A DNA stretch of 64,000 nt from assembly GCA_963709345.1 (NCBI GenBank), contig CAVPVX010000004.1:256001-320000 (forward strand). The letters are read 5' to 3'. Positions 1 to 64,000 of the stretch are shown here, in pieces. This DNA is from an uncultured Actinomycetes bacterium (lineage in GTDB: Bacteria; Actinomycetota; Thermoleophilia; UBA2241). Under the pieces are notes generated by a model. It was given only the letters and a program-made list of their open reading frames with translations. It did not search any database and was not told the origin of the DNA. The position numbers and the translations under genes are program-made. Each line of letters begins with the position of its first letter. The first letter of the stretch is position 1.

Positions 1-3000
1 CCGCCGCCTGGCTCCACCCGGAGGGTCCGCTGAACGTGGTCCGGGTGGGAGGGGGCGGGTACTCGGTGCTGACCAGGGACGCCCGCGGTCGTGCGCGCTA
101 CGACGCCAACGAACGCTGCTCGGCCGGCACCGGCGAGACCGTCGAGGGCCTTTGCGCGCGGCTCGGCCGCTCGCTGGACGAGGCGGTGGCGCTTGCCGAA
201 GCGAGCCCGAACGGAGTGACCGTGACGAGCCGTTGCGCCGTGTTCGCGAAGAGCGAGCTCACGCACTTCGCGAATCAGGGAGAACCCCATGGGCGCATCT
301 TCAAGGGGCTGTTCGCCGGCGTTGCTCGCAACGTCCACAGCCTGTACGACAAGAGCAAGGTGGACGGGCCTGTACTCCTGGTCGGGCACGGGGCACTCAT
401 CGGCCCGATCGCAGCCGGTGTGGCGGAGCTGAGCGACGCCCCCGTCGAGGTGTCGGAGCACGCCGCCGTGTTCGAGGCTCTCGGTGCGCTGCGGTTGGCG
501 TCGCGGCAGGGCTCCGAGCCGTGGTCCTCCGCGGCGTGGCGGGACGGCGGGGGCGCAGAGACGCCGGCCGCCGGCAGGCTCGCCGGCTTTCCCGCCGACG
601 CCGCCGAGCTCGTACGCCCGGTGCGCAGTCGCATCGCCCGCTTGCAGCCGGCGCGCGAGGGGCCGGGCGAGGTCGTCCGGCTCGACTCCGGCGAGGACGC
701 CGGGGTTCCTTCAGGAGCGCCGGCGGTGCTCGGTCTCGATCTCGGCTCGACGGGGTCCAAGGCCGCGCTCCTCGACCTGGCCTCCGGCTCGGTGCTCGCC
801 AGTGTCTACCGGCGCACCGAGGGCAACCCCGTCGAGGCGGCGCAAGCCCTGGTCGCCGAGGTGGCGGAGATGGTCCCGAGCCCGGTCGTCGCCGTGGGCT
901 TCACCGGGTCCGGGCGCGACGCGGCCGCCACCGTCTTTCGCGCCGCATACCCCGGCCGTGCGGCGCGCCTGACCGTGCAGAACGAGATCGTCGCTCACGC
1001 GGTCGCCGCCGCCGCGCTCGACCCGGACGGCGGGCGCAGTCTCTCGATCGTGGAGATAGGTGGTCAGGACGCGAAGTTCATCAACATGGAGAACGGACGC
1101 GTCGTCGACGCCGACATGAATCGCGTCTGCAGCGCCGGCACGGGCTCGTTCCTCGAGGAGCAGGCACTCGCTCACGGCGTCGACGACATCACGGAGTTCG
1201 GCCGTGGCGCGGCGCGCAGCGACGGCCCCCCGGACCTCGGTCAGACGTGCACCGTCTTCGTCGCCGATGTGGCGGCGGAAGCGCTCGGTGACGGATACGA
1301 CCGGGACGACATCTTCGCCGGCCTCCAGTACTCCGTGGTTCGCAACTATCGCAGCCGCGTGATGGGCCAGCGCCGGCTGCTCGACCGGGTGTTCTTCCAG
1401 GGCAAGCCGGCCACCGACCCCGCCTTGGCGCGCACGCTGGCGGCGGTGCTTGAGCGGGAGGTCGTCGTGCCCGCCGACCCGGGCGCGATGGGCGCCGTCG
1501 GTATCGCCGTGCTGGCGGGACGAGCGCTCGCCGAGCCGGATGCGGAGCCGACCGCCGCCTTCGACCTGTCGCGCGTTCTGGAGGCACGCGTCGCCGGGCG
1601 CCGCGAGTTCCAATGCAAGGATCGGGACTGCCGCAATCTGTGTCACCTGGAGCTCGCCGAGATCGACGTCGACGGCGTCCGCGAGAAGATCGTGAGCGGG
1701 GGCCAGTGCCCGAAGTACGACGCGGTCTCTGCGGCGGGCGAGAAGCTGCCCAAAGACGCGCCGAGCCCCTATCGCGAGCGGGAGGTATTGCTGGGCGATC
1801 TGCTGGCGGAGGCGGCTGCGGGCGGCAGTACGCCCGACGGCCCGGCGCCCGCTCCGGGCGGCTCCGGGGGAGACGCGTCTTCTTTCGCGGAAGCGACGTC
1901 CGCCGGCCCGGTCCTCGGTCTGCCCTACGCGCACTACCTGATCGACACGCTTCCCTTCTTCGCCACGCTCTTCGGTCGCCTGGGGCATCGGGTCGAAGTG
2001 TTGCGGCCCGGCCGTGACACGCTGGCCGACGGCGACCGGCGTTGCGCTGCGCCCGGAGCCTGTGCCCCGGTGAAACTGCTGCATGGGCTCGCCGGCGCGG
2101 ACGTTGCCACTCTTGTGGCGCCGATCTTCGTGCACCTTCCCCTGCCTAACGCCGGCTCCCAGACGTACACCTGTCCCATGGCGCAGGGCGCTCCGGACAT
2201 GGCCGCCCGGGCGCTTGTCGCCGAGGGCTCAGCGACCCGCGTGCTCCGGCCGGTGCTCTTCGAGAAGGAGGGTGACGACTTCGGGTCGCCGCGCGCGCGC
2301 CGGGCCCTCGAAGCCGCGGCGCAGGCGCTGGCCGACGCCGCCGGGGGCGCACCGCCGGGAGCAGCCTTCGGCGACGCGTACGAGGCGGCGCTCGACGCCC
2401 AGCGTCGGTTCGAGGTCGGGCTGCGGGAGATCGGCGAACGAGCTGTCGAATGGGCGCGGGCGCACGACTTCCCGGTGGTGATGATCGTCGGCGAGACGCA
2501 CGTGCTCCACGACGCGGTGCTCGACGCCGGGATCCACGAGTTGGTGGCCGGCAACGGCGCCGTGCCACTCCCTGTCGACTGCTACCCGACACCGGCAGAC
2601 GTGCCCGGGCTGAGCAGGGTCCACTGGGCGAGCGCCGGCCAGGCGCTGCGCGCCACGCTCGCCGGCGTCGCCGCGGGCGGCGTCTACCCCCTCTTGCTGG
2701 GCGCCTACGGGTGTGGCCCCAACTCGATGATCGAGCACCTGTTCACCGATCTCACGGAGGACTGGCCGCACGCCGTCCTCGAGAGTGACGGTCACGGCGG
2801 CAAGGCTGGGTACGTCACGCGCGTGCAGGCATTCCTCCACAGCGTGCGAGGCTGGCGGGACGCGGCCGCGGACGGAGGCGCCGGTGAGACCGCAACCCCC
2901 AGGACTGCGGCGCCTGCCGCGGCCCCCGAACGTCCGGCGGCGCGGGCGACGGCGGACGCCGACTTGCCGGCGCGCCTCGCGCGCCTGGACCGGCGGCTGC

Positions 3001-4241
3001 CGCACAGTCTCGACGCAGGGTACGACCGCTTCATCTTCGGCCACGTAGGCGGCGGCCTCGGCCGGCATCTGGCCGCGGCGATGCGCGGCGGCGGCTACGA
3101 CGCCACCTACGTCGGCGAGCCCGACGCCGCCGCCCTCCGCGCCGCCGGAGCCGCGTGCTCGGGCAAGGAGTGCCTGCCCTACCAGCTCATCTGGGGCACC
3201 TTTGCGCGCTTTCTTGAAGAGGAGGCGCCCAGCCTGGACGGCGGCCGCGCCCTCTTCCTGAGCGCCGGCAACGGATTCCAGGCCTGTCGTGCCAACCTCT
3301 TCCCGCTGACCGAACAGATCTCGCTTGACCGCTTGGGTCTCGGCGACAGGGTGGAGGTGGCCGACTTCAGTCTCGTGACGACGAACGTTCGCATGATGCC
3401 GGTCACCTGGGCGGCGCTCGTGGCCGTGGACCTGCTCAACATGCTGCGCTTCCACAGCTACGCGGACGAAGCGCAGCGGGGATCCGCCGACAGACTCTTC
3501 GCCGCCTATTCGGCCCGGCTCGAGCGGCTGCTCGAGGAGCCGCGGCCCGACGCCGGCATCGCCGGCAACGTCACCGCGGCCTTCCGCTTCTGCGGCGAGG
3601 TCGAATCCCTGCTCGCCGACGCGGCGCGGGACTTCGCCGAGGAGCCGCGAGATGCCGCGCGCACCGCCGGCCTGCGCGACGTCTACCTGTGTGGCGATCT
3701 CTACCTGCGCGTCGACGAGTGGGGCAACGACGATCTCCAGCGCAAGCTTGCCGACCACGGCATTCGCGTCATCTTCGAGCCGTACGGCGCCTTCTTCGAG
3801 CTCCTCCAGTTGCGCCAGATCCAGGACGGCGTGCCCTGGCGCAAGCGGCCCGAGAAGGAAGCGACGCTGGCGACGATGCGATACATCGTCCAGCGGCTGA
3901 CCCGCGCGGTTCAGACCCGGCATCCCTGGGTCTTCTGGAACGACATACGCACGGTCGCGCGTGAGAGTCGCCGTCTGCTCGCGCCGTACCCCTTCGGGGA
4001 AAGCATCCCGGCGGTCGGCGGGGCGTTGCTCACCTGGCGAACGCAGCCGGTCGACGGCGTCGTCTCGGTGGCGCCGCGCGGGTGCGGGCCGGCTCTGATC
4101 GCCGAAGCGCAGCTTCGGCGCGAGACCGGCCTGCCGGCCCTGTTCGTCTACAACGACGGCGATCCCATAGATGAGGCCCGGCTCGCCGGTTTCGCCTGGC
4201 GGCTGCGCGCGCGTCCGGCCCGGCGCCGGGCGTCGGAGTAG
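1..4241 (+). CDS. Fused 2-hydroxyacyl-CoA dehydratase activase (two BadF/BadG/BcrA/BcrD ASKHA ATPase modules + DUF2229/dehydratase-like C-terminus), 5' end outside window
   Basis: Frame is open from the window edge (AAWLHPEGPLN...). Motifs: NERCSAGTG, RCAVFAKSE, GLDLGSTGSK, EIGGQDAK, RVCSAGTGSFLEEQA, CTVF, CxxCxxxC, GCGPNS, ESDGHG. Confidence 0.85.
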   Translation, partial: AAWLHPEGPLNVVRVGGGGYSVLTRDARGRARYDANERCSAGTGETVEGLCARLGRSLDEAVALAEASPNGVTVTSRCAVFAKSELTHFANQGEPHGRIFKGLFAGVARNVHSLYDKSKVDGPVLLVGHGALIGPIAAGVAELSDAPVEVSEHAAVFEALGALRLASRQGSEPWSSAAWRDGGGAETPAAGRLAGFPADAAELVRPVRSRIARLQPAREGPGEVVRLDSGEDAGVPSGAPAVLGLDLGSTGSKAALLDLASGSVLASVYRRTEGNPVEAAQALVAEVAEMVPSPVVAVGFTGSGRDAAATVFRAAYPGRAARLTVQNEIVAHAVAAAALDPDGGRSLSIVEIGGQDAKFINMENGRVVDADMNRVCSAGTGSFLEEQALAHGVDDITEFGRGAARSDGPPDLGQTCTVFVADVAAEALGDGYDRDDIFAGLQYSVVRNYRSRVMGQRRLLDRVFFQGKPATDPALARTLAAVLEREVVVPADPGAMGAVGIAVLAGRALAEPDAEPTAAFDLSRVLEARVAGRREFQCKDRDCRNLCHLELAEIDVDGVREKIVSGGQCPKYDAVSAAGEKLPKDAPSPYREREVLLGDLLAEAAAGGSTPDGPAPAPGGSGGDASSFAEATSAGPVLGLPYAHYLIDTLPFFATLFGRLGHRVEVLRPGRDTLADGDRRCAAPGACAPVKLLHGLAGADVATLVAPIFVHLPLPNAGSQTYTCPMAQGAPDMAARALVAEGSATRVLRPVLFEKEGDDFGSPRARRALEAAAQALADAAGGAPPGAAFGDAYEAALDAQRRFEVGLREIGERAVEWARAHDFPVVMIVGETHVLHDAVLDAGIHELVAGNGAVPLPVDCYPTPADVPGLSRVHWASAGQALRATLAGVAAGGVYPLLLGAYGCGPNSMIEHLFTDLTEDWPHAVLESDGHGGKAGYVTRVQAFLHSVRGWRDAAADGGAGETATPRTAAPAAAPERPAARATADADLPARLARLDRRLPHSLDAGYDRFIFGHVGGGLGRHLAAAMRGGGYDATYVGEPDAAALRAAGAACSGKECLPYQLIWGTFARFLEEEAPSLDGGRALFLSAGNGFQACRANLFPLTEQISLDRLGLGDRVEVADFSLVTTNVRMMPVTWAALVAVDLLNMLRFHSYADEAQRGSADRLFAAYSARLERLLEEPRPDAGIAGNVTAAFRFCGEVESLLADAARDFAEEPRDAARTAGLRDVYLCGDLYLRVDEWGNDDLQRKLADHGIRVIFEPYGAFFELLQLRQIQDGVPWRKRPEKEATLATMRYIVQRLTRAVQTRHPWVFWNDIRTVARESRRLLAPYPFGESIPAVGGALLTWRTQPVDGVVSVAPRGCGPALIAEAQLRRETGLPALFVYNDGDPIDEARLAGFAWRLRARPARRRASE

Positions 4242-4378
4242 GTCGAAGAGATCTTCTCCCGTGCTCGCCACCGCCCACCTTTCCGGCCTGCCCGCGCCCG
4301 GTGTGAGTGGAGGCTCAATCGGGCAGACTCCCGGGTACCGTCGCAGGGGGCGGCGCCAGTCGATCAAAGGGGTGGTTC

Positions 4379-4870
4379 GTGGCTCGCATGCTGATGATCC
4401 TCACGTACGTAACCGGCGCCGTGGGTGTGGCGGTGGCCTTCTACTATTTGGGAGACGACGACAAGGCCGCGCTCACCGCGCTCACCCTTGCGTACGCGGT
4501 CGTCATTGGCCTGTTGAGCTGGTTCCGCCACGTCCTCGCGTGGCGGGAGGACGCCAAGCGCCTGGATGCGGACACGCAGGCGACGCCGTTCTTCCAGTGG
4601 GAGGTGGGCTTCGCCAATGGCGCCTTTGCCGTGGCCGGCCTCATGGCGGTCGTCTTCCACTGGGGAGTCGCCGCCATGGCGGCGGTGGTTCTGGGATACG
4701 CGGTCTATCTGCTGCAGGCGGCGGTCCTGAACGGGCGCCGCTACTTCAGCGGCGAGAGTCGTACGCCGGCGCGACTGTGGGGCAGCTTCGTCGCCAACGC
4801 CGCGCTCTGCATCCTGGTGGGTGTGATCGCCTTCACCGCTCTCGCCAACGCCGGGCTCGGGCCGTTCTGA
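4379..4870 (+). CDS. Small multi-TM membrane protein (DUF6790-like)
   Basis: About 5 hydrophobic segments and an FQWEVGFAN motif. GTG at 4379 follows AAAGGGGG. Confidence 0.7.
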   Translation: MARMLMILTYVTGAVGVAVAFYYLGDDDKAALTALTLAYAVVIGLLSWFRHVLAWREDAKRLDADTQATPFFQWEVGFANGAFAVAGLMAVVFHWGVAAMAAVVLGYAVYLLQAAVLNGRRYFSGESRTPARLWGSFVANAALCILVGVIAFTALANAGLGPF

Positions 4871-4904
4871 GCCTGGGGTACGGGCAGGCGCGTCCGGCGC
4901 TTGA

Positions 4905-5250
4905 CTAGATAGCCTGTACCGGCCTCTCCCCGCGGAGCCGCTCACCGAGCGCCGACGCGGCGTCTTCCACGGCCGTCGGGCCTTCACATCCCGCGGGCAC
5001 CCGGAAAGCCGCCAAGAGGGCCGCGCCGAGCAGACCGGCTCTCGCGATGGTGAGGAACGAGCCGCGACCACCGAGCGTGTCGAGCGCCCACCCTCCGAGC
5101 GGCGGGCCGAGGGCATAGCCGCCCGTGCACATGAGGGTCCAGAGGCCCATGTAGCGGCCGCGCATGGTCGTCGGGGCCAGACTCGAAGCCAAGGTCGCGG
5201 AGATGGGGATCGGCAGCACGATACCGAAGCTGAGGGTGACGACGCAGGCC
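4905..5250 (-). pseudogene. C-terminal remnant of an MFS transporter
   Basis: LAPTTMRGRYMGLW...GYALGPPLGGWALD matches the last MFS helices. The upstream part of the ORF is not hydrophobic and does not look coding. Confidence 0.65.
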
Positions 5251-5538
5251 GGCGTCCAGGGCCGGGGGGCGGCGGCGGCGCCCGAGCCTGTCGCAGCGCG
5301 CGCCGCCGACCACCTGCATCGGGAGTGTCGCGACAGACCGCGAAGATCGGTCATGACGCCTGCGATGGACCCTCGCGGCACGGTGCGTCCCCCTCCCGCA
5401 TGCGTGCGCCGACTCATGGTAGCCGCCGCCGGCTTGCCGGGCGACTCCCGCGGCGGGGCAGGCGACGACGGTGGCGGTTCCGTCGACGGCGTGCAGGGAA
5501 GGCTGGCGCCAGAGACGTTCGCACGAGGGAGGCTGAGG

Positions 5539-6471
5539 ATGAGCTACGAAGCACGCGGGGTCGAGCGCGTCGTCGAACCCCAGCCCGTGATGGAGGGCGC
5601 CGGGGTCCGCCTCAAGCGGAGCATCGCGACAGCGGCGCTCGACTACGTCGACCCGTTCCTCCTGTTCGACCACTTCGGCTCCGACGACCCGGACGACTAC
5701 CTGGCCGGCTTTCCATGGCACCCGCACCGCGGCATCGAGACCGTGACCTACATGCTGGCCGGCGAGGTCGATCACCGGGACAGCATCGGCAACGCCGGCA
5801 GGATAGGTCCCGGCGACGTGCAGTGGATGACGGCCGGCGGGGGCATCATGCACGAGGAGATGCCGCGGCCGGGCCCGGACCGGCGCATGGGCGGCTTCCA
5901 GCTCTGGGTGAACCTGCCCGCCGCGCTCAAGATGACCCGGCCGCGGTACCAGGACCTCGCCGCCGCGCAGATCCCTGAGGTCCGGAGGGACGACGGGACC
6001 GTCGTGCGCGTCGTCGCCGGCGCCGTGGACGGCGTGCGCGGCGCGGTGACGGGGATCCACGCCGAGCCCGAGTATCTGGATGTCTCTGTGCCGGCCGGGG
6101 CGGCGTTCGCCCAACCCGTGCCACGCGGGCACGTGGCTCTCGCCTACGCCTTCGAGGGCGAGGGGCGCTTCGGTACGGGCTGCGACCTCGGTCATCGCGG
6201 CGACCTCGATGGGGATCTGCTGATCGCCCCCCGCCTGGCCGTCTTCGGCGACGGCGACGAGGTCCGCGTGGCGGCCGACACCGGCCCGGTGCGGTTTCTG
6301 CTGATCAGCGGGAGGCCTTTGGGAGAGCCGATCGCCCGCTACGGCCCGTTCGTGATGAACACGCGCACGGAGATCGAGACGGCGCTGAAAGACCTGCGCA
6401 GCAACACCTTCGTCTGGCGCGACGACCCGGTGTGGGCGCTCGAGCGAAGCACGCGGCGGGTCGACGGCTGA
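5539..6471 (+). CDS. Pirin family protein
   Basis: DPFLLFDHF, GFPWHPHRGIETVTY, WMTAGGGIMHEE, FQLWVNLP, YGPFVMNT. RBS GGGAGG before ATG 5539. Confidence 0.93.
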   Translation: MSYEARGVERVVEPQPVMEGAGVRLKRSIATAALDYVDPFLLFDHFGSDDPDDYLAGFPWHPHRGIETVTYMLAGEVDHRDSIGNAGRIGPGDVQWMTAGGGIMHEEMPRPGPDRRMGGFQLWVNLPAALKMTRPRYQDLAAAQIPEVRRDDGTVVRVVAGAVDGVRGAVTGIHAEPEYLDVSVPAGAAFAQPVPRGHVALAYAFEGEGRFGTGCDLGHRGDLDGDLLIAPRLAVFGDGDEVRVAADTGPVRFLLISGRPLGEPIARYGPFVMNTRTEIETALKDLRSNTFVWRDDPVWALERSTRRVDG

Positions 6472-6574
6472 CGGAGCCGATGAGAGCGCCGCTGCGGCCC
6501 AGGGCCGGAGCCCGGCGAGGCGGTGCCTGTCGCCCGTCGATCCGGCGGCGGCGACCGCTCGAGATAGAGGCTCG

Positions 6575-6710
6575 CGTCGCGCAGGACCAGTTCGGCGACC
6601 ACCGGCCAGTGATCGGACGGCAGGCGGCTGCCGGGACGCGTGTGTCGATGTGTGCGCAGAGCACCCGCCAGTGGGGCGTCACAAGGATGTGGTCCGATGC
6701 GCGTCCCTGC
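6575..6710 (-). pseudogene. Frameshifted C-terminal remnant of an endonuclease/exonuclease/phosphatase (EEP) family gene
   Basis: Across frameshifts it reads (RI)DHILVT...RVLCAHIDT...RLPSDHWPVVAELVL, the EEP IDH and SDH.P.V motifs. Confidence 0.6.
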
Positions 6711-6759
6711 GGCTGCGCAGGCCTGAGTCGCGCCTCCTGACGGTCTCCCGCCGCCCGAT

Positions 6760-7191
6760 TCACGTCGGGAAGTGGTCCGTGTACGAGGCCGTCCCGCTCC
6801 GTTCGCTCGGGTTCTCGCCGGCCGGTCGATGCCGGGCGCGGCCCTCGGCAGCCGCCATCACCCTCTCCTCGTCCGGCGTCGGTCTCCCGATCTCGTTGCC
6901 GCTGCGCTCCACGTAGTCCTTGAAGATCACGAGGTCGTGTTCGAGCTGGCCCTCGAGGACATCCTCGGCGGGTCCGCCGGGCTCCGGCGCCAGGCTGAAG
7001 GTCACGGCCGTGAAGCCTGCCGCCGACGGCTCGAAGCTCACGAGTCCGGCGCGCACGGCATCGACACAGGCGAGCTCGTCGCAGGCCAGTCGGCTCGGGC
7101 CGTGATGCGCCCACTCGATGAATCGCGACCACGTCGCGGCCACCACCGACGGCGCTGCCAGGACTTCCATCTGTTTGCTGATGGTGGCCAT
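6760..7191 (-). CDS. Divergent SRPBCC/polyketide cyclase-like protein
   Basis: MATISKQMEVLAAPSVVAATWSRF...VSFEP...TAVTFSL...LEHDLVIFKDYVERSG follows the layout of actinobacterial SRPBCC cyclases, but is shortened. Confidence 0.55.
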   Translation of the reverse strand: MATISKQMEVLAAPSVVAATWSRFIEWAHHGPSRLACDELACVDAVRAGLVSFEPSAAGFTAVTFSLAPEPGGPAEDVLEGQLEHDLVIFKDYVERSGNEIGRPTPDEERVMAAAEGRARHRPAGENPSERSGTASYTDHFPT

Positions 7192-7240
7192 GGAGTCTCC
7201 GTTCCCTGCTTCCTTGTGAGGACATCCGTTCTTCATCTGA

Positions 7241-7267
7241 ATACCCCTAGGGGAATGCCGGGAATCC
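7241..7267 (-). promoter_or_regulatory. SigF/SigB-type promoter (GGATT-N16-GGGTAT) overlapping an ATACCCCTAGGGGAAT dyad
   Basis: The minus strand reads GGATT-cccggcattcccctag-GGGTAT about 50 nt upstream of the 6760-7191 gene. Confidence 0.5.
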
Positions 7268-7279
7268 TGCTCGCTGCAT

Positions 7280-7322
7280 CGAGCGGCGGCGGGGCGCCCG
7301 CCGGGCGCCCCGCCGCCGCTCG
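7280..7322. terminator. Perfect 20-bp GC hairpin downstream of the DUF1269 gene
   Basis: cgagcggcggcggggcgccc-gcc-gggcgccccgccgccgctcg. Confidence 0.65.
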
Positions 7323-7348
7323 TGATTCGTCTCGAGACGCGACGAGGC

Positions 7349-7855
7349 CTAGTTCGCCTCCTTCGCCGCCTCCTTGAGATGCTTCTGCAGATCCTTGCTC
7401 TCCATGTCGATCTCGCGCGTGACCTGCTTGCGGGCCTTCTTGAGCGCCTTCTCGACGTACGCCTGCATCGCCGACTCGCCGACCACGATCAGCGCCGCCT
7501 CGCCGTCGTCGATGAACTCGCCGAGTTCCATGACGTCCTTGCGCGACATGCCCTTCCACATGTGGCCGATCACGCCGCCGAGGAGGCCGCCCGCGGCCGC
7601 GCCGACGAGGAGACCTGGCGGGAAGATGATGCCGACCACGGCTCCGACCGCGACGCCCGTCCAGGCGCCGTGCTGGGTCGGCTTCTCATGCTTGTTCACG
7701 TGCACCTTGCCGTGCTCGTCCTTGGTGAGGACGGCGGCGTCGTAGGTGCCGATCATCTTTTCCTTGTGAAGCGCCTTGACGGCCTCGTAATCCTCCTGCG
7801 CGTCTTCAGGCGTGTCGTACGTCGCGATGTACAAGAAGACTGGTTCGTCTGCCAT
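7349..7855 (-). CDS. DUF1269 domain membrane protein
   Basis: DAAVLTKDEHGKVHV, glycine-zipper GAVVGIIFPPGLLVGAAAGGLLGG, GEAALIVV. RBS AAAGGAG. Confidence 0.85.
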   Translation of the reverse strand: MADEPVFLYIATYDTPEDAQEDYEAVKALHKEKMIGTYDAAVLTKDEHGKVHVNKHEKPTQHGAWTGVAVGAVVGIIFPPGLLVGAAAGGLLGGVIGHMWKGMSRKDVMELGEFIDDGEAALIVVGESAMQAYVEKALKKARKQVTREIDMESKDLQKHLKEAAKEAN

Positions 7856-8027
7856 GCATGACTCCTTTGTCTCCGGGCGGCCGCCGTCCGGCGGCCTCGT
7901 CCCGCTTGCCTGGTAGACCCGACCCTTCCCCTTCGACGATCGACTAACCGTGGCCGCCGTTGGTTTGGCCGCAGCCCATCCCGGCCACCGTACTGCCTGA
8001 GGGGGAGGAGGGACCGTCCGTCAGATC

Positions 8028-8981
8028 ATGAAGCGACCCGACGCTCAGCCGGCAGAGGAGAACACGATCGCGGTCGAAGCGATGCCCGCGCGGGCGCACG
8101 CGCCAGCGTCGGGATCACGCGTGCTGTTCCTCGGGCACGCGTCGACGGTCATCGAGATGGATGGCGTGCGCCTGGTCACCGATCCAGTGCTCCGGCGGCT
8201 CGTGGGCCCGCTCTACCGCCGCGTCCCGCAGCCGCTCAGGGAGCCGATGGTCGACCCCGACGCCATCCTCATCTCCCATCTGCACCTCGACCACTACGAT
8301 CCGCGGTCCTTGCGGCTCTTCCGTCGCGACACGCCGGTGCTGGCGCCGGTGGGCGCCGGGCTGTCACTGCACTGGCGAGGCTTTCGCTGCATCCACGAGG
8401 TCAGCCCCGGAGAACGACTGCGCATCGGCGCCGTCGAGGTGGTCGTGACCGATGCCCGGCATCGCGGCACGCGCCACCCCTTGGCGGCGCGGACGCCGAG
8501 TGTCGGCTACATCGTGACGGGGAGCCGGAGCGTCTACTTCGCCGGTGACACCGGCTTCTTCTCCGGCATCGCCGACGTCTGGCCGGAGCGCCTGGATCTG
8601 GCCATGCTGCCGATCGCCGGCATCGGGCCGCTCATGCCGGAGTTCAAGCACATGAGCCCGCGTCACGCGGTCATGGCCATGGAGTTGCTGCGCCCGCGTC
8701 TCGTGGTGCCGATCCACTGGGGGACCTACCATCTGCCCGGCACCGCCATCATGCGGATGCGCCCGGACTTTCACCGCCGGGCGCCGTACGTGTTCATGGC
8801 GCAGGCCGCGTCGCTCGAGCCGGACGTCCACACAGTGCTGCTCCGGCCAGGCGAGACTCTGCCGCTCGACGCAGTGCTCAGCAGCCACCCCGGACGCGTT
8901 GCCCGCGGCGCGCCCGTTGCGCCGCCGCCGCCGTCGGCGGCGGAGCTCGCCGGCCCCGGCGTCCCCGGCGGCGAGCTCTAG
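8028..8981 (+). CDS. MBL-fold metallo-hydrolase (UlaG/NAPE-PLD-like)
   Basis: FLGHAS, TDPVL, SHLHLDH, YFAGDTG, PIHWGT. RBS GGAGGAGG. Confidence 0.9.
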   Translation: MKRPDAQPAEENTIAVEAMPARAHAPASGSRVLFLGHASTVIEMDGVRLVTDPVLRRLVGPLYRRVPQPLREPMVDPDAILISHLHLDHYDPRSLRLFRRDTPVLAPVGAGLSLHWRGFRCIHEVSPGERLRIGAVEVVVTDARHRGTRHPLAARTPSVGYIVTGSRSVYFAGDTGFFSGIADVWPERLDLAMLPIAGIGPLMPEFKHMSPRHAVMAMELLRPRLVVPIHWGTYHLPGTAIMRMRPDFHRRAPYVFMAQAASLEPDVHTVLLRPGETLPLDAVLSSHPGRVARGAPVAPPPPSAAELAGPGVPGGEL

Positions 8982-8989
8982 CAGCGGTT

Positions 8990-10483
8990 CTAGAAGCGCT
9001 CCGCGACCTCGATGCGACCGTCTGTGGCCGCCCGCCGCATCTCCGCGACGTCCTTGCGGTTCTGCTTCTCGTACGCCTCGGCGAAGTCGGCCATGGCGAC
9101 GTCGAAGCGGTCCTTCTTGCCGAGGTATGCGGAGATCGCGACGGGGTCGCCGGAGCGGGCGTGACCCTTGGCCAGAGTCCAGGCGCAGAGCTCGCCGTAG
9201 GTGAGCAGGTGGTCGAAGTCCATCGTCTCGACGGTGGCCGAGCCCTTCCAGTCGCGGAGCTGGCGCCAGTAGAAGTCGATGCCCACGGGGCTGCTGCTCC
9301 ATCCGAGGAAGATGTCGCTGCTCGACTGGGTGAGCCGCTGGCCCACGACGACGCGCTCCCCCTGGTGCCTGTAGCGGCTGCGCTTGAGGTAGGGCTCGAG
9401 CACCGACCGACCGGCCTCCTTCACCTGAAGGAAGAGGACGTCGTCGGCGTCGCGTCCTGTCATGACGACGATGAAGCAGCGCGTGCCGACCGACCCCACG
9501 CCGACGACCTTGAGGGCCGCATCCTCGATGCGGTACCGGTCGAGGAGCACGGCGACGTCCTGCCTGAGCGAGCGGCGGTAGGCGTTGTAGGTCGCGCGCA
9601 CCGTACGCCGCGTGTCGCTCGGGACGACTCCCGTCGCCAGGTCGCGGATGGGGACGATGAGCGGCGGTTGGCCGACGATGCGTCGTTGCCCGTCGACCAT
9701 TGTCGTGAGCTTGGCGGCGGCTTGGGCGCTGTCGCGGCTGGTGGCTCGCGCCGCCGTCTTCTCGGCGTCGCGCCTGAGCGCCGGATCGTGGATGCCGGCG
9801 ATGATCTTGTCCACATTGAGCTGCGTGTACCAGGTCCTGAGGGTGTCCATCCCGGCGAAGCGAGCCATGAAGTCGCGATAGGCGCGGGCGCCGGACAGCG
9901 CGATCGCCCGCGCCCTCTTGCGCCCGATCCCGTTCTGGCGGGCGGCCACGACCAGGCTCGCGATCAGCCGCTTGACGTCCCACTCGAACGGACCGGGCAG
10001 CGTCTCGTCGAAGTCGTTGACGTCGAAGACGAGCGAGCGCTCCGGCGAGCCGTAGACGCCGAAGTTGGAGAGGTGGGCGTCACCGCACAGCTGGACGTGC
10101 AGGTCGCTGCGCGGGCTCGAACCCAGGTCGGCCGCCATGACGGCGGCGGCGCCGCGATAGAAGCCGAAGGCGTTCTGCAGCATGCGCGCGTGCCGCACGG
10201 GGAGCAGCTGCTGGAGGCGGTCGCGCTCCTGGCCGGTGACGACTGTTACCGGGTCGGCGCGGCCGGCGGCAGGCTCCCAGACACCCAGCCTCTCGAGCGG
10301 CAGCTCCCGGCGCTGGGCCTTACCTGCCGCGACGCGTTCTTCACGTGACGGGTGTGTGGAGCGCCGCACGCGTGGAGGGGTCGCGGCGGTCGCGCCCGCG
10401 GCCGGCGTGGGCGTGGTCGCCCGCCGGCGCTTCGCGGCCGTTGCCGGTGGGGGGGAAGGCTTGCCGCTGCGCTGCGTCGCCAT
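8990..10483 (-). CDS. DUF2252 family protein (kinase-like)
   Basis: FYRGAAAVMAADL, CGDAHLSNFG, FDVNDFDET, KVVGVGSVGTR, RQLRDWKGS, LAKGHARSGD. RBS AAGGAGG before ATG at 10483. Confidence 0.92.
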   Translation of the reverse strand: MATQRSGKPSPPPATAAKRRRATTPTPAAGATAATPPRVRRSTHPSREERVAAGKAQRRELPLERLGVWEPAAGRADPVTVVTGQERDRLQQLLPVRHARMLQNAFGFYRGAAAVMAADLGSSPRSDLHVQLCGDAHLSNFGVYGSPERSLVFDVNDFDETLPGPFEWDVKRLIASLVVAARQNGIGRKRARAIALSGARAYRDFMARFAGMDTLRTWYTQLNVDKIIAGIHDPALRRDAEKTAARATSRDSAQAAAKLTTMVDGQRRIVGQPPLIVPIRDLATGVVPSDTRRTVRATYNAYRRSLRQDVAVLLDRYRIEDAALKVVGVGSVGTRCFIVVMTGRDADDVLFLQVKEAGRSVLEPYLKRSRYRHQGERVVVGQRLTQSSSDIFLGWSSSPVGIDFYWRQLRDWKGSATVETMDFDHLLTYGELCAWTLAKGHARSGDPVAISAYLGKKDRFDVAMADFAEAYEKQNRKDVAEMRRAATDGRIEVAERF

Positions 10484-10720
10484 CGACGTCCTCCTTGCGA
10501 TCGTGCCACATGTGGCCCGGACCGAGCCCGGTCCGGTCGTCGAGAATCCCCACTGTACTCCCAACCGTCGCGGATCGCGCGTTCCCACCCCAGTTGCGAC
10601 GATCGCTCGGGAGACGGATGATCGGCGCAGGTTCCGGGTGCGGCCGCGCCGGGCAGGATGCGGTAGAAGGCAGCCCGTCGGTCGCCGGAACGGCCTGAGG
10701 GGCAAGTCGGGGGGTGCTGG

Positions 10721-11248
10721 ATGAAGCAGATGAGTCCGGTGGTCGTGCGTATCGGCGTCGTGTCCGACACGCACGGTCACCTCGATCCACAGGTCCTCGA
10801 GGAATTGGCCGGCGTGACGCACATCGTCCATGCTGGAGACATCATCGACGGCGCCACTCTCGAGGCGCTGGAGAAGGTGGCGCCGGTGACCGCCGTCGCC
10901 GGCAACATGGATGTCGGCAAGCTGGGCAAGCTGCCGCGGGAGGTGGCCGTCGAGGTCGGCGGTGTGACCCTCGTCGTGGGGCACAAGCGCAAGCGACTCC
11001 TCAAACGGCTGGCTCTGGGCAAGATCGACGGCCTTGACGCCGGCCGGGCGCCGGATCTCATCATCTACGGGCACGATCACGTGCCGGCTGCGGAGTGGGT
11101 CGAAGGCGTCCTGTACCTGGACCCCGGCACGGCCAGTTCGCCGCACGAGGAAGACGACGACCCCACGATCGCCGTTGTCGAGAGCGGCCGGTCGGGGCTC
11201 TGCGTGCACTTCGTGCCGCTGGCGCGGCCTCGCCTCGAGGACTCCTGA
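10721..11248 (+). CDS. YfcE-type metallophosphoesterase
   Basis: VSDTHG, HAGD, GNMD, GHDH, DPGTAS. Confidence 0.88.
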
Positions 11249-11255
11249 GCACGCC

Positions 11256-11717
11256 GTGAAGGCGCACACCGTGTACAAGACGTTCCACGTCGAGCGGCGG
11301 CGCGCCTTCGTGCGCATCACGCAAGACGTCCAGAAAGCTGTCGACGAGAGCGGAATCCGCGAGGGCATGGCGCTGGTGTCGGCGATGCACATCACCGCCG
11401 GGGTCTGGGTCAACGACGACGAGCCGGGCCTTCAGGAGGACGCGCTCGAGTGGCTCGACAAGCTGGCGCCGCCGTCCTGGACGCCGCCGGCGAGCGACGT
11501 CTCCCGGCAGCTCCTGCCCGACGGCGGCGACTACCGCCACCACCGCGGCGGCGAGGACAACGGCGACGCCCACCTCAAGAACCTGCTCGTCCACCACCAG
11601 GTCATCGTGCCGGTCACGGCCGGCCGGCTGGACCTCGGTCCATGGCAGGCGGTCTTCTATTGCGAGTTCGACGGACGCCGCGACAAGCGGCTCATCATCA
11701 AGGTGCTTGGGGAATAG
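11256..11717 (+). CDS. yjbQ: YjbQ/UPF0047 secondary thiamine-phosphate synthase family
   Basis: [44 protein letters not shown]. Confidence 0.9.
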
Positions 11718-11768
11718 CGTGGCCGGGCGGCCGCCCTGCGGCCGAGAGACGATCTGAAGGAGACGAGC

Positions 11769-12353
11769 ATGAGCGATGCAGGTGGTGACCAGGGGCGTCC
11801 GCGTCCTGAGGTCGTGAGCGAGAGCGTCGTCGTGGTGACGAGCGGGCAGAGTCTGGGGCAGCGCTACTGGGGCGTGCTCGTCGCGCTCGGGATCGTGGCG
11901 CTCGTCTTCGGCGTCATCGTGCTCGCCAACATCTGGGCCAGCATCCAGTTGGTGGCGATCTTCGCCGGCCTCTTCCTGCTGTTCGCCGGCGTGCTCCAGT
12001 TCTTCGTCGGGGGGAGCGCCGGCCGCGGCGGACGCATCTTCTCCGGTGTACTGGCCGTCGCCGCCGGCCTCCTGCTCATCTTCTGGCCGGACGCCTCGGT
12101 CAAGACGGTGGCCATCATCGTCGGCGTCGCCTTCCTCGTGTGGGGCGTCGCCGTGGCTGTGGCGGCCGTCTCCGCCCGTGGAGAGGGCTCGGGGGTCGTG
12201 GTCGGTTTCGGCGCCGTCCTCGCGGTCATCGGCCTGATCTTCATCCTTTGGCCGGGCCCCACCGTGAGCTTGCTGATGATCCTCGTCGGCGTCAGCGCCG
12301 TGCTCTTCGGGATCTCGTGCATCGTGCAGGGACTCGCGCTGCGCAAGGCGTAG
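11769..12353 (+). CDS. HdeD/DUF308 membrane protein
   Basis: Six TM helices with a repeated GLLLIFWP/GLIFILWP pattern. RBS AAGGAG. Confidence 0.8.
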   Translation: MSDAGGDQGRPRPEVVSESVVVVTSGQSLGQRYWGVLVALGIVALVFGVIVLANIWASIQLVAIFAGLFLLFAGVLQFFVGGSAGRGGRIFSGVLAVAAGLLLIFWPDASVKTVAIIVGVAFLVWGVAVAVAAVSARGEGSGVVVGFGAVLAVIGLIFILWPGPTVSLLMILVGVSAVLFGISCIVQGLALRKA

Positions 12354-12510
12354 GCGACGCGCGGTTTGCGCGACGGGGTGACGTAGCGCGTCGAGCGGAT
12401 CCACCGGCGGGACGGCGCCGACGGGGCGCACGGGAATCCGGCGCCGCGCCGAAATCGCCACGCAGGCGTGGTGCCGTACAGGCCGGCGGCGCGCCGGTCA
12501 GCACTGAGGC

Positions 12511-12705
12511 TTGTCGGTGGATCGACTCCACGCCGAGGACGAGGCTCTCGTCAGAGGGCTGCACGGGATCACTCTCAGCGCCGCCGTGATCCTCACGCTG
12601 TCGGTCTTCCTCAAGGTGGCGCACGACGGTGAGCGGGGGAAGAACGCCCACCATCAGGGCGACGGATCGAAGGCCCGGGACGACGGCGAGGCGCCGCTCA
12701 CGTGA
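12511..12705 (+). CDS. Possible small single-TM protein or gene remnant
   Basis: 64 codons with GC-rich third positions and one hydrophobic stretch. It ends just before the convergent channel gene. No RBS seen. Confidence 0.25.
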   Translation: MSVDRLHAEDEALVRGLHGITLSAAVILTLSVFLKVAHDGERGKNAHHQGDGSKARDDGEAPLT

Positions 12706-12715
12706 GCCGGCGGAC

Positions 12716-13573
12716 TCACTCGCCGACGCCGGGTTTCCCTTCATCGCCCGCCGCCCGGCGATGCGACAACCGATCCCGGGCCAGATTCTGCACCACCAGC
12801 GCGACCACGGTGATGAGGTAGAGCTGGCCGAAGACGGCCTCCATGACGGCCGTGAGTCGTCCGACACCGCCGGCGGCCGTCAGGTCGCCGTAGCCCGTGG
12901 TCGTGATGGTCACGAAGCTGAAGTAGACGAAGTCGATGCCCGTCGGGTGGTCCGTCTGCGCGAAGAAGGGGCCGGCGGCGGCGTCGATGACCGAGAAGAG
13001 CGTCGCGAAGAACATCGCGATGAGGATGTAGACCGAGACGGCGCCGTAGAACGTGTTGAGATTCACCACCGGGTGGCTCAGCAGGCGGCGCAGGATCACG
13101 ACCGGCGCGACCACCACCAGCAGCAGAGTGACGAAGGCTCCGAGCGTGGGCGCATCGTAGCCGCCGGCTCCGAGGAAGGCCATGACGAGCGCGACCAGGA
13201 CGGCGAGCGGGATGAGCGCTGTGGCGACGCGCAGCCCGCGCCTCCGTACCTGCGAGGCGCGCAGCGCCAGCCAGGTGGCGGCGGCGAAGACGACGAGCGT
13301 GGCGGCGGCGCCGATCGGAGTGTCGCCGGTCGCCGCTCGCAGGAAGAGGCCGGCGAGCAGCAGCACCAGCACCAGCCCGAAGCTGTCGGCGAACCGGGGC
13401 GAGGGCTCCAGCAGCCGGCGGAGGCGTGGATCGGTCGCCGGTGCTTGGGGCGGTGTGCCGTCGCCCGCGGCGTCTCCGGCAGGCGGTGCGCCCACTGCGC
13501 CGACCCGGTGCTCGCGCGTCTCAGGACCCGCGTTCCCGCCCGGATCCTCCTGCATATGATCCTCGTCGGTCAT
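12716..13573 (-). CDS. Potassium channel family protein (Ion_trans_2)
   Basis: FVYFSFVTITTTGYGDL selectivity filter and multiple TM helices. Confidence 0.88.
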   Translation of the reverse strand: MTDEDHMQEDPGGNAGPETREHRVGAVGAPPAGDAAGDGTPPQAPATDPRLRRLLEPSPRFADSFGLVLVLLLAGLFLRAATGDTPIGAAATLVVFAAATWLALRASQVRRRGLRVATALIPLAVLVALVMAFLGAGGYDAPTLGAFVTLLLVVVAPVVILRRLLSHPVVNLNTFYGAVSVYILIAMFFATLFSVIDAAAGPFFAQTDHPTGIDFVYFSFVTITTTGYGDLTAAGGVGRLTAVMEAVFGQLYLITVVALVVQNLARDRLSHRRAAGDEGKPGVGE

Positions 13574-13690
13574 GACTTCAGCGCCACTGTATCCCAAGTC
13601 GCGTCACGTGCAAACGGACGCGATCGGAAGGGCAGCCGGGCGGCGCCGCGAACGCCCGTCCTGTACACTCGCTGAGAGGCGGCTGAACGC

Positions 13691-14620
13691 ATGCATGACG
13701 GCAGATACACCACGTACGGTACGCGGCCGGGGCGAGACCCGCGCCGCCGGCGGCGCCAGCGTGCCCGCCGCCGCCTCCTGATCGTCGCCGTCGTCCTCGC
13801 CGTGGCGGCGGTCGCCGCCGCCGTGCTGCTTCGCGGCGGTGACGCTGACGAGGCCGCCGCCGAGAAGTCGGGGGGTGGAGGCGGGGCGACCGCGGCCGCA
13901 AGCCCGAGCCCCACGCCGACCGAGCCGCCGCCCGAGGTGTGGGTGGCGAGCAAGAGCGATCCCGTGCGTGTCTGGGTCGGCGGGGACTCCATGGGCGGCG
14001 AGCTCGGCTGGGCGCTCGATCCGCTGTTGCGGGGCGCCAGGGTCTTCAAGCCGATCACCTTCTACAAGGAGTCTTCCGGGATCTGCCGGTACGACTTCTA
14101 CGATTGGGGCAAGCAGGCAGAGTCCGTGGTGCGCAGCGCCAAGCCCGATGCGGCCGTCATCATGATGGGCACCAACGACACCCAGTCGGTGTGGCAGGAC
14201 GGCGAGTGGATCCCCTACGGCAAGGTGGCCTGGAAGACGGCCTACGAACGCCGCGTCGGCGAGATCATGGACATCATGCTCGAGGGCGGCGCGCGAAGAG
14301 TGTACTGGGTCGGCATGCCGATCATGGGGGAGGGCTGGCGCAACTCCCGCATGAGGTTCATCAACCGGGTCTTCGAAAAGCAGGCGGGGGAACGCCCGGG
14401 GGTGACGTTCGTCGACGTTTGGGACCTGTACGCCGATGAGAGCGGCGACTTCGACGCGTCCCTGCGGCTCGGCGACGGCGTGCACTTCACCGTCGCGGGC
14501 CAGGAGATGCTCGGCAAGCACGTCTTCAAACTGATCGAGCGGGACTGGCTGCCGGACGGCGCAGGGGAGCCGGACTCGTCGTCATCGCCGATGTCCTCGC
14601 CGACCGCCTCATCGATCTGA
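13691..14620 (+). CDS. DUF459 / SGNH-family O-acetyltransferase-like protein (PatB-like)
   Basis: N-terminal TM anchor, GDSM, SSGIC, MMGTND, YWVGMP, DGVHFT. Confidence 0.85.
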   Translation: MHDGRYTTYGTRPGRDPRRRRRQRARRRLLIVAVVLAVAAVAAAVLLRGGDADEAAAEKSGGGGGATAAASPSPTPTEPPPEVWVASKSDPVRVWVGGDSMGGELGWALDPLLRGARVFKPITFYKESSGICRYDFYDWGKQAESVVRSAKPDAAVIMMGTNDTQSVWQDGEWIPYGKVAWKTAYERRVGEIMDIMLEGGARRVYWVGMPIMGEGWRNSRMRFINRVFEKQAGERPGVTFVDVWDLYADESGDFDASLRLGDGVHFTVAGQEMLGKHVFKLIERDWLPDGAGEPDSSSSPMSSPTASSI

Positions 14621-14680
14621 CGCCTGTCACGCCGTTCGGGGTGGCTCGCGAGGTGACCGGGCGCGGATAATGGGACGACC

Positions 14681-15520
14681 ATGATCGCGTTCTTCGCCAC
14701 AGTCCCCGGTCACGTGCTCGACGACGCCAAGCGGCCGCTCTTCCTGCTGCTCGTCGGCTTCATACTCACGTTTCTGGTCGCCCGCTTGAACACGCGGCTC
14801 ACGCGTGCGCACGGCCGCTCGCACCTGCGCATCGGCAGCGTCGTCACGCCGGGCGGCCTGCACATCCACCACTCCGTCTTCGGCATCATCGGCATGATCG
14901 TAGCCGGCATCCTCGCGTTCGCGCTCCAGCCGGGCAGTCCGTGGCTTGAGGTCTTCGCCTTCTTCTTCGGCGCCGGCGCCGCGCTGACGCTCGACGAGTT
15001 CGCCCTCATCCTGCACCTCGAGGACGTGTACTGGACGGGCGAGGGGCGCAAGAGCATCGATGCGGTCATCCTGGGCCTGACGTTCATCACCCTGCTGCTG
15101 ACCGGCCTTCTGCCGAGAAGCATCAGCGAGGTGGGGGACTACGTCATGATCACGCGCTGGGTGGGCTCGGCGTTCATCCTGTTCGGGGCCGTCTTCGTCG
15201 TGCTCTGCTACTTGAAGGGCAAGCTCTTCGTGGGGACTGTCGGTATCTTCGTGCCGCTGGTGGCGCTGATCGGCGCGCTGCGTCTCGCCAAGCCCGGCTC
15301 GCCGTGGGCCCGGCGGCAGTACGCGGGGAGCCCGGTCAAGCTTGAGCGGGCGCGGCGCCGGGACGAGCGCTTCCACCAGAAATGGGAGCGCCGCAAGCAT
15401 CGGCTCTGGGACCTGATCGGAGGCAAGCCCCAGCTGCCGCTCTCCCTGACGCGTCGCGACGAGCAGCGCGACGACGACGATCGAGGCGCTTCAGGAGGAC
15501 CGCCGGCCCCGCGTTCGTGA
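14681..15520 (+). CDS. Actinobacterial integral membrane protein (HIHH motif)
   Basis: GGLHIHH, GAALTLDEFALILHLEDVYW, RLAKPGSPWAR. Confidence 0.75.
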   Translation: MIAFFATVPGHVLDDAKRPLFLLLVGFILTFLVARLNTRLTRAHGRSHLRIGSVVTPGGLHIHHSVFGIIGMIVAGILAFALQPGSPWLEVFAFFFGAGAALTLDEFALILHLEDVYWTGEGRKSIDAVILGLTFITLLLTGLLPRSISEVGDYVMITRWVGSAFILFGAVFVVLCYLKGKLFVGTVGIFVPLVALIGALRLAKPGSPWARRQYAGSPVKLERARRRDERFHQKWERRKHRLWDLIGGKPQLPLSLTRRDEQRDDDDRGASGGPPAPRS

Positions 15521-15560
15521 GACGCGGCGCGGCCGGCGCGGCGGCCGCGCCGCGTCTCAC
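15517..15560. terminator. Bidirectional hairpin between convergent genes
   Basis: Perfect 19-bp inverted repeat gtgagacgcggcgcggccg / cggccgcgccgcgtctcac that includes both stop codons. Confidence 0.75.
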
Positions 15561-16876
15561 GGCGCCGGCCGCGGCGGCTCGTCGTCGGCGGGCGCCGGGA
15601 GTCCTGCGGCGAACGTGGTGAGGACCAGTTCGTAGATGACGAGTACGAGCACCACAGCGAGGATGGCCGTCAGGGAGCCGGCGACGAAGAAGAGTGCCAG
15701 CACGGCCGCGGCGACCCCGCCGAGGCGTAGGGCGTCGAGGTGCCTCGCCAGCCGGCGGCCGTTGGTGGTGTCGGGCGTGGAGAGGTCGGCGGCGATACCG
15801 AACAGCTTGGAGAACCCGCGGCCCATGGCCCGGACCAATGAGGGGTGGGCGGCGAGGAGCGCGGCGACTGCCACGATGGCCCCCGCTACCGCTGCCCAGA
15901 CGAAGAAGTCGTTCAGGGTGTCGATCGCCGATCTGACGATGGAGCGCGCCACGGCTGCGCCGCCTTCATCGCCGACCGCGCGGGCGACCGCCTTCTCGAT
16001 CTGTCGCTCGATCACGCGCGCGACGACGAACGCGACGACCACGCCGAGTCCCAGCTGAAGCGCCGTGCGGCGCCTGTGGGTCGAGACGAGGAGCGCCGCG
16101 ACCACGAGAGCGACCGCGAGTGCGATCACGAGTATGACGAGGTCGTTGAAGAGCCGCAGCGCCTGCTTGGCCTCGTAGCCCTGGTCTCCTCGCAGCAGGG
16201 TGACGGAGCCGAAGTCGGCCGGCAGCGGCCGGCCGAGGGCGTCCTGCAACAGGACGCGGATCTGGTCGGGATCCGTCTCGGGGTCGATCGCCGGCAGTCG
16301 CACGTCCTTGCCGAGCAGCCGCGGGATCTGGTCCTCGAGCTTCTGCAGCGCCACCGCCACGAGCGGCAGCAGGTTGAGCCGCACGTCGTTGCGGCCGACG
16401 GTCACGTAGCGGTTCTCGTCCTGCAGCGCAGTGATGAGCTGGCGGTGGCTGAAGCGGTTCACGTCGATCCAGAGTTCCCGGGCGAGCTCGCTTCCGAGGA
16501 ACTTGTCGACCTCGTCGACGAGAAAGCGTCGCAGTTCGGCGGTGAGCGGCGTGGCGAGCAGCTTGGCGTCGGTCGGGAGGGCGTCCTCGATGCGGCGCTC
16601 CAGATCGGCGGCCTCGACGGCCTTGTCGGTGACGAAGACGCTGACCGAGCGCCTCACGTGAGGATCGTCGGCGATCGGCGCCACCAGCCTGACGTAGGTG
16701 TCGGTGTCGAAGACCAGGCTCCGTGACCAGAGGGCGACCACGCTGACGCTCACCGTGACGATGGCCATGATGACGAGGACGAGGGCGAGCCACGAGCGCA
16801 GGCGCGGCCTTTGGGGGGAGATCGGCACGTCCTCGGCGGGTGCAAGCGCCTCGGTGACGGCGGTCGGCTTGGCCAT
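15557..16876 (-). CDS. Integral membrane protein with large extracytoplasmic domain
   Basis: N-terminal TM, DTDTYVRLVAPIADDP motif, several C-terminal TMs. RBS GGGAGG. Confidence 0.75.
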   Translation of the reverse strand: MAKPTAVTEALAPAEDVPISPQRPRLRSWLALVLVIMAIVTVSVSVVALWSRSLVFDTDTYVRLVAPIADDPHVRRSVSVFVTDKAVEAADLERRIEDALPTDAKLLATPLTAELRRFLVDEVDKFLGSELARELWIDVNRFSHRQLITALQDENRYVTVGRNDVRLNLLPLVAVALQKLEDQIPRLLGKDVRLPAIDPETDPDQIRVLLQDALGRPLPADFGSVTLLRGDQGYEAKQALRLFNDLVILVIALAVALVVAALLVSTHRRRTALQLGLGVVVAFVVARVIERQIEKAVARAVGDEGGAAVARSIVRSAIDTLNDFFVWAAVAGAIVAVAALLAAHPSLVRAMGRGFSKLFGIAADLSTPDTTNGRRLARHLDALRLGGVAAAVLALFFVAGSLTAILAVVLVLVIYELVLTTFAAGLPAPADDEPPRPAP

Positions 16877-17101
16877 CGCATCCTCCCTCACAGCGGCTCG
16901 GGCACCAGGCGCACCTTCGGCTGACCCTTGCAGTGTCTGTCCCGGACGTCGTCGCATATGTCGCGACGCCGCGGCGACCCTCTGCGGCCGGTCCGGGCCT
17001 GAGACGGCGCAGACCGGCGTGGCCGGGTCAGTGACGACGGTGCCCGTGTCGGCGGGACGAGAAACACGCGGGCCGTGCCGCTCTCCGAACGAGGCGCGGG
17101 G

Positions 17102-18274
17102 TCAGCTGCAAGAGGCCGACGCCTCGGCCATGGCGCGGCCGAGGCGGCCAGCGCCGTCGGCCAGCGCCGCCCCTCCGTAGAGACTGAAGGCGAGACGCAG
17201 GTCGTGGTCGTCACCGTCGAGGCAGAAGCGTGACCCCGGGGCGAACGACACGCCGTGCCTCTCGGCGTGAGGCAGGAGCGCCGTCGCCGTCAGCCCTTCT
17301 GGGAGCGTGACCCAGATGAAGAAGCCGCCGGCCGGCACGGTGAAGCGGCAGCCGGCGGGCAGCCGCTCTCGCAGCGCCGCGGCGAGCGCGTCGCGCCGCG
17401 ACGCGTAGGCGCGGCGAAGCCCTGCCAGGTGCGCGTCGTAGACGCCGGCCTCGAGCAGCGCCGCGACCACGTGCGCCGAGAACTGGCCAAGGCACCCGCC
17501 GCTCTCAAGCATTCCGGCGCCGGCCAGGCGCTCGCTCAGGTCTGCGCGCGCGGTGATCCACCCCAGACGGAGGCCCGGCGCCAGCGACTTCGAGAACGAG
17601 CCGAGGCGGACGACCGGCGCCTTCGCGTCGAGAGCCCACAGCGGCGGGGGCGCGGGTCCATCGTAGGCGAGCTCGCGGTACACGTCGTCCTCGACCACGA
17701 CCAGGTCGTGCTCACGGGCCACGGCCAGAAGGCGACGCCGGCGGTCCGGCGACAGGGACACGCCGGCGGGGTTGTGGAAGGTCGGGATGGTGTAGAGCAG
17801 GCGGGGCACCCTGCCCGAGGATCGCAGGCGCTGCAGGGTCGTCTCGAGCGCCTCGACGTCGAGTCCACCGTGGTCGAGCGGCACGCCGGCGAGCTCCACG
17901 GGGTGGTCCCGGACGATCCCGAGTGCCAGGTTGTAGGTGGGCGACTCGACGAGGACGACGTCGCCGGGCCGCGTGAGCCTGGTGACGACCTGGTCGAGCG
18001 CCTGGGAGGCGCCGCCGGTGATGAGGATCTCGCCGGCGTCGACGCCGCGGCCCTCGCGCGCGGCGATGCGTTCGGCGACGGCGGCGCGCAGCGCGTGCGG
18101 GCCTTTCTTCGCGCCATACGACATGGCGGCCGCTCCACCCGCGTCGCCGAGGGCAAGCGCGGCCGCCTCACGCACGAGCCCTACAGGCAGCAGCGACGGG
18201 TCGGGCTCGCCGAACGCGAACTCGACGATCCCGTCGCGAAGGGTGTTCTGGGTGAACGCCGGTGACTCGTGCAT
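17102..18274 (-). CDS. PLP-dependent class I/II aminotransferase (ARO8/LysN-like)
   Basis: VESPTY, PTFHNPAG, EDDVY, GSFSKSLAPGLRLGW, PAGGFFIW. Confidence 0.92.
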   Translation of the reverse strand: MHESPAFTQNTLRDGIVEFAFGEPDPSLLPVGLVREAAALALGDAGGAAAMSYGAKKGPHALRAAVAERIAAREGRGVDAGEILITGGASQALDQVVTRLTRPGDVVLVESPTYNLALGIVRDHPVELAGVPLDHGGLDVEALETTLQRLRSSGRVPRLLYTIPTFHNPAGVSLSPDRRRRLLAVAREHDLVVVEDDVYRELAYDGPAPPPLWALDAKAPVVRLGSFSKSLAPGLRLGWITARADLSERLAGAGMLESGGCLGQFSAHVVAALLEAGVYDAHLAGLRRAYASRRDALAAALRERLPAGCRFTVPAGGFFIWVTLPEGLTATALLPHAERHGVSFAPGSRFCLDGDDHDLRLAFSLYGGAALADGAGRLGRAMAEASASCS

Positions 18275-18375
18275 GCCGTCATGATACGGGATGCGACGAC
18301 CCGTGACGCGTCGGCGGCGAACCCCGGCTGGCGGCCGGTCGTCCCTTTCCCTAGACTGAGCGTGGACGCGCCTGC

Positions 18376-19929
18376 ATGCTATTTCCAACGATCACATTCG
18401 CCGCCTTCTTCCTGCTGGTCTTCGTCGGGAACTGGCTGCTCATGCCCCGAGCGGCTCTGTGGAAGCCGTTCATGGTGCTGGTCAGTCTCGTCTTCTACGG
18501 GTGGTGGGAGTGGCGCTTCGTTCTGTTGCTCGTGCTCAGCGCCCTCGCCAACCAGTTCTTTGCCCGGCTGATCGACCGGACGCCGCCGGGAGCGGCCCGC
18601 ACGTGGGCTCTCGCCGGAGCCGTGGCCGCCAACCTCAGCGTGCTCGGCTGGTTCAAGTACTACGGGTTCTTCGTCACCTCGGCCGTCAACTTCCTCGGCG
18701 CCTTCGGGCTCAACGCCGATCTGCCGCTGCTGCGGATCGTCCTCCCGATCGGCATCTCGTTCCTGACATTCCGCGTGCTGAGCTACGTGATCGACGTCTA
18801 TCGCGGGAGCTTGCGGCCTGCCTCTCTACTCGACTTCTCGGTGTACGTCGCCTTCTTCCCGTACATCGCCGCCGGGCCGATCGCGCGAGCGTCCGAGTTC
18901 CTGCCCCAGCTCCTGTCGCCGCGAGACCCGCGGCGGGTGGACACGTCGCGTGCCTTCTTTCTGATCTTCGCGGGGCTCATCAAGAAGATGCTGATCGCCG
19001 ACTACCTTGCGACGCATCTGGTCAACGGCGTGTTCACGACGCCCGGCCAGTACACGTCTCTTGAGGTCCTTCTCGGGATCGTCGGCTACGCGGTGCAGAT
19101 CTACTGCGACTTCAGCGCCTATGCGGATATCGCCATCGGCATCTCGCTGCTCCTCGGGTTCAACCTGCCGGACAACTTCAACGCCCCGTACACGGCCGCC
19201 TCGGTGCAGGACTTCTGGCGCCGCTGGCACATGACTCTCTCGCGCTGGCTGCGCGACTACCTGTACATCCCGCTGGGCGGCAATCGCAAGGGCCGTGCGC
19301 GTACCTACGTGAACCTCATGATCACCATGGTGCTCGGTGGGCTCTGGCACGGCGCCGGCTGGCCCTTCGTCTTCTGGGGTTTCCTCTACGGCGGCGCGCT
19401 CGTCGTGGAACACAAGCGCGTCGACCGGCGCCGCGAACGCGCGGCGCGGCTGCAGCGGGATCGCGGGCAGCTCGCGGCCGTCGCTGCGTTCGAGGGACTC
19501 GTAGATGCCGCCCCGCCTGCCGTTGCGTCGCCGGGAGGTCCGGCGCCGGCGGCCGCAGGCCCTCCGGCGCTCGAGTACGACAAGCGCCCCTGGCGCGGCG
19601 CGGTGTGGCCGCGCATCGGCGTGTTCGCCTTCGTGACCTTCGCCTGGGTCTTCTTCCGCTCCGATACCTTCGCCGCCGCGCTCGCCGTGCTTGCACGGCT
19701 CTTCCAGGATTGGGGCGCGATTGGCGCCGCGGTGACCCCCGGCGTCTTTCTCGCCATCGCGGTCGGCGTCGGCATGCAGTACGTCCCCAAGTCCGTGTGG
19801 CAGCGCGGTGAGGCCGGCCTCTCGGTGCTGAACCCGGTCGTCCAGGGACTCGTTCTCGCGTTCGGCTTCCTGCTTCTCGACATACTCGGTCCGGTCGGTC
19901 CGGCCGCCTTCATCTACTTCGGTTTCTGA
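18376..19929 (+). CDS. MBOAT O-acyltransferase (AlgI/PatA/DltB-like), copy 1
   Basis: LPIGISF, FFPYIAAGPI, QIYCDFSAY, DFWRRWHMTLSRWLRDYLYIPLGG, GLWHGA, C-terminal FIYFGF. Confidence 0.93.
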   Translation: MLFPTITFAAFFLLVFVGNWLLMPRAALWKPFMVLVSLVFYGWWEWRFVLLLVLSALANQFFARLIDRTPPGAARTWALAGAVAANLSVLGWFKYYGFFVTSAVNFLGAFGLNADLPLLRIVLPIGISFLTFRVLSYVIDVYRGSLRPASLLDFSVYVAFFPYIAAGPIARASEFLPQLLSPRDPRRVDTSRAFFLIFAGLIKKMLIADYLATHLVNGVFTTPGQYTSLEVLLGIVGYAVQIYCDFSAYADIAIGISLLLGFNLPDNFNAPYTAASVQDFWRRWHMTLSRWLRDYLYIPLGGNRKGRARTYVNLMITMVLGGLWHGAGWPFVFWGFLYGGALVVEHKRVDRRRERAARLQRDRGQLAAVAAFEGLVDAAPPAVASPGGPAPAAAGPPALEYDKRPWRGAVWPRIGVFAFVTFAWVFFRSDTFAAALAVLARLFQDWGAIGAAVTPGVFLAIAVGVGMQYVPKSVWQRGEAGLSVLNPVVQGLVLAFGFLLLDILGPVGPAAFIYFGF

Positions 19930-21011
19930 TGGCCGACGACCGCCGCCGAGACGACAGACTGCCCTACGGCCGCCGCCGCCGCACGGCGGCCAGCGCGCTC
20001 GTGGCGATCCTCGTCGCCGTGGCGTTCGGCGCGTTGTTCAACGCGCCGGCCATGAAGAAGACGGCGCTCGAGCTGCCGTTCGGCGGCGAGCGCAGCTTCA
20101 GGCTCGCCGTGCTCGACCCGCTCACCGCCGTGAGCCACGGGCTCTTCCTGGACCGGCCGGCAAGACTCACCGCCCAGCTGCTCGGCAAGCCCGATCCTGG
20201 GCCGACGGCCGTGCCGGCCGTCGTCGTGACGACCCCGACGCCACAGCCGAGTCGCAGCGGCGCCCCCAAGCCTCCTCCCGGAGAGAGGCCGGTGCGCACG
20301 CCGTACAAGGGGCACCCGATGCACCTCTATATCGCCGGCGACTCCATGATGGGGCTTCCGGGGATGGCGCTCGTCAATCTGTCGAACAAGACCAGGCTCA
20401 TCAAGCCCCTGCTCGACTACAAGATATCGAGCGGGCTGAGCCGACCGGATTTCTTCAACTGGCCGGCGCAGCTCGAGGCGCAGGTCAGGGAGTTCGACGC
20501 GGGCGCCGTAGCCGTGATGTTCGGCGCCAACGACAACCAGGCGGTGCAGACGTCCTCGGGAAAGGTGTACCAGTTCGAGACCGCCGGCTGGAAGAAGGAG
20601 TACCGGCGGCGCGTGGCCGACGTCATCAGGCTGCTCTTCGACAGCGGCGCGAAGCGCATCTACTGGATCGGGCAGCCGATCATGCCCGACGCGGCGTACG
20701 ACCGGCAGATCAAGGTGCTCAACGAGATCTACCGGAGTGAGGTCGAGAAGGTCCCGGGGGTCGAGTACATCGATGCCTACAAGCTCCTGGCCAACGGCAG
20801 CGGAGCCTACGCGCAGTACCTGCGCGACGCCGCCGGCGAGATGCAGAAGGTGCGGGAGGCCGACGGCGAACACCTCACCTACGCGGGTGGGCTGCGCCTC
20901 GCCGGGGCGGTCATCGCCGCCATCAAGAAGGAGTGGTTCGCCGGGAAGCCGGGCGAGAACGCGGGTGAGTCGTCGCCGGCCGCGGCGACTACTTCCAGCC
21001 CCGCGCCCTGA
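19929..21011 (+). CDS. DUF459 / SGNH protein paired with MBOAT copy 1
   Basis: GDSM, SSGLSRPDFFNW, MFGAND, DGEHLT. Overlaps the MBOAT stop (TGATG). Confidence 0.88.
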   Translation: MADDRRRDDRLPYGRRRRTAASALVAILVAVAFGALFNAPAMKKTALELPFGGERSFRLAVLDPLTAVSHGLFLDRPARLTAQLLGKPDPGPTAVPAVVVTTPTPQPSRSGAPKPPPGERPVRTPYKGHPMHLYIAGDSMMGLPGMALVNLSNKTRLIKPLLDYKISSGLSRPDFFNWPAQLEAQVREFDAGAVAVMFGANDNQAVQTSSGKVYQFETAGWKKEYRRRVADVIRLLFDSGAKRIYWIGQPIMPDAAYDRQIKVLNEIYRSEVEKVPGVEYIDAYKLLANGSGAYAQYLRDAAGEMQKVREADGEHLTYAGGLRLAGAVIAAIKKEWFAGKPGENAGESSPAAATTSSPAP

Positions 21012-21120
21012 CGCCGGGGTCGCGGGGGCGGCTGCGTCTCCCGCGACCGCTGGTGTAGCATCGCCGGAGCAGACGGGGCCGCCTGCCGGCCCCGTGACAC
21101 AGTGACCCACAGGCGGCAGC

Positions 21121-22560
21121 GTGCTCTTCCCCACGATCACGTTCGCGATCTTCTTTCTCGTCGTCTACGCGGCAAACTGGCTGCTCATGCCCCGCCTGCG
21201 GCTTTGGAAGTGGTTCATCATCGCCGCAAGCTACGTGTTCTACGGCTGGTGGGACTGGCGCCTCGTGCTCCTGCTGATCGCTGCGACGCTCGTCAACCAG
21301 GCCCTTGGCGTCAAGATCCACCGCGCGCTTGGGAGGCGCGGCGCGCGCGCGGCCGCGCGCCGCTGGGTGGTCCTCGCGGTGGCGGTGAACCTCGTCGTGC
21401 TGGGCGTGTTCAAGTACTTCGACTTCTTCGCCGTCAACCTCAACGACGTGCTCGGCGCCCTGAGCCTCGGCGCGCCTCTCCCGCTCCTCCGCATCATCCT
21501 GCCGGTCGGGATCTCGTTCCTCGTCTTCCGCATGCTCACCTACAGCATCGACATCTACCGCGGCCAGCTTACGCCGGCGCCCACGCTGGATTTCGCCGTC
21601 TACACGGCCTTCTTTCCGTACTTGCTGGCCGGCCCCATCGCGCGAGCCCGCGAATTCCTGCCCCAGCTCACCACGCCGCGCGACCCGCGCGCCGTCGACT
21701 CGTCACGCGCCTTCGTGCTCATCCTCGGTGGCCTCGCCAAGAAGCTGCTCATCGCCGACTACCTCTCGACGCACATCGTGAACGGGCTGTTCTCCTCGCC
21801 GCAGACGTACTCGTCGTGGGAGGCTCTGTGGGGCATCCTGGCGTATTCCGTGCAGATCTACTGTGACTTCAGCGCCTACGCCGACATCGCCATCGGCATC
21901 GCGCTGCTGCTCGGCTTCGAGCTGCCCGCCAACTTCGACGCGCCCTACAAGGCGCGGACCATCCAGGACTTCTGGCGCCGCTGGCACATCACGCTCTCCA
22001 GCTGGCTGCGCGACTACCTGTACATCCCCCTGGGCGGCAACCGAAAGGGGCGCGGCCGCACCTACGTCAACCTGATCACCACCTTCCTGCTCGGCGGCCT
22101 CTGGCATGGCGCCGGGTGGACGTTCATCGTCTGGGGCGGCATGCACGGCGTCGGGCTCGCGCTCGAGCGCGCCCGCGCGGACGCGCGCCACGCGATGGGT
22201 GTTCCCGAGCCCGGCGCGACGCCGGGAGGGCGGGCGCTGCAGCGTCTCGCGGTGTTCGCCTTCGTGACGCTCGCCTGGGTGTTCTTCCGCGCCGAGTCCT
22301 TGGGCAACGCGTTCGCGGTGCTGTGGCGGCTGCCGGCCGGGCTGGGGAGCATCGGCGCGGCCGTGACGCTGCCCGTGGTCGGCCTGGTGGCGCTCGGGAT
22401 CGCCGTCCAGTACATCCCGCGCGGCTTCATCGACCGCATGGAAGTGGGGCTCAGCCGCGTGGGCTGGGTCGGCCAGGGGCTCGTTCTGGCCGCGGGCCTG
22501 TTCCTCATCGACGTGCTCGGCCCGCAGGGTCCGGCCGAGTTCCTCTACTTCAAGTTCTGA
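21121..22560 (+). CDS. MBOAT O-acyltransferase, copy 2
   Basis: Paralogue of copy 1 (MLFPTITFA start, DFWRRWH, GLWHGA) with C-terminal FLYFKF. Confidence 0.93.
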   Translation: MLFPTITFAIFFLVVYAANWLLMPRLRLWKWFIIAASYVFYGWWDWRLVLLLIAATLVNQALGVKIHRALGRRGARAAARRWVVLAVAVNLVVLGVFKYFDFFAVNLNDVLGALSLGAPLPLLRIILPVGISFLVFRMLTYSIDIYRGQLTPAPTLDFAVYTAFFPYLLAGPIARAREFLPQLTTPRDPRAVDSSRAFVLILGGLAKKLLIADYLSTHIVNGLFSSPQTYSSWEALWGILAYSVQIYCDFSAYADIAIGIALLLGFELPANFDAPYKARTIQDFWRRWHITLSSWLRDYLYIPLGGNRKGRGRTYVNLITTFLLGGLWHGAGWTFIVWGGMHGVGLALERARADARHAMGVPEPGATPGGRALQRLAVFAFVTLAWVFFRAESLGNAFAVLWRLPAGLGSIGAAVTLPVVGLVALGIAVQYIPRGFIDRMEVGLSRVGWVGQGLVLAAGLFLIDVLGPQGPAEFLYFKF

Positions 22561-22564
22561 GGGG

Positions 22565-23782
22565 GTGAAGCGGACGATGACCGACGACGACCTCTTCGTG
22601 TGGCGCGACCCGCGGTCGCCGGCGCGGGACGTCCCCCGGGCGGACGAGCCGCCGCCCGGGGACTGGCGCGCGCCGGAGTACCCCGCCGGCGCCGGCCCGG
22701 CCGGCCCGCCGGCGCCCCTCGACGGCTATGAGGTGGAGGAGGAGTGGGAGGAGTGGCTGGAGCCGGGCGGACCGCGCGGCCCCGAGACGCCCGGGCCGCC
22801 GCCCGGTCGCGGACGGGGGCGGCGCCGCCGTCACGCGTCCGCCGGCGCCGTTCTGCTCGCTCTGCTCCTCGGCTTCTTTCTCGCCGGCCTGCTCGACGCG
22901 AAGACCATCGAGACCGACGTCAAGGCCCGGCCGTTCGGCTCGCTGCGCAGCTTCCAGCTGGCGATGCTCAAGCCGATGACCGCTCTGAGCGGTCTGCTCC
23001 GTCTCGACCAGCCGGCGCTGGGGCTGAACGACCTTCTCGGGCGCGGCGAGGTCGAGCATCACACGCTCGCCGACGTCAAGCCGGCCAAGAAACCGCTGTG
23101 GCCGCGGACCATCACGAAGAAGAAGCCGCTGCGGCTCTACGTCGCCGGCGACTCGATGAACCAGGTCTTTGGATCGTCGCTCGTCAACCTCGCTGAGGAG
23201 ACGAAGCTCGTCAAGGGCAAGAACGACTACCACGTCTCCAGCGGGCTCAGCCGGCCGGACTTCTACGACTGGCCGCAGCGGCTCGTCGACCAGACCGTCG
23301 AGTTCAAGCCCGACGCGGCGGCCGTGCTCTTCGGCGCCAACGACGGCCAGGACGTGTACTACAAGGGCAAGGTCCTCAAAGTGGGGACCAAGGCGTGGCA
23401 GGAGGTGTACGCCAAGCGCGTCGGCAAGGCCATGGCCATCCTGACCAAGGGCGGGCGCAGGGTCTACTGGGTCGGCAACCCCATCATGAAGGACTACCGT
23501 TACCGCGAGCGCATCGCGATGATGAACCATGTCTACCAGGCTGAGGCCGAGAAGCGCCCGGGGGTGATGTTCGTCAGCACCTGGGCGGCGCTGGCGAACG
23601 AAAAGGGCTCCTACGCCGAGTACCTGAAGGACGACAACGGCGACCAGGTGCTGATGCGCGCTCCGGACGGCATCCACCTGACGCGCGCCGGCGGCGACCG
23701 GATGGCGCAGGTCGTGCTCGACGCGATCCTGAAGGACTGGGGTGTGAGCGCCTCCGGTTCGCCTGAGCCGGCTTCTCCCTGA
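22565..23782 (+). CDS. DUF459 / SGNH protein paired with MBOAT copy 2
   Basis: GDSM, SSGLSRPDFYDW, LFGAND, DGIHLT. Confidence 0.88.
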   Translation: MKRTMTDDDLFVWRDPRSPARDVPRADEPPPGDWRAPEYPAGAGPAGPPAPLDGYEVEEEWEEWLEPGGPRGPETPGPPPGRGRGRRRRHASAGAVLLALLLGFFLAGLLDAKTIETDVKARPFGSLRSFQLAMLKPMTALSGLLRLDQPALGLNDLLGRGEVEHHTLADVKPAKKPLWPRTITKKKPLRLYVAGDSMNQVFGSSLVNLAEETKLVKGKNDYHVSSGLSRPDFYDWPQRLVDQTVEFKPDAAAVLFGANDGQDVYYKGKVLKVGTKAWQEVYAKRVGKAMAILTKGGRRVYWVGNPIMKDYRYRERIAMMNHVYQAEAEKRPGVMFVSTWAALANEKGSYAEYLKDDNGDQVLMRAPDGIHLTRAGGDRMAQVVLDAILKDWGVSASGSPEPASP

Positions 23783-23998
23783 GCTGCGCGGCAGGCGCGG
23801 CTTCGGACCCGACGGCATGCCGGGCGCGTCGAACGTTCTCCACGCGTCGACAGGCGCGCGGTTCGAGCCGCGGGACGTCGGATGACAGGCGGTTCAAGCG
23901 GCGATCAGGATGATGCCGACGCGGCACGGAGGCGATCACGCCGGAGTGGTACGCTTGCGAGAGAGCCCGCACGGTCTCCAGGTCGGCTCGCATGAACC

Positions 23999-24358
23999 GT
24001 GGACGGACCCATCGACATCCCCGAGAGCGACGCCAAGCTCCTGGCCGACTGCGAGGTGCAGACCTTTCGCGCCGGCGGGCCCGGCGGCCAGCACCAGAAC
24101 GTCACCGACAGCGCCGTGCGGCTGAAGCACGTGCCGACCGGCCTGACGGTCACCTGTCGCGCCCAGCGCAGCCAGTACCTCAACAAGATGGACGCGCTCC
24201 GGCGGCTGCGCCTCAAGCTGGCGCGGCTCAACGAGCCGCCGCCGCCGCCGCGCCGCCCCACGCGGCCGTCGCGGGCCGCGAAGGAGCGGCGCCTCGCCGC
24301 GAAGTCGCGCCGCGCCGCCGCGAAGCGCTTGCGGCGCCCTCCGGCCGGGGACGACTGA
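23999..24358 (+). CDS. arfB: ArfB-like ribosome-rescue peptidyl-tRNA hydrolase
   Basis: [24 protein letters not shown], basic C-terminal tail [14 protein letters not shown]. Confidence 0.8.
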
Positions 24359-24405
24359 CTCGCACCCCGTCGCCCGCCGCCGGCCGCCGTGTAGAGTAGA
24401 CGGCC

Positions 24406-25218
24406 ATGGCAGTGATCGTCGGCATCCTCCTCGTCGCCTTCGTCGCCGGCGTCTTCGGCAGCATGCTCGGCGTGGGTGGCGGCGTCATCATGGTGCCCGT
24501 GCTCAACCTCGCCTTCGGTGTGCCGATCAAGACGGCGATCGCCACCAGCATCGTCTGCGTGATCGCGACCTCCTCGATGGCGCAGACGTCGTTCGTTGCT
24601 CGCGGGATGACGAACATGCGCCTCGGAATGCTGCTCGAGGTCGCGACCACCGTCGGCGCCATCGCCGGCGGCGTGACCGCCGTCCTCGTCGATGGGCGTG
24701 CCCTCCAGGCGGCGTTCGCGGTCGTGCTCTTCTACGTCGCCTGGCAGATGAGCCGCCGGCGCGGCGACGCCGTTCCTGTCGATACGGGTGTGCTCCGAGC
24801 GGGCTACTACGACCCCGCCGAGGGCCGCGAGGTGCGCTACGGCGCTCGCCGCGTCGTGCCGGGGTTCGTTCTGAGCCTCGCCGCGGGCAACGTGTCCGGG
24901 CTGCTCGGCGTCGGCGGCGGCGCCTTCAAGGTGCCGATCATGAACCTGCTCATGGGCGTGCCGCTCAAGGCCACCATCGCCACCAGCAACCTGATGATCG
25001 GGGTCACCGCCGCCACGGGGGCCGCGATCTTCTACGGGCGCGGCTACATGGACCCGTACTGGGCGGTCCCAGCGGCGCTCGGCATCCTCGCCGGGGCCCG
25101 TCTCGGCCCGCGGCTCGCCGCGCGTCTCCGGGCAAAGGTCCTCGTGGTCGTCTTCGAGGCGCTGCTCTGTGTGTTCGGGGTGCTGATGCTGCTGCAGGCG
25201 GCGGGAGTCCTCTCGTGA
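24406..25218 (+). CDS. TauE/SafE sulfite exporter family
   Basis: GSMLGVGGG and SGLLGVGGG repeats, IATS motifs. Confidence 0.9.
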   Translation: MAVIVGILLVAFVAGVFGSMLGVGGGVIMVPVLNLAFGVPIKTAIATSIVCVIATSSMAQTSFVARGMTNMRLGMLLEVATTVGAIAGGVTAVLVDGRALQAAFAVVLFYVAWQMSRRRGDAVPVDTGVLRAGYYDPAEGREVRYGARRVVPGFVLSLAAGNVSGLLGVGGGAFKVPIMNLLMGVPLKATIATSNLMIGVTAATGAAIFYGRGYMDPYWAVPAALGILAGARLGPRLAARLRAKVLVVVFEALLCVFGVLMLLQAAGVLS

Positions 25219-25622
25219 GCGAGTGGCCGCGGTCACCCGCCGCCGAGTTGCCGGGGGGCGCCGGCGCGGCGCGACCGCGGCGTCACGTCATGGACGACGT
25301 CGAGCGTATGGTCAGCCGCGTGCTCACCGCCGGGATCGCCCTGAGCGTGGTGCTCATGGCGGTCGGGCTCGTTCTCGGCGCGCTCTCCGGAGACGGCATG
25401 TCTCGAGGCGTGATCCCGCTTCGCGACCTGCCGCGTGGGCTGGCGGCGTTTGAACCGGCCGCGTATCTCTCCCTCGGCTTGATCGCCCTCATCGCGACGC
25501 CGTTCGTGCGCGTGGCCGGCTCCATCTTCGCGTTCGCGCGTCAGCGCGACTACCGGTACGTGCTCGTCACGGCCACCGTCCTCGCGATCATGTGTCTGAG
25601 CGTGGCTCTGGGCAAGGCCTGA
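25215..25622 (+). CDS. DUF1634 membrane protein (usual TauE partner)
   Basis: LGLIALIATPFVRV...FARQRDYRY. GTGA overlap with the TauE gene. Confidence 0.85.
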   Translation: MSEWPRSPAAELPGGAGAARPRRHVMDDVERMVSRVLTAGIALSVVLMAVGLVLGALSGDGMSRGVIPLRDLPRGLAAFEPAAYLSLGLIALIATPFVRVAGSIFAFARQRDYRYVLVTATVLAIMCLSVALGKA

Positions 25623-25656
25623 GACGCGGCGGCTTCGCCGGGCGGCGCGTCGGTCG

Positions 25657-26916
25657 TCAGAGCGCGCAGGATGGACCGGCGTCAAGGCCGCGCACTGCCG
25701 CCGCGGCACGCCGCCCCGAGACCATCGCACCCTGGATCGACGCCGTGTCTCGGTGGTCGCCGCAGACGAAGAGACCGGTCCGCAGGCGCACCGGGCGCTC
25801 AGGCTGGGGTAGCGCCGCGGGCGGCTGTGCCGGCAGGGCGAAGGGTATCCGCCGCACTGCCAGCCTCCGCCAGGCATCCACCTGAGACCCGAACCAGCCG
25901 CGCAACTGGGCGCGGACCGCGTCGTCGAGAGCGGCGTCGTCGAGCGCCGGGACACCGAGGACGCTCGCCGACACGAGGGCGGCTCCCGTCGGCGCGTAGC
26001 TCGGCGCCACGTCGCTGGGAACGCAGAGCTCGTTCACCGGGCCGGTCCCGTCGCCGTCGAGCACCAGGATGGGCTCCCCGACGGGTGAGCGTTCGGCGGC
26101 GTAGTACAGGCAAGTCGTGGAGCGGGGAGCCGGCGCCTCGAAGACGCCGGTGAGCCGGGCGGCCTCCGGGCCGTCCGCCGCGACGACCACCGCCGGCGCG
26201 GTGAGCCGCTCGCCGCCGGCGAGCGTGACTGCGCCCGGCGCGACGCGCTCCACGGTGACGCCGCAGCGCACGGCCGTCTTCGGGAGGCGATCGGCCAGCT
26301 GACGCGGGATCGCCTGCATCCCGGCGGCCGGCAGCGCCGCCTCACCTTCCGCGAAGAGCTTGAACACATAGGCGAAGAGCCGGCTGGACGTCTGCAGTTC
26401 GGGGTCGAGGAAGACGCCGCCGATGAACGGGCGAAAGAACGCGTCGACGAAGTCGCGAGAGAAACCCTCGCGCCGCAGCGCCTCCGCGGTCGTCACCTGT
26501 GGCGCGGTGAGCAGTTCGTTCAGCGAGAATCGCGAGAGCCGGCGACGCAGCCGGGCGACGCGCAGCTTGTCGGTTACGCTGCCCGGTCCGCCGCGCAGAC
26601 CGCGCAGGGCAGTGACGGGGTGGCGCGCAGGATCGGCCACGCGCAGGAAGGCGCCCCGCCGGCGGATGAGCGCCCCGCTCTCGAACGGGCGCAGTCCGAG
26701 CCGCTCGTAGTCGAGGACGCGGCGTGCCTCGGGATACGCGGTGAGCAGCACCTGGAACCCGCGGTCAAGCAGAAAGCCATCCACGAGGTCGGTCCTCACG
26801 CGCCCGCCGGGGGAGTCGTCCCGCTCAAGCACCAGCACATCGGTACCGGCGGCGTGGAGCTCTCCCGCGCAGCACAGACCGGCGAGGCCGGCGCCGACGA
26901 CGATGACGTCAGTCAT
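25657..26916 (-). CDS. FAD-dependent oxidoreductase (flavin amine oxidase family)
   Basis: VVGAGLAGL, GGRVRTD, DRGFQVLLTAYP, CGDH...SIQGAMVSG. Confidence 0.9.
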   Translation of the reverse strand: MTDVIVVGAGLAGLCCAGELHAAGTDVLVLERDDSPGGRVRTDLVDGFLLDRGFQVLLTAYPEARRVLDYERLGLRPFESGALIRRRGAFLRVADPARHPVTALRGLRGGPGSVTDKLRVARLRRRLSRFSLNELLTAPQVTTAEALRREGFSRDFVDAFFRPFIGGVFLDPELQTSSRLFAYVFKLFAEGEAALPAAGMQAIPRQLADRLPKTAVRCGVTVERVAPGAVTLAGGERLTAPAVVVAADGPEAARLTGVFEAPAPRSTTCLYYAAERSPVGEPILVLDGDGTGPVNELCVPSDVAPSYAPTGAALVSASVLGVPALDDAALDDAVRAQLRGWFGSQVDAWRRLAVRRIPFALPAQPPAALPQPERPVRLRTGLFVCGDHRDTASIQGAMVSGRRAAAAVRGLDAGPSCAL

Positions 26917-27031
26917 GAGGAGGCGCTCCTTCGAGCGTTCTGCTCCGGGCCTTTCGCCGTACGGTCAACGTGGTCTCGTTTCCTCGCGGGGTAGTCGGAG
27001 TATACCCGGCCGCCGTTCGCCCCCGGCTCCC

Positions 27032-27060
27032 TTGCAAAGCCGTTCGTGCCTGAGTAGAGT
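27032..27060 (+). promoter_or_regulatory. Sigma70-type promoter
   Basis: TTGCAA-N17-TAGAGT upstream of the BlaI-family gene. Confidence 0.6.
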
Positions 27061-27187
27061 CGGGGCAAGGAAGCGTCCTCATCGACGGCGGCCGCCGACA
27101 CGACGCGGCGTCGGAACGGTTCTCGTACTCCAGGAGGGGACGCTTCATGCACATCCGATCCAGGCCCACGAACTCGGACGGAGGTCC

Positions 27188-27553
27188 ATGATGGCCGATC
27201 CCAAGCCTCAAGCATGGCGACGCCGCGACCGCAGCCGCGACCTGACCGGTCTCGGCTGGCTCGAGGCGGACGTCCTGCGGGTCGTCTGGGACAGGGGCGA
27301 GGTCACGGTCCGCGACGTGTACGAAGCGCTGCGTGAGAACCGGCGCATCGCCTACACGACCGTGATGAGCGTCTTGCGCAACCTGGCGGCCAAGGGCCTG
27401 CTGGAGCAGGACAAGTCGGCCGCCGCCTACGTGTACCGTCCCAAGGTCACCGACGAGGAAGTGGCGCGCGGCATCCTCGACGCCCTCGTCGACAAGATCA
27501 TGGGCGGTCGCCGGGAGCCTCTCATCGACTACCTGCAGCGCCCCGACGACTGA
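27188..27553 (+). CDS. BlaI/MecI/CopY family transcriptional regulator
   Basis: LEADVLRVVWDRGEVTVRDV, IAYTTVMSVLRNLAAKGLL, AYVYRP. Confidence 0.9.
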   Translation: MMADPKPQAWRRRDRSRDLTGLGWLEADVLRVVWDRGEVTVRDVYEALRENRRIAYTTVMSVLRNLAAKGLLEQDKSAAAYVYRPKVTDEEVARGILDALVDKIMGGRREPLIDYLQRPDD

Positions 27554-27654
27554 CGGCTCCGCGAGCGCGGCAGCCCCGGCCGGCGAGGGGGTCGGCGGCG
27601 AAGCTTCGGCTGCGGAGTCACACAGCCGTCCGCGCGCCTTGGCGGCGGCGCGCC

Positions 27655-28995
27655 TCAGTTCCTGATCCGCTCGCGCTGCTCCGCGCCCCACAGCACGACC
27701 ATGTCCCTGCCGTCGGCTTTGGCCTGGTAGAGCGCCTTGTCGGCGAGCTCCATGAGCTCGTCGAGCACGGTCGCGTCCCGCGGGCAGGTGGCGACGCCGA
27801 CGCTGATCGTGATGTTGACTTCGGCGGGCAGCCCCAGCCCCGTGTAGCGCGTGCCTCCGAGGGTACGGCGCACGCGCTCGGCCACGTAGTACGCGTTCTC
27901 GCCTGGGGTGCTCGGCAGCAGCACGGCGAACTCCTCGCCGCCGTGGCGGGCGCAGATGTCGGACGTGCGCAGGGCGTCCTGCATGGCGCGCGCTACCGTC
28001 TGCAGGACGCGATCGCCTGTCGCGTGTCCGTAGGTGTCGTTGAAATCCTTGAAGTGGTCGATGTCGATCATCAGCACGCTGAGCGGCGCCTGGTGCCGGA
28101 GGCTGCGCTCGATCTCCTCGCCGGCGCGGTTCATGAAGTAGCGCCGGTTGTAGAGCCGCGTGAGGTGGTCGGTGACAACCTGGCGGCGGATCGCGTCGTA
28201 CTTGTGGGCGTTCGTGAGCGCGCTCTGGACGTGGTTCTGCAGCGCGCTCAGGATGTCGTCGGTGAGCAGTTCTCCGTACTCCCCGCTGGTGGAGCTGGTG
28301 AGCAGCGCCATGTCGCCGACGTTCTCGATCCGGACCGGGAGCGCCAGCTGGTGGGTCATCGTGTGGGGGTAGAGGGAGCACTTGTGGCCTTCGGTGCGCT
28401 GGAGCTGACCGGACGTGACCGCCAGCCTGACCGGACAGTCGGGGGTGTAGGCGCAGCACTCGGCCGAGATCGTCGGCGAGAGGACGCCCTGGGCGCCCTC
28501 GAGCGAGAAGGCGCGCGCTTCCGCGTCCAGGAGCAGCAGCGCCGCGAAGTCGGCGTGCAGGAAGGCCTTGCTGCGGGAGAGGACGCGCTCGACGGTCTCG
28601 CGGTACGGCAGGGCCGCGTTCATCTCGCGGCCGAGCACGCCGACGTCCATGAGCTGGCGGTTGAGTGACTGCACGCGCATGAGGTCGTCCTTGATGCCCT
28701 GCGAGACCCACTCCTTGTCCTCGGCCGCGGTGAAGACCGCGATCAGGGTGCCGACGAGGTACCCGAGCTCGCGGATCTCGTCGCGGTACCGCGGGTCGCT
28801 GCGCTCGAAGTTGCCGCCGAGGCGCCGGCGAGAGCGTGCGATGAGGTCGTGCAGGGGGCGAAAGACCCAGAAGTGGGATGCCACGGCCGCGACGGCGTAG
28901 AGCGCGAGCGCCGCGAGCACCACCAGCCGGGGGCGACCGACGTCCAGCCAGATGAGCGCCACCAGGACGAAGGCCGCAAGCGCCGCGGCAACCAC
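27655..28995 (-). CDS. Membrane-bound GAF-GGDEF diguanylate cyclase
   Basis: Two TMs, HAMP-like DEIRELG, GAF, TDHLTRLYNRR, DIDHFKDFNDTYGH, RTSD (RxxD) and GGEEF. Start uncertain. Confidence 0.9.
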   Translation of the reverse strand: MVAAALAAFVLVALIWLDVGRPRLVVLAALALYAVAAVASHFWVFRPLHDLIARSRRRLGGNFERSDPRYRDEIRELGYLVGTLIAVFTAAEDKEWVSQGIKDDLMRVQSLNRQLMDVGVLGREMNAALPYRETVERVLSRSKAFLHADFAALLLLDAEARAFSLEGAQGVLSPTISAECCAYTPDCPVRLAVTSGQLQRTEGHKCSLYPHTMTHQLALPVRIENVGDMALLTSSTSGEYGELLTDDILSALQNHVQSALTNAHKYDAIRRQVVTDHLTRLYNRRYFMNRAGEEIERSLRHQAPLSVLMIDIDHFKDFNDTYGHATGDRVLQTVARAMQDALRTSDICARHGGEEFAVLLPSTPGENAYYVAERVRRTLGGTRYTGLGLPAEVNITISVGVATCPRDATVLDELMELADKALYQAKADGRDMVVLWGAEQRERIRN

Positions 28996-29185
28996 GGCCA
29001 GCGTCTTGAGCTCGAGGCTCAGGCCGCGGTTGTAGTCGAGGCAGGAGCCTCGCTTGCGATCAGCAGGGTTGGCCGTCGTGACGGACCTCGTTTCGGGGGC
29101 TGCGCGGCTACTTCCGGTATCGGCACGTCCGCGCAGACCATGATAGACGGGCGTTCGCGCGGGGTGGCGCCGTTACGCGCCCGGT

Positions 29186-29365
29186 CTAGATGCGGTTCAG
29201 GACGCGGCGGTCGTGCGTGGCGCGCCACGTGGTGCGCCGCTCGCCGCCGCGGCGGTCGCGAACGTGAAACGGACACACGGCGCAGTAGGTGCTGCACGTC
29301 AGCCGGGTGTCCACGTCGGCGACGCAGATGAGCGGTGGCTGGGGAGTTGTGCTCGGCCGGTTCAT
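29186..29365 (-). CDS. 59-aa Cys-rich microprotein with DRR/ERR motifs
   Basis: MNRPSTTPQPPLICVADVDTRLTCSTYCAVCPFHVRDRRGGERRTTWRATHDRRVLNRI. Strong GC3 bias; same strand as its neighbours. Confidence 0.5.
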   Translation of the reverse strand: MNRPSTTPQPPLICVADVDTRLTCSTYCAVCPFHVRDRRGGERRTTWRATHDRRVLNRI

Positions 29366-29451
29366 GCGGACATCACGTGCATGTACGCCGCGGAGGCGCC
29401 GCCTCCTGCCCTCCGCACCCGCGGCGACGCTACCGCGACGGCGCGCGAGCC

Positions 29452-29820
29452 TCATCTCTTGAGGTACTCCTCGACGACGGAGAGGACCTGGGCGATGCGG
29501 AACGGCTTGGTGATGTAGCCGTCGATGCCGACGTCGGTCGCGCGCTCCATGTCGGTCGCCATGGCCTTCGCCGACAGCCCCACGATGACGATGTCGCGCG
29601 TCCCCGCGTCGGCCTTGAGCTCGGCCACGGCTTCGTAGCCGCTGACGACCGGCATCATCATGTCCATGAGGATGAGGTCGGGGTGATGTGTCTTGCTGAG
29701 GTCCACCGCTTCGCGGCCGTTGGCCGCCTTGTGGACCGTGTATCCCTGCGTTTCCAGTGACATCGAGACGATGTTCAGGATGTCGGGGTCGTCGTCTGCG
29801 ATCAGGATGGCCTTCGCCAC
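29452..29820 (-). CDS. Single-domain response regulator (CheY/DivK-like)
   Basis: ILIADDD, DLILMDMMMP, YITKPF. RBS GAGGAGG. Confidence 0.92.
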   Translation of the reverse strand: MAKAILIADDDPDILNIVSMSLETQGYTVHKAANGREAVDLSKTHHPDLILMDMMMPVVSGYEAVAELKADAGTRDIVIVGLSAKAMATDMERATDVGIDGYITKPFRIAQVLSVVEEYLKR

Positions 29821-29833
29821 GATGTGCGCCTCC

Positions 29834-31672
29834 TCAGCTGATCTTGCCCGCCGACAGCGGGTCCGCCGGCCTGGTTGATATCGGCATGGTGAAGATGAAG
29901 CTGGAGCCCTTGCCGAGCTTGCTCTGCACACGGATCGTGCCGCCGTGCAGTTCGACCAGCTCGCGGACGATCGCCAGCCCCAGCCCGGTCCCTCCCTGGG
30001 ACCGGGTCGCCGACGAGTCGATCTGCGTGAAGCGCTGGAAGACCTTGTCCTGGTCCTCGCGGGCGATGCCGATGCCCGTGTCGTTGATCCAGATCTCGAC
30101 GAGGTCGTCCGTCGTCCGCGCCTCGACGCTGACGCTCCCGTTCTCGTGCGTGTACTTTATGCCGTTGGTGATGAGGTTGAGGAGGACCTGGTTGAGCTTG
30201 CTGGAGTCGGCCCAGACCAGGGGCAGATCGGTGGGCAGGAAGGTCGAGATGCGGATGCGTTTGTCCTGGGCGCGTGGCTTGACTACCGGCAGCACGCCGA
30301 GGAGGGCCGCCCGCAGGTCGACCGCTTCGCGGTTGAGCTCCAGGCGGCCCGCCTCGATCTTGGTCAGGTCGAGCACGTCGTTGATGAGGTTGAGCAGCGA
30401 TTCGCCACCCTTGAGGATGCTGTCGATGAACGCTGTCTGCTTCTCGTTCAGCTCTCCCGTCATCCCGCTGAGAAGCATGTCGCTGTAGCCGATGATGGAG
30501 GTCAGCGGCGTGCGCAGCTCGTGGCTCATCGTCGCCATGAAGTCGCTCTTGAGCTGGTCGAGGTGGGTCAACTCGTCGTTCTTGTGTGCCAGCTCCTCGT
30601 TGTACTGGATGTTGCGCACGACGAGCGCCACCTGGTCGCAGAGCGCGCGGAGAGTCGGCACGGCCGAGTCGACGACCGGATCGTCCCGCCGGTAGAGGAG
30701 AGCGACCACCCCGAGCAGTTCGCGCTTCGCCTCGAGCGGAGCGACGACGAAGCCGTGGTAGCCGTCCTTCTCCAGCGCCTTCAGCAGGCGCCCGACACGC
30801 GCATCGGTGACCGTATCGTGGCGCTGTGCGCCTTCGGCGGCGACCTCGACGATCCCAAGGTCCTTGTAGCGCCGCACGGCCTCGGAGTCGAGCGAGCCCA
30901 CGAGCGCGCGTTCCTCGAAGTCACCGCTGTTGCGGTTGAGGATCAGCGTGAAGCCCGAGCGGAAGCCCGTGGCGCCGGCGATCTGTGCGAGCGCCTCGGG
31001 GATGAGGCCGGCGATGTCCTGGTGCCGCAGAAAGACCCTGCTGCTCTCGCTCATGATCCGCAACTGCTCGTTGGTCGCCTGCATGCGCCGCAGCTGGGCG
31101 TCCGTGTCCGCTTTCGCGCCCGAGATCTGCAGAGTGCTGCGCATGAGGGCCTGAGCCTGTCTGCCCGCGAGCAGGGCGATCAGCAGGAAGGCCGCCGCAT
31201 GAAGACTGACGGCGATCAGCATCCAGTTGGCCGGCAGTCGCCCTCTGGCGACCATCGCGGTGACGTCGACGATCATCTCGCGCTGCAGGAGCCACACGGC
31301 GGCGTAGGCGCACGAAGCCGCCGCGGCGGCGGCGTACGGGACCCAGGCGGGCAGAAAGACGCTGCTGAGGACGATGGGCCAAACGTAGAACACCGCCGTC
31401 GGGCTCAGCGCGCCACCGCTGAAGACGACGCCGGCCGTGACCAGTGCGATGTCGGTGACCACGGTCGCGCCGGCCAGGGTCCGGGTGGCGACGTGCCCCT
31501 CGAGCGCGAAGAACGGGACGGTCGCCGCCACGACCACGGCGATCGCGATCGCCAGCTCCATCGTCACGAAGCCGTGATCGGCGACCTGCACCCACAGCAC
31601 GGCGGTGAAGATCGCGAGGGCGAACAGCATACGTGCGTACAGCACGTCGTGCAGTTGTCGGCGCAAGTCCAT
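29834..31672 (-). CDS. Membrane sensor histidine kinase with GAF domain
   Basis: About 6 TMs, SHELRTPL H-box, NLITNGIKY, DTGIGI, GTGLGL. Confidence 0.93.
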   Translation of the reverse strand: MDLRRQLHDVLYARMLFALAIFTAVLWVQVADHGFVTMELAIAIAVVVAATVPFFALEGHVATRTLAGATVVTDIALVTAGVVFSGGALSPTAVFYVWPIVLSSVFLPAWVPYAAAAAASCAYAAVWLLQREMIVDVTAMVARGRLPANWMLIAVSLHAAAFLLIALLAGRQAQALMRSTLQISGAKADTDAQLRRMQATNEQLRIMSESSRVFLRHQDIAGLIPEALAQIAGATGFRSGFTLILNRNSGDFEERALVGSLDSEAVRRYKDLGIVEVAAEGAQRHDTVTDARVGRLLKALEKDGYHGFVVAPLEAKRELLGVVALLYRRDDPVVDSAVPTLRALCDQVALVVRNIQYNEELAHKNDELTHLDQLKSDFMATMSHELRTPLTSIIGYSDMLLSGMTGELNEKQTAFIDSILKGGESLLNLINDVLDLTKIEAGRLELNREAVDLRAALLGVLPVVKPRAQDKRIRISTFLPTDLPLVWADSSKLNQVLLNLITNGIKYTHENGSVSVEARTTDDLVEIWINDTGIGIAREDQDKVFQRFTQIDSSATRSQGGTGLGLAIVRELVELHGGTIRVQSKLGKGSSFIFTMPISTRPADPLSAGKIS

Positions 31673-31794
31673 CCGGTCGGGTCATCCTCCGAAACGCTGG
31701 TAGGGTATTCTATCCCGGGCCCCGAAATCCGTTCGCGCATCGCGACTTCCGGCCATGGGGTGGAACCTTGCCGGTCGAAAGGAGGACCCCCGTC

Positions 31795-33174
31795 ATGTCG
31801 GTGCCGCGTCTCGTTGTGAGCGGGCTCGAGCCCGGCCCGGCGGTCGCGCTCGCGTCCGGGGCGCTCCTCTCCGCCTTTGCCGGCACGTCCGCCGTCCGCC
31901 CGGTCACCCTCGGAGTGGACGTACCTCTGTGGCGTCTGCTGCACGCTGCGGGGACCAAGGCGCCGCGGGTGCTCGACCCCATGGTCCTCGACGCCGCCGT
32001 CGCCGGTGAGCTGTACGACGAATGGTCGGCCGGTTGCGACCTCCTGGCGCTCGTCGCGGTCGAGCCGGCGCTGGACCGCTGGCAGGGCATCGAGGGTTCT
32101 CGCGCCGTGGACGTCGCCACGGCGCTCGACGCTCCGCTCGTCCTCGTGGTCGACGCGCGCGACCGTGGCGTCACCGCGGCCGCTGCCGCGGTCGGGGTGC
32201 GCTCGCTCGCGCCCAGCGTCGAGTTCGCCGGCGCCGTCGTCGTCGGCGGCGAAGAGCACGGCGCCGCGGAGGGCCTGCGCAGCATCATCGAAGAGCGCGC
32301 CGGGCTTCCCCTGCTCGGATGGATCCCCCCTCAGCTCAGCGAGCAGTTCGTGCGCCAATACTGCTTGGGATCCGGCGCGTTGCGGCAGCTAGGCCCTCGG
32401 CCGCCCGGCGGCGGGGCGGTCGCCCTGTGCCGGGAGGCGGCGTCGTACCTCCGGCGTGACGAGCTCGAGGCCGTCGCTTCGCGCCACGGCTTCGTGGCGC
32501 CGCGGCCGCGCAAGCTCCTGGCCGCGGTCCCTGCCGCCGCCGGGCTCACCCTCGCCGTCGGGTGGGGTCCGCCCCTCGAGCCGTTCGCCCTGGAGAACGT
32601 CGATCTGCTGCACGCTATGGGCCTCGCCCTCGCCCCGCTGCACATCGGCCGCGATCACGAGCTGCCGCCCGGCGTGAGCGGTCTGCTGCTGGCCGGGCTG
32701 CTGGACGAGGACGCGCTCGGCGAGTTCGCCGCCAACGCGGAGCTCAAGGCGGCGCTGGCCGCGGCCGTCGCCGGCGGGCTGCCGACCCTGGCGCTGGGCG
32801 GCGGCGCCCTCCTCCTGCTCCGCCGCCTCACGGACAGCCGCGGGCGCTCGCGCGAGCTGGCCGGTGTCGTTCCCGCCGAGGCCGAACTGCTCGAGTGGTA
32901 CCGGCGCCCGCGCTACGTGCGGGCGCGCGCGGCGCGCGAGAACCCGTACGACCAGGGCGAGGGCGACGTGTGCGAGCTGTTCGACCTCGAGTTCCTCACT
33001 CTGCAGCAGGAGTCGTTTGCCTACCATGTCGGCGAGACGAAGGGGGAGGGTGAGGCCGAGGGGTTCGTCAGCGGGCGGTGCCTCGCCACCACGCTCCTCC
33101 CGACCCTCCCAGCGCGGCCGCAGTTGGCGTCGAGCTTCGTGACCGCCATGCGGTCGGCGGCCTCGGGCGAGTGA
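31795..33174 (+). CDS. Degenerate cobyrinate a,c-diamide synthase (CbiA/CobB) homologue
   Basis: Collinear with CbiA (PRLVVSG, VATALDAPLVLVVDA, ENVDLL, LPPGVSGLLLAG, GLPTLALGGG) but without GKT, KVGPDYID or the ECGG cysteine. Confidence 0.7.
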   Translation: MSVPRLVVSGLEPGPAVALASGALLSAFAGTSAVRPVTLGVDVPLWRLLHAAGTKAPRVLDPMVLDAAVAGELYDEWSAGCDLLALVAVEPALDRWQGIEGSRAVDVATALDAPLVLVVDARDRGVTAAAAAVGVRSLAPSVEFAGAVVVGGEEHGAAEGLRSIIEERAGLPLLGWIPPQLSEQFVRQYCLGSGALRQLGPRPPGGGAVALCREAASYLRRDELEAVASRHGFVAPRPRKLLAAVPAAAGLTLAVGWGPPLEPFALENVDLLHAMGLALAPLHIGRDHELPPGVSGLLLAGLLDEDALGEFAANAELKAALAAAVAGGLPTLALGGGALLLLRRLTDSRGRSRELAGVVPAEAELLEWYRRPRYVRARAARENPYDQGEGDVCELFDLEFLTLQQESFAYHVGETKGEGEAEGFVSGRCLATTLLPTLPARPQLASSFVTAMRSAASGE

Positions 33175-33247
33175 GCCCGTCGTTCGCGGCGCTCGTGCGC
33201 CGGCTACGGCGCCGTCCATCCGGACGGCGTGGGCCGGAGCCGCCGTC

Positions 33248-34915
33248 ATGACGCTCTCCTCGCTGGAGGCCCGGATGCGGTCGAGACGCGGGCTGCTCGC
33301 GCTCTGGCTGACGGCGACGGCCGCCGTCGCCGTCACGACGCTGCTCATGTCCTGGGGCGGCGTGCCCGGCTGGGACGACGCCGCCCACGCCTACAAGGTG
33401 CTTCTCCTGCAGGGCGGCGACTCGGTCTTCTGGGACACGTACTGGTACGGAGGCGCCCACGGCGCCGTCACCTACGGGTTCGTCTACTACTGGCTCGCCC
33501 AGTTCGTTCCCGGCGCGTTGATCACGGTCGTCGCCGGCGGGACCGTGCCCCTGATCTTCTATCTGTACCAGCGGGACATGTGGCGGATCGATGACGTCTG
33601 GCCGGCCTGGTCGTTCGTCCTCGTCGTTTCGCTCTACCAGGCGCACGGTCAGGATCCCTTCGTGCTCGCGCTCGCGCTCTCGCTGGGAGGGCTCGCCCTG
33701 CTCGCCCGGCGGCATCCCCTGTGGGCTGCTCTTCCGGTCTCGATCGGGGTGTTCGCCAACCCCATGGGCCTGGTGGTGATGCTGCCGTTCATGATGGCGG
33801 ACTTCATCGCGCGGCCGGAGACGCGGCGGCGGTACGTCGTGTTCGCCGCCGCGCTCGTGCCGGCCGTCATGGTGCGGCTCGCGATCGGCTGGGCGTTCTT
33901 CGAGCCGGGCGCGTATCTGAACGAGACGTCCCAGCTCATGGTCTTTCTCGGGTTCGCGCTCGCGGGGATCGCGTTGGCGGGCGTCAATGCGGCGCACCAC
34001 CGGCGCCCGTTCGTGGTCCTGTTCGCGACTTACGCCGTCATCTGTGTGGTCTCCTTCGTGACGCCCGGGAGTCCTTTGGGCAACAACATCGGGCGCTTCT
34101 TCATGGTCTTCGGTCTGCCCCTGCTCGTCCTGCTGCGGCACACGCGGCTGCGGCGCCCGCTGCCGTACGCCGAGCTGGCCGTGCTGCCGATCGTGTTGTT
34201 CTCCATGCTGCAGTTCGGCACGGCGGTGAGTCACTTCGCCAACAGCGTCGAGCGGCCGCAGACCACACGCGCCTTCTTCGAGCCGGCGCTCACGGCCGCC
34301 CGACGGCTCCACGACCCCAACTACCGCATCCACGTGGTCGCGCTGCGCCGTCATTGGGAGGCGCTCTACTTCCCCGAGGCCGGCTACCCGATCACTCGGG
34401 GGTGGTACAGGCAGGCGGACGCGATCCACAACAGCCTCTTCTATACGCCCTACGTGGCCGCCGAGTATGCGGGCTGGCTGCGATCCATGGGTGTCGAGTA
34501 CGCCTTCCTCCCGGTAGCCGGCCCTCTCGACCCCTGGAGCCGGCGTGAGGCGCGGCTTCTGGCGACGTCGCCGGCGTTCTCCTTCGTCGAGCAGGCCGGC
34601 GCGTGGCGCATCTACCGGCTGGTCGACGCCCGGCCCCTGCTCGTCCCGCTGCCGGACGTCTCCGGTGAGCGTCGCGGCGACATCCACGAGGTCGGGCACC
34701 GCCGCATCACCTTCACCGTCACGGCGCCGGGCAGGTACCTGCTCAAGTTCACGGCGTCGCCCTACTGGGTGCTCGAGGGTGGCCCGGGGACGGTGCGTCC
34801 CCGGGCGGACCGCTTCATGGAGCTCGATCTGCGGCGAGCCGGGACCTACACGCTCCGCTTCGAGGTCTCGCTTGATACCGCGCTGGAGACGGCGGGCGCC
34901 AGACTCGGGCTCTAG
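33248..34915 (+). CDS. Polytopic membrane protein, probable GT-C glycosyltransferase
   Basis: DD pair after TM1 (GWDDAAH), WDTYWYGG loop, about 10 TMs, C-terminal soluble domain with RGWYRQ. Confidence 0.55.
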   Translation: MTLSSLEARMRSRRGLLALWLTATAAVAVTTLLMSWGGVPGWDDAAHAYKVLLLQGGDSVFWDTYWYGGAHGAVTYGFVYYWLAQFVPGALITVVAGGTVPLIFYLYQRDMWRIDDVWPAWSFVLVVSLYQAHGQDPFVLALALSLGGLALLARRHPLWAALPVSIGVFANPMGLVVMLPFMMADFIARPETRRRYVVFAAALVPAVMVRLAIGWAFFEPGAYLNETSQLMVFLGFALAGIALAGVNAAHHRRPFVVLFATYAVICVVSFVTPGSPLGNNIGRFFMVFGLPLLVLLRHTRLRRPLPYAELAVLPIVLFSMLQFGTAVSHFANSVERPQTTRAFFEPALTAARRLHDPNYRIHVVALRRHWEALYFPEAGYPITRGWYRQADAIHNSLFYTPYVAAEYAGWLRSMGVEYAFLPVAGPLDPWSRREARLLATSPAFSFVEQAGAWRIYRLVDARPLLVPLPDVSGERRGDIHEVGHRRITFTVTAPGRYLLKFTASPYWVLEGGPGTVRPRADRFMELDLRRAGTYTLRFEVSLDTALETAGARLGL

Positions 34916-34965
34916 ACCGGGCTGCGGCCGCGAGAGCACCGCTCCCCGAGGCCGGCGTCCCACGC

Positions 34966-35430
34966 CGGTTCGCGGATCTCTACGATCCCGAGAGCAACGT
35001 TACGGCGCTTGTCGACTTTGACAACGACTGCGTGGCGACGAGTCTCGCCTGCGCCCGGGCGCTCGGCGAGCGGCTCTGGGGCGTCCGCCTCGACACGAGC
35101 GAGACACTGGTCGACCGTTCGCTGTGGGACGGCGTGGGCGCGTTTCGCCCCACCGGCGTCGCGCCCGAGTCGGTGCGCGCCGTCCGGCGCGGACTCGACG
35201 ACGAAGGATTCGGCGACGTCCACATCGTCGTCAGCGGGGGGCTTCGACGCGGAGCGCATTCGGCGTTTCGAGGCCGCCGGCGTGCCCGCGGACGCGTACG
35301 GCGTCGGTAGCAGTCTGCTGCGCGGCAGCACCGACTTCACGGCCGACGTCGTTCTACTGGAGGGGTGCCCGTGCGCCAAGGGCGGACGGCTGTACCGGCC
35401 CAATCCGCGTCTCGAGCGCGTCCTGCTAGT
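34966..35430 (+). pseudogene. pncB: Truncated, frameshifted nicotinate phosphoribosyltransferase
   Basis: VTALVDFDNDC...LWGVRLDTS...IVVSGG|FDAERIRRFE...YGVGSSL...DFTADVV. Frameshift in the G6 run at 35236-35241; N-terminal half missing. Confidence 0.8.
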
Positions 35431-35479
35431 GGCTGCCCGGGCCGAAGGCGCCGCTCATGGACCACAGCACACCGACGCT

Positions 35480-35898
35480 GCGGACGGCCGCCGCCGTCTT
35501 CCTTGCCGGCATGCACGCACCCGACGACCCGGAGTCCCGGATGTTCTCGCCGCACTGCATGGAGGGCTCGGGGGAGGAGGACGTGGCGCCCGGACTCGCT
35601 GGGTTCGCGGCGCGCGGCGCGCGGCACGTTGGTGCGCAAGCGCACCTGCTCCGGCTTTCGCAGTACCCGACTCAACGGGATCCTGGAGCGACTGTCGCCG
35701 GAGAGCGTCGAGGTGGCCGGCGTGTGCACCGGCATCCGCACCCTGCACACCGTCTGCGATCTGAGGGTCCGGAGCTACGAGGTGGTGGCGCGGCGCGACC
35801 TGGTCGACACGTACGACGCGCCGGGACACGACGCCGACGGGTTCAACCGGTTCGCGTTGGCGCACATCGGCGATGTGCTCGGTGCGCGTGTGGAGTGA
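35480..35898 (+). pseudogene. pncA: Truncated, frameshifted nicotinamidase/isochorismatase
   Basis: HAPDDPESRMFSPHCMEGS...|VRKRTCSGF...VAGVCTGIRTLHTV. Frameshift near 35628; the TDIC motif is altered to TGIR. Confidence 0.7.
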
Positions 35899-35961
35899 GG
35901 CGGGCCCTGCCCCCGGGCGGGGACGCGGCGCCTGGGCCCCGTCCGCAAGCGCGAGCGCCGC

Positions 35962-36606
35962 TCAGTCGCCGGCGCCGGGGGTCGAACTTCCGCGGTCCGC
36001 CAAGAGGTCGACGAAGCTCTGTGAGCGCAGGCCGATGGTCGAGCCGGGATCGATCCGCGCCGCGGCCTTCCACTCGTCCTTTGCCTGGTCCACCCGGCCT
36101 TCCGAGAACGAGACGATGGCCAAGGAGTAGTGGGCCTCCTGCTGCTCGGGATGCGCGGCGATAAGGGCTTCCAGGGTCTCCCTGGCTTGTGCCGTATCGC
36201 CCCGGGCGTGCCACACCATCGCCAGGCGTACGGTGGCGGTCGTGTTGTCCGGGTCCTCGTGCAGGGCGCGAGTGAAGGCGCGCTCCGCCTGCGGGAGGCG
36301 CTGACCGAGGAAGTAGGCGTCGCCCAGGTCGAGGAGAAGACCGACGTCTTCGGGGTCGGCCGCGCTCGCCTCTTCGAGGCGCTCGATGTTGCGTCCGACG
36401 TCGTCCGCGTCGGCCTTTGCGGGTTCGGGTTCGTCGGTGTCCGCGATGCTCGGGTGCCCGGACGGCAGAGAGTCCTCGAGGGCCGTCTCGCCCGCCGCCG
36501 TGCTCGTCGCAGGGTCTGAGCCGCCCGATGCCATACCGACGGCGACGATGCCCGTGGCCACCGCGACGGCCGCGCCCATGGCGATGAGTGCCGCTGATCG
36601 TCTCAT
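35962..36606 (-). CDS. Membrane-anchored TPR protein with LPxGHP motif
   Basis: N-terminal hydrophobic segment, LPSGHPSI, three TPR-like repeats (LGDAYF, LAMVWH, LAIVSF). Confidence 0.75.
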   Translation of the reverse strand: MRRSAALIAMGAAVAVATGIVAVGMASGGSDPATSTAAGETALEDSLPSGHPSIADTDEPEPAKADADDVGRNIERLEEASAADPEDVGLLLDLGDAYFLGQRLPQAERAFTRALHEDPDNTTATVRLAMVWHARGDTAQARETLEALIAAHPEQQEAHYSLAIVSFSEGRVDQAKDEWKAAARIDPGSTIGLRSQSFVDLLADRGSSTPGAGD

Positions 36607-36773
36607 TGTCGACGCTCGTCCTTCCGTGGGGTCGCGCGGGCGTGGACTCCTCGGCAGGATAGCACCCGGCCTGCCGCTGAACGACCGGGTTCTGCCCGCA
36701 CAGCGACGATATCGACAGGCATCCCGGCGACACCTAACCAAGCTTGACCCGTGCTTAACGCGCAGTCCGCCGC

Positions 36774-36822
36774 TTGACCCGCAGGCAGTACTGAGGTTAG
36801 GCTCAATGAGACAGTTTCTGTC
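36774..36822 (+). promoter_or_regulatory. Sigma70 promoter and putative Rrf2 autoregulatory dyad
   Basis: TTGACC-N18-TAGGCT, followed by GACAG-TTT-CTGTC at 36810-36822. Confidence 0.55.
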
Positions 36823-36848
36823 CTGTCTAGAGAGGAAAGCGAAGGGCC

Positions 36849-37271
36849 ATGGGATTGCAGCTCACACGCGGCGCCGAGTACGCGATCAGAGCGATGACCT
36901 ATCTGGCCCGTGTCCCCGACGGCCGGGTCGCGTCGCTGCACGAGATCGGTGAGGCGCAGGACATACCCGAGAGCTTCCTCGCGAAGATCCTGCAGAGCCT
37001 GGTCCGTTCCGGTCTTGCCGCGTCACAGCGTGGTGCGCACGGAGGCTTCGCCTTGGCGAGCCCTGCCTCCGCCATCACCATGCAGGACGTGATCGAGGCC
37101 GTTGACGGTCCGATATCGCTCAACCGGTGCGTCTTGTCGCCGGAGGAGTGCGGGCGCAGCGCTTCGTGCGCCGTTCACCGGTCGTGGCTCCGCGCTCAGG
37201 AGCAGCTCATGGACGTGCTGGGTACGGTGACGCTCGAGTCGCTGACCCCGCAGCCGGCGCCGGCCGTCTGA
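36849..37271 (+). CDS. Rrf2 family regulator with three Cys (Fe-S type)
   Basis: EYAIRAM, IPESFLAKILQSL, SQRGAHGGF, C-x6-C-x5-C. Confidence 0.92.
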   Translation: MGLQLTRGAEYAIRAMTYLARVPDGRVASLHEIGEAQDIPESFLAKILQSLVRSGLAASQRGAHGGFALASPASAITMQDVIEAVDGPISLNRCVLSPEECGRSASCAVHRSWLRAQEQLMDVLGTVTLESLTPQPAPAV

Positions 37272-37288
37272 CTCGCTTTCGCCGTGGC

Positions 37289-38263
37289 TCAGGCGCTCTC
37301 GTATCCCTCCGGGTGAGCGCGCATCCAGATCCACGCCGAGGCGACGGCGTTCCGCAGGTCCTTCGTGGGCCTCCAGCCCAAGCGCTCCGCCGCCCGCCGG
37401 TTGCTCGCCAGGAGCACCGGGGGATCCCCCGCCCGGCGTTCCACGTGGCGCCGCCGCAGCGGCAGCTTCGTCACGTCTTCCACCACGTCGAGCACACGGC
37501 TCACCGAGGCGCCGTCGCCGGTACCCAGGTTGAACGCACCCTGGGTGGCCGGGAGCGCTTCCAGCGCGGCGATGTGTGCCGCGGCGAGGTCGGCGACGTG
37601 TACGTAGTCGCGCACGCAGGTCCCGTCGTCGGTCGGGTAGTCGGCGCCGTAAACACGGATGGCGGCGCCGTCGCGGGCCGCGCGTAGCGCCAGGGGGATC
37701 AGGTGTGACTCGGGGTCGTGGTCCTCGCCGCACGGCTCCACGGCCCCACAGGCGTTGAAGTAGCGCAGGGCGGTGAAGGCGAGCGTCCCGGCCGCGCGCG
37801 CCTGCTCGAGAAGCCGCTCGCCGGCGAGCTTGGTCTCGCCGTACGGGTTGGCGGGGGCGAGGGGATCGCGTTCGTCGATCGGCGTGCGCCGGGGTTCCCC
37901 GTAGACCGCGGCGGTGGAGCTGAAGACGAGACGGCCGACACACGCCTCGGCCGCGGCTGCGATGACGGACGCCGTCCCGTCGACGTTGACTTCTCGGTAG
38001 CGCTCCGGGTGCTCCACCGACTCACCGACCTCGGCCAGGGCTGCCATGTGGATGATGGCGTCCGCGCGCAGGTCACGCAGTGAGGCCGCGAGTAGCGGCC
38101 CGTCGCGAATGTCTCCGCGCACGAGCCGGGCGCTGCCGGTGACCGCCGCCGCGTGCCCGCGTGAGAGGTCGTCGTAGGCGACGACCTCGTGCCCGTGTTC
38201 GGCGAGGCGCGCGACGATCACGCTGCCGATGTAGCCGGCTCCGCCGGTGACGAGGATGCGCAT
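37289..38263 (-). CDS. galE: UDP-glucose 4-epimerase
   Basis: TGGAGYIGS, FSSTAAVYG, YGETK, LRYFNACG, DGTCVRDYVHV. Confidence 0.93.
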   Translation of the reverse strand: MRILVTGGAGYIGSVIVARLAEHGHEVVAYDDLSRGHAAAVTGSARLVRGDIRDGPLLAASLRDLRADAIIHMAALAEVGESVEHPERYREVNVDGTASVIAAAAEACVGRLVFSSTAAVYGEPRRTPIDERDPLAPANPYGETKLAGERLLEQARAAGTLAFTALRYFNACGAVEPCGEDHDPESHLIPLALRAARDGAAIRVYGADYPTDDGTCVRDYVHVADLAAAHIAALEALPATQGAFNLGTGDGASVSRVLDVVEDVTKLPLRRRHVERRAGDPPVLLASNRRAAERLGWRPTKDLRNAVASAWIWMRAHPEGYESA

Positions 38264-38318
38264 GCCACGATGCTATCAGCCGGGCGTGGTCCCCGGCTCG
38301 TCCGGCGCGCCCTGAAAG

Positions 38319-38355
38319 GGACGGGCGGGGCGCGCCTGCGGCGCCCCGCCCGTCC
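38319..38355 (-). terminator. Intrinsic terminator after the M6 protease gene
   Basis: 15-bp stem ggacgggcggggcgc / gcgccccgcccgtcc, followed by CTTTC on the minus strand. Confidence 0.7.
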
Positions 38356-38377
38356 GATCGCGTCACGCGACCGCGGA

Positions 38378-40741
38378 TCACTTCTTGTTGTCGACCCAGA
38401 TCGTCATGCCCGTGGAATCCATCGACTTGACCTTGATACGCACGCCGAGGTTCCTGGGGATCTTGACCCCCGCTTCCGGAGCGTCCGCGTACCAGTAGGT
38501 CCTCGAGTCCTTGAACCACGGCTGGGCGAGCTTGCCGGGAGCGGTGCGCTCGCCGACGTTGACACCGGCGTCGTAGTCTTTGAAGTAGATGCTCTCCGTC
38601 CGCGTCGGCTTGAGGCCGAAGGCCGCGTCGCGCACCTGGATGCGCGGCCGCCAGTAGCCGAACGCGCCGTTGTAGGCGACGCCGTCAGGCTTCGGTCGGG
38701 CGTCGACGACCATCCAGCCGCCGCGGCCCAGGTGGGCCGCCACGTCGTTGTCCTGGTAGAAGGTGTCGCGGTAGATGAGGTGCAGGCCGCGGTTGTAGGT
38801 GAACCAGTCGACCCAGCTCCAGTAGCTGTTGTTCCACTGGTAGCAGTTCTTGAGGCTGGCGTCGAAGCCGTCGTGGGTGCGGTACTCCGCGATGTAGTAG
38901 TTGTCGCTCATCACCGTGTACACGCCGTCGACGCGCGACCAGCCGTCGCGGACGAAGGCCGCCACCGGGATGGAGGTGCCCCCGAGCTTGACGTCGGTGA
39001 TCTCCCATCCGCGCCAGGCCACACCGCCGTCGGTGCGGTAACGGAAGCGGAGGTAGACGTCCTGGCCGGCGAAGGGCGAGAGGTCGTACTCGATCGGCGT
39101 CGCCCAATTCTCCGTGTCGATGCCGTTGAGGCCGAAGCCGGCCGGCGCTTCGACTGTGTTGCCGGGGCTCTCGATCGTGGTCCACGAGGCACCGTCGGCG
39201 GAGGCCTCGAGGTACCCGTAGTCGTAGTCCGACTCCATCTCGTACCACACCCGCGCCGTCAGGCTGGGATCGCCGGTGGGGACTGTCCACGCCCCCATCG
39301 TTGTGAGGGTGCTGTTGAGGTCGTCACCCATGCCGGACCACCACTCGGTGGCTCCGTCCTTGCTGCTCAGTTCGATGCTGTGCTTGCGCTTCGGCAGGAG
39401 GATCTTGACGCCGGCCGAACCCATCGTGCCCGTGGCAGCCGGCTGCAGCTTGACGGTGGCCGTCTTGCCGCGATTGACCTCCTTGGGTGTGACGAAGCCT
39501 AGGGCGTACTTGTCCCAGACGTTCATCGGAGCCGGCTTGGTGCCGAGACCCCACTGGCGGCCCAGCCATGAGCCGCTCGCCATGATCGTCCAGAAGCCGG
39601 ACGAGGCGTCACCGGTGGTGCTGGAGTAGTCGTACTCGTCGGGAAGGCCGAGGTCGTGACCGAACTCGTGGCTGATCACACCGGGGTCGCAGTCCTCGGG
39701 ATCGATGGTGTAGTTGTAGGCCCAGATGCCGGTTCCCTCGGGCCCCTGTCCCTCCGTGCCCGGGACCATCTGGCCGGGGAAACCGCCGGGGCCGTCGCCG
39801 TCGTTGACGAGGATCCCCCACGAGTGCGCCCAGATGGCGTCGCTGTCCTGGGCGCCGCCGCCGGCCGACTGGTCGCTGCCGGCGTGGATGATGATGAGGT
39901 GGTCGATGATGCCGTCAGGCTGGTAGAACGAGCCGCCCCTGATGCCGTAGGGGTTCTCGTTGTCGTAGTCGGCCCAGGGGAAGCCCGGGTTCTCCGCTGC
40001 GAACTTCACGACCGCGTCCTGTGCTACCCGGTAGACGTCACCGGTGAGGTCGTCGGTGGACACCCAGGGGTCGCTGTCGGCGCCGTACCACGACTCGGGC
40101 ATGTCGAGCTGTACCCACTCACCGATGTCGCCCTCGAGCGTGAAGGCGCCCTTGGACATCTCGAGGTAGTAGTTGCGAACGGTGTCGCTGCTGGTGCCGC
40201 GGAGGGCGCCGTCGGCGTCGTAGATGCCGAACGAGTTGCCGAAGATCTCCTGCTGGTAGTGCATCGGGCTGAAGTCGCCGGGCCAGAAGGTGGCGTTGTC
40301 GTCGGGCCACGGTGCTGGGATCTCACCGTGCGCCGGCCCCGGCGTCATGGGGCCGGTGGGATCGGGAGCGCCGAGCGGCCAGGATTCATCGCCGAACTCG
40401 ACCAGCAGAACGAGGCACTTGGTCGTGAACGTCTGGGTGGCGCTCGGGTCGGACATGCGACGCGAGAGGTACGCGCCGACCGCGGTCTGCTTGCCCTCGA
40501 GCGTCCGCTTGACCGCCGGCATCTTGCGCTCGTACCGCGGCCCGTCGCCGACGATCGCCTTGACCGTGGCCCTCGCCATGTCAGGCGTCGCGTACTGAGG
40601 GATCAGGCCAAGCTTCTGGAACTTCTTGCCGATCAGCACATCGTTCGGCGCCACGGCGCCGGCCGGCGCCGCCACCAGGATCGTGAGCAGCGCCCCAAGC
40701 ACAGCTCCACAGAAGACTCTTCGCACTGTCGCCCCCTTCAT
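38378..40741 (-). CDS. Secreted M6 (immune inhibitor A) metalloprotease
   Basis: Signal peptide, LVLLVEF, NYYLEMSKG, DHLIIIHAG, HEFGHDLGLPDEYD, YYIAEYR. Confidence 0.9.
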   Translation of the reverse strand: MKGATVRRVFCGAVLGALLTILVAAPAGAVAPNDVLIGKKFQKLGLIPQYATPDMARATVKAIVGDGPRYERKMPAVKRTLEGKQTAVGAYLSRRMSDPSATQTFTTKCLVLLVEFGDESWPLGAPDPTGPMTPGPAHGEIPAPWPDDNATFWPGDFSPMHYQQEIFGNSFGIYDADGALRGTSSDTVRNYYLEMSKGAFTLEGDIGEWVQLDMPESWYGADSDPWVSTDDLTGDVYRVAQDAVVKFAAENPGFPWADYDNENPYGIRGGSFYQPDGIIDHLIIIHAGSDQSAGGGAQDSDAIWAHSWGILVNDGDGPGGFPGQMVPGTEGQGPEGTGIWAYNYTIDPEDCDPGVISHEFGHDLGLPDEYDYSSTTGDASSGFWTIMASGSWLGRQWGLGTKPAPMNVWDKYALGFVTPKEVNRGKTATVKLQPAATGTMGSAGVKILLPKRKHSIELSSKDGATEWWSGMGDDLNSTLTTMGAWTVPTGDPSLTARVWYEMESDYDYGYLEASADGASWTTIESPGNTVEAPAGFGLNGIDTENWATPIEYDLSPFAGQDVYLRFRYRTDGGVAWRGWEITDVKLGGTSIPVAAFVRDGWSRVDGVYTVMSDNYYIAEYRTHDGFDASLKNCYQWNNSYWSWVDWFTYNRGLHLIYRDTFYQDNDVAAHLGRGGWMVVDARPKPDGVAYNGAFGYWRPRIQVRDAAFGLKPTRTESIYFKDYDAGVNVGERTAPGKLAQPWFKDSRTYWYADAPEAGVKIPRNLGVRIKVKSMDSTGMTIWVDNKK

Positions 40742-40873
40742 CCGACTGACCTCCCTGCAGGCGCCCGGGTCCCGTCGCGATGCTCGCCCCGCGGCCCCGG
40801 GCAAAGATGATGGGAGTGTACTCCCGAAGGAGCGAGGTGGCGATGGGGCTGGCGTGCGGTGCCCCGGGACGAA

Positions 40874-40908
40874 GAACGCCCGCGTGCCGGAGTTGCACGC
40901 GGGCGTTC
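40874..40908 (-). terminator. Intrinsic terminator after the zinc-ribbon gene
   Basis: Perfect 14-bp stem gaacgcccgcgtgc / gcacgcgggcgttc. Confidence 0.65.
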
Positions 40909-40978
40909 GCGGAAAGCCGTCGCCTTGCCGGGCGACGCGGTTGCATCGGGCGGCGCGACCGCGCCGCTGATCTCAGCC

Positions 40979-41179
40979 TCAGCCGAAGGGGCTGCCGGTC
41001 GGTACCGAGCAGCCGCCGCCAGAACTGCCTCCGATGCTGCTCAGGAAGCTGGTGAACTTCTGGCTCACGTCCTCGCTCCCGCAGTCCGGGCAGACGCGGT
41101 CTTCATCTTTCAGAAAGCCCTGCCGGAACACCTCGAACTCGTGCCCGCAGGAATCGCAGACCAGATCGTATGACGCCAT
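40979..41179 (-). CDS. FmdB family zinc-ribbon protein
   Basis: MASYDLVCDSCGHEFE...CPDCGS...GGGC. RBS AGGAGG. Confidence 0.88.
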   Translation of the reverse strand: MASYDLVCDSCGHEFEVFRQGFLKDEDRVCPDCGSEDVSQKFTSFLSSIGGSSGGGCSVPTGSPFG

Positions 41180-41205
41180 GATCCTCCTGTGCGGTGGTGG
41201 ATAAC

Positions 41206-41221
41206 ATACCCTACTGGGTAT
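41206..41221. promoter_or_regulatory. CsoR/CstR-like operator ATACCC-TACT-GGGTAT
   Basis: Perfect dyad overlapping a minus-strand TATAAT (41220-41225) between divergent genes. Confidence 0.6.
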
Positions 41222-41329
41222 TATACGCCTGTCCGGCGACGGGGCAAACACCGTGTCGCAGGGTAAGCTCATGCGCGAGATGATCCGCCCGAGCGTACTG
41301 CTCGGGCTCACCGCCGACAAGGGGATGGG

Positions 41330-41827
41330 ATGAAGACCACCAAGCCGAAGGCTGCGATCGCCGTCATTCTCGCCGTTGTGGTCGCCATGCTGGCGCTCGC
41401 CGCCTGTGGCGGCGATGAAGGAGCGACGACGGGTACGACTGCGAACACCGACGTCGAGGTCCTGGCCGCGTCGGAGTTCTCCGTTGCCGACTACGTCGGC
41501 AAGCCGCTCGTGATCAACTTCTTCGGCTCCTGGTGCGGGCCGTGTCAGGCAGAGGCTCCGGACCTGGCCGAGTTCGCCGCCGGCGCGACGGGCGCTCAAC
41601 TCGTCGGGATCGCCGTCAACGACACCGAGAGCGATGCTCTCGCCTTCGTGGCCGAGTACGGCATGGCCTACCCATTGGTGATCGACGACAACAGCCTCGC
41701 CGCCGAGTACGGCATCACGGGGGTACCCACGACCATCTTCTTCGACGCTCAAGGCCAGGAGAAGGATCGCATCATCGGCGCGGCGGGCAGCGATCAGTTC
41801 AACGCGTCCCTGGCCAAGGCGCAGTGA
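41330..41827 (+). CDS. TlpA/ResA-like thiol-disulfide lipoprotein
   Basis: Lipobox LAAC, SWCGPC, GVPTT. Confidence 0.9.
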   Translation: MKTTKPKAAIAVILAVVVAMLALAACGGDEGATTGTTANTDVEVLAASEFSVADYVGKPLVINFFGSWCGPCQAEAPDLAEFAAGATGAQLVGIAVNDTESDALAFVAEYGMAYPLVIDDNSLAAEYGITGVPTTIFFDAQGQEKDRIIGAAGSDQFNASLAKAQ

Positions 41828-41864
41828 CGACTGTAACCCGGCGTCTCCTCTTCGCCCGGCGCTC

Positions 41865-42584
41865 ATGATCGCCGCGGAGATCAGCTCTCTCAGCCTGACA
41901 GCGATCGGACTCGCCTTCGCGGCTGGGCTCCTCTCGTTCGTCTCGCCCTGCGTGCTGCCGCTGCTGCCCGTCTATCTGTCCTTCATCTCGGGCGTCGGTG
42001 TGGACGAGCTGGCCGGCCAGCGCCGCCGACTGCTGTGGACCTCGCTCCTCTTCGTCGCCGGGTTCACCCTGGTCTTCATGATGATGGGAGCCGGTGCCGG
42101 TGGAGTCGGCCGGCTTCTGCTCCAGTACCGGGAGGCGCTGACCATTGCGGCCGGCGCCTTCATCGCCGTCAGCGGTCTCGTCGTGGCGGGCGTTCTCAAA
42201 CTGCCGAAGCCCGTCCTCAGGGTGGCGCCGAAGCGCGCCGGCGCCGGTGGCGCCTTTCTCACCGGCGCCGCCCTCGCCATCGGCTGGACGCCCTGTGTCG
42301 GCTACGTGCTCGGCGCCATCCTCTCGATGGCGGCGACCAGTCAGAGCGCCGTCGACGGCTCGCTTCTCCTCCTCGTCTACTCGATCGGCCTTGGCGTTCC
42401 CTTCGTGCTGGCCGCCCTCGCTTTCGACTGGATGACCGCGCGGCTGGCGTGGATCAAGAGGCACTACCGCGCCATTCAGGTCACCGCCGGCGTGCTGCTC
42501 GTGGTGTTCGGCGTGCTGATGATGCTCGGCGTGCTGGAGCGGCTCTCGCGCTGGCTGCCGGCGTTCAGCCCGGGCGGACTGTGA
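41865..42584 (+). CDS. ccdA: Cytochrome c biogenesis protein CcdA
   Basis: SFVSPCVLPLLP, GWTPCVG, YSIGLGVPF. Confidence 0.92.
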   Translation: MIAAEISSLSLTAIGLAFAAGLLSFVSPCVLPLLPVYLSFISGVGVDELAGQRRRLLWTSLLFVAGFTLVFMMMGAGAGGVGRLLLQYREALTIAAGAFIAVSGLVVAGVLKLPKPVLRVAPKRAGAGGAFLTGAALAIGWTPCVGYVLGAILSMAATSQSAVDGSLLLLVYSIGLGVPFVLAALAFDWMTARLAWIKRHYRAIQVTAGVLLVVFGVLMMLGVLERLSRWLPAFSPGGL

Positions 42585-42674
42585 CCGCGGCGGCTCTGCG
42601 CCGGGGTATCGCAGCTCGTCTTTCCGGCTTCTGACGCTGCCCACCCCGGCTCGCGGGGCGGTATCCTTGGGCGC

Positions 42675-45554
42675 GTGAGCACCAGGCACCGCATCCCGTC
42701 TCTGTCGGACCAGGGCCGCAGCGCCGCCGCCCGCCTGCGGCGCGTCGTCAGCGGCGAGGTCTCGACCTCGCCGCTCAGGCGTTGGATCTACTCGACCGAT
42801 GCGTCCGGCTACCGGGTGGTGCCTGAGGTCGTCGTCGTGGCGGCGTCCCGCGACGACCTCGCGGCGGTCGTGACGGTGGCGGGCGAGCTGGAGATACCGG
42901 TGGTCGTCCGCGGCGCCGGCTCGAGCCTCGCCGGTCAGGCTGTCGGACCTGGCATCACCGTCGACTGCTTCAAGCTCGACCGGATCCTGGAGATCGACGC
43001 GGACGGGCGTCGCGCGCGCGTCGAGCCCGGCGTCATCCAGGCTTCGCTCAACGCCGCCACGGCGGAGTATGGCCTCGAGTTCGGTCCCGACACGTCGACG
43101 GTCGACCAGGCGACGATCGGCGGGATGGTGGGCAACAACTCCTCCGGTTCGCGTTCGATCGTCTACGGCGAGACAAAGGACAAGGTCAGTCGGGTCGCCG
43201 GCGTGCTCGCCGGCGGCGAGGCCGTCGAGTTGGGGGAGTGCGACGACGGCAAGTTGCGGGCGGGGCTGGGCGGGCCCGCGACGGCGAGGCTGGCGGCGGC
43301 GCTCGCCCGGGTGCGCGAGCGGCACCGGGAGTCCATCGCCGGCGGGTTCCCCGAGACGCGACGCTGCACCTGTGGCTACAACCTGCGCGAGCTGCTCGCG
43401 CCACAGCCGCATCTCGGGCGCCTGGTCGCCGGCTCCGAAGGCACATTGCTGCTCTTCACAGAGCTCGATGTCCTGCTGGATGAACGTCCGGCGGCGCGCA
43501 CCGGCGCCGCGCTCACCTTCACCACGCTGCGCCGGGCGCTGGAGGCGAACGTGGCGATCCTGGAGACGGGTCCGTCCGCGGTGGAGCTGCTCGATCTCGG
43601 CCCGCTGCGCGCGGCGCCGAACCTCGCGACGTTCCCGCGCATGGCCGAGCTGCTGGCCGGCGCCGACGAGGCCATGCTCACCGTCGAGTACCAGGGCGAC
43701 GCCGAGGAAGCGCGCGCCGGCCTCGAGCGGCTGCGGGCGCTGGCCGGGGAGCTCGGCGCGACCGGGGTCGCGTGGCTGGGCGATCAGGATGCGCTCGCCG
43801 AGGCGGCGGCGCTGCGGCGCGCCGTCTTGCCGCTGCTCATGGGGGCGCCGGGCGCCGCGCGCCCGGCGTCGTTCGTCGAGGACACGGCCGTTGCCCCGGA
43901 GCGGCTCGCCGGCTTCGTCACCGACTTCCGCCGCCTCGTGGCCGCGCACGGCGTGTCCGCTTCGTTCACGGGGCACGCCTCCGCCGGGTGCTTGCACGTC
44001 CGTCCCTTCCTCGACCAGAAGTCGGTGGCAGGCATAGAGTGCATGGAGAAGCTGGCCGGCGAGGTGGGCCGTCTGGTGGCCGAGTACCACGGGGCGATCT
44101 CCGGCGAGCACGGCGTCGGGCGCTCGCGCAGCTGGTCTCTTCCCGGGCTCCTCGGTCCCGACCTCTACGCCGCCATGGTCGCCGTCAAGGACGCCTTCGA
44201 CCCGCTGCGGATGCTCGGCCCCGGCGTGGTGGTGGACGGGCCGCCGTTGACCGAGTCACTGCGGTATGGGGCGGACTACCGCGGCGGGGGAGGCTGGGAG
44301 CCCCGGCTGTCCTTCGCCGCCGAGGGCGGTTTTGAGCGGGCGGCCGAGCTGTGCTTCGGCGCCGCCCTGTGCAAGAAGCAGACCGGTACGATGTGCCCCC
44401 CTGCCGCGGTCTCCCGCGACGAGGCGCTCTCCACCCGGGCGCGGGCGAACGCGCTGCAGGGCGTGATCTGCGGGGCCGTCCCCCTGGCGGCCATCGGGGC
44501 CGACGAGTTCCGCGACGTGCTCGGCACGTGCATCGCCTGCAAGGCCTGCAAGACCGAGTGCCCTGCCGGCGTCGACATGGCCGCGCTGAAGGTCGAGTGG
44601 CTCGCCGAGCTCCGTGCCAGGGAGGGTGTCCCCCTGCTGGCGCGCGGTATCGGCGAGTTCCGCCGGCTCGCGGCGTTCGCCGCCCCGGCGGCGCCGCTGG
44701 TGAACGCCCTCGGCCGCACGCGTCCGGCGCGCGCGCTCGCGGGCCGGCTCGGCGTCGCCCGCGAGCGGCCGCTCCCCTTGTTCGCGCGGCGTCCTCTCAC
44801 GAGGCGCCTCGCCGGCCGCCCGCATCTCTTCGAGGAGGGCCCGCGTGCAACGCTCTTCGTGGATTGCTTCATCCAGTATCAGGAGCCGGGCGTCGGCGAG
44901 GCCCTCGCGCGCCTGCTCGCGGCCGCCGGTGTCTCGCTGAGTCTCGCCGATGTCGGCTGCTGCGGCCGCACCGCGCTGTCCACCGGACAGATCGACAAGG
45001 CCCGGGCGTTCGCGACGCGCGCGGTCGCCGCCCTGCACGAGCGTTTGCGCGTGGGTGACGAGTTGCTGTTCGTGGAGCCGTCCTGCCTCTCCATGGCGCG
45101 TGACGACTGGGCGCGGCTCCTGCCCGGCGACCCGCGCCTGGCGGATGTCGCCGCAGCGAGCCGCCCGGCGCTTGCGCTCGTCGCCGACCTGGCCGCGGAC
45201 GGCCGTCTGCGCTTTCGTGCCGGCGGCCGCGCCCTGCTGCACAGCCACTGTCACGAAAAGGCGCTCGGCTTCGCCGCGGTCACCGAGCGGGCGCTGGCGG
45301 CGGTGCCGGGCCTGGAGTTCGACAGCCTCGACACCGGCTGCTGTGGCATGTCCGGCGTCTTCGGCTACGAGGCCGAGCACTACGACCTCAGCGTGGCGAT
45401 GGGCGAGCACGCGCTGCTCCCCGCAGTGAGAGCCGCGGGGCCGGAGACGGTCGTGCTCGCGACCGGCACGTCGTGCCGCACGCAGATCGGCGACCTCGGC
45501 GGCCGCCGGGCTCTGCATCCACTCGAGTTCCTGGCCGCGCGGCTCCTCGCCTGA
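42675..45554 (+). CDS. FAD-binding Fe-S oxidoreductase (GlcD/GlcF fusion, YdiJ/D-2-hydroxyacid dehydrogenase-like)
   Basis: RGAGSSLAGQ, GHASAGCLH, SGEHGVG, CIACKACKTECP, two CCG domains. Confidence 0.9.
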   Translation: MSTRHRIPSLSDQGRSAAARLRRVVSGEVSTSPLRRWIYSTDASGYRVVPEVVVVAASRDDLAAVVTVAGELEIPVVVRGAGSSLAGQAVGPGITVDCFKLDRILEIDADGRRARVEPGVIQASLNAATAEYGLEFGPDTSTVDQATIGGMVGNNSSGSRSIVYGETKDKVSRVAGVLAGGEAVELGECDDGKLRAGLGGPATARLAAALARVRERHRESIAGGFPETRRCTCGYNLRELLAPQPHLGRLVAGSEGTLLLFTELDVLLDERPAARTGAALTFTTLRRALEANVAILETGPSAVELLDLGPLRAAPNLATFPRMAELLAGADEAMLTVEYQGDAEEARAGLERLRALAGELGATGVAWLGDQDALAEAAALRRAVLPLLMGAPGAARPASFVEDTAVAPERLAGFVTDFRRLVAAHGVSASFTGHASAGCLHVRPFLDQKSVAGIECMEKLAGEVGRLVAEYHGAISGEHGVGRSRSWSLPGLLGPDLYAAMVAVKDAFDPLRMLGPGVVVDGPPLTESLRYGADYRGGGGWEPRLSFAAEGGFERAAELCFGAALCKKQTGTMCPPAAVSRDEALSTRARANALQGVICGAVPLAAIGADEFRDVLGTCIACKACKTECPAGVDMAALKVEWLAELRAREGVPLLARGIGEFRRLAAFAAPAAPLVNALGRTRPARALAGRLGVARERPLPLFARRPLTRRLAGRPHLFEEGPRATLFVDCFIQYQEPGVGEALARLLAAAGVSLSLADVGCCGRTALSTGQIDKARAFATRAVAALHERLRVGDELLFVEPSCLSMARDDWARLLPGDPRLADVAAASRPALALVADLAADGRLRFRAGGRALLHSHCHEKALGFAAVTERALAAVPGLEFDSLDTGCCGMSGVFGYEAEHYDLSVAMGEHALLPAVRAAGPETVVLATGTSCRTQIGDLGGRRALHPLEFLAARLLA

Positions 45555-45600
45555 CGACCGCGCGGGCCCGGCGGGCTCTTCCCCGTGTACGATGACGCAC

Positions 45601-45780
45601 GTGAACTGGATCATCCTGATTGCGGGAGTGACGGGGCTTGCCTGCGCGGGCTACGCGCTGGTCACGCTGTCCGTGGGCGCCTGGAGGCGCCGCCGGTATC
45701 TCGACATCGCCCTCGCCTTCGCCGTCGCCGCGGTGACGATGCTGCTGCTCATCGCTTTCGGGGACCGCATCGTCCGCTGA
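45601..45780 (+). CDS. Small two-TM membrane protein
   Basis: Two hydrophobic helices. TACGAT lies 7 nt before GTG 45601 (leaderless). Confidence 0.6.
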   Translation: MNWIILIAGVTGLACAGYALVTLSVGAWRRRRYLDIALAFAVAAVTMLLLIAFGDRIVR

Positions 45781-46027
45781 GCGGCGCGCGACCGCAGCGT
45801 CCGTCGCCCCGCGTGTACGGACGTCGCCCGTGCGTCGGGCTCAACTTCGGTGACCGTTGGCCGATACCCTTGAGTGTCGCCCGCAGGGAATCACCAGGCT
45901 TGGCCGAATCCCCGTAGCGCGGGGGGCGTGCGCGGGTTGGATCTTGCGCGATGCGGCGGTTCCCGGCGGTACGCCGCCGGGGGGCGACCTCCGTAGATCG
46001 TGGGTACGGCCGCAGGAGAGCAGGCTG

Positions 46028-46612
46028 ATGGCAAAACGCATCCTCGTCGTCGACGACGAGCCGGACATCCGGCGGCTGGTCGGCGAGGCGCTCGAGGTCA
46101 CGGGATACGACGTGCAGAAGGCCGCCAACGGCAGGGATGCCCTGCGCGCGGCGTCGCTCTACCTGCCCGATCTCGTCCTGCTCGACATCATGATGCCCGA
46201 CATGGACGGGTTCGCCGTGTACGAGCGCCTGCGCGAGAAGCCGGTCGACCTGCGTTCGCCGATCATCTTCCTGACGGCGCGCCGCGAGATCAACGACAAG
46301 CTCCTCGGCTTCGAGAAGGGTGCGGCCGACTACATCACGAAGCCGTTCCACATCAAGGAGCTCCTGGCGCGCGTCAAGGTGCATCTCGGAGAGCTCGGCC
46401 CGCCGAAGGGCGACACCCCGAACCCGATGACCGACCGCGAGCTCGAGGTCCTGGGACTCCTGGCCAGCGGCAAGACGTACAAGCAGGTCGCCCGGGCGCT
46501 CGACCTCAGCCAGAGCACCGTACGCAACCACCTGCACAACGTGTACCACAAGCTCAACGTGGTCGACCGCGCGCAGGCAGTGATCGTCAGCCGGGAGAAC
46601 GGCTGGATCTGA
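46028..46612 (+). CDS. Response regulator, REC + LuxR-type HTH
   Basis: ILVVDDE, LLDIMMP, ITKPF, TDRELEVL...STVRNHLHNVYHKLNV. RBS AGGAG. Confidence 0.92.
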   Translation: MAKRILVVDDEPDIRRLVGEALEVTGYDVQKAANGRDALRAASLYLPDLVLLDIMMPDMDGFAVYERLREKPVDLRSPIIFLTARREINDKLLGFEKGAADYITKPFHIKELLARVKVHLGELGPPKGDTPNPMTDRELEVLGLLASGKTYKQVARALDLSQSTVRNHLHNVYHKLNVVDRAQAVIVSRENGWI

Positions 46613-46687
46613 CGCGCGGGGCCGGACCGACGACGCGGAAGCTTCCGGGCCGGCGTGCTCGTCGGCCCGTCGTGCGTGCGATCGTGG

Positions 46688-46945
46688 TCAGGACACCGCG
46701 AATGGCATATCCGGGAGGGACCACACCACGTCTTCGGCGCGGCGCTCGCCGTGGCGCCGCTCCGCGAGCGGCCCCGACCCGCTGACCCACCGGGGGCGCC
46801 GGCGCTCGCCGACGCGCCGGTCGACGACGACCTTGACGTCGCCACGGTCGGCGAAGCCGTTCGTCAGCCTCTTGTAGAAGTAGCCCTCGAGCTGTCGCGG
46901 GATCACGATGACTCGTGGCTTGGCGCTCTCCATCGTCGCGGGCAT
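46688..46945 (-). CDS. Small protein with DRRxGERR motifs
   Basis: RBS GGAGGAGG; VKVVVDRRVGERRR...AERRHGERR. Confidence 0.6.
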   Translation of the reverse strand: MPATMESAKPRVIVIPRQLEGYFYKRLTNGFADRGDVKVVVDRRVGERRRPRWVSGSGPLAERRHGERRAEDVVWSLPDMPFAVS

Positions 46946-46990
46946 GCGATCCTCCTCCGACACCCTTAAGCTACCACCGAACGTGGTATG

Positions 46991-48688
46991 TCATTCGCTC
47001 CCGAGTGCCGTTTCTCCTTGCCCTCCTCGCGGCGCCTTCGCCTCGCCGGCGTCCGCCCCCGCCGCTCCGGCGCCCGCGGCTTCCCGGTCGCGCACGTGGC
47101 TGCGCAGGAGCAGGGCGCAGGCGCCGCCCGCGGCGGCGAGACCGACGGCGACCATGAAGGTGCTGGCCATGGCGTCGGTGAACCAGCCCTTGAACATGGA
47201 CTCCATCATCGTCCGCGCCATCGCCGGCATGCCGTCGCCCTCCGGGACGCTCAGCTGCATGGACCCGCTGCCGGCGGCGTCGATGATCTGCCGCTTCAGG
47301 GCGTCCGAGATGCCCTGCACCCCCTGGACGCCCTCGGCGATGGTGGCCGTGACCCGGTTCTGCAGCACGGCTCCGAGTACGGCGATGCCCATGAGGCTGC
47401 CGACCTGGCGCATGGTCGAGAGTACGCCAGAGGCGTTGCCGACGCGATCCTTCGGGGCGGTCGCCATCACCGCGGAGGTGACCGGGGCGACGGCGAGGCC
47501 GATGCCGATGCCGGAGAGGACGAAGGGGGCGAAGAGGCTCGCCGGCGTCGTGTCCGGGGAGATCTTCGCGGCGCCGGGGATCAGGCCGGCCATCCATCCG
47601 AGGCCCACGGCGAGCAGCAGCATGCCGAGAGCGACGATCCACTTGCTCCCAAGGCGGTCGGAGAGCCAGCCGGCCAGTGGCGCGGCGACGATGATGACGA
47701 CGGACATCGGCGCCATCACGAGCCCCGCCTTGATGGCGCTGTAGCCGAGCACGGACTGCAGGAAGATCGGGATGATGAAGAAGGCGCCCATCATCGCCGC
47801 GCTGAGCAGCAGGCCGGTGACGTTGCCGGCCGCGAAATTGAGACTGCGGAACAGCGAGAAGTCGATCAGTGGCTGGCTCACGCGGTGCTCGCGCCGGTAG
47901 AAGAGCGCGAAGGCGACGATGGCGGCGGCGAAGAGCCCGAGGATGGCCGCCGAGGTCCAGCCGTAGTTCTGTCCCTCCACGAGGGCGAACGTCAGGCAGA
48001 AGAGCGACGCGGAGACCAGGCCGACGCCGGGAAGGTCGAGCGTCTCGACGGCGGTCGGGTTCTTGCTCTCCGGCACGAGGCGGAGCGTGAGGAACACGCC
48101 GGCGACGCCGATGGGGATGTTGACCAGGAAGATCCAGCGCCAACTGTCCGCCGCCGCCGGCCAGGTGATGTACTGGATGATGACGCCTCCCAGCGTCGGG
48201 CCGATGGCCGTGGCGAGGCCGGAGACGCCGCCCCAGACGCCCATGGCGGCGCCGCGCCTTCCGGCGGGGAAGACGTCGGCGATGATGCTCAGGGTCGCCG
48301 GCATCATCGCCGCCCCGCCGATGCCCTGCAGCACGCGGAAGCCGATCAGGGCGTAGATGGTCGGCGCGAGGCCGCAGGCGAGCGAGCCGGCCGTGAACAG
48401 CGCCATGCCGCCGACGAACAGCTTGCGCCGGCCCCAGAGGTCGCCGAAGCGGCCGAGGGTCACGAGCAGGACGGCGAAGGCCAGGATATACGCGTTCATC
48501 ACCCACTCGATGTTGCTGAATGAGGTGTCGTAGTACGTCTGGATGCTCGGGATGGCGATGTTCACGATGGTGCCGTCGAGCAGGATCATGAAGAGGCCGA
48601 GGCAGAGCACTGCGAGCACCACCCACGGGCTGCGCGCCGCACCGGCGGACGAACCGTCGCCCGGAGTCTCGAGCGGAGGAGAGGTCAT
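46991..48688 (-). CDS. DHA2 (EmrB/QacA) MFS efflux transporter
   Basis: LDGTIVNIAIP, GRFGDLWGRR, WRWIFLVNIPIG, 14-TM pattern. Confidence 0.93.
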   Translation of the reverse strand: MTSPPLETPGDGSSAGAARSPWVVLAVLCLGLFMILLDGTIVNIAIPSIQTYYDTSFSNIEWVMNAYILAFAVLLVTLGRFGDLWGRRKLFVGGMALFTAGSLACGLAPTIYALIGFRVLQGIGGAAMMPATLSIIADVFPAGRRGAAMGVWGGVSGLATAIGPTLGGVIIQYITWPAAADSWRWIFLVNIPIGVAGVFLTLRLVPESKNPTAVETLDLPGVGLVSASLFCLTFALVEGQNYGWTSAAILGLFAAAIVAFALFYRREHRVSQPLIDFSLFRSLNFAAGNVTGLLLSAAMMGAFFIIPIFLQSVLGYSAIKAGLVMAPMSVVIIVAAPLAGWLSDRLGSKWIVALGMLLLAVGLGWMAGLIPGAAKISPDTTPASLFAPFVLSGIGIGLAVAPVTSAVMATAPKDRVGNASGVLSTMRQVGSLMGIAVLGAVLQNRVTATIAEGVQGVQGISDALKRQIIDAAGSGSMQLSVPEGDGMPAMARTMMESMFKGWFTDAMASTFMVAVGLAAAGGACALLLRSHVRDREAAGAGAAGADAGEAKAPRGGQGETALGSE

Positions 48689-49152
48689 GTGTCGTCCCTT
48701 CCTTTCAGCCTGACGATGAGAGCGCCGAGAAACGCGATCAGGGTGTCCGGGTCGATGCCGGGGAAGCCGGCGAAGACCGCATCGACGTGCCGGCGCCACT
48801 CGTCGTGCATGGCGGCCGCGTAGCCCTCGGCGCGACCGGCGAGCCGCACGTACACGACGCGCCGGTCGGCGGGGTCCGCCTCGCGGCGGACGACGCTCTT
48901 CTCGAGGAGCCGCGCGACGAGCTCGCTCGCTGCGGCGCGGCTGATCTCCAGGCCGTCCGCGAACTCGGTCATGGTGACGCGCCGGCGGTTGGCGATGAAG
49001 ACGACCGCCTCCATCTGGCGGCCGGTGAGCGGCTCGGCGGTCGCCGCCCGCCGGACCTGGGTGTGGTGCGGCGCCGACTCGTAGAGCGCGACGGCCAGCT
49101 CGGGCAGCAGTCGCGCGAGTCGGGTGGTGGTGTCCTCGGGGGGCGGTGCGAC
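48685..49152 (-). CDS. MarR family regulator (start codon unclear)
   Basis: LTGRQMEAV...ISRAAASELVARLLEKSVVRREADPADRRVVYVRL. ATGA overlap with the MFS gene. Confidence 0.8.
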   Translation of the reverse strand, partial: VAPPPEDTTTRLARLLPELAVALYESAPHHTQVRRAATAEPLTGRQMEAVVFIANRRRVTMTEFADGLEISRAAASELVARLLEKSVVRREADPADRRVVYVRLAGRAEGYAAAMHDEWRRHVDAVFAGFPGIDPDTLIAFLGALIVRLKGRDDT

Positions 49153-49209
49153 GCTCCTCCCGGCCCAGCTTCATCTGTAGGTCCGTGCCCGATCGCTCAC
49201 TCCCCACTT

Positions 49210-49246
49210 TACTTCGGTTCCCGAATACTACGGGTACCTTAGCATA
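49210..49246 (-). promoter_or_regulatory. -10 box (TATGCT) and putative MarR operator dyad TTCGG-TTC-CCGAA
   Basis: AT-richer patch upstream of marR containing an inverted repeat. Confidence 0.45.
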
Positions 49247-49372
49247 CTGCCGGGGTGGGCGAGGGCGCCGGTCCCGCGCTCGCGCGCGGCCGCCCAGTTT
49301 CCGTCGCCGCTCGTCCGCGAGTACACTTGGCGCAGCTGGACGCGTGGAAGCGATCACCGAGGAGACGCGATA

Positions 49373-52054
49373 GTGGAGCTGACCATCGATGGGCGGCAGG
49401 TGGCCGCCGAACCGGGCACGACGATCCTCCAGGCGGCGCGCGCCGCCGGCATCGACATCCCGACGCTCTGCCAGGACGACAGGCTGGAACCTTTCGCGGC
49501 CTGCCGCCTCTGTCTCGTCGAAGTGGAGGGCGCCAAGGCTCCGCTCGTCGCCTGCGATACGGAGGTCCGTGAGGGCATGGTCGTCGCCACCGAGACCGAG
49601 GACCTTGTGGACCAGCGCCGCGTGCTCATCGACCTGCTGCTCAGCGATCATCACAACGACTGCATCGTCTGCGATCAGGCCGGCGGCTGCCGGCTGCAGG
49701 AGCTGGCGTATCGCTACGACATCTCGGGCACGACCTATGCCGGCGCGACGCGCGAGTACCCGGCGCGCGACGACACGCCCTTCATCGCCTACGACCCCGG
49801 CAAGTGCATCCTGTGCGGCCGCTGCGTCGCCATCTGCCAGGAGGTCCAGGGGTGCGAGGTCCTCGACTTCGCCGAGCGCGGCTTCGACTCGGTCATCACG
49901 ACCTCGTTCGGCCGCTCCATGGTCGAGACCGACTGCGAGATGTGCGGCAACTGCGTGAGCGCCTGTCCTACCGGCGCCCTGCAGGACAAGCTCAGCCGGC
50001 AGCAGTGCCGCATCTGGGACGCCGAGGTCGTGCGCAGCGTCTGCCCCTTCTGCGGCTGCGGCTGCACACTCGACCTGCACGTCAAGGACGGCCGCGTCAT
50101 CCAGGTCACCTCGCCGGTCGGCGAGGGCGCCGGCGAGGGTAATCTCTGCGTCAAGGGGCGGTACGGGTTCCAGTTCATCGGCCACGCGGACCGCCTGACT
50201 CAGCCCTTGGTGCGCCGCGCCGGCGAGCTCGTGCCGGCCACGTGGGACGAGGCCCTCGACCTGACGGCCGCGAAACTGACCGCCATCAAGGTCGAGCACG
50301 GCGCCGACGCGCTCGTCGGCTTCTCGTCGGCCCGGTGCACCAACGAGGACAACTACGTCTTCCAGAAGTTCATGCGCGCCGTGCTGGGCACGCAGAACGT
50401 CGACCACTGTGCCCGGCTCTGCCACGCGAGCACGGTCACCGGCCTGCGCCAGTCACTGGGCAGCGGCGCCATGACCAACTCGTTCAAGGACATCGAGGAC
50501 GCCGAGGCGATCCTCATCATCGGCTCGAACACGAGCGAGGCGCATCCCATCGGCGCGCTGCACATCAAGAAGGCCATGCGCAAGGGCGCCAAGCTCATCG
50601 TCGTCGACCCGCGGCGCATAGACATGGCCCGCCGCGCCGACTACCACCTTCAGCTTCTGCCCGGCACCAACGTGGCGGTCGTCAACGGCCTGATGAACGT
50701 CATCCTCACCGAGCGACTGACCGACCCCGATTTCATCGCCGCGCGCACCGAGGGCTTCGACGAGCTTCCCGAGGTGCTTGCGGCTTACACGCCGGAGGTC
50801 GTCGAGCAGATCTCCGGCGTTCCCGCCGAGACGCTGCGTGAGGCCGCGCGGGCCTTCGCCACGGCCGGCAGGGGCGCCATCTTCTATGCGATGGGCATCA
50901 CACAGCACTCGCACGGCACGGAGCACGTGCTCGCGCTGAGCAACCTCGCGCTCATGACCGGCAACCTCGGCCGGCCCGGCGTCGGCGTCAATCCGCTGCG
51001 CGGCCAGAACAACGTACAGGGAGCCTGTGACATGGGCGCCCTGCCGAACGTCTACACGGGCTATCAGTCGGTCGGCGATCCCGCCGCACAGGCGAAGTTC
51101 GATGAGGCGTGGGGAGTCACGCTCCCCGACAAGCCCGGCCTCACGGTCACCGAGGCCGTCGACGGCATGCACGCCGGCACCGTGCGCGGCCTGTTCGTGA
51201 TGGGCGAGAACCCCATGCTCTCGGATCCTGACCAGACACACGTCGAGGAGGCGCTGCGCGGCCTCGACTTCCTCGTGGTCCAGGACATCTTCCTCACCGA
51301 GACGGCGGCCCTCGCCGACGTCGTCCTGCCGGCGGCCAGCTTCGCCGAGAAGGATGGGACCTTCACGAACACCGAGCGCAAGGTGCAGCGCGTGCGCAAG
51401 GCGGTGCCCAGTCCGGGCGAGGCGCGCGAAGACTGGGCCATCGTCGCCGAGCTGGCGCGCCGCATCGGCGCGACCGACGGCTGGGACTACCGGCACCCGC
51501 GTGACATCGTCGACGAGATCGACCGCCTGACGCCGTCGTACGCAGGCATCACCTACGAGCGGCTCGACGACGAGGGCGGCCTCTGCTGGCCGTGCCCGGA
51601 CACGTCACATCCGGGCACGCCGATCCTGCACATCGGCGAGTTCACGCGTGGGAGGGGCAAATTCTACCCTGTCGCCTACCAGGCGCCGGCCGAGGTCGCC
51701 GACGAGGAGTACCCGTTGACGCTGACCACCGGGCGCATGCTCGAGCACTACCACACGGGCACGATGACGCGGCGCTCCGACGGGCTCAACGAGCTCGTGC
51801 CCACCGGTTTCGTCGAGGTGCATCCCGACGACGCTCTGCGACTCGGTCTGGAAGACGGCATCGAGGTCACGGTCGAGACGCGCCGCGGCTTCATCCGCAC
51901 GCCGGCGAACGTGACGGCGCGGGTGCGCCAGGGCACCGTGTTCGTGCCCTTCCACTTCTGGGAGGCGCCGGCGAACCGGCTCACCAACACGGCGCGCGAC
52001 CCCATGGCCAAGATCCCCGAGTTCAAGGTGTGCGGCTGCCGGGTCACGGCCTGA
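49373..52054 (+). CDS. fdhF: Formate dehydrogenase alpha subunit with N-terminal NuoG-like Fe-S domains (Cys-type)
   Basis: IPTLC...CRLC, HxxxCxxC, two CxxCxxC ferredoxin motifs, CPFCGCGC, DHCARLCH, LRGQNNVQG, PEFKVC. Confidence 0.93.
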   Translation: MELTIDGRQVAAEPGTTILQAARAAGIDIPTLCQDDRLEPFAACRLCLVEVEGAKAPLVACDTEVREGMVVATETEDLVDQRRVLIDLLLSDHHNDCIVCDQAGGCRLQELAYRYDISGTTYAGATREYPARDDTPFIAYDPGKCILCGRCVAICQEVQGCEVLDFAERGFDSVITTSFGRSMVETDCEMCGNCVSACPTGALQDKLSRQQCRIWDAEVVRSVCPFCGCGCTLDLHVKDGRVIQVTSPVGEGAGEGNLCVKGRYGFQFIGHADRLTQPLVRRAGELVPATWDEALDLTAAKLTAIKVEHGADALVGFSSARCTNEDNYVFQKFMRAVLGTQNVDHCARLCHASTVTGLRQSLGSGAMTNSFKDIEDAEAILIIGSNTSEAHPIGALHIKKAMRKGAKLIVVDPRRIDMARRADYHLQLLPGTNVAVVNGLMNVILTERLTDPDFIAARTEGFDELPEVLAAYTPEVVEQISGVPAETLREAARAFATAGRGAIFYAMGITQHSHGTEHVLALSNLALMTGNLGRPGVGVNPLRGQNNVQGACDMGALPNVYTGYQSVGDPAAQAKFDEAWGVTLPDKPGLTVTEAVDGMHAGTVRGLFVMGENPMLSDPDQTHVEEALRGLDFLVVQDIFLTETAALADVVLPAASFAEKDGTFTNTERKVQRVRKAVPSPGEAREDWAIVAELARRIGATDGWDYRHPRDIVDEIDRLTPSYAGITYERLDDEGGLCWPCPDTSHPGTPILHIGEFTRGRGKFYPVAYQAPAEVADEEYPLTLTTGRMLEHYHTGTMTRRSDGLNELVPTGFVEVHPDDALRLGLEDGIEVTVETRRGFIRTPANVTARVRQGTVFVPFHFWEAPANRLTNTARDPMAKIPEFKVCGCRVTA

Positions 52055-52080
52055 GGGTGCGGGAGCGGTAGTCACCACCT

Positions 52081-52782
52081 TTGATACCGCTCCACGACGA
52101 CATACCGACGCGCCGCTTTCCCGTGGTCACCGCGGCGCTCATCGCCACCAACGTCGCCGTGTTCGTCGTGCAACTGCTGCTGCCGCGCTGGGGGATCACG
52201 CTCGAGGGTTGGTACTACTTGGCGGGTGCGCGCCCGTTCGAGCTCACCCACCAGGTCGACCTGCCGCCCTTCGGCTACGTCCCCTGGTGGGCGACGCTGT
52301 TCACGTCCATGTTCGTCCACGGCGGCTGGCTGCATCTCGCTTTCAACATGCTGTACCTGTGGATCTTCGGCAACAACGTCGAGGATGCCATGACACGGTC
52401 GCGGTTCGTCGCCTTCTATGTGGTGTGCGGCCTCGTCGCGACGACGGCGCAGGTGCTCGTCGCTCCTGACAGCGATGTGCCGCTGATCGGCGCCAGCGGT
52501 GCGATCGCCGGGGTGCTCGGCGCCTACCTGGTCCTCTTCCCCGGAGCCAGGGTGCTCGCGGTGATCCCCCTTGTCGTCGTCTTCCCCGTGATCGAGATCC
52601 CGGCTTGGATGCTGCTGGTTCTGTGGTTCGTGCTCCAGAGCGTCAGCGGCATCCAGTCGCTGGGTACGGGTGAGGCCGGGGTCGCCTTCTTCGCTCACCT
52701 CGGCGGCTTCGTGGCCGGCATGGTCCTGGTGTTCCTGTTCGCCGGGCGCCGGCCGGGCGTTCGCGCCCGGCGCCGGGTGTAA
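52081..52782 (+). CDS. Rhomboid family intramembrane protease
   Basis: MFVHGGWLHLAFNM, IGASGAI, AHLGGF. Confidence 0.92.
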   Translation: MIPLHDDIPTRRFPVVTAALIATNVAVFVVQLLLPRWGITLEGWYYLAGARPFELTHQVDLPPFGYVPWWATLFTSMFVHGGWLHLAFNMLYLWIFGNNVEDAMTRSRFVAFYVVCGLVATTAQVLVAPDSDVPLIGASGAIAGVLGAYLVLFPGARVLAVIPLVVVFPVIEIPAWMLLVLWFVLQSVSGIQSLGTGEAGVAFFAHLGGFVAGMVLVFLFAGRRPGVRARRRV

Positions 52783-52804
52783 GCTAGCCGGCAGGGGCCA
52801 TGCC

Positions 52805-53623
52805 ATGATCGCCGACTATCACATCCACACGTTCATGTGCCGTCACGCGGAGGGTGAGCCGCGCGAGTACGTCGAGCGCGCCCTCGCGGTGGGCATGACG
52901 GAGATGGGCTTCGCCGACCACCTGCCGTTTCTCGGCGGGTGGGAGCCCAGCCACGACCTCAAGGACGACTGGTCGATGCGCCCGCACGAGCTCGACGACT
53001 ACGTCTCCATGGTGGCGGGACTCGCCCGGGAGTACGCCTCCGATCTGCGCATCCTCGTGGGCATCGAGGCCGACTACATCGAGGACACGCTGGACGAGAC
53101 CGCTGCGGCGCTGGCCGACTACCCCTTCGACTACGTGATCGGCTCGGTGCACATCGTCGGCGACCGTTTCGGCTTCGATCACCCCGACATGCTGCACCGT
53201 CTCCCGGAGTACGGCATCGACCGCATCTACCTCGAGAGCCTGGAGTTGGCGCGCCGCGCCGCCGAGAGCGGGCTCTTCGACGTCATAGGACACCTCGATC
53301 ACGCGAAGAAGCTCGGCCGCCGGCCGAGCGACGAGGCGGCCGTGGCGGCCGCCGCGTCCGCGGCGCTGCGCGCCGCGGCGGCGGCCGGCTGCGCGCTCGA
53401 GCTCAACACGGCCGGGTGGCGCAAGCCGGTCGACGATCCGTTTCCGGGGCCGGCGCTGCTGGCGGAGGCCCGGCGGCTTGACATCCCGCTCGTGTTCGGC
53501 TCCGACGCGCATCGCCCGGGCGACGTGGGACACGCGTTCGAGCGTGCCGCCTCGGTGGCCCGGGATGCCGGGTATGAGTCGCTCCTCTGTCTGTCCGGCG
53601 AGTGCGCCGAGGCGTTGCCGTGA
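52805..53623 (+). CDS. hisK: PHP-family histidinol-phosphatase (HisJ/HisK)
   Basis: DYHIHT..CRHA, FADHLP, IGSVH, GHLD, ELNTAG, GSDAH. Confidence 0.85.
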   Translation: MIADYHIHTFMCRHAEGEPREYVERALAVGMTEMGFADHLPFLGGWEPSHDLKDDWSMRPHELDDYVSMVAGLAREYASDLRILVGIEADYIEDTLDETAAALADYPFDYVIGSVHIVGDRFGFDHPDMLHRLPEYGIDRIYLESLELARRAAESGLFDVIGHLDHAKKLGRRPSDEAAVAAAASAALRAAAAAGCALELNTAGWRKPVDDPFPGPALLAEARRLDIPLVFGSDAHRPGDVGHAFERAASVARDAGYESLLCLSGECAEALP

Positions 53624-54510
53624 GGCCGGCCGGCCGGCGGCTCGCCGCCGTCTTCAACGCGCACTCCGGCGGCGGAGGGTATCAGCGCGACATCCCGCTG
53701 ATCTTCGAGGCGCTGCGTGGTCTGGGGTACGAGGTGGAGGAGCGCGAGACGCAGGGGCCCGGCGATGCCACGCGGCTCGCCCGCGAAGCCGTCGCCGACG
53801 GCTGCGATCTCGTCTGCGCCGTCGGCGGCGACGGCACCGTCAACGAGACTATCAACGGCTTGGCCGGGAGCGAGGTCCCCCTCGCCATCGTGCCGACCGG
53901 CACGGTCAACGTGCTCGCGATGGAGCTCGGCATACCGCTCGAGCCGCCCGACGCCGTGCGGCTCCTCGAGGCCGGCACGGTGTCCTGGATCGATCTCGGG
54001 CTCGCCGGAGAGCGCTACTTCGGGCTCATGGCCGGAGTCGGCATGGACGCCGCGGTGGTCGCGTCCCTGAACCCGACCATGAAGAAGGCCCTGAAGGAGG
54101 CGGCGTTCGCCGTTCAGGGCCTTGCCACGTACCTCACCCACGAGGAGCCGCTCATACGTGTGGCATGCGCCGAACGCGCCGTCGAAGGGTACTTCGCCGT
54201 CTTCGGCAACTCGTCCAACTACGGAGGCGCGTTCGGCATCACGCCGCTAGCCGACATGCGCGACGGGTTGCTCGACGTCTGCGTGCTCAAGGACAAGTCG
54301 TTCCTCAGCACCGTCTGGTACTGGACGGCAGCGCTCATCAACGCCCACATCAAGCACCCGAAGGTCGAGTACTTCCGCACGGAGCGCGCCATGGTCACGA
54401 CGGTCGAGGAGGGCAAGGAGGTGCTCGTGCAGACCGACGGAGAGGTCGCCGGCAAGCTGCCGCTCGAGTGTCGCGTGGTCCCGCATGCCCTGCGCGTGGT
54501 GGTGCCGTGA
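53620..54510 (+). CDS. YegS/DAGK-family lipid kinase
   Basis: GGDGTVNE, PTGTVNVLA, DGLLDV, QTDGE. Confidence 0.9.
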   Translation: MRPAGRRLAAVFNAHSGGGGYQRDIPLIFEALRGLGYEVEERETQGPGDATRLAREAVADGCDLVCAVGGDGTVNETINGLAGSEVPLAIVPTGTVNVLAMELGIPLEPPDAVRLLEAGTVSWIDLGLAGERYFGLMAGVGMDAAVVASLNPTMKKALKEAAFAVQGLATYLTHEEPLIRVACAERAVEGYFAVFGNSSNYGGAFGITPLADMRDGLLDVCVLKDKSFLSTVWYWTAALINAHIKHPKVEYFRTERAMVTTVEEGKEVLVQTDGEVAGKLPLECRVVPHALRVVVP

Positions 54511-54550
54511 GCATCGCAGGCCTTCGCCGCGGTGCGGGAGGCGAGCAGAG

Positions 54551-56005
54551 ATGAGGCCGCGTATCACGCCAGCCCCGGCGGCCGAGCTCGACGCCATTCA
54601 CGCCGCGACCCTGCGCGTGCTGGACGAGGTCGGCGTCGTCTTCCCGAGCCGCGACGCCCAAGAGCTGCTGGCGGCGGCCGGCGCTGTGGTCAACGCCAGG
54701 ACCGGTGTCGTCAGGATCCCACCACGACTCGTCGGGGAGGCGCTGGATGCGGCGCCTCGCGACGTGCTGCTCGCCGGTCGCGACGCCGCGCGCGACGTGC
54801 GCTGCGACGGCGACGAGGTGTGCCTGACGCTCGACGGCACCGGCGCGTACACGCTCGACCACCACAGCTGGGAGCGACGTACCTCGACGATGCGCGATCT
54901 CGCCGACGCCGCGCTGGTCGCCGATGCCTCGGCGGAGATCGGTGTCGTCTGGAACATCGTGAGCGCGGCCGACGCACCGGCAAACACCCAGGTCCTCGAC
55001 GAGCTCGTCGCCTGCGTGTCCCACACCGGGAAGCACGTGCAGGGGGAGGTACAGCGCGCCGCGGAGGTGCCGTACGTGCTGGACATCCTCGCCGCCGCGA
55101 GCGATGAGGGGCGCTGGCGCCCAGAGCGCCCCTTCTTCTCCATCGTGTACTGCCCGGTCCCGCCTCTTCAGCACGAGCCGGAGATGCTCGACGCAGCCCT
55201 CGCGCTGGCGCGCGCGGGCGTGCCGATGTGCGTCTACAGCATGGGCCTCGCCGGGGCGACCGCCCCGGTCACTCTTGCCGGCGCCGTCATGCAGGCGAAC
55301 GCGGAGATCCTCAGCTCCATCGTCCTCTTCCAGCTCGCGCGTCCGGGTCTGGGCTGCATCTACGTCGCCGACACCGGCGTGCTCGACATGCACGCCGGCG
55401 TGTACGCCGCCGCCTCACCGGAGTCGGTGCTCATCACCCAGGCGATGGCCGGTCTGGCCCGCCGCTACGAGCTCCCCATGATGGCGACGGGCTTCACCGG
55501 CGACGCCAACGAGTTCTCGTGGATGAGCGGGAGCGACGCCGGGATGACGGGTCTGGCCGCGGCGCTCATGGACCCGGACCTGCTCTGCGGCGCCGGCATG
55601 CACGACGGCGCCCAGATGCTCTCGCTGCCCAAGATCCTGCTGGACTGCGAGCTCTTCCGCCAGTGCGTCAGGGTGCGCGCGGGGCTTACGGTCGACGAGG
55701 AGCACCTGATGACCGATGTCGTCGCGAACGTCGGACCGGGCGGCCACTTCCTCAAGGCGCGGGAGACGCGCCGGTTCCTGCGTGCCGGCGAGCTGTTCAG
55801 CCCGCGGTTGCAGCTGCGCGAACCGTTCGAGGCGTGGAGTGCCGAGCGGCCGGAGGGGGTCCGGAGCTCGGCCGAAGTGGACCGCGCGGTCGCGGCCGTC
55901 GAGGAGATCCTCGCGACCCATCGCCCCAAGCCGCTGCCGCCGGGGGCGAGCGACCGTATCGCCGGCGTCCTCGCGGCTGCACGCCGCGACCTGGACGCTC
56001 GCTGA
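54551..56005 (+). CDS. Trimethylamine methyltransferase (MttB) superfamily, non-pyrrolysine
   Basis: IHAATLRVLDEVGV, GATAPVTLAGAVMQANAEIL, GAGMHD, VGPGGHFL. No in-frame amber codon. Confidence 0.88.
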   Translation: MRPRITPAPAAELDAIHAATLRVLDEVGVVFPSRDAQELLAAAGAVVNARTGVVRIPPRLVGEALDAAPRDVLLAGRDAARDVRCDGDEVCLTLDGTGAYTLDHHSWERRTSTMRDLADAALVADASAEIGVVWNIVSAADAPANTQVLDELVACVSHTGKHVQGEVQRAAEVPYVLDILAAASDEGRWRPERPFFSIVYCPVPPLQHEPEMLDAALALARAGVPMCVYSMGLAGATAPVTLAGAVMQANAEILSSIVLFQLARPGLGCIYVADTGVLDMHAGVYAAASPESVLITQAMAGLARRYELPMMATGFTGDANEFSWMSGSDAGMTGLAAALMDPDLLCGAGMHDGAQMLSLPKILLDCELFRQCVRVRAGLTVDEEHLMTDVVANVGPGGHFLKARETRRFLRAGELFSPRLQLREPFEAWSAERPEGVRSSAEVDRAVAAVEEILATHRPKPLPPGASDRIAGVLAAARRDLDAR

Positions 56006-56006
56006 C

Positions 56007-56600
56007 CTACAGGCCCATCACCTGGGCCAGCGCGCGGAGGCGCTCCGCGTATTCCTTTCGCGCCTTGGGGTCCCGGCCCTGGAGCTCCGCCGGTTCGGCG
56101 ACCGGGACGATCTTGAAGGCCGGGTTGTCGAAGAGCCGGAGCTCGAGGGAGTCGCCGGGGGCGTAGGGCGGGTTCTTGAAGAGCTTGCCGAGGAGGAAGC
56201 GTGTCGTCGGTTCGCCGACCGTGAGCACGTAGTGCGGCGTGGTGATCGTGAGTTCCCGCGAGAGATACGGGTAGCAGGCTTCGAGCTCGTCGTCTGTGGG
56301 GTCGCGCAGGGCGTCGCCGCCGCGCGGGACGCACTTGACGAGCGTCGTCGTGTAGACCTGCTCACGGCTCTCTGCAAGCGCCGGCATGAACTCGGCCAGC
56401 GCTTCGACCGTGGCCTGGCCGGCGACCCGGCCCTCGTCTTCGTCGGCCGGGTCGGGGGCGAGCGAGACGACCATCACCGAGCAGTGCGGGTGACCACCTC
56501 CGGGGACGGCGCGGAGCCGGCTTGCCGCCAGTCCCTCGCAGCGGGTGCACCCGCCGACGCTCCGCGCCAGTTTGTCCAGTTGTTCGATCGCGTCTTCCAT
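56007..56600 (-). CDS. Family-4 uracil-DNA glycosylase homologue, catalytically degenerate
   Basis: CTRC...VPGGG...VKCVP...RDPTDDELEACYPYL retained; GEAPG, PFVG, Asn and HP motifs replaced. Confidence 0.75.
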   Translation of the reverse strand: MEDAIEQLDKLARSVGGCTRCEGLAASRLRAVPGGGHPHCSVMVVSLAPDPADEDEGRVAGQATVEALAEFMPALAESREQVYTTTLVKCVPRGGDALRDPTDDELEACYPYLSRELTITTPHYVLTVGEPTTRFLLGKLFKNPPYAPGDSLELRLFDNPAFKIVPVAEPAELQGRDPKARKEYAERLRALAQVMGL

Positions 56601-56646
56601 GAAGGCCTCTCTCTCGTCGAGCCGGCCGGCGGCGCCGGCCGGGAGG

Positions 56647-56988
56647 TCAGGCGTCGGGCTTGATGAGGCGGTAGTCGCAGGTGAGGGCGTTGTGCAGGCC
56701 TACGAGCACGAGCAGCAGCTCGCTGCCGAACGGCGCCAGCACCACGCTGAGATCGTCGAAGTCGACCGAGATGTACCGGGCCTCTGGCCGGGCGAGCTCG
56801 GCGGCCAGTTGCGCGCCGATGTCGATGACGCCGGCCACCTGTGCGGCGACGGCGTCCGCGGCGAACCCGGCGTCGGCGTCGGAGGCCACGACGAAGCCGT
56901 CGCGGGAGATCAGCAGCGCAGCGAGGATGCCGGGGGTCTCGCGGTACGGCGCGAGCTGTGCGGCGAGGGTGTCGGCCTTGTCGTTCAC
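56647..56988 (-). CDS. Roadblock/LC7 (MglB-like) protein
   Basis: PGILAALLISRDGFVVAS...ADAVAAQ...YISVDFDD...LLLVLVG. Confidence 0.85.
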   Translation of the reverse strand: MNDKADTLAAQLAPYRETPGILAALLISRDGFVVASDADAGFAADAVAAQVAGVIDIGAQLAAELARPEARYISVDFDDLSVVLAPFGSELLLVLVGLHNALTCDYRLIKPDA

Positions 56989-57284
56989 GGCGCCTCCAGA
57001 GCGGTCTCGAGTTGGGCGCGCACGGCACCGGCGAACGCCGCCGCCGCGGCCGCGTCGGAGAAGACGCGGGTAAGGCCGTCGCGTGAACCGGCCATCTCGC
57101 TGAGGAAGATGCCGGCGCGGGGCAGCGGAGAGCCGTCGGCGTCTGGGAGCGCCCGGTCGAGGGGCAAGTGGATCAGCGTGTCGCCATTCACGAACAACCG
57201 GCTAGTCTCGCGCCCCGACAGGCGCACCCGGACGCGCACGACCACGCCTTCGGGCGATTGCTGGTTGGCGATGTCGATTTCCAC
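56985..57284 (-). CDS. Hypothetical 99-aa protein
   Basis: TAGGCT lies 6 nt before GTG; GTGA overlap with the roadblock gene; coding-like composition. Confidence 0.7.
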   Translation of the reverse strand: MEIDIANQQSPEGVVVRVRVRLSGRETSRLFVNGDTLIHLPLDRALPDADGSPLPRAGIFLSEMAGSRDGLTRVFSDAAAAAAFAGAVRAQLETALEAP

Positions 57285-57345
57285 AGGAGCAGCCTAACGA
57301 GGCGCGTGTGCGGTGGCAAGACGCGGGCCTTGGCGGCCCGCCGGC

Positions 57346-58389
57346 TCACAAGGCGGCTGCGAGTGGCAGCGGCGGCCGCGCAGGCGGGGCGTCGTCGGTC
57401 GCGCGGCCGGCCTCGCTCTGCGCGGTCGCCAGTAGATCCTCGAGACGTCGCACCGTGGGGAAGGAGGAGGCGCCGGTGGCCAGCGTCTGCCGGCGCCCCG
57501 CGATGAGGCTCGCGCCGACGTCGTGAGCCAGCCGCGCGGCCGTCTCCCGGGCCTCGCCGAGCGGACAGCCGGGCAGCACGAGGACGAGGCTGTCGGGTCC
57601 CGTCCTGAAGGCGCGGCCGTCGGCGCAGAGCCGCCGCTCCGCGCGCCTGGCCACGGCGCGAACCAGCTCTTCGCTTCCCTGCGCGCCGAGGAAGTCGCGG
57701 CTGTCGCGGTAGTGCTCCAGCCGGACGTACACCACGCTCAGGGGGAGGTGCTCCGCCAGCGCCGTCGCCATGCTCCGCTCCAAGTGGTCGGGAAGGCAGG
57801 CCGTCGTCCACAAGCCGGTGCTCACGTCGACCTTCGCGGCGTGTGGCGCTCTGCGAGCAGGTCGCCGCTTGAGGCGGGTCGCTGCCAGCGAGCCGCCGGC
57901 GACCAGGACCCCGATCTTGGCGACGCCCCCGGCGCGGCTGCCGCCGAGGGAGGGATCCGCGATCGCGAGCACGATGAGTAGCGCGAGCGCGGGTCCGAGG
58001 AGGTACGGCCACTCGCCGCGCGCGGCGCCGGCCAGCTGGCCCATGGCGAGCAGTGGGATGGCGCCGAGAAGCCAGCTGTCGGCGCCGCCGGAGAGCGCGA
58101 GGACGAGGCCGAGAAGGAGCCAGTCGGCGACCACGAACGAGTGCGCGAGGTCGGAGCCCCGAGTCAGCGACACGCGGATCGAGGTGAAGCCGGCAAGGGC
58201 GCCGAGCGCGGCCGGGACCGCCGCCGCGCGGTGTCCCAGCGCCAGCGCCGCGACGGTGAGCACGAGGAAGAAGAGAGTGCGGTATCTGGCCCGCAGGAGC
58301 GCCGGGTCGCGGCGTCTGCGAGGCGGGCGCCTCACCGGGGCGCCGTCCGGATCATGCGTGGCGGGGTGTGCGTGCGCTGCATGCCGCAC
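57346..58389 (-). CDS. Membrane protein with degenerate GGDEF domain
   Basis: TM region with SGGADS, then DVSTGLWT, PLSVVYVRLEHYRDSRDFLG, RTGPDSLVLVLPG in place of GGDEF. Confidence 0.78.
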   Translation of the reverse strand: MRHAAHAHPATHDPDGAPVRRPPRRRRDPALLRARYRTLFFLVLTVAALALGHRAAAVPAALGALAGFTSIRVSLTRGSDLAHSFVVADWLLLGLVLALSGGADSWLLGAIPLLAMGQLAGAARGEWPYLLGPALALLIVLAIADPSLGGSRAGGVAKIGVLVAGGSLAATRLKRRPARRAPHAAKVDVSTGLWTTACLPDHLERSMATALAEHLPLSVVYVRLEHYRDSRDFLGAQGSEELVRAVARRAERRLCADGRAFRTGPDSLVLVLPGCPLGEARETAARLAHDVGASLIAGRRQTLATGASSFPTVRRLEDLLATAQSEAGRATDDAPPARPPLPLAAAL

Positions 58390-58526
58390 CTATTCTGACT
58401 CCCCCGCTCCAATCCTTCAAGGTCAAGTCAAGGGTTTGGGTTGGTAGAAGGACCGCGCCGGTGGGCCGCTGTCGGAATCGGGGCACGGCTGGCGCCGCCG
58501 CCGGCGTCGGCTATAATCGGTGCCCC

Positions 58527-60323
58527 GTGGACCGCACGCTCTTCTTCTCCGGCAACGAAGCGATCGCTCATGGTGCCGTGCGCGCCGGAGCCGCCTTCGC
58601 CTGCGGTTATCCGGGTACCCCGTCCACCGAGATCGTCGAGACCGCCGCGCGCCTCGACGGCATCCACGCCGAGTGGTGCGCCAACGAGAAGGTCGCGCTT
58701 GAGACCGCCGTGGGAGCGTCGCTGGCCGGCGTCCGCAGCATCGTCACGATGAAGCACGTGGGCCTGAACGTCGCCGCCGACCCCTTCATGACGCTGTCGC
58801 TCACCGGGGTCAATGCCGGGCTCGTCGTCGTCACCGCCGACGACCCGGGCATGCATTCCTCGCAGAACGAGCAGGACAGCCGGCACTACGCGCGGTTCGC
58901 CAAGGTACCGATGCTTGAACCGTCGGACAGCCAGGAGGCCTACGACTTCGTTGCCGAGGCTCTTTCCCTCTCGGAGGAGTTCGACACGCCCGTGCTGTTG
59001 CGCTCGACGACGCGTCTCTCGCACGGCCGTGGCCAGGTGATCCCGCGGGTGCCGGTCAACGTCGAGCCGCGCGAGTACGAGCGCGACATCGGCAAGTACG
59101 TCATGGTGCCGGAATACGCGCGCCGGAGGAACCGACTCGTGCTCGACCGGCTGGAACAGCTTCGCCGACGCGCCGAGGAGAGCTCGCTCAACGTGCTGGA
59201 GGCCGGCACCTCCGACTTCGGCATCATCGCATCGGGTGTGGCGTACGAGTACGCTCGCGAGGCGTTCCCGAAGGCGTGGTTCCTCAAGCTGGGGCTCTCC
59301 CACCCGTTTCCGTATGCCAAGGTGGTGAGGCTGTACGAACACGTGGCGCGAGTCGCCGTGGTCGAGGAGCTCGACCCCTTCTTCGAGGACCAGGTCCGTG
59401 CGCTCGGCGTGCCGGTAATAGGCAAGGCCGTGATCCCGGCCGACGGCGAGCTCGATCAGGACATCGTGTTCCGGGCGCTCGAACCCTACGTGCTGCGCAA
59501 GCCGCCGCCGCGGCGGCGGCCGGTGCTGCCGCCCGCACCGCGCATCTCCGAGCCGCCCGCGCCGCCGCCCGCGCTGCCGGTCCGCCCGCCCGTGCTGTGC
59601 GCCGGCTGCGCGCACCGTGCTGTGTACGCGTCGCTGCGACGTCGGGAGCTCGCGCCCTTGGGTGACATCGGCTGCTACACGTTGGGCGCCCTGCCGCCGC
59701 TCCACGCGCTCGACACCTGTCTGTGCATGGGCGCCAGCGTGGGGATGATGGCCGGCTTCAACAAGGCGCTGGGGAGCAAGCGCGCCGTCGCCGTCATCGG
59801 CGACTCCACCTTCTTTCACTCCGGCATCCCGTCGCTGATCGACGCGCACTACAATGAGGTCGAGGGCATGGTCGTCGTCCTCGACAATCGCACGACGGCG
59901 ATGACCGGTCACCAGGGGCACCCCGGCACCGGGTCGCACGCCGACCGCAGCCGGGGGCCGGCGGTCGACATCCGGAAGTTGTGCGACGGCATCGGCGTGC
60001 GTTGCGTGACCGTCGACGCGACCGACTACCGGGCGCTCGACTCAGCGATCGGGCGAGAGGCGGACGCGCCGGGGCTCGGCGTCGTCGTCGCGGCTGCATC
60101 CTGCGCGCTGACGGTGAGCGAGAAGCCCGGCGAGGTCGTGGTGGACGAGGAGCGCTGCAACTTGTGCGGCGCGTGCCTCGATCTCGGCTGTCCGGCGCTT
60201 GCGCCCGGAGAGACCGCGATGATCTTCGTCGAGTCGTGCACCGGGTGCGGGCTCTGCATCGAGGCGTGCCGGCGCGGCGCCCTGAGCTACGCCGGCTCCG
60301 CCGGGGCGGAGGGCGCCTCGTGA
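58527..60323 (+). CDS. iorA: Indolepyruvate:ferredoxin oxidoreductase alpha subunit
   Basis: SGNEAIA, GYPGTPSTE, KHVGLNVAAD, SSQNEQD, GDIGCY, GDSTFFHSG, TTAMTGHQ, two ferredoxin motifs. Confidence 0.95.
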   Translation: MDRTLFFSGNEAIAHGAVRAGAAFACGYPGTPSTEIVETAARLDGIHAEWCANEKVALETAVGASLAGVRSIVTMKHVGLNVAADPFMTLSLTGVNAGLVVVTADDPGMHSSQNEQDSRHYARFAKVPMLEPSDSQEAYDFVAEALSLSEEFDTPVLLRSTTRLSHGRGQVIPRVPVNVEPREYERDIGKYVMVPEYARRRNRLVLDRLEQLRRRAEESSLNVLEAGTSDFGIIASGVAYEYAREAFPKAWFLKLGLSHPFPYAKVVRLYEHVARVAVVEELDPFFEDQVRALGVPVIGKAVIPADGELDQDIVFRALEPYVLRKPPPRRRPVLPPAPRISEPPAPPPALPVRPPVLCAGCAHRAVYASLRRRELAPLGDIGCYTLGALPPLHALDTCLCMGASVGMMAGFNKALGSKRAVAVIGDSTFFHSGIPSLIDAHYNEVEGMVVVLDNRTTAMTGHQGHPGTGSHADRSRGPAVDIRKLCDGIGVRCVTVDATDYRALDSAIGREADAPGLGVVVAAASCALTVSEKPGEVVVDEERCNLCGACLDLGCPALAPGETAMIFVESCTGCGLCIEACRRGALSYAGSAGAEGAS

Positions 60324-60913
60324 ACGGCGCCACGACGGTCTCGCTGGTCGGCGTCGGCGGTCAAGGCATCCTGCTGGCCGCCGCCATCCTCTCCGAGACC
60401 GCCGCCGCCGAGGGCTTCGAGGTCAAGGCCAGCGAGGTCAAGGGTATGGCGCAGCGAGGTGGGAGCGTGCTGAGCACGGTGCGCTTCGGGGAACACGTGT
60501 GGTCGCCCGTGTCGCGCCGTGCCGATCTCGTCGTCGCCATGGAACTTCTCGAGGGCATCCGCGCCCTCGAGCTTCTCGGCCCTCGAGGCACGCTGGTCTG
60601 CGCGCACACCACGCGCATCGCGCCGGGGAGCGTGCTGCGTCGCGAGGAGGAGTACCCGGACGACGTGGAGTCGGCGGCGGAGTTGCGCGGCGTGCGCCTG
60701 CTCGCCGTCGACGCCGAGGCGCTGGCTCGCGAGGCGGGCACGCTTCGCGCCGTCAACGTCGCCTTGCTCGGAGTGGCGAGCACGATGCTGCCCTTCAGCC
60801 GGGAGTCCTGGAATCGCGGACTCGAGGCAGCGGTGCCGGCGAAGATCCTGGCAGTCAATGAACGGGCGTTCACGCTGGGCCGGGACGCCGTCGTCGAGGA
60901 GGTCGAGGAGTGA
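60320..60913 (+). CDS. iorB: Indolepyruvate:ferredoxin oxidoreductase beta subunit
   Basis: GVGGQG, GMAQRGGSV, NVALLG, NERAF. Confidence 0.93.
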   Translation: MNGATTVSLVGVGGQGILLAAAILSETAAAEGFEVKASEVKGMAQRGGSVLSTVRFGEHVWSPVSRRADLVVAMELLEGIRALELLGPRGTLVCAHTTRIAPGSVLRREEEYPDDVESAAELRGVRLLAVDAEALAREAGTLRAVNVALLGVASTMLPFSRESWNRGLEAAVPAKILAVNERAFTLGRDAVVEEVEE

Positions 60914-61323
60914 AGGTCACGCAGCTCACCGTGTTTCTCGAGAATCGCAGCGGGCGTCTCGCCGAGGTCGCCGACCTACTGGGCAAGGCGGCCGTCAACA
61001 TCCGCGGGTTCTCGACGACGGAGGCCGCCGAGTACGGGATCGTCCGGCTCATCGTGACCGATCCCCAGGAGGCCAGGCGGCTTCTGCACGACGCCGGGTT
61101 CACGACGCACTTCGCGCAGGTGCTCTGCGTGCGCGTGCCCGACGAGCCGGGCGGGCTCGCGGAGGTGCTCGACCAGCTCGCCGCCGCCGGCGTGTCCGTC
61201 GACTACCTGTACAGCATCTCGTTCCAGAACATCTGCCTCGCGGTGCGCGACATCGACCGCGCGGTCGAGCTGCTCGCCGGCAAGGTGACGCTGCTCGGCG
61301 ACGAGGAGGTGCGGTCCCTGTGA
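60910..61323 (+). CDS. ACT-domain protein
   Basis: QLTVFLENRSGRL, VPDEPGGL, DYLYS. Confidence 0.9.
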   Translation: MKVTQLTVFLENRSGRLAEVADLLGKAAVNIRGFSTTEAAEYGIVRLIVTDPQEARRLLHDAGFTTHFAQVLCVRVPDEPGGLAEVLDQLAAAGVSVDYLYSISFQNICLAVRDIDRAVELLAGKVTLLGDEEVRSL

Positions 61324-62669
61324 GCCGGACTCCGACCGGCCTCCTCACCGCGGACGCCGCCGGCGGTCTCTACTGGCAGCCGGCCGCCGAGACGCTCCCC
61401 ACGCCGCAGCTCGGCGCGCTCCAGATGGAGCGCCTGCGCGCCACGCTGGAGAACGCGTACGAGCACATCCCGTTCTACCGCAGGAAGCTGGACGAGGCCG
61501 GCGTGAAGCCCGGCGACGTGCGCTCTCGCGGCGACGTCTCCGGCCTGCCCTTCACCACCAAGATCGACCTGCGCGACCACTATCCCTTCGGCTTGTTCGC
61601 GCGGCCGCGCGACCAAATCGTGCGCGTGCACGCCAGCTCCGGCACCACCGGCAACCCGACGACCGTCGGGTACACGCGTGCCGACATCGACACCTGGGGC
61701 GACCTCATCGCCCGTACTTTGGCCGCCGGCGGCGTCAGGCCCGGCGACCTGCTGCAGAACGCCTACGGCTACGGCCTCTTCACCGGAGGGCTCGGCCTGC
61801 ACTTCGGCGCCGAGCACCTGGGCTGCACGGTCGTGCCCATCTCGGGCGGCAACACTGAGCGCCAGCTCAAGATCATGCGCGACTTCGGCGCGACGGCGCT
61901 GAGCTGTACGCCGTCCTACGCCATGTACCTGGCCGACGCGGCGCGCGACCGTGGCTTGCGCCCGCAGGACCTGCCGATCCGCGTCGGCTTTCACGGCGCC
62001 GAGCCCTGGACCAACGAGCTGCGTCTGCAGATCGAGGCGGGGCTCGGCATCGACGCGCTCGACATCTACGGGCTCTCCGAGATGGGCGGTCCCGGCGTCG
62101 CCTTCGAGTGCCTGTGCAAGGCCGGGATGCACGTGAACGAAGACCACTACCTGGGTGAGGTCATCGACCCCGAGACCCTGCAGCCGCTTCCGGAGGGCGA
62201 GGTCGGCGAGCTCGTGTTCACCACCCTGACTCGCGAGGCGCAGCCGCTGATCCGCTACCGTACGCGCGACCTGTGCAGTCTCACCTCGGATCCGTGCGCC
62301 TGCGGCCGCACCTCCGCGCGCATGACCAAGCCGATCGGGCGCAGCGACGACATGCTCATCATCCGCGGGGTGAACGTGTTCCCGAGCCAGATCGAAGAGG
62401 TGCTGATGAGCATCCCCTCGATCGAGCCGCACTACCAGATCGTCGTCGACCGAAAGGGCTACCTCGACGTCATCGAGGTCTGGGTCGAGGTGAGCGAGGA
62501 CCTCTTTGCCGAGACGATGGGCGATCTCGAGCGCTTCCAGCGGATGGTTCAGGCGCAGATCTACAACGTCTTGAACATCCAGGTGGCGGTCAAGCTCAAG
62601 GAGCCGAAGACGGTCAAGCGCTCCGAGGGCAAGGCCGTGCGCGTCGTGGACCGGCGCACCGCGCTCTAG
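61320..62669 (+). CDS. paaK: Phenylacetate-CoA ligase
   Basis: HASSGTTGNP, YGYGLFTGGLG, DIYGLSE, IRYRTRD, GRSDDMLIIRGVNVFP. Confidence 0.95.
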   Translation: MSRTPTGLLTADAAGGLYWQPAAETLPTPQLGALQMERLRATLENAYEHIPFYRRKLDEAGVKPGDVRSRGDVSGLPFTTKIDLRDHYPFGLFARPRDQIVRVHASSGTTGNPTTVGYTRADIDTWGDLIARTLAAGGVRPGDLLQNAYGYGLFTGGLGLHFGAEHLGCTVVPISGGNTERQLKIMRDFGATALSCTPSYAMYLADAARDRGLRPQDLPIRVGFHGAEPWTNELRLQIEAGLGIDALDIYGLSEMGGPGVAFECLCKAGMHVNEDHYLGEVIDPETLQPLPEGEVGELVFTTLTREAQPLIRYRTRDLCSLTSDPCACGRTSARMTKPIGRSDDMLIIRGVNVFPSQIEEVLMSIPSIEPHYQIVVDRKGYLDVIEVWVEVSEDLFAETMGDLERFQRMVQAQIYNVLNIQVAVKLKEPKTVKRSEGKAVRVVDRRTAL

Positions 62670-62791
62670 GACCACGCCGGGAACGCGGAGGGAGATCGGC
62701 GGCCGGCTGCCCGGGGTCGCGCCCTTCGCCTCCGGCATGCCGAGGCTCGGCGGCGTTCTTTGCGCCGAGCCCTTTGCTCTCTGCGTGGCGC

Positions 62792-63352
62792 GTGCCTCTT
62801 CCTCTCCACACGTCACGACTCGAGATCCGCCCCTTCGTGGACGGAGACGTCGAGGCGCCGCCCTCGGTGTTCGGCGACCGCGAGGTCATGCGCTACGTCG
62901 GAGCGGCGCGGCGGCCGCTCGATCTTCACCGGCTCCGGGCCTCTCAGGCGCGCATGCGCAAGCACTGGGAGCGGCACGGGTTCGGGCCGCTGGCCGTGGT
63001 GGAGCAGACCTCCGGTCGACTCGTCGGCGAGTCCGGTCTGCAGCTTCTCGAGTCCGGCCCCGAGGTCGAGGTGACGTACACCCTCGCGCGGGCCGTGTGG
63101 GGTCGCGGGTACGCGACCGAGGCCGTCCGCGCCGTGCTTGCTTGGGGGTTCGACGGGCTGAGGCTCCAGCGCCTGGTCGCCGTCGTGTATCCCGAGAAGG
63201 CCGCGTCCCGGCGTGTCGTCGAGAAGGCGCGCATGGTACGGGAGGGCACGCGGTTCCGTTACGGGGCGACGCTCGATCAGGACGGCCTCGGCATCGACGC
63301 GTGGCGGGCCGTGGAGCGGATGCGGACGCCGCCGTCTATAATCGGGGAGTGA
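62792..63352 (+). CDS. RimJ/RimL-type GNAT acetyltransferase
   Basis: HTSRLEIRPF, WGRGYATEA, ASRRVVEK. Confidence 0.85.
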   Translation: MPLPLHTSRLEIRPFVDGDVEAPPSVFGDREVMRYVGAARRPLDLHRLRASQARMRKHWERHGFGPLAVVEQTSGRLVGESGLQLLESGPEVEVTYTLARAVWGRGYATEAVRAVLAWGFDGLRLQRLVAVVYPEKAASRRVVEKARMVREGTRFRYGATLDQDGLGIDAWRAVERMRTPPSIIGE

Positions 63353-64000
63353 CTCCGCCCCGTTCAGCCCTGCTTCCACTCCGCGGTCTGCGCCTCGACC
63401 TCTCGCGGCGAACCTGCGTCGAAGAAGAAGTGTCGGCCGACGTGGCGTGGAGTTTCCTCGGCGGCCGCGGCCTGGGCGCGTATCTGGCTCTGCGAGAGAA
63501 ACTGTACGAGGTTCTGCCGCTCTCTCCGGAGAACCAGCTCATCTTCGCTCCGGGACCGCTCACCGGTACCGGAGCGCCGGCCAGCGGCCGCTACAGCGTG
63601 ACCAGCCGTTCGCCGCTCACCGGCACCGTCTTCGACGGCAACTCGGGTGGCAACTTCGGCAACGCCCTCCGGCGCCTGGGCTGGGACTACCTCATCCTCA
63701 CCGGGGCGCTGGACGAACCCGGCTACGTCACCGTAGGCCTGCCCGGCGCCGCGGGCGGCGAGCTGCTGCCCTGCGCCGGCGATGCCGCGATCCACCCGGC
63801 CGGCGCGCTCTGGGGCACGGACGTGCCGGCGACGCTCTCGCGTCTCCGGGAGCTGCACCCGAAGTCCGAGGCCGGGGTCATCGGCCCCGCCGGGGAGCGC
63901 GGCGTCCTCTTCGGCAGCATCGTGAACAACCGCGGCCGCTCCATCGGTCGCGGAGGTCTGGGCACCGTGATGGGGTCCAAGCGTCTCAAGGCTCTCGTCA
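63349..64000 (+). CDS. aor: Aldehyde:ferredoxin oxidoreductase (tungsten AOR family), runs off the window; absent from the ORF track
   Basis: LRLDLS, FLGGRGLG, PLSPENQLIFAPGPLTG, SPLTG...NSGG, IGPAGE, GRGGLGTVMGSKRLKA. Confidence 0.9.
   Translation, partial: MTPPRSALLPLRGLRLDLSRRTCVEEEVSADVAWSFLGGRGLGAYLALREKLYEVLPLSPENQLIFAPGPLTGTGAPASGRYSVTSRSPLTGTVFDGNSGGNFGNALRRLGWDYLILTGALDEPGYVTVGLPGAAGGELLPCAGDAAIHPAGALWGTDVPATLSRLRELHPKSEAGVIGPAGERGVLFGSIVNNRGRSIGRGGLGTVMGSKRLKALV

Follow-up and report, generated by a model that had tools for sequence, protein, structure and literature searches.

The window, a stretch of 64 kb (64,000 nucleotides) from a member of the Thermoleophilia (Actinomycetota), was confirmed to carry a real three-gene operon on its minus strand at 56007–57284, in a lineage of uncultured actinobacteria from soil and sludge. 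In the order of transcription given by the list of open reading frames, the operon consists of unk99 (56985–57284, minus strand; 99 aa, GTG start), whose family has no earlier description; a gene for a Roadblock/LC7 (MglB-family) protein (56647–56988, minus strand; 113 aa, GTG start) with no adjoining GTPase gene; and UDGl (56007–56600, minus strand; 197 aa, ATG start), a paralogue of family-4 uracil-DNA glycosylase (UDG) that has the four cluster cysteines and has lost the residues of the uracil pocket. The Roadblock start falls within the unk99 stop, giving a 4-nt overlap (GTGA), and 46 nt separate the Roadblock gene from UDGl; an earlier note on this DNA had described three co-oriented genes with this overlap and gap, and all of these features were seen in the sequence. 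Pfam identified the neighbours of the locus as a GGDEF-like protein, an MttB-family protein, DAGK and IorA. The upstream neighbour, a separately terminated gene for a membrane protein whose GGDEF domain is degenerate (57346–58389, minus strand; PF00990 at 44.2 bits), is followed by a hairpin at 57323–57341 (minus strand; -17.3 kcal/mol). Judged by the GG(D/E)EF signature and the metal-binding Asp, this neighbour is not a diguanylate cyclase: the consensus of 52 aligned orthologues has lost the signature and reads RLEH for DxD and AFRxxxD for RxGGDEF. Among the matches listed by searches of the literature there was no report of this clade or operon, and in those listed for "roadblock" together with "uracil-DNA glycosylase" the former term was used in other senses. 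PADLOC gave 0 matches for four proteins and so no hint of any known defence system.

Transcription of the operon appears to begin at a promoter of its own. The -10 box TAGGCT (57291–57296, minus strand), which the earlier note had placed 6 nt before the GTG at 57284, was borne out, and 17 nt further upstream we found a -35 box (TTGCCA; 57314–57319, minus strand) that the note had not mentioned. Each of 54 related loci had a TTGnnn element with a 17–18 nt spacer and, before the start, a TAnnnT element at a distance of 6 nt (44 loci) or 7 nt (the other 10); inspection by eye recovered the -35 box in 20/20 loci of the genus. Four loci examined from other genera all had the -10 box and the start; three of them (L137, L139 and L140) also had a matching -35 box, with none at that spacing in L138. 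The window sequence holds neither an earlier in-frame start for unk99 nor a Shine-Dalgarno sequence upstream of it. Because the layout from promoter to start recurs in all 54 loci, the operon is predicted, with good support from these sequences, to give a leaderless transcript.

The gap between the second and third genes contains a GC hairpin (56622–56642, minus strand; MFE -25.8 kcal/mol, z -1.9) and, 3′ of it, the UDGl Shine-Dalgarno sequence AGAGG (56606–56610, minus strand), which in the fold of the window is paired with bases just past the Roadblock stop. Across related loci this gap measured 13–78 nt and always included a Shine-Dalgarno sequence; most loci also had a hairpin, which was missing from those with gaps of 13–24 nt. 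The hairpin could act as a terminator. We rejected it as a conserved RNA element, given weak covariation (1 of 6 pairs) and its absence at the shortest gaps.

The gene order unk99–Roadblock–UDGl was kept in 20/20 loci of the genus, and 60 further species loci yielded UDGl in 60, the Roadblock gene in 59 and unk99 in 58. All three genes showed dN/dS values well under 1 (0.32 for unk99, 0.33 for Roadblock and about 0.29 for UDGl), a sign of purifying selection. The flanking genes iorBA, dagK and PHP are likewise syntenic across the family; conserved order alone therefore does not prove that UDGl works together with the two genes before it. In several metagenome-assembled loci (L075, L084, G008 and G017) UDGl is split over two frames, and for the first two of these, where neighbouring genes are split as well, this suggests assembly indels.

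UDGl is a recognisable member of the UDG superfamily. It matched the Pfam UDG family PF03167 (52.2 bits, cut-off 24.3), its sequence aligned with that of the solved 4zbx at E 1.5e-21, and its AF2 model (pLDDT 83.5) superimposed on 4zbx, 4zby, 1ui0 and 1l9g with Foldseek TM scores of 0.73–0.77; in the ESM Atlas it fell into ordinary UDG clusters only. Its score against the NCBIfam family-4 model (TIGR00758) was 78.2 bits, under the cut-off of 125.3. Residue-by-residue alignment to solved family-4 UDGs and UdgX placed C18, C21, C90 and C109 opposite the four cysteines of 1ui0, the Thermus enzyme, confirming that the [4Fe-4S] positions are kept, and these cysteines were invariant in 19 sequences of the genus and in seven of the family, five of them from other genera. 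The same alignment upheld each of the substitutions that had been read earlier from this sequence. Motif A, defined as GE(A/G)PG (PMC10359453), is S46-L47-A48-P49-D50 in place of GEAPG/GEGPG; GRPFVG is replaced by GRVAGQ, with loss of the stacking Phe; ITN/VTN has become TTT, the Asn being T86; the Asn of PPxNR is replaced; and motif B, for which we used the pattern HPS(S/A)(L/V)(L/V)R with the leaving-group His, reads EPAELQG, with E169-P170 in the place of HP. Published accounts assign roles to motif A, motif B, N91 and H178 (PMC10359453) and to H155 and N89 (PMC5387724), in the portions of each drawn on here. Orthologues of UDGl differ among themselves at these positions, with SLGPD, SLASD, ALHTD, APCPS and others as equivalents of motif A, A or S at the Asn, and E, A, T, D, S or P at the motif-B His. 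UDGl retains P49 (motif A), P170 (motif B), K89, R93 and R99, the last preceded by a 3-residue insertion, and new motifs are invariant or nearly so (G.PH at 36–39, TPH at 121–123, P160 and F162).

Of 80 genomes from one Thermoleophilia family, 74 carry the gene, in 11/11 genera, and the motif losses extend to all 11 of these genera, which shows that the loss is old. Elsewhere in the genome lies a canonical UDG4 paralogue with GEAPG, GRPFVG, IANV and FHPAAAL intact. Together with the low dN/dS, these observations speak against recent decay, which the earlier note had named among the findings that would refute its reading, and they support, at the level of sequence, an old pseudo-glycosylase under purifying selection. 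As the residues for recognising and for activating uracil have all been lost, UDGl should not excise uracil, a task that would be left to the intact UDG4, and the protein may instead have a binding or scaffold role as an Fe-S protein. The strong purifying selection, the near-invariant new motifs, from which a different active site could form, and the five kept residues would also suit an enzyme with a rebuilt pocket, that is, a glycosylase for DNA or another substrate with a new specificity, whose co-transcription with the upstream genes is incidental. Specificity has changed repeatedly in the UDG superfamily, UdgX being an example in the sections of the sources cited (PMC4787834, PMC10359453), and one genome described below retains UDGl without the other two genes. 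We nevertheless regard this as unlikely, since the base-pocket positions (motif A, Asn and His) vary between orthologues, as a conserved new pocket would hardly do.

The first protein of the operon was far less readily placed. Searches with unk99 gave no Pfam, NCBIfam or PADLOC match, its profile found 0 matches among PDB sequences, and comparison with the Roadblock profile detected no similarity (hhalign probability 0.1). Although its AF2 model was of good quality (pLDDT 86.5), the best Foldseek match to the PDB had an E of 1.5, and a wide VIA-align comparison peaked at Z 5.0, among generic alpha/beta matches; ESM Atlas neighbours were limited to unnamed clusters. From the model no fold or family can be assigned to unk99, which does not in itself make the fold new, and the gene probably encodes a new alpha/beta protein of about 100 aa. 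Homologues occupied 46 clusters among 1.84 billion representatives.

The Roadblock gene was identified without difficulty (Robl_LC7, PF03259, 39.8 bits, cut-off 23; closest solved relative 7f8m, E 3.1e-11, on which a literature search brought up nothing of relevance), and it is with unk99 that it forms the conserved unit. At 35 of 35 distant metagenome loci long enough to tell, the unk99 homologue was followed directly by a Roadblock gene, and the two were also adjacent in three genomes of a sister family. Moreover, five of the 26 representatives examined (P0252, P0261, P0263, P0273 and P0281) were confirmed fusions, in which the N-terminus resembles unk99 and Pfam recognises Roadblock at the C-terminus, and further fused clusters, at 63–91% identity, came from several sources. 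Because unk99 and Roadblock are a single polypeptide in some organisms, we infer a heteromeric complex of the two. Prediction of a complex of unk99 and Roadblock with UDGl as partner scored 0.00, from which we drew no verdict. In the sister lineages the pair lies directly behind parAB.

The distribution of the pair points to the GTPase MglA. Our sample comprised 151 genomes of the class, namely 150 relatives and the source genome, with the family counts given here excluding the latter. Among these, unk99 was found in 23/25 genomes of family f1 and 20/25 of f4, and MglA in 24/25 of f1, 22/25 of f4 and 22/24 of f6, with neither gene in any other family of the sample. MglA was co-present in 43 of the 44 genomes bearing unk99, the exception being G434, where it was undetected, but these genomes are kin, so the co-occurrence amounts to few independent events. 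MglA without unk99 occurred in family f6 and in genus g257. Genome G427, 98% complete and on one contig, has neither unk99 nor MglA nor any Roadblock gene, yet retains UDGl; it is a reduced genome that may have undergone many losses at once.

The earlier note's statement that no GTPase is present holds for the locus, where a tblastn search of the 64-kb window with the genome's own MglA found no MglA-like sequence below E = 8, and fails for the genome, which encodes a true MglA (6hjh, E 3.7e-70) on a contig other than that of the operon. There, mglA adjoins a different, MglB-type Roadblock gene and a gene for a DUF4388 protein. Published usage counts MglA and MglB as coupled when mglA lies no more than four genes away from the Roadblock gene (PMC4316618, as far as the source was drawn on), and with no MglA in the window the Roadblock gene of the operon is not coupled in this sense. 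The pair nonetheless seems to be part of the MglA GTPase switch, and the unk99–Roadblock complex might act as an accessory regulator or adaptor of an MglA/MglB switch encoded elsewhere in the genome, a role whose logic is like that of the additional Roadblock or co-GAP factors in the polarity module of Myxococcus.

We propose that the operon was assembled in two layers of different age, the unk99–Roadblock pair forming one and UDGl the other. UDGl would have arisen by duplication of a family-4 UDG and become a pseudo-enzyme that still has its fold and all four [4Fe-4S] cysteines; within the family it is probably co-expressed with the pair, yet would not strictly depend on it. UDGl is a family-specific, separable addition, for it persists in G427, from which the pair, MglA and every Roadblock gene have been lost. 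Taken as a whole, the account of a putatively leaderless three-gene operon that joins an MglA-linked Roadblock pair to a pseudo-enzyme is the one we favour on balance, with modest confidence.

A single signalling module of three proteins, in which UDGl senses redox state, O2, NO or DNA and signals through an unk99–Roadblock adaptor, probably to MglA, would account for the short gap within the operon, for the pairing of the UDGl Shine-Dalgarno sequence with bases past the Roadblock stop, for an arrangement kept in 23 of 24 unk99-bearing genomes of the family, and for cysteines that are invariant over 11 genera. Against it, UDGl was found at 0 of 40 metagenome and 0 of 3 sister-family loci of the pair outside the family, and G427 retains it alone; on these two grounds the earlier note's view of the UDG copy as integral to a three-part system is not supported, and its interpretation as a whole is supported in part. 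Family-4 UDG clusters are usually taken as structural, so the kept cysteines do not show sensing, and they would also be expected if the cluster were purely structural. UDGl is acidic (median pI 5.1), which argues weakly against general DNA binding; the core of the canonical paralogue is acidic too (pI 5.85), and for that reason we dropped acidity as a case against DNA binding. We judge the module quite unlikely, and its more specific form, in which a glycosylase fold that lost catalysis and kept its [4Fe-4S] cluster was recruited to feed redox or DNA state to the MglA switch through the Roadblock adaptor, very unlikely; if true, the latter would mean that in non-motile-model actinobacteria a Ras-like polarity module is coupled to the status of the chromosome or to redox status. 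Least probable of all is a membrane-anchored scaffold of two pseudo-enzymes, UDGl and the degenerate GGDEF protein, between which the pair was later inserted: the GGDEF-like gene, degenerate in its consensus, does neighbour the cluster in 58/60 loci and in three family loci from other genera, and stays adjacent to UDGl in L068 and L141, where the pair is missing, but it ends in a hairpin, the operon has its own promoter, and iorBA on the other side is equally syntenic, so that inheritance alone explains the adjacency.

Compared with known systems, UDGl resembles family-4 UDG (UDGa; 4zbx, 1ui0 and 1l9g) in fold, sequence, length and the four cysteines at cluster positions, and differs from it in the variable replacement of motif A, the GRPFVG Phe, the TN Asn, the PPxNR Asn and the motif-B His, as well as in the insertion before R99 and the NCBIfam score under cut-off. 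The Roadblock protein of the operon is like the orphan MglB homologues in being encoded away from any mglA. These orphans made up 328 of 749 MglB homologues, and they included a small actinobacterial clade of orphans only, with no adjoining conservon genes; as of 2014, and within the parts of that survey used here, none had been characterised (Wuichet and Sogaard-Andersen 2014, PMC4316618). The protein of the operon differs in that it has a fixed partner from a new family, to which it is sometimes fused, and co-occurs genome-wide with a coupled MglA-MglB pair. In logic, the pair recalls MglC and RomY of Myxococcus, extra Roadblock-type or small modulators of MglA/MglB encoded apart from mglA (PMC9481161, PMC12719032, to the extent that these sources were drawn on); the hosts of the pair are non-myxobacterial actinobacteria. 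The conservons (CvnA-D) are similarly actinobacterial and combine a Roadblock protein with a protein of unknown function (PMC13343842, PMC4316618, in the sections cited), whereas our operon has no histidine kinase, DUF742 protein or GTPase gene in it or beside it, and its partner family is different.

Since the organisms are uncultured, experiments on the pair and on UDGl will need a heterologous host. UDGl offers a clean natural case of a repair enzyme that became a pseudo-enzyme with its Fe-S ligands kept, and it could help to part a structural from a sensory role of the family-4 UDG cluster. Orphans account for nearly half of the Roadblock/MglB family in the portion of the survey cited (PMC4316618), and a fixed, sometimes fused partner with a clear phyletic tie to MglA provides a testable hypothesis for their function.

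The operon lies on the reverse strand and opens with unk99 (56985–57284; 99 aa, GTG start), which has no Pfam match, followed by a Roadblock/LC7 gene (56647–56988; 113 aa, GTG start; Pfam 39.8 bits) and UDGl, a family-4 uracil-DNA glycosylase (UDG) paralogue (56007–56600; 197 aa, ATG start; Pfam UDG 52.2 bits). ORF and sequence reading confirmed the arrangement described in the earlier note: three co-oriented genes, a GTGA overlap between the first two, a 46-nt gap between Roadblock and UDGl, and a −10 box (TAGGCT, 57296–57291, reverse strand) 6 nt ahead of the GTG at 57284. A −35 box (TTGCCA, 57319–57314, reverse strand) stands 17 nt from the −10 box, and the window sequence upstream of this GTG has neither an earlier in-frame start nor a Shine-Dalgarno sequence. 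The layout TTGnnn-N17/18-TAnnnT-N6/7-start recurred in all 54 loci with a placeable start; for the four loci from other genera, all had the −10 box and start, and three had a matching −35 box (missing in L138). UDGl is probably co-transcribed with the unk99-Roadblock pair. The intergenic region before UDGl is computed to fold into a hairpin (−25.8 kcal/mol, z −1.9) whose covariation support is weak and which is absent from some lineages. In the minimum-energy fold of 56601–56649 (reverse strand) in the window, the foot of the GC hairpin is formed by CCUC, immediately past the stop codon of Roadblock, pairing with GAGG from the Shine-Dalgarno sequence of UDGl; this predicted pairing would make UDGl translation dependent on ribosomes completing Roadblock.

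UDGl scored 78.2 bits against the NCBIfam family-4 model, under its cut-off of 125.3, and phmmer against PDB matched the Sulfolobus tokodaii family-4 UDG (4zbx, E 1.5e-21), the Thermus enzyme (1ui0, E 1.1e-11) and UdgX entries; its AlphaFold2 model (pLDDT 83.5) gave TM 0.73–0.77 to 4zbx, 4zby, 1ui0 and 1l9g. Alignments to solved UDGs bore out the claim that the four cluster cysteines are kept and the substrate and catalytic motifs replaced. By phmmer alignment, the four cysteines of the Thermus enzyme correspond to C18, C21, C90 and C109, motif A GE(A/G)PG to S46-L47-A48-P49-D50, GRPFVG to GRVAGQ, the Asn of ITN/VTN to T86 and the His of motif B to E169, while the PPQN Asn coincides with a 3-residue insertion. 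Roles for motifs A and B and for N91 and H178 follow PMC10359453, and PMC5387724 names H155 and N89. Across 20 orthologues from the genus, residues at the former pocket positions were non-canonical and variable, with these four cysteines and a number of further motifs invariant; five divergent members from other genera had identical losses and the same four cysteines, with a fifth cysteine (GHPHC) found only in the window's genus. Conservation of the substitutions, a check proposed earlier, held for the losses and cysteines but not for the replacement residues, which vary between orthologues. The proposed dN/dS check gave a median of 0.29 (pairwise Nei-Gojobori, 190 pairs), below 1. As for recent decay, close homologues lack intact motifs, and the intact copy in the window's genome is a separate, canonical paralogue (PF03167 120.5 bits) with GEAPG, GRPFVG, IANV and FHPAAAL. 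Because the losses are common to other genera, dN/dS is low and an intact paralogue exists elsewhere, UDGl appears to be an old, selected pseudo-glycosylase rather than a product of recent decay. Its retained cysteines are equally expected with a structural cluster and do not imply a sensing role. It is also possible, though less likely, that UDGl is an enzyme of new specificity.

The 60 loci recovered from genomes representing species were all from uncultured Thermoleophilia or Actinomycetota MAGs, and the gene order proposed for checking was largely conserved, with UDGl in 60, Roadblock in 59, and unk99 and an upstream GGDEF-like gene in 58 each. In the family sample, UDGl (scored at E ≤ 1e-30) was present in 74 of 80 genomes and in 11 of 11 genera, within ~1.1 kb of unk99 on the same contig in 23 of 24 unk99-bearing genomes; the 24th, G440, has the two genes at two contig ends. 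Since synteny extends equally to the flanking genes, iorBA at one end and dagK and PHP at the other, gene order by itself is no proof of a functional link. UDGl is split across two frames in MAG loci L075, L084, G008 and G017; in L075 and L084, where neighbour genes are split too, we read the splits as probable assembly indels. One MAG, G016, carries two full copies of the syntenic cluster (contigs C23 and C24; L029 and L046; 74–78% identity to the window); a bin that mixes two strains seems a likelier source than a duplication. Convergent with UDGl is an MttB-family methyltransferase gene (54485–56005, forward strand) found in only 27 of the 60 related loci, beyond which dagK and PHP are nearly always present; it seems to have been repeatedly gained or lost at this site. 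On the other flank, iorA (TPP and 4Fe-4S domains) and then iorB (58368–60913, forward strand), resembling indolepyruvate:ferredoxin oxidoreductase, are divergent from the GGDEF-like gene in a position conserved across the family.

Wider searches pointed to unk99 plus Roadblock as the real conserved unit. The unk99 model was confident (pLDDT 86.5), and structure searches returned no convincing neighbour, sequence searches no relative with a solved structure, and comparison with Roadblock no detectable relation. Searching 1.84 billion representatives with a profile yielded 46 clusters; five of the 26 examined fuse an unk99-like N-terminus to a Pfam-confirmed Roadblock C-terminus, and an additional search added related fused clusters (63–91% identity) from several sources. 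The unk99 family counts as a new domain family, as yet without a name. In a sister family of the class, a Roadblock gene lies directly 3′ of unk99 homologues with no UDGl nearby, and among 40 metagenome loci Roadblock was immediately downstream of unk99 in all 35 of sufficient extent, with UDGl in none of the 40 within the flanks obtained. That unk99, Roadblock and UDGl form a true three-part sensor is possible, given their shared operon in the family and set beside these loci without UDGl. The sister-family and metagenome pair directly follows mnmG-rsmG-parA-parB in every long locus but one (25 of 26; the exception is truncated; pair beside parAB: L092 4750–5393, L094 6372–7226, L096–L135), a possible sign of a connection with the origin region or with chromosome partitioning; the parAB locus of the window's genome has no such pair. 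A SIMPL/DUF541 gene often lies between parAB and the pair, and CobO or RlmN often downstream.

The earlier statement that no GTPase is present holds beside the operon, but another contig of the genome encodes a canonical MglA (192 aa, E 3.7e-70 to Myxococcus MglA) adjacent to an MglB-type Roadblock protein of 184 aa and a divergent DUF4388 gene (G000:C2, about 19.8–21.7 kb; L086 745–2680). In a class sample of 151 genomes (150 relatives plus the window's own, which is left out of family counts), unk99 occurred in 23/25 genomes of family f1, 20/25 of f4 and 0/24 of f6, MglA in 24/25, 22/25 and 22/24, and neither in other families; 43 of 44 unk99-bearing genomes have MglA. Family f6, which lacks unk99, is the third family of the class with MglA. 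Two exceptions look technical: G479, with a Roadblock gene beside UDGl on a short contig, and G434, an assembly of 170 contigs. The informative exception is G427 (98% complete, single contig), which is without unk99, MglA or any Roadblock domain and retains the GGDEF-like gene directly upstream of UDGl. Because the genomes sampled are related to one another and that of G427 is reduced, this phyletic pattern is only suggestive in tying the pair to MglA and separating UDGl from the pair. In the window, the upstream neighbour is a membrane protein whose GGDEF domain is degenerate (57346–58389, reverse strand), with RLEH for the metal-binding DxD and AFRTGPDSL for RxGGDEF, a degeneracy also seen in the consensus of 52 aligned orthologue sequences; a partnership of UDGl with this protein, next to which it stays in G427, is possible.

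According to PMC4316618, orphan MglB homologues are a recognised, uncharacterised class (328 of 749), with an actinobacterial clade composed solely of orphans. Conservons differ from the operon in gene composition. Our search, which left most subscription journals and supplements outside, found no published account of the UDGl clade, the unk99 family or the operon, which we file as an orphan Roadblock module plus a UDG-superfamily pseudo-enzyme, both new examples of kinds already known. The undescribed signalling module proposed earlier is partly borne out: an undescribed module exists, but its core is unk99-Roadblock rather than the UDG copy. The evidence best supports an account in two layers: an old module of unk99 and Roadblock, most likely a complex that works on or together with the MglA/MglB switch, and a family-specific third gene, a UDG-fold pseudo-enzyme bearing Fe-S ligands, which would be co-transcribed with the pair yet not dependent on it and may now act as a binding or scaffold protein.
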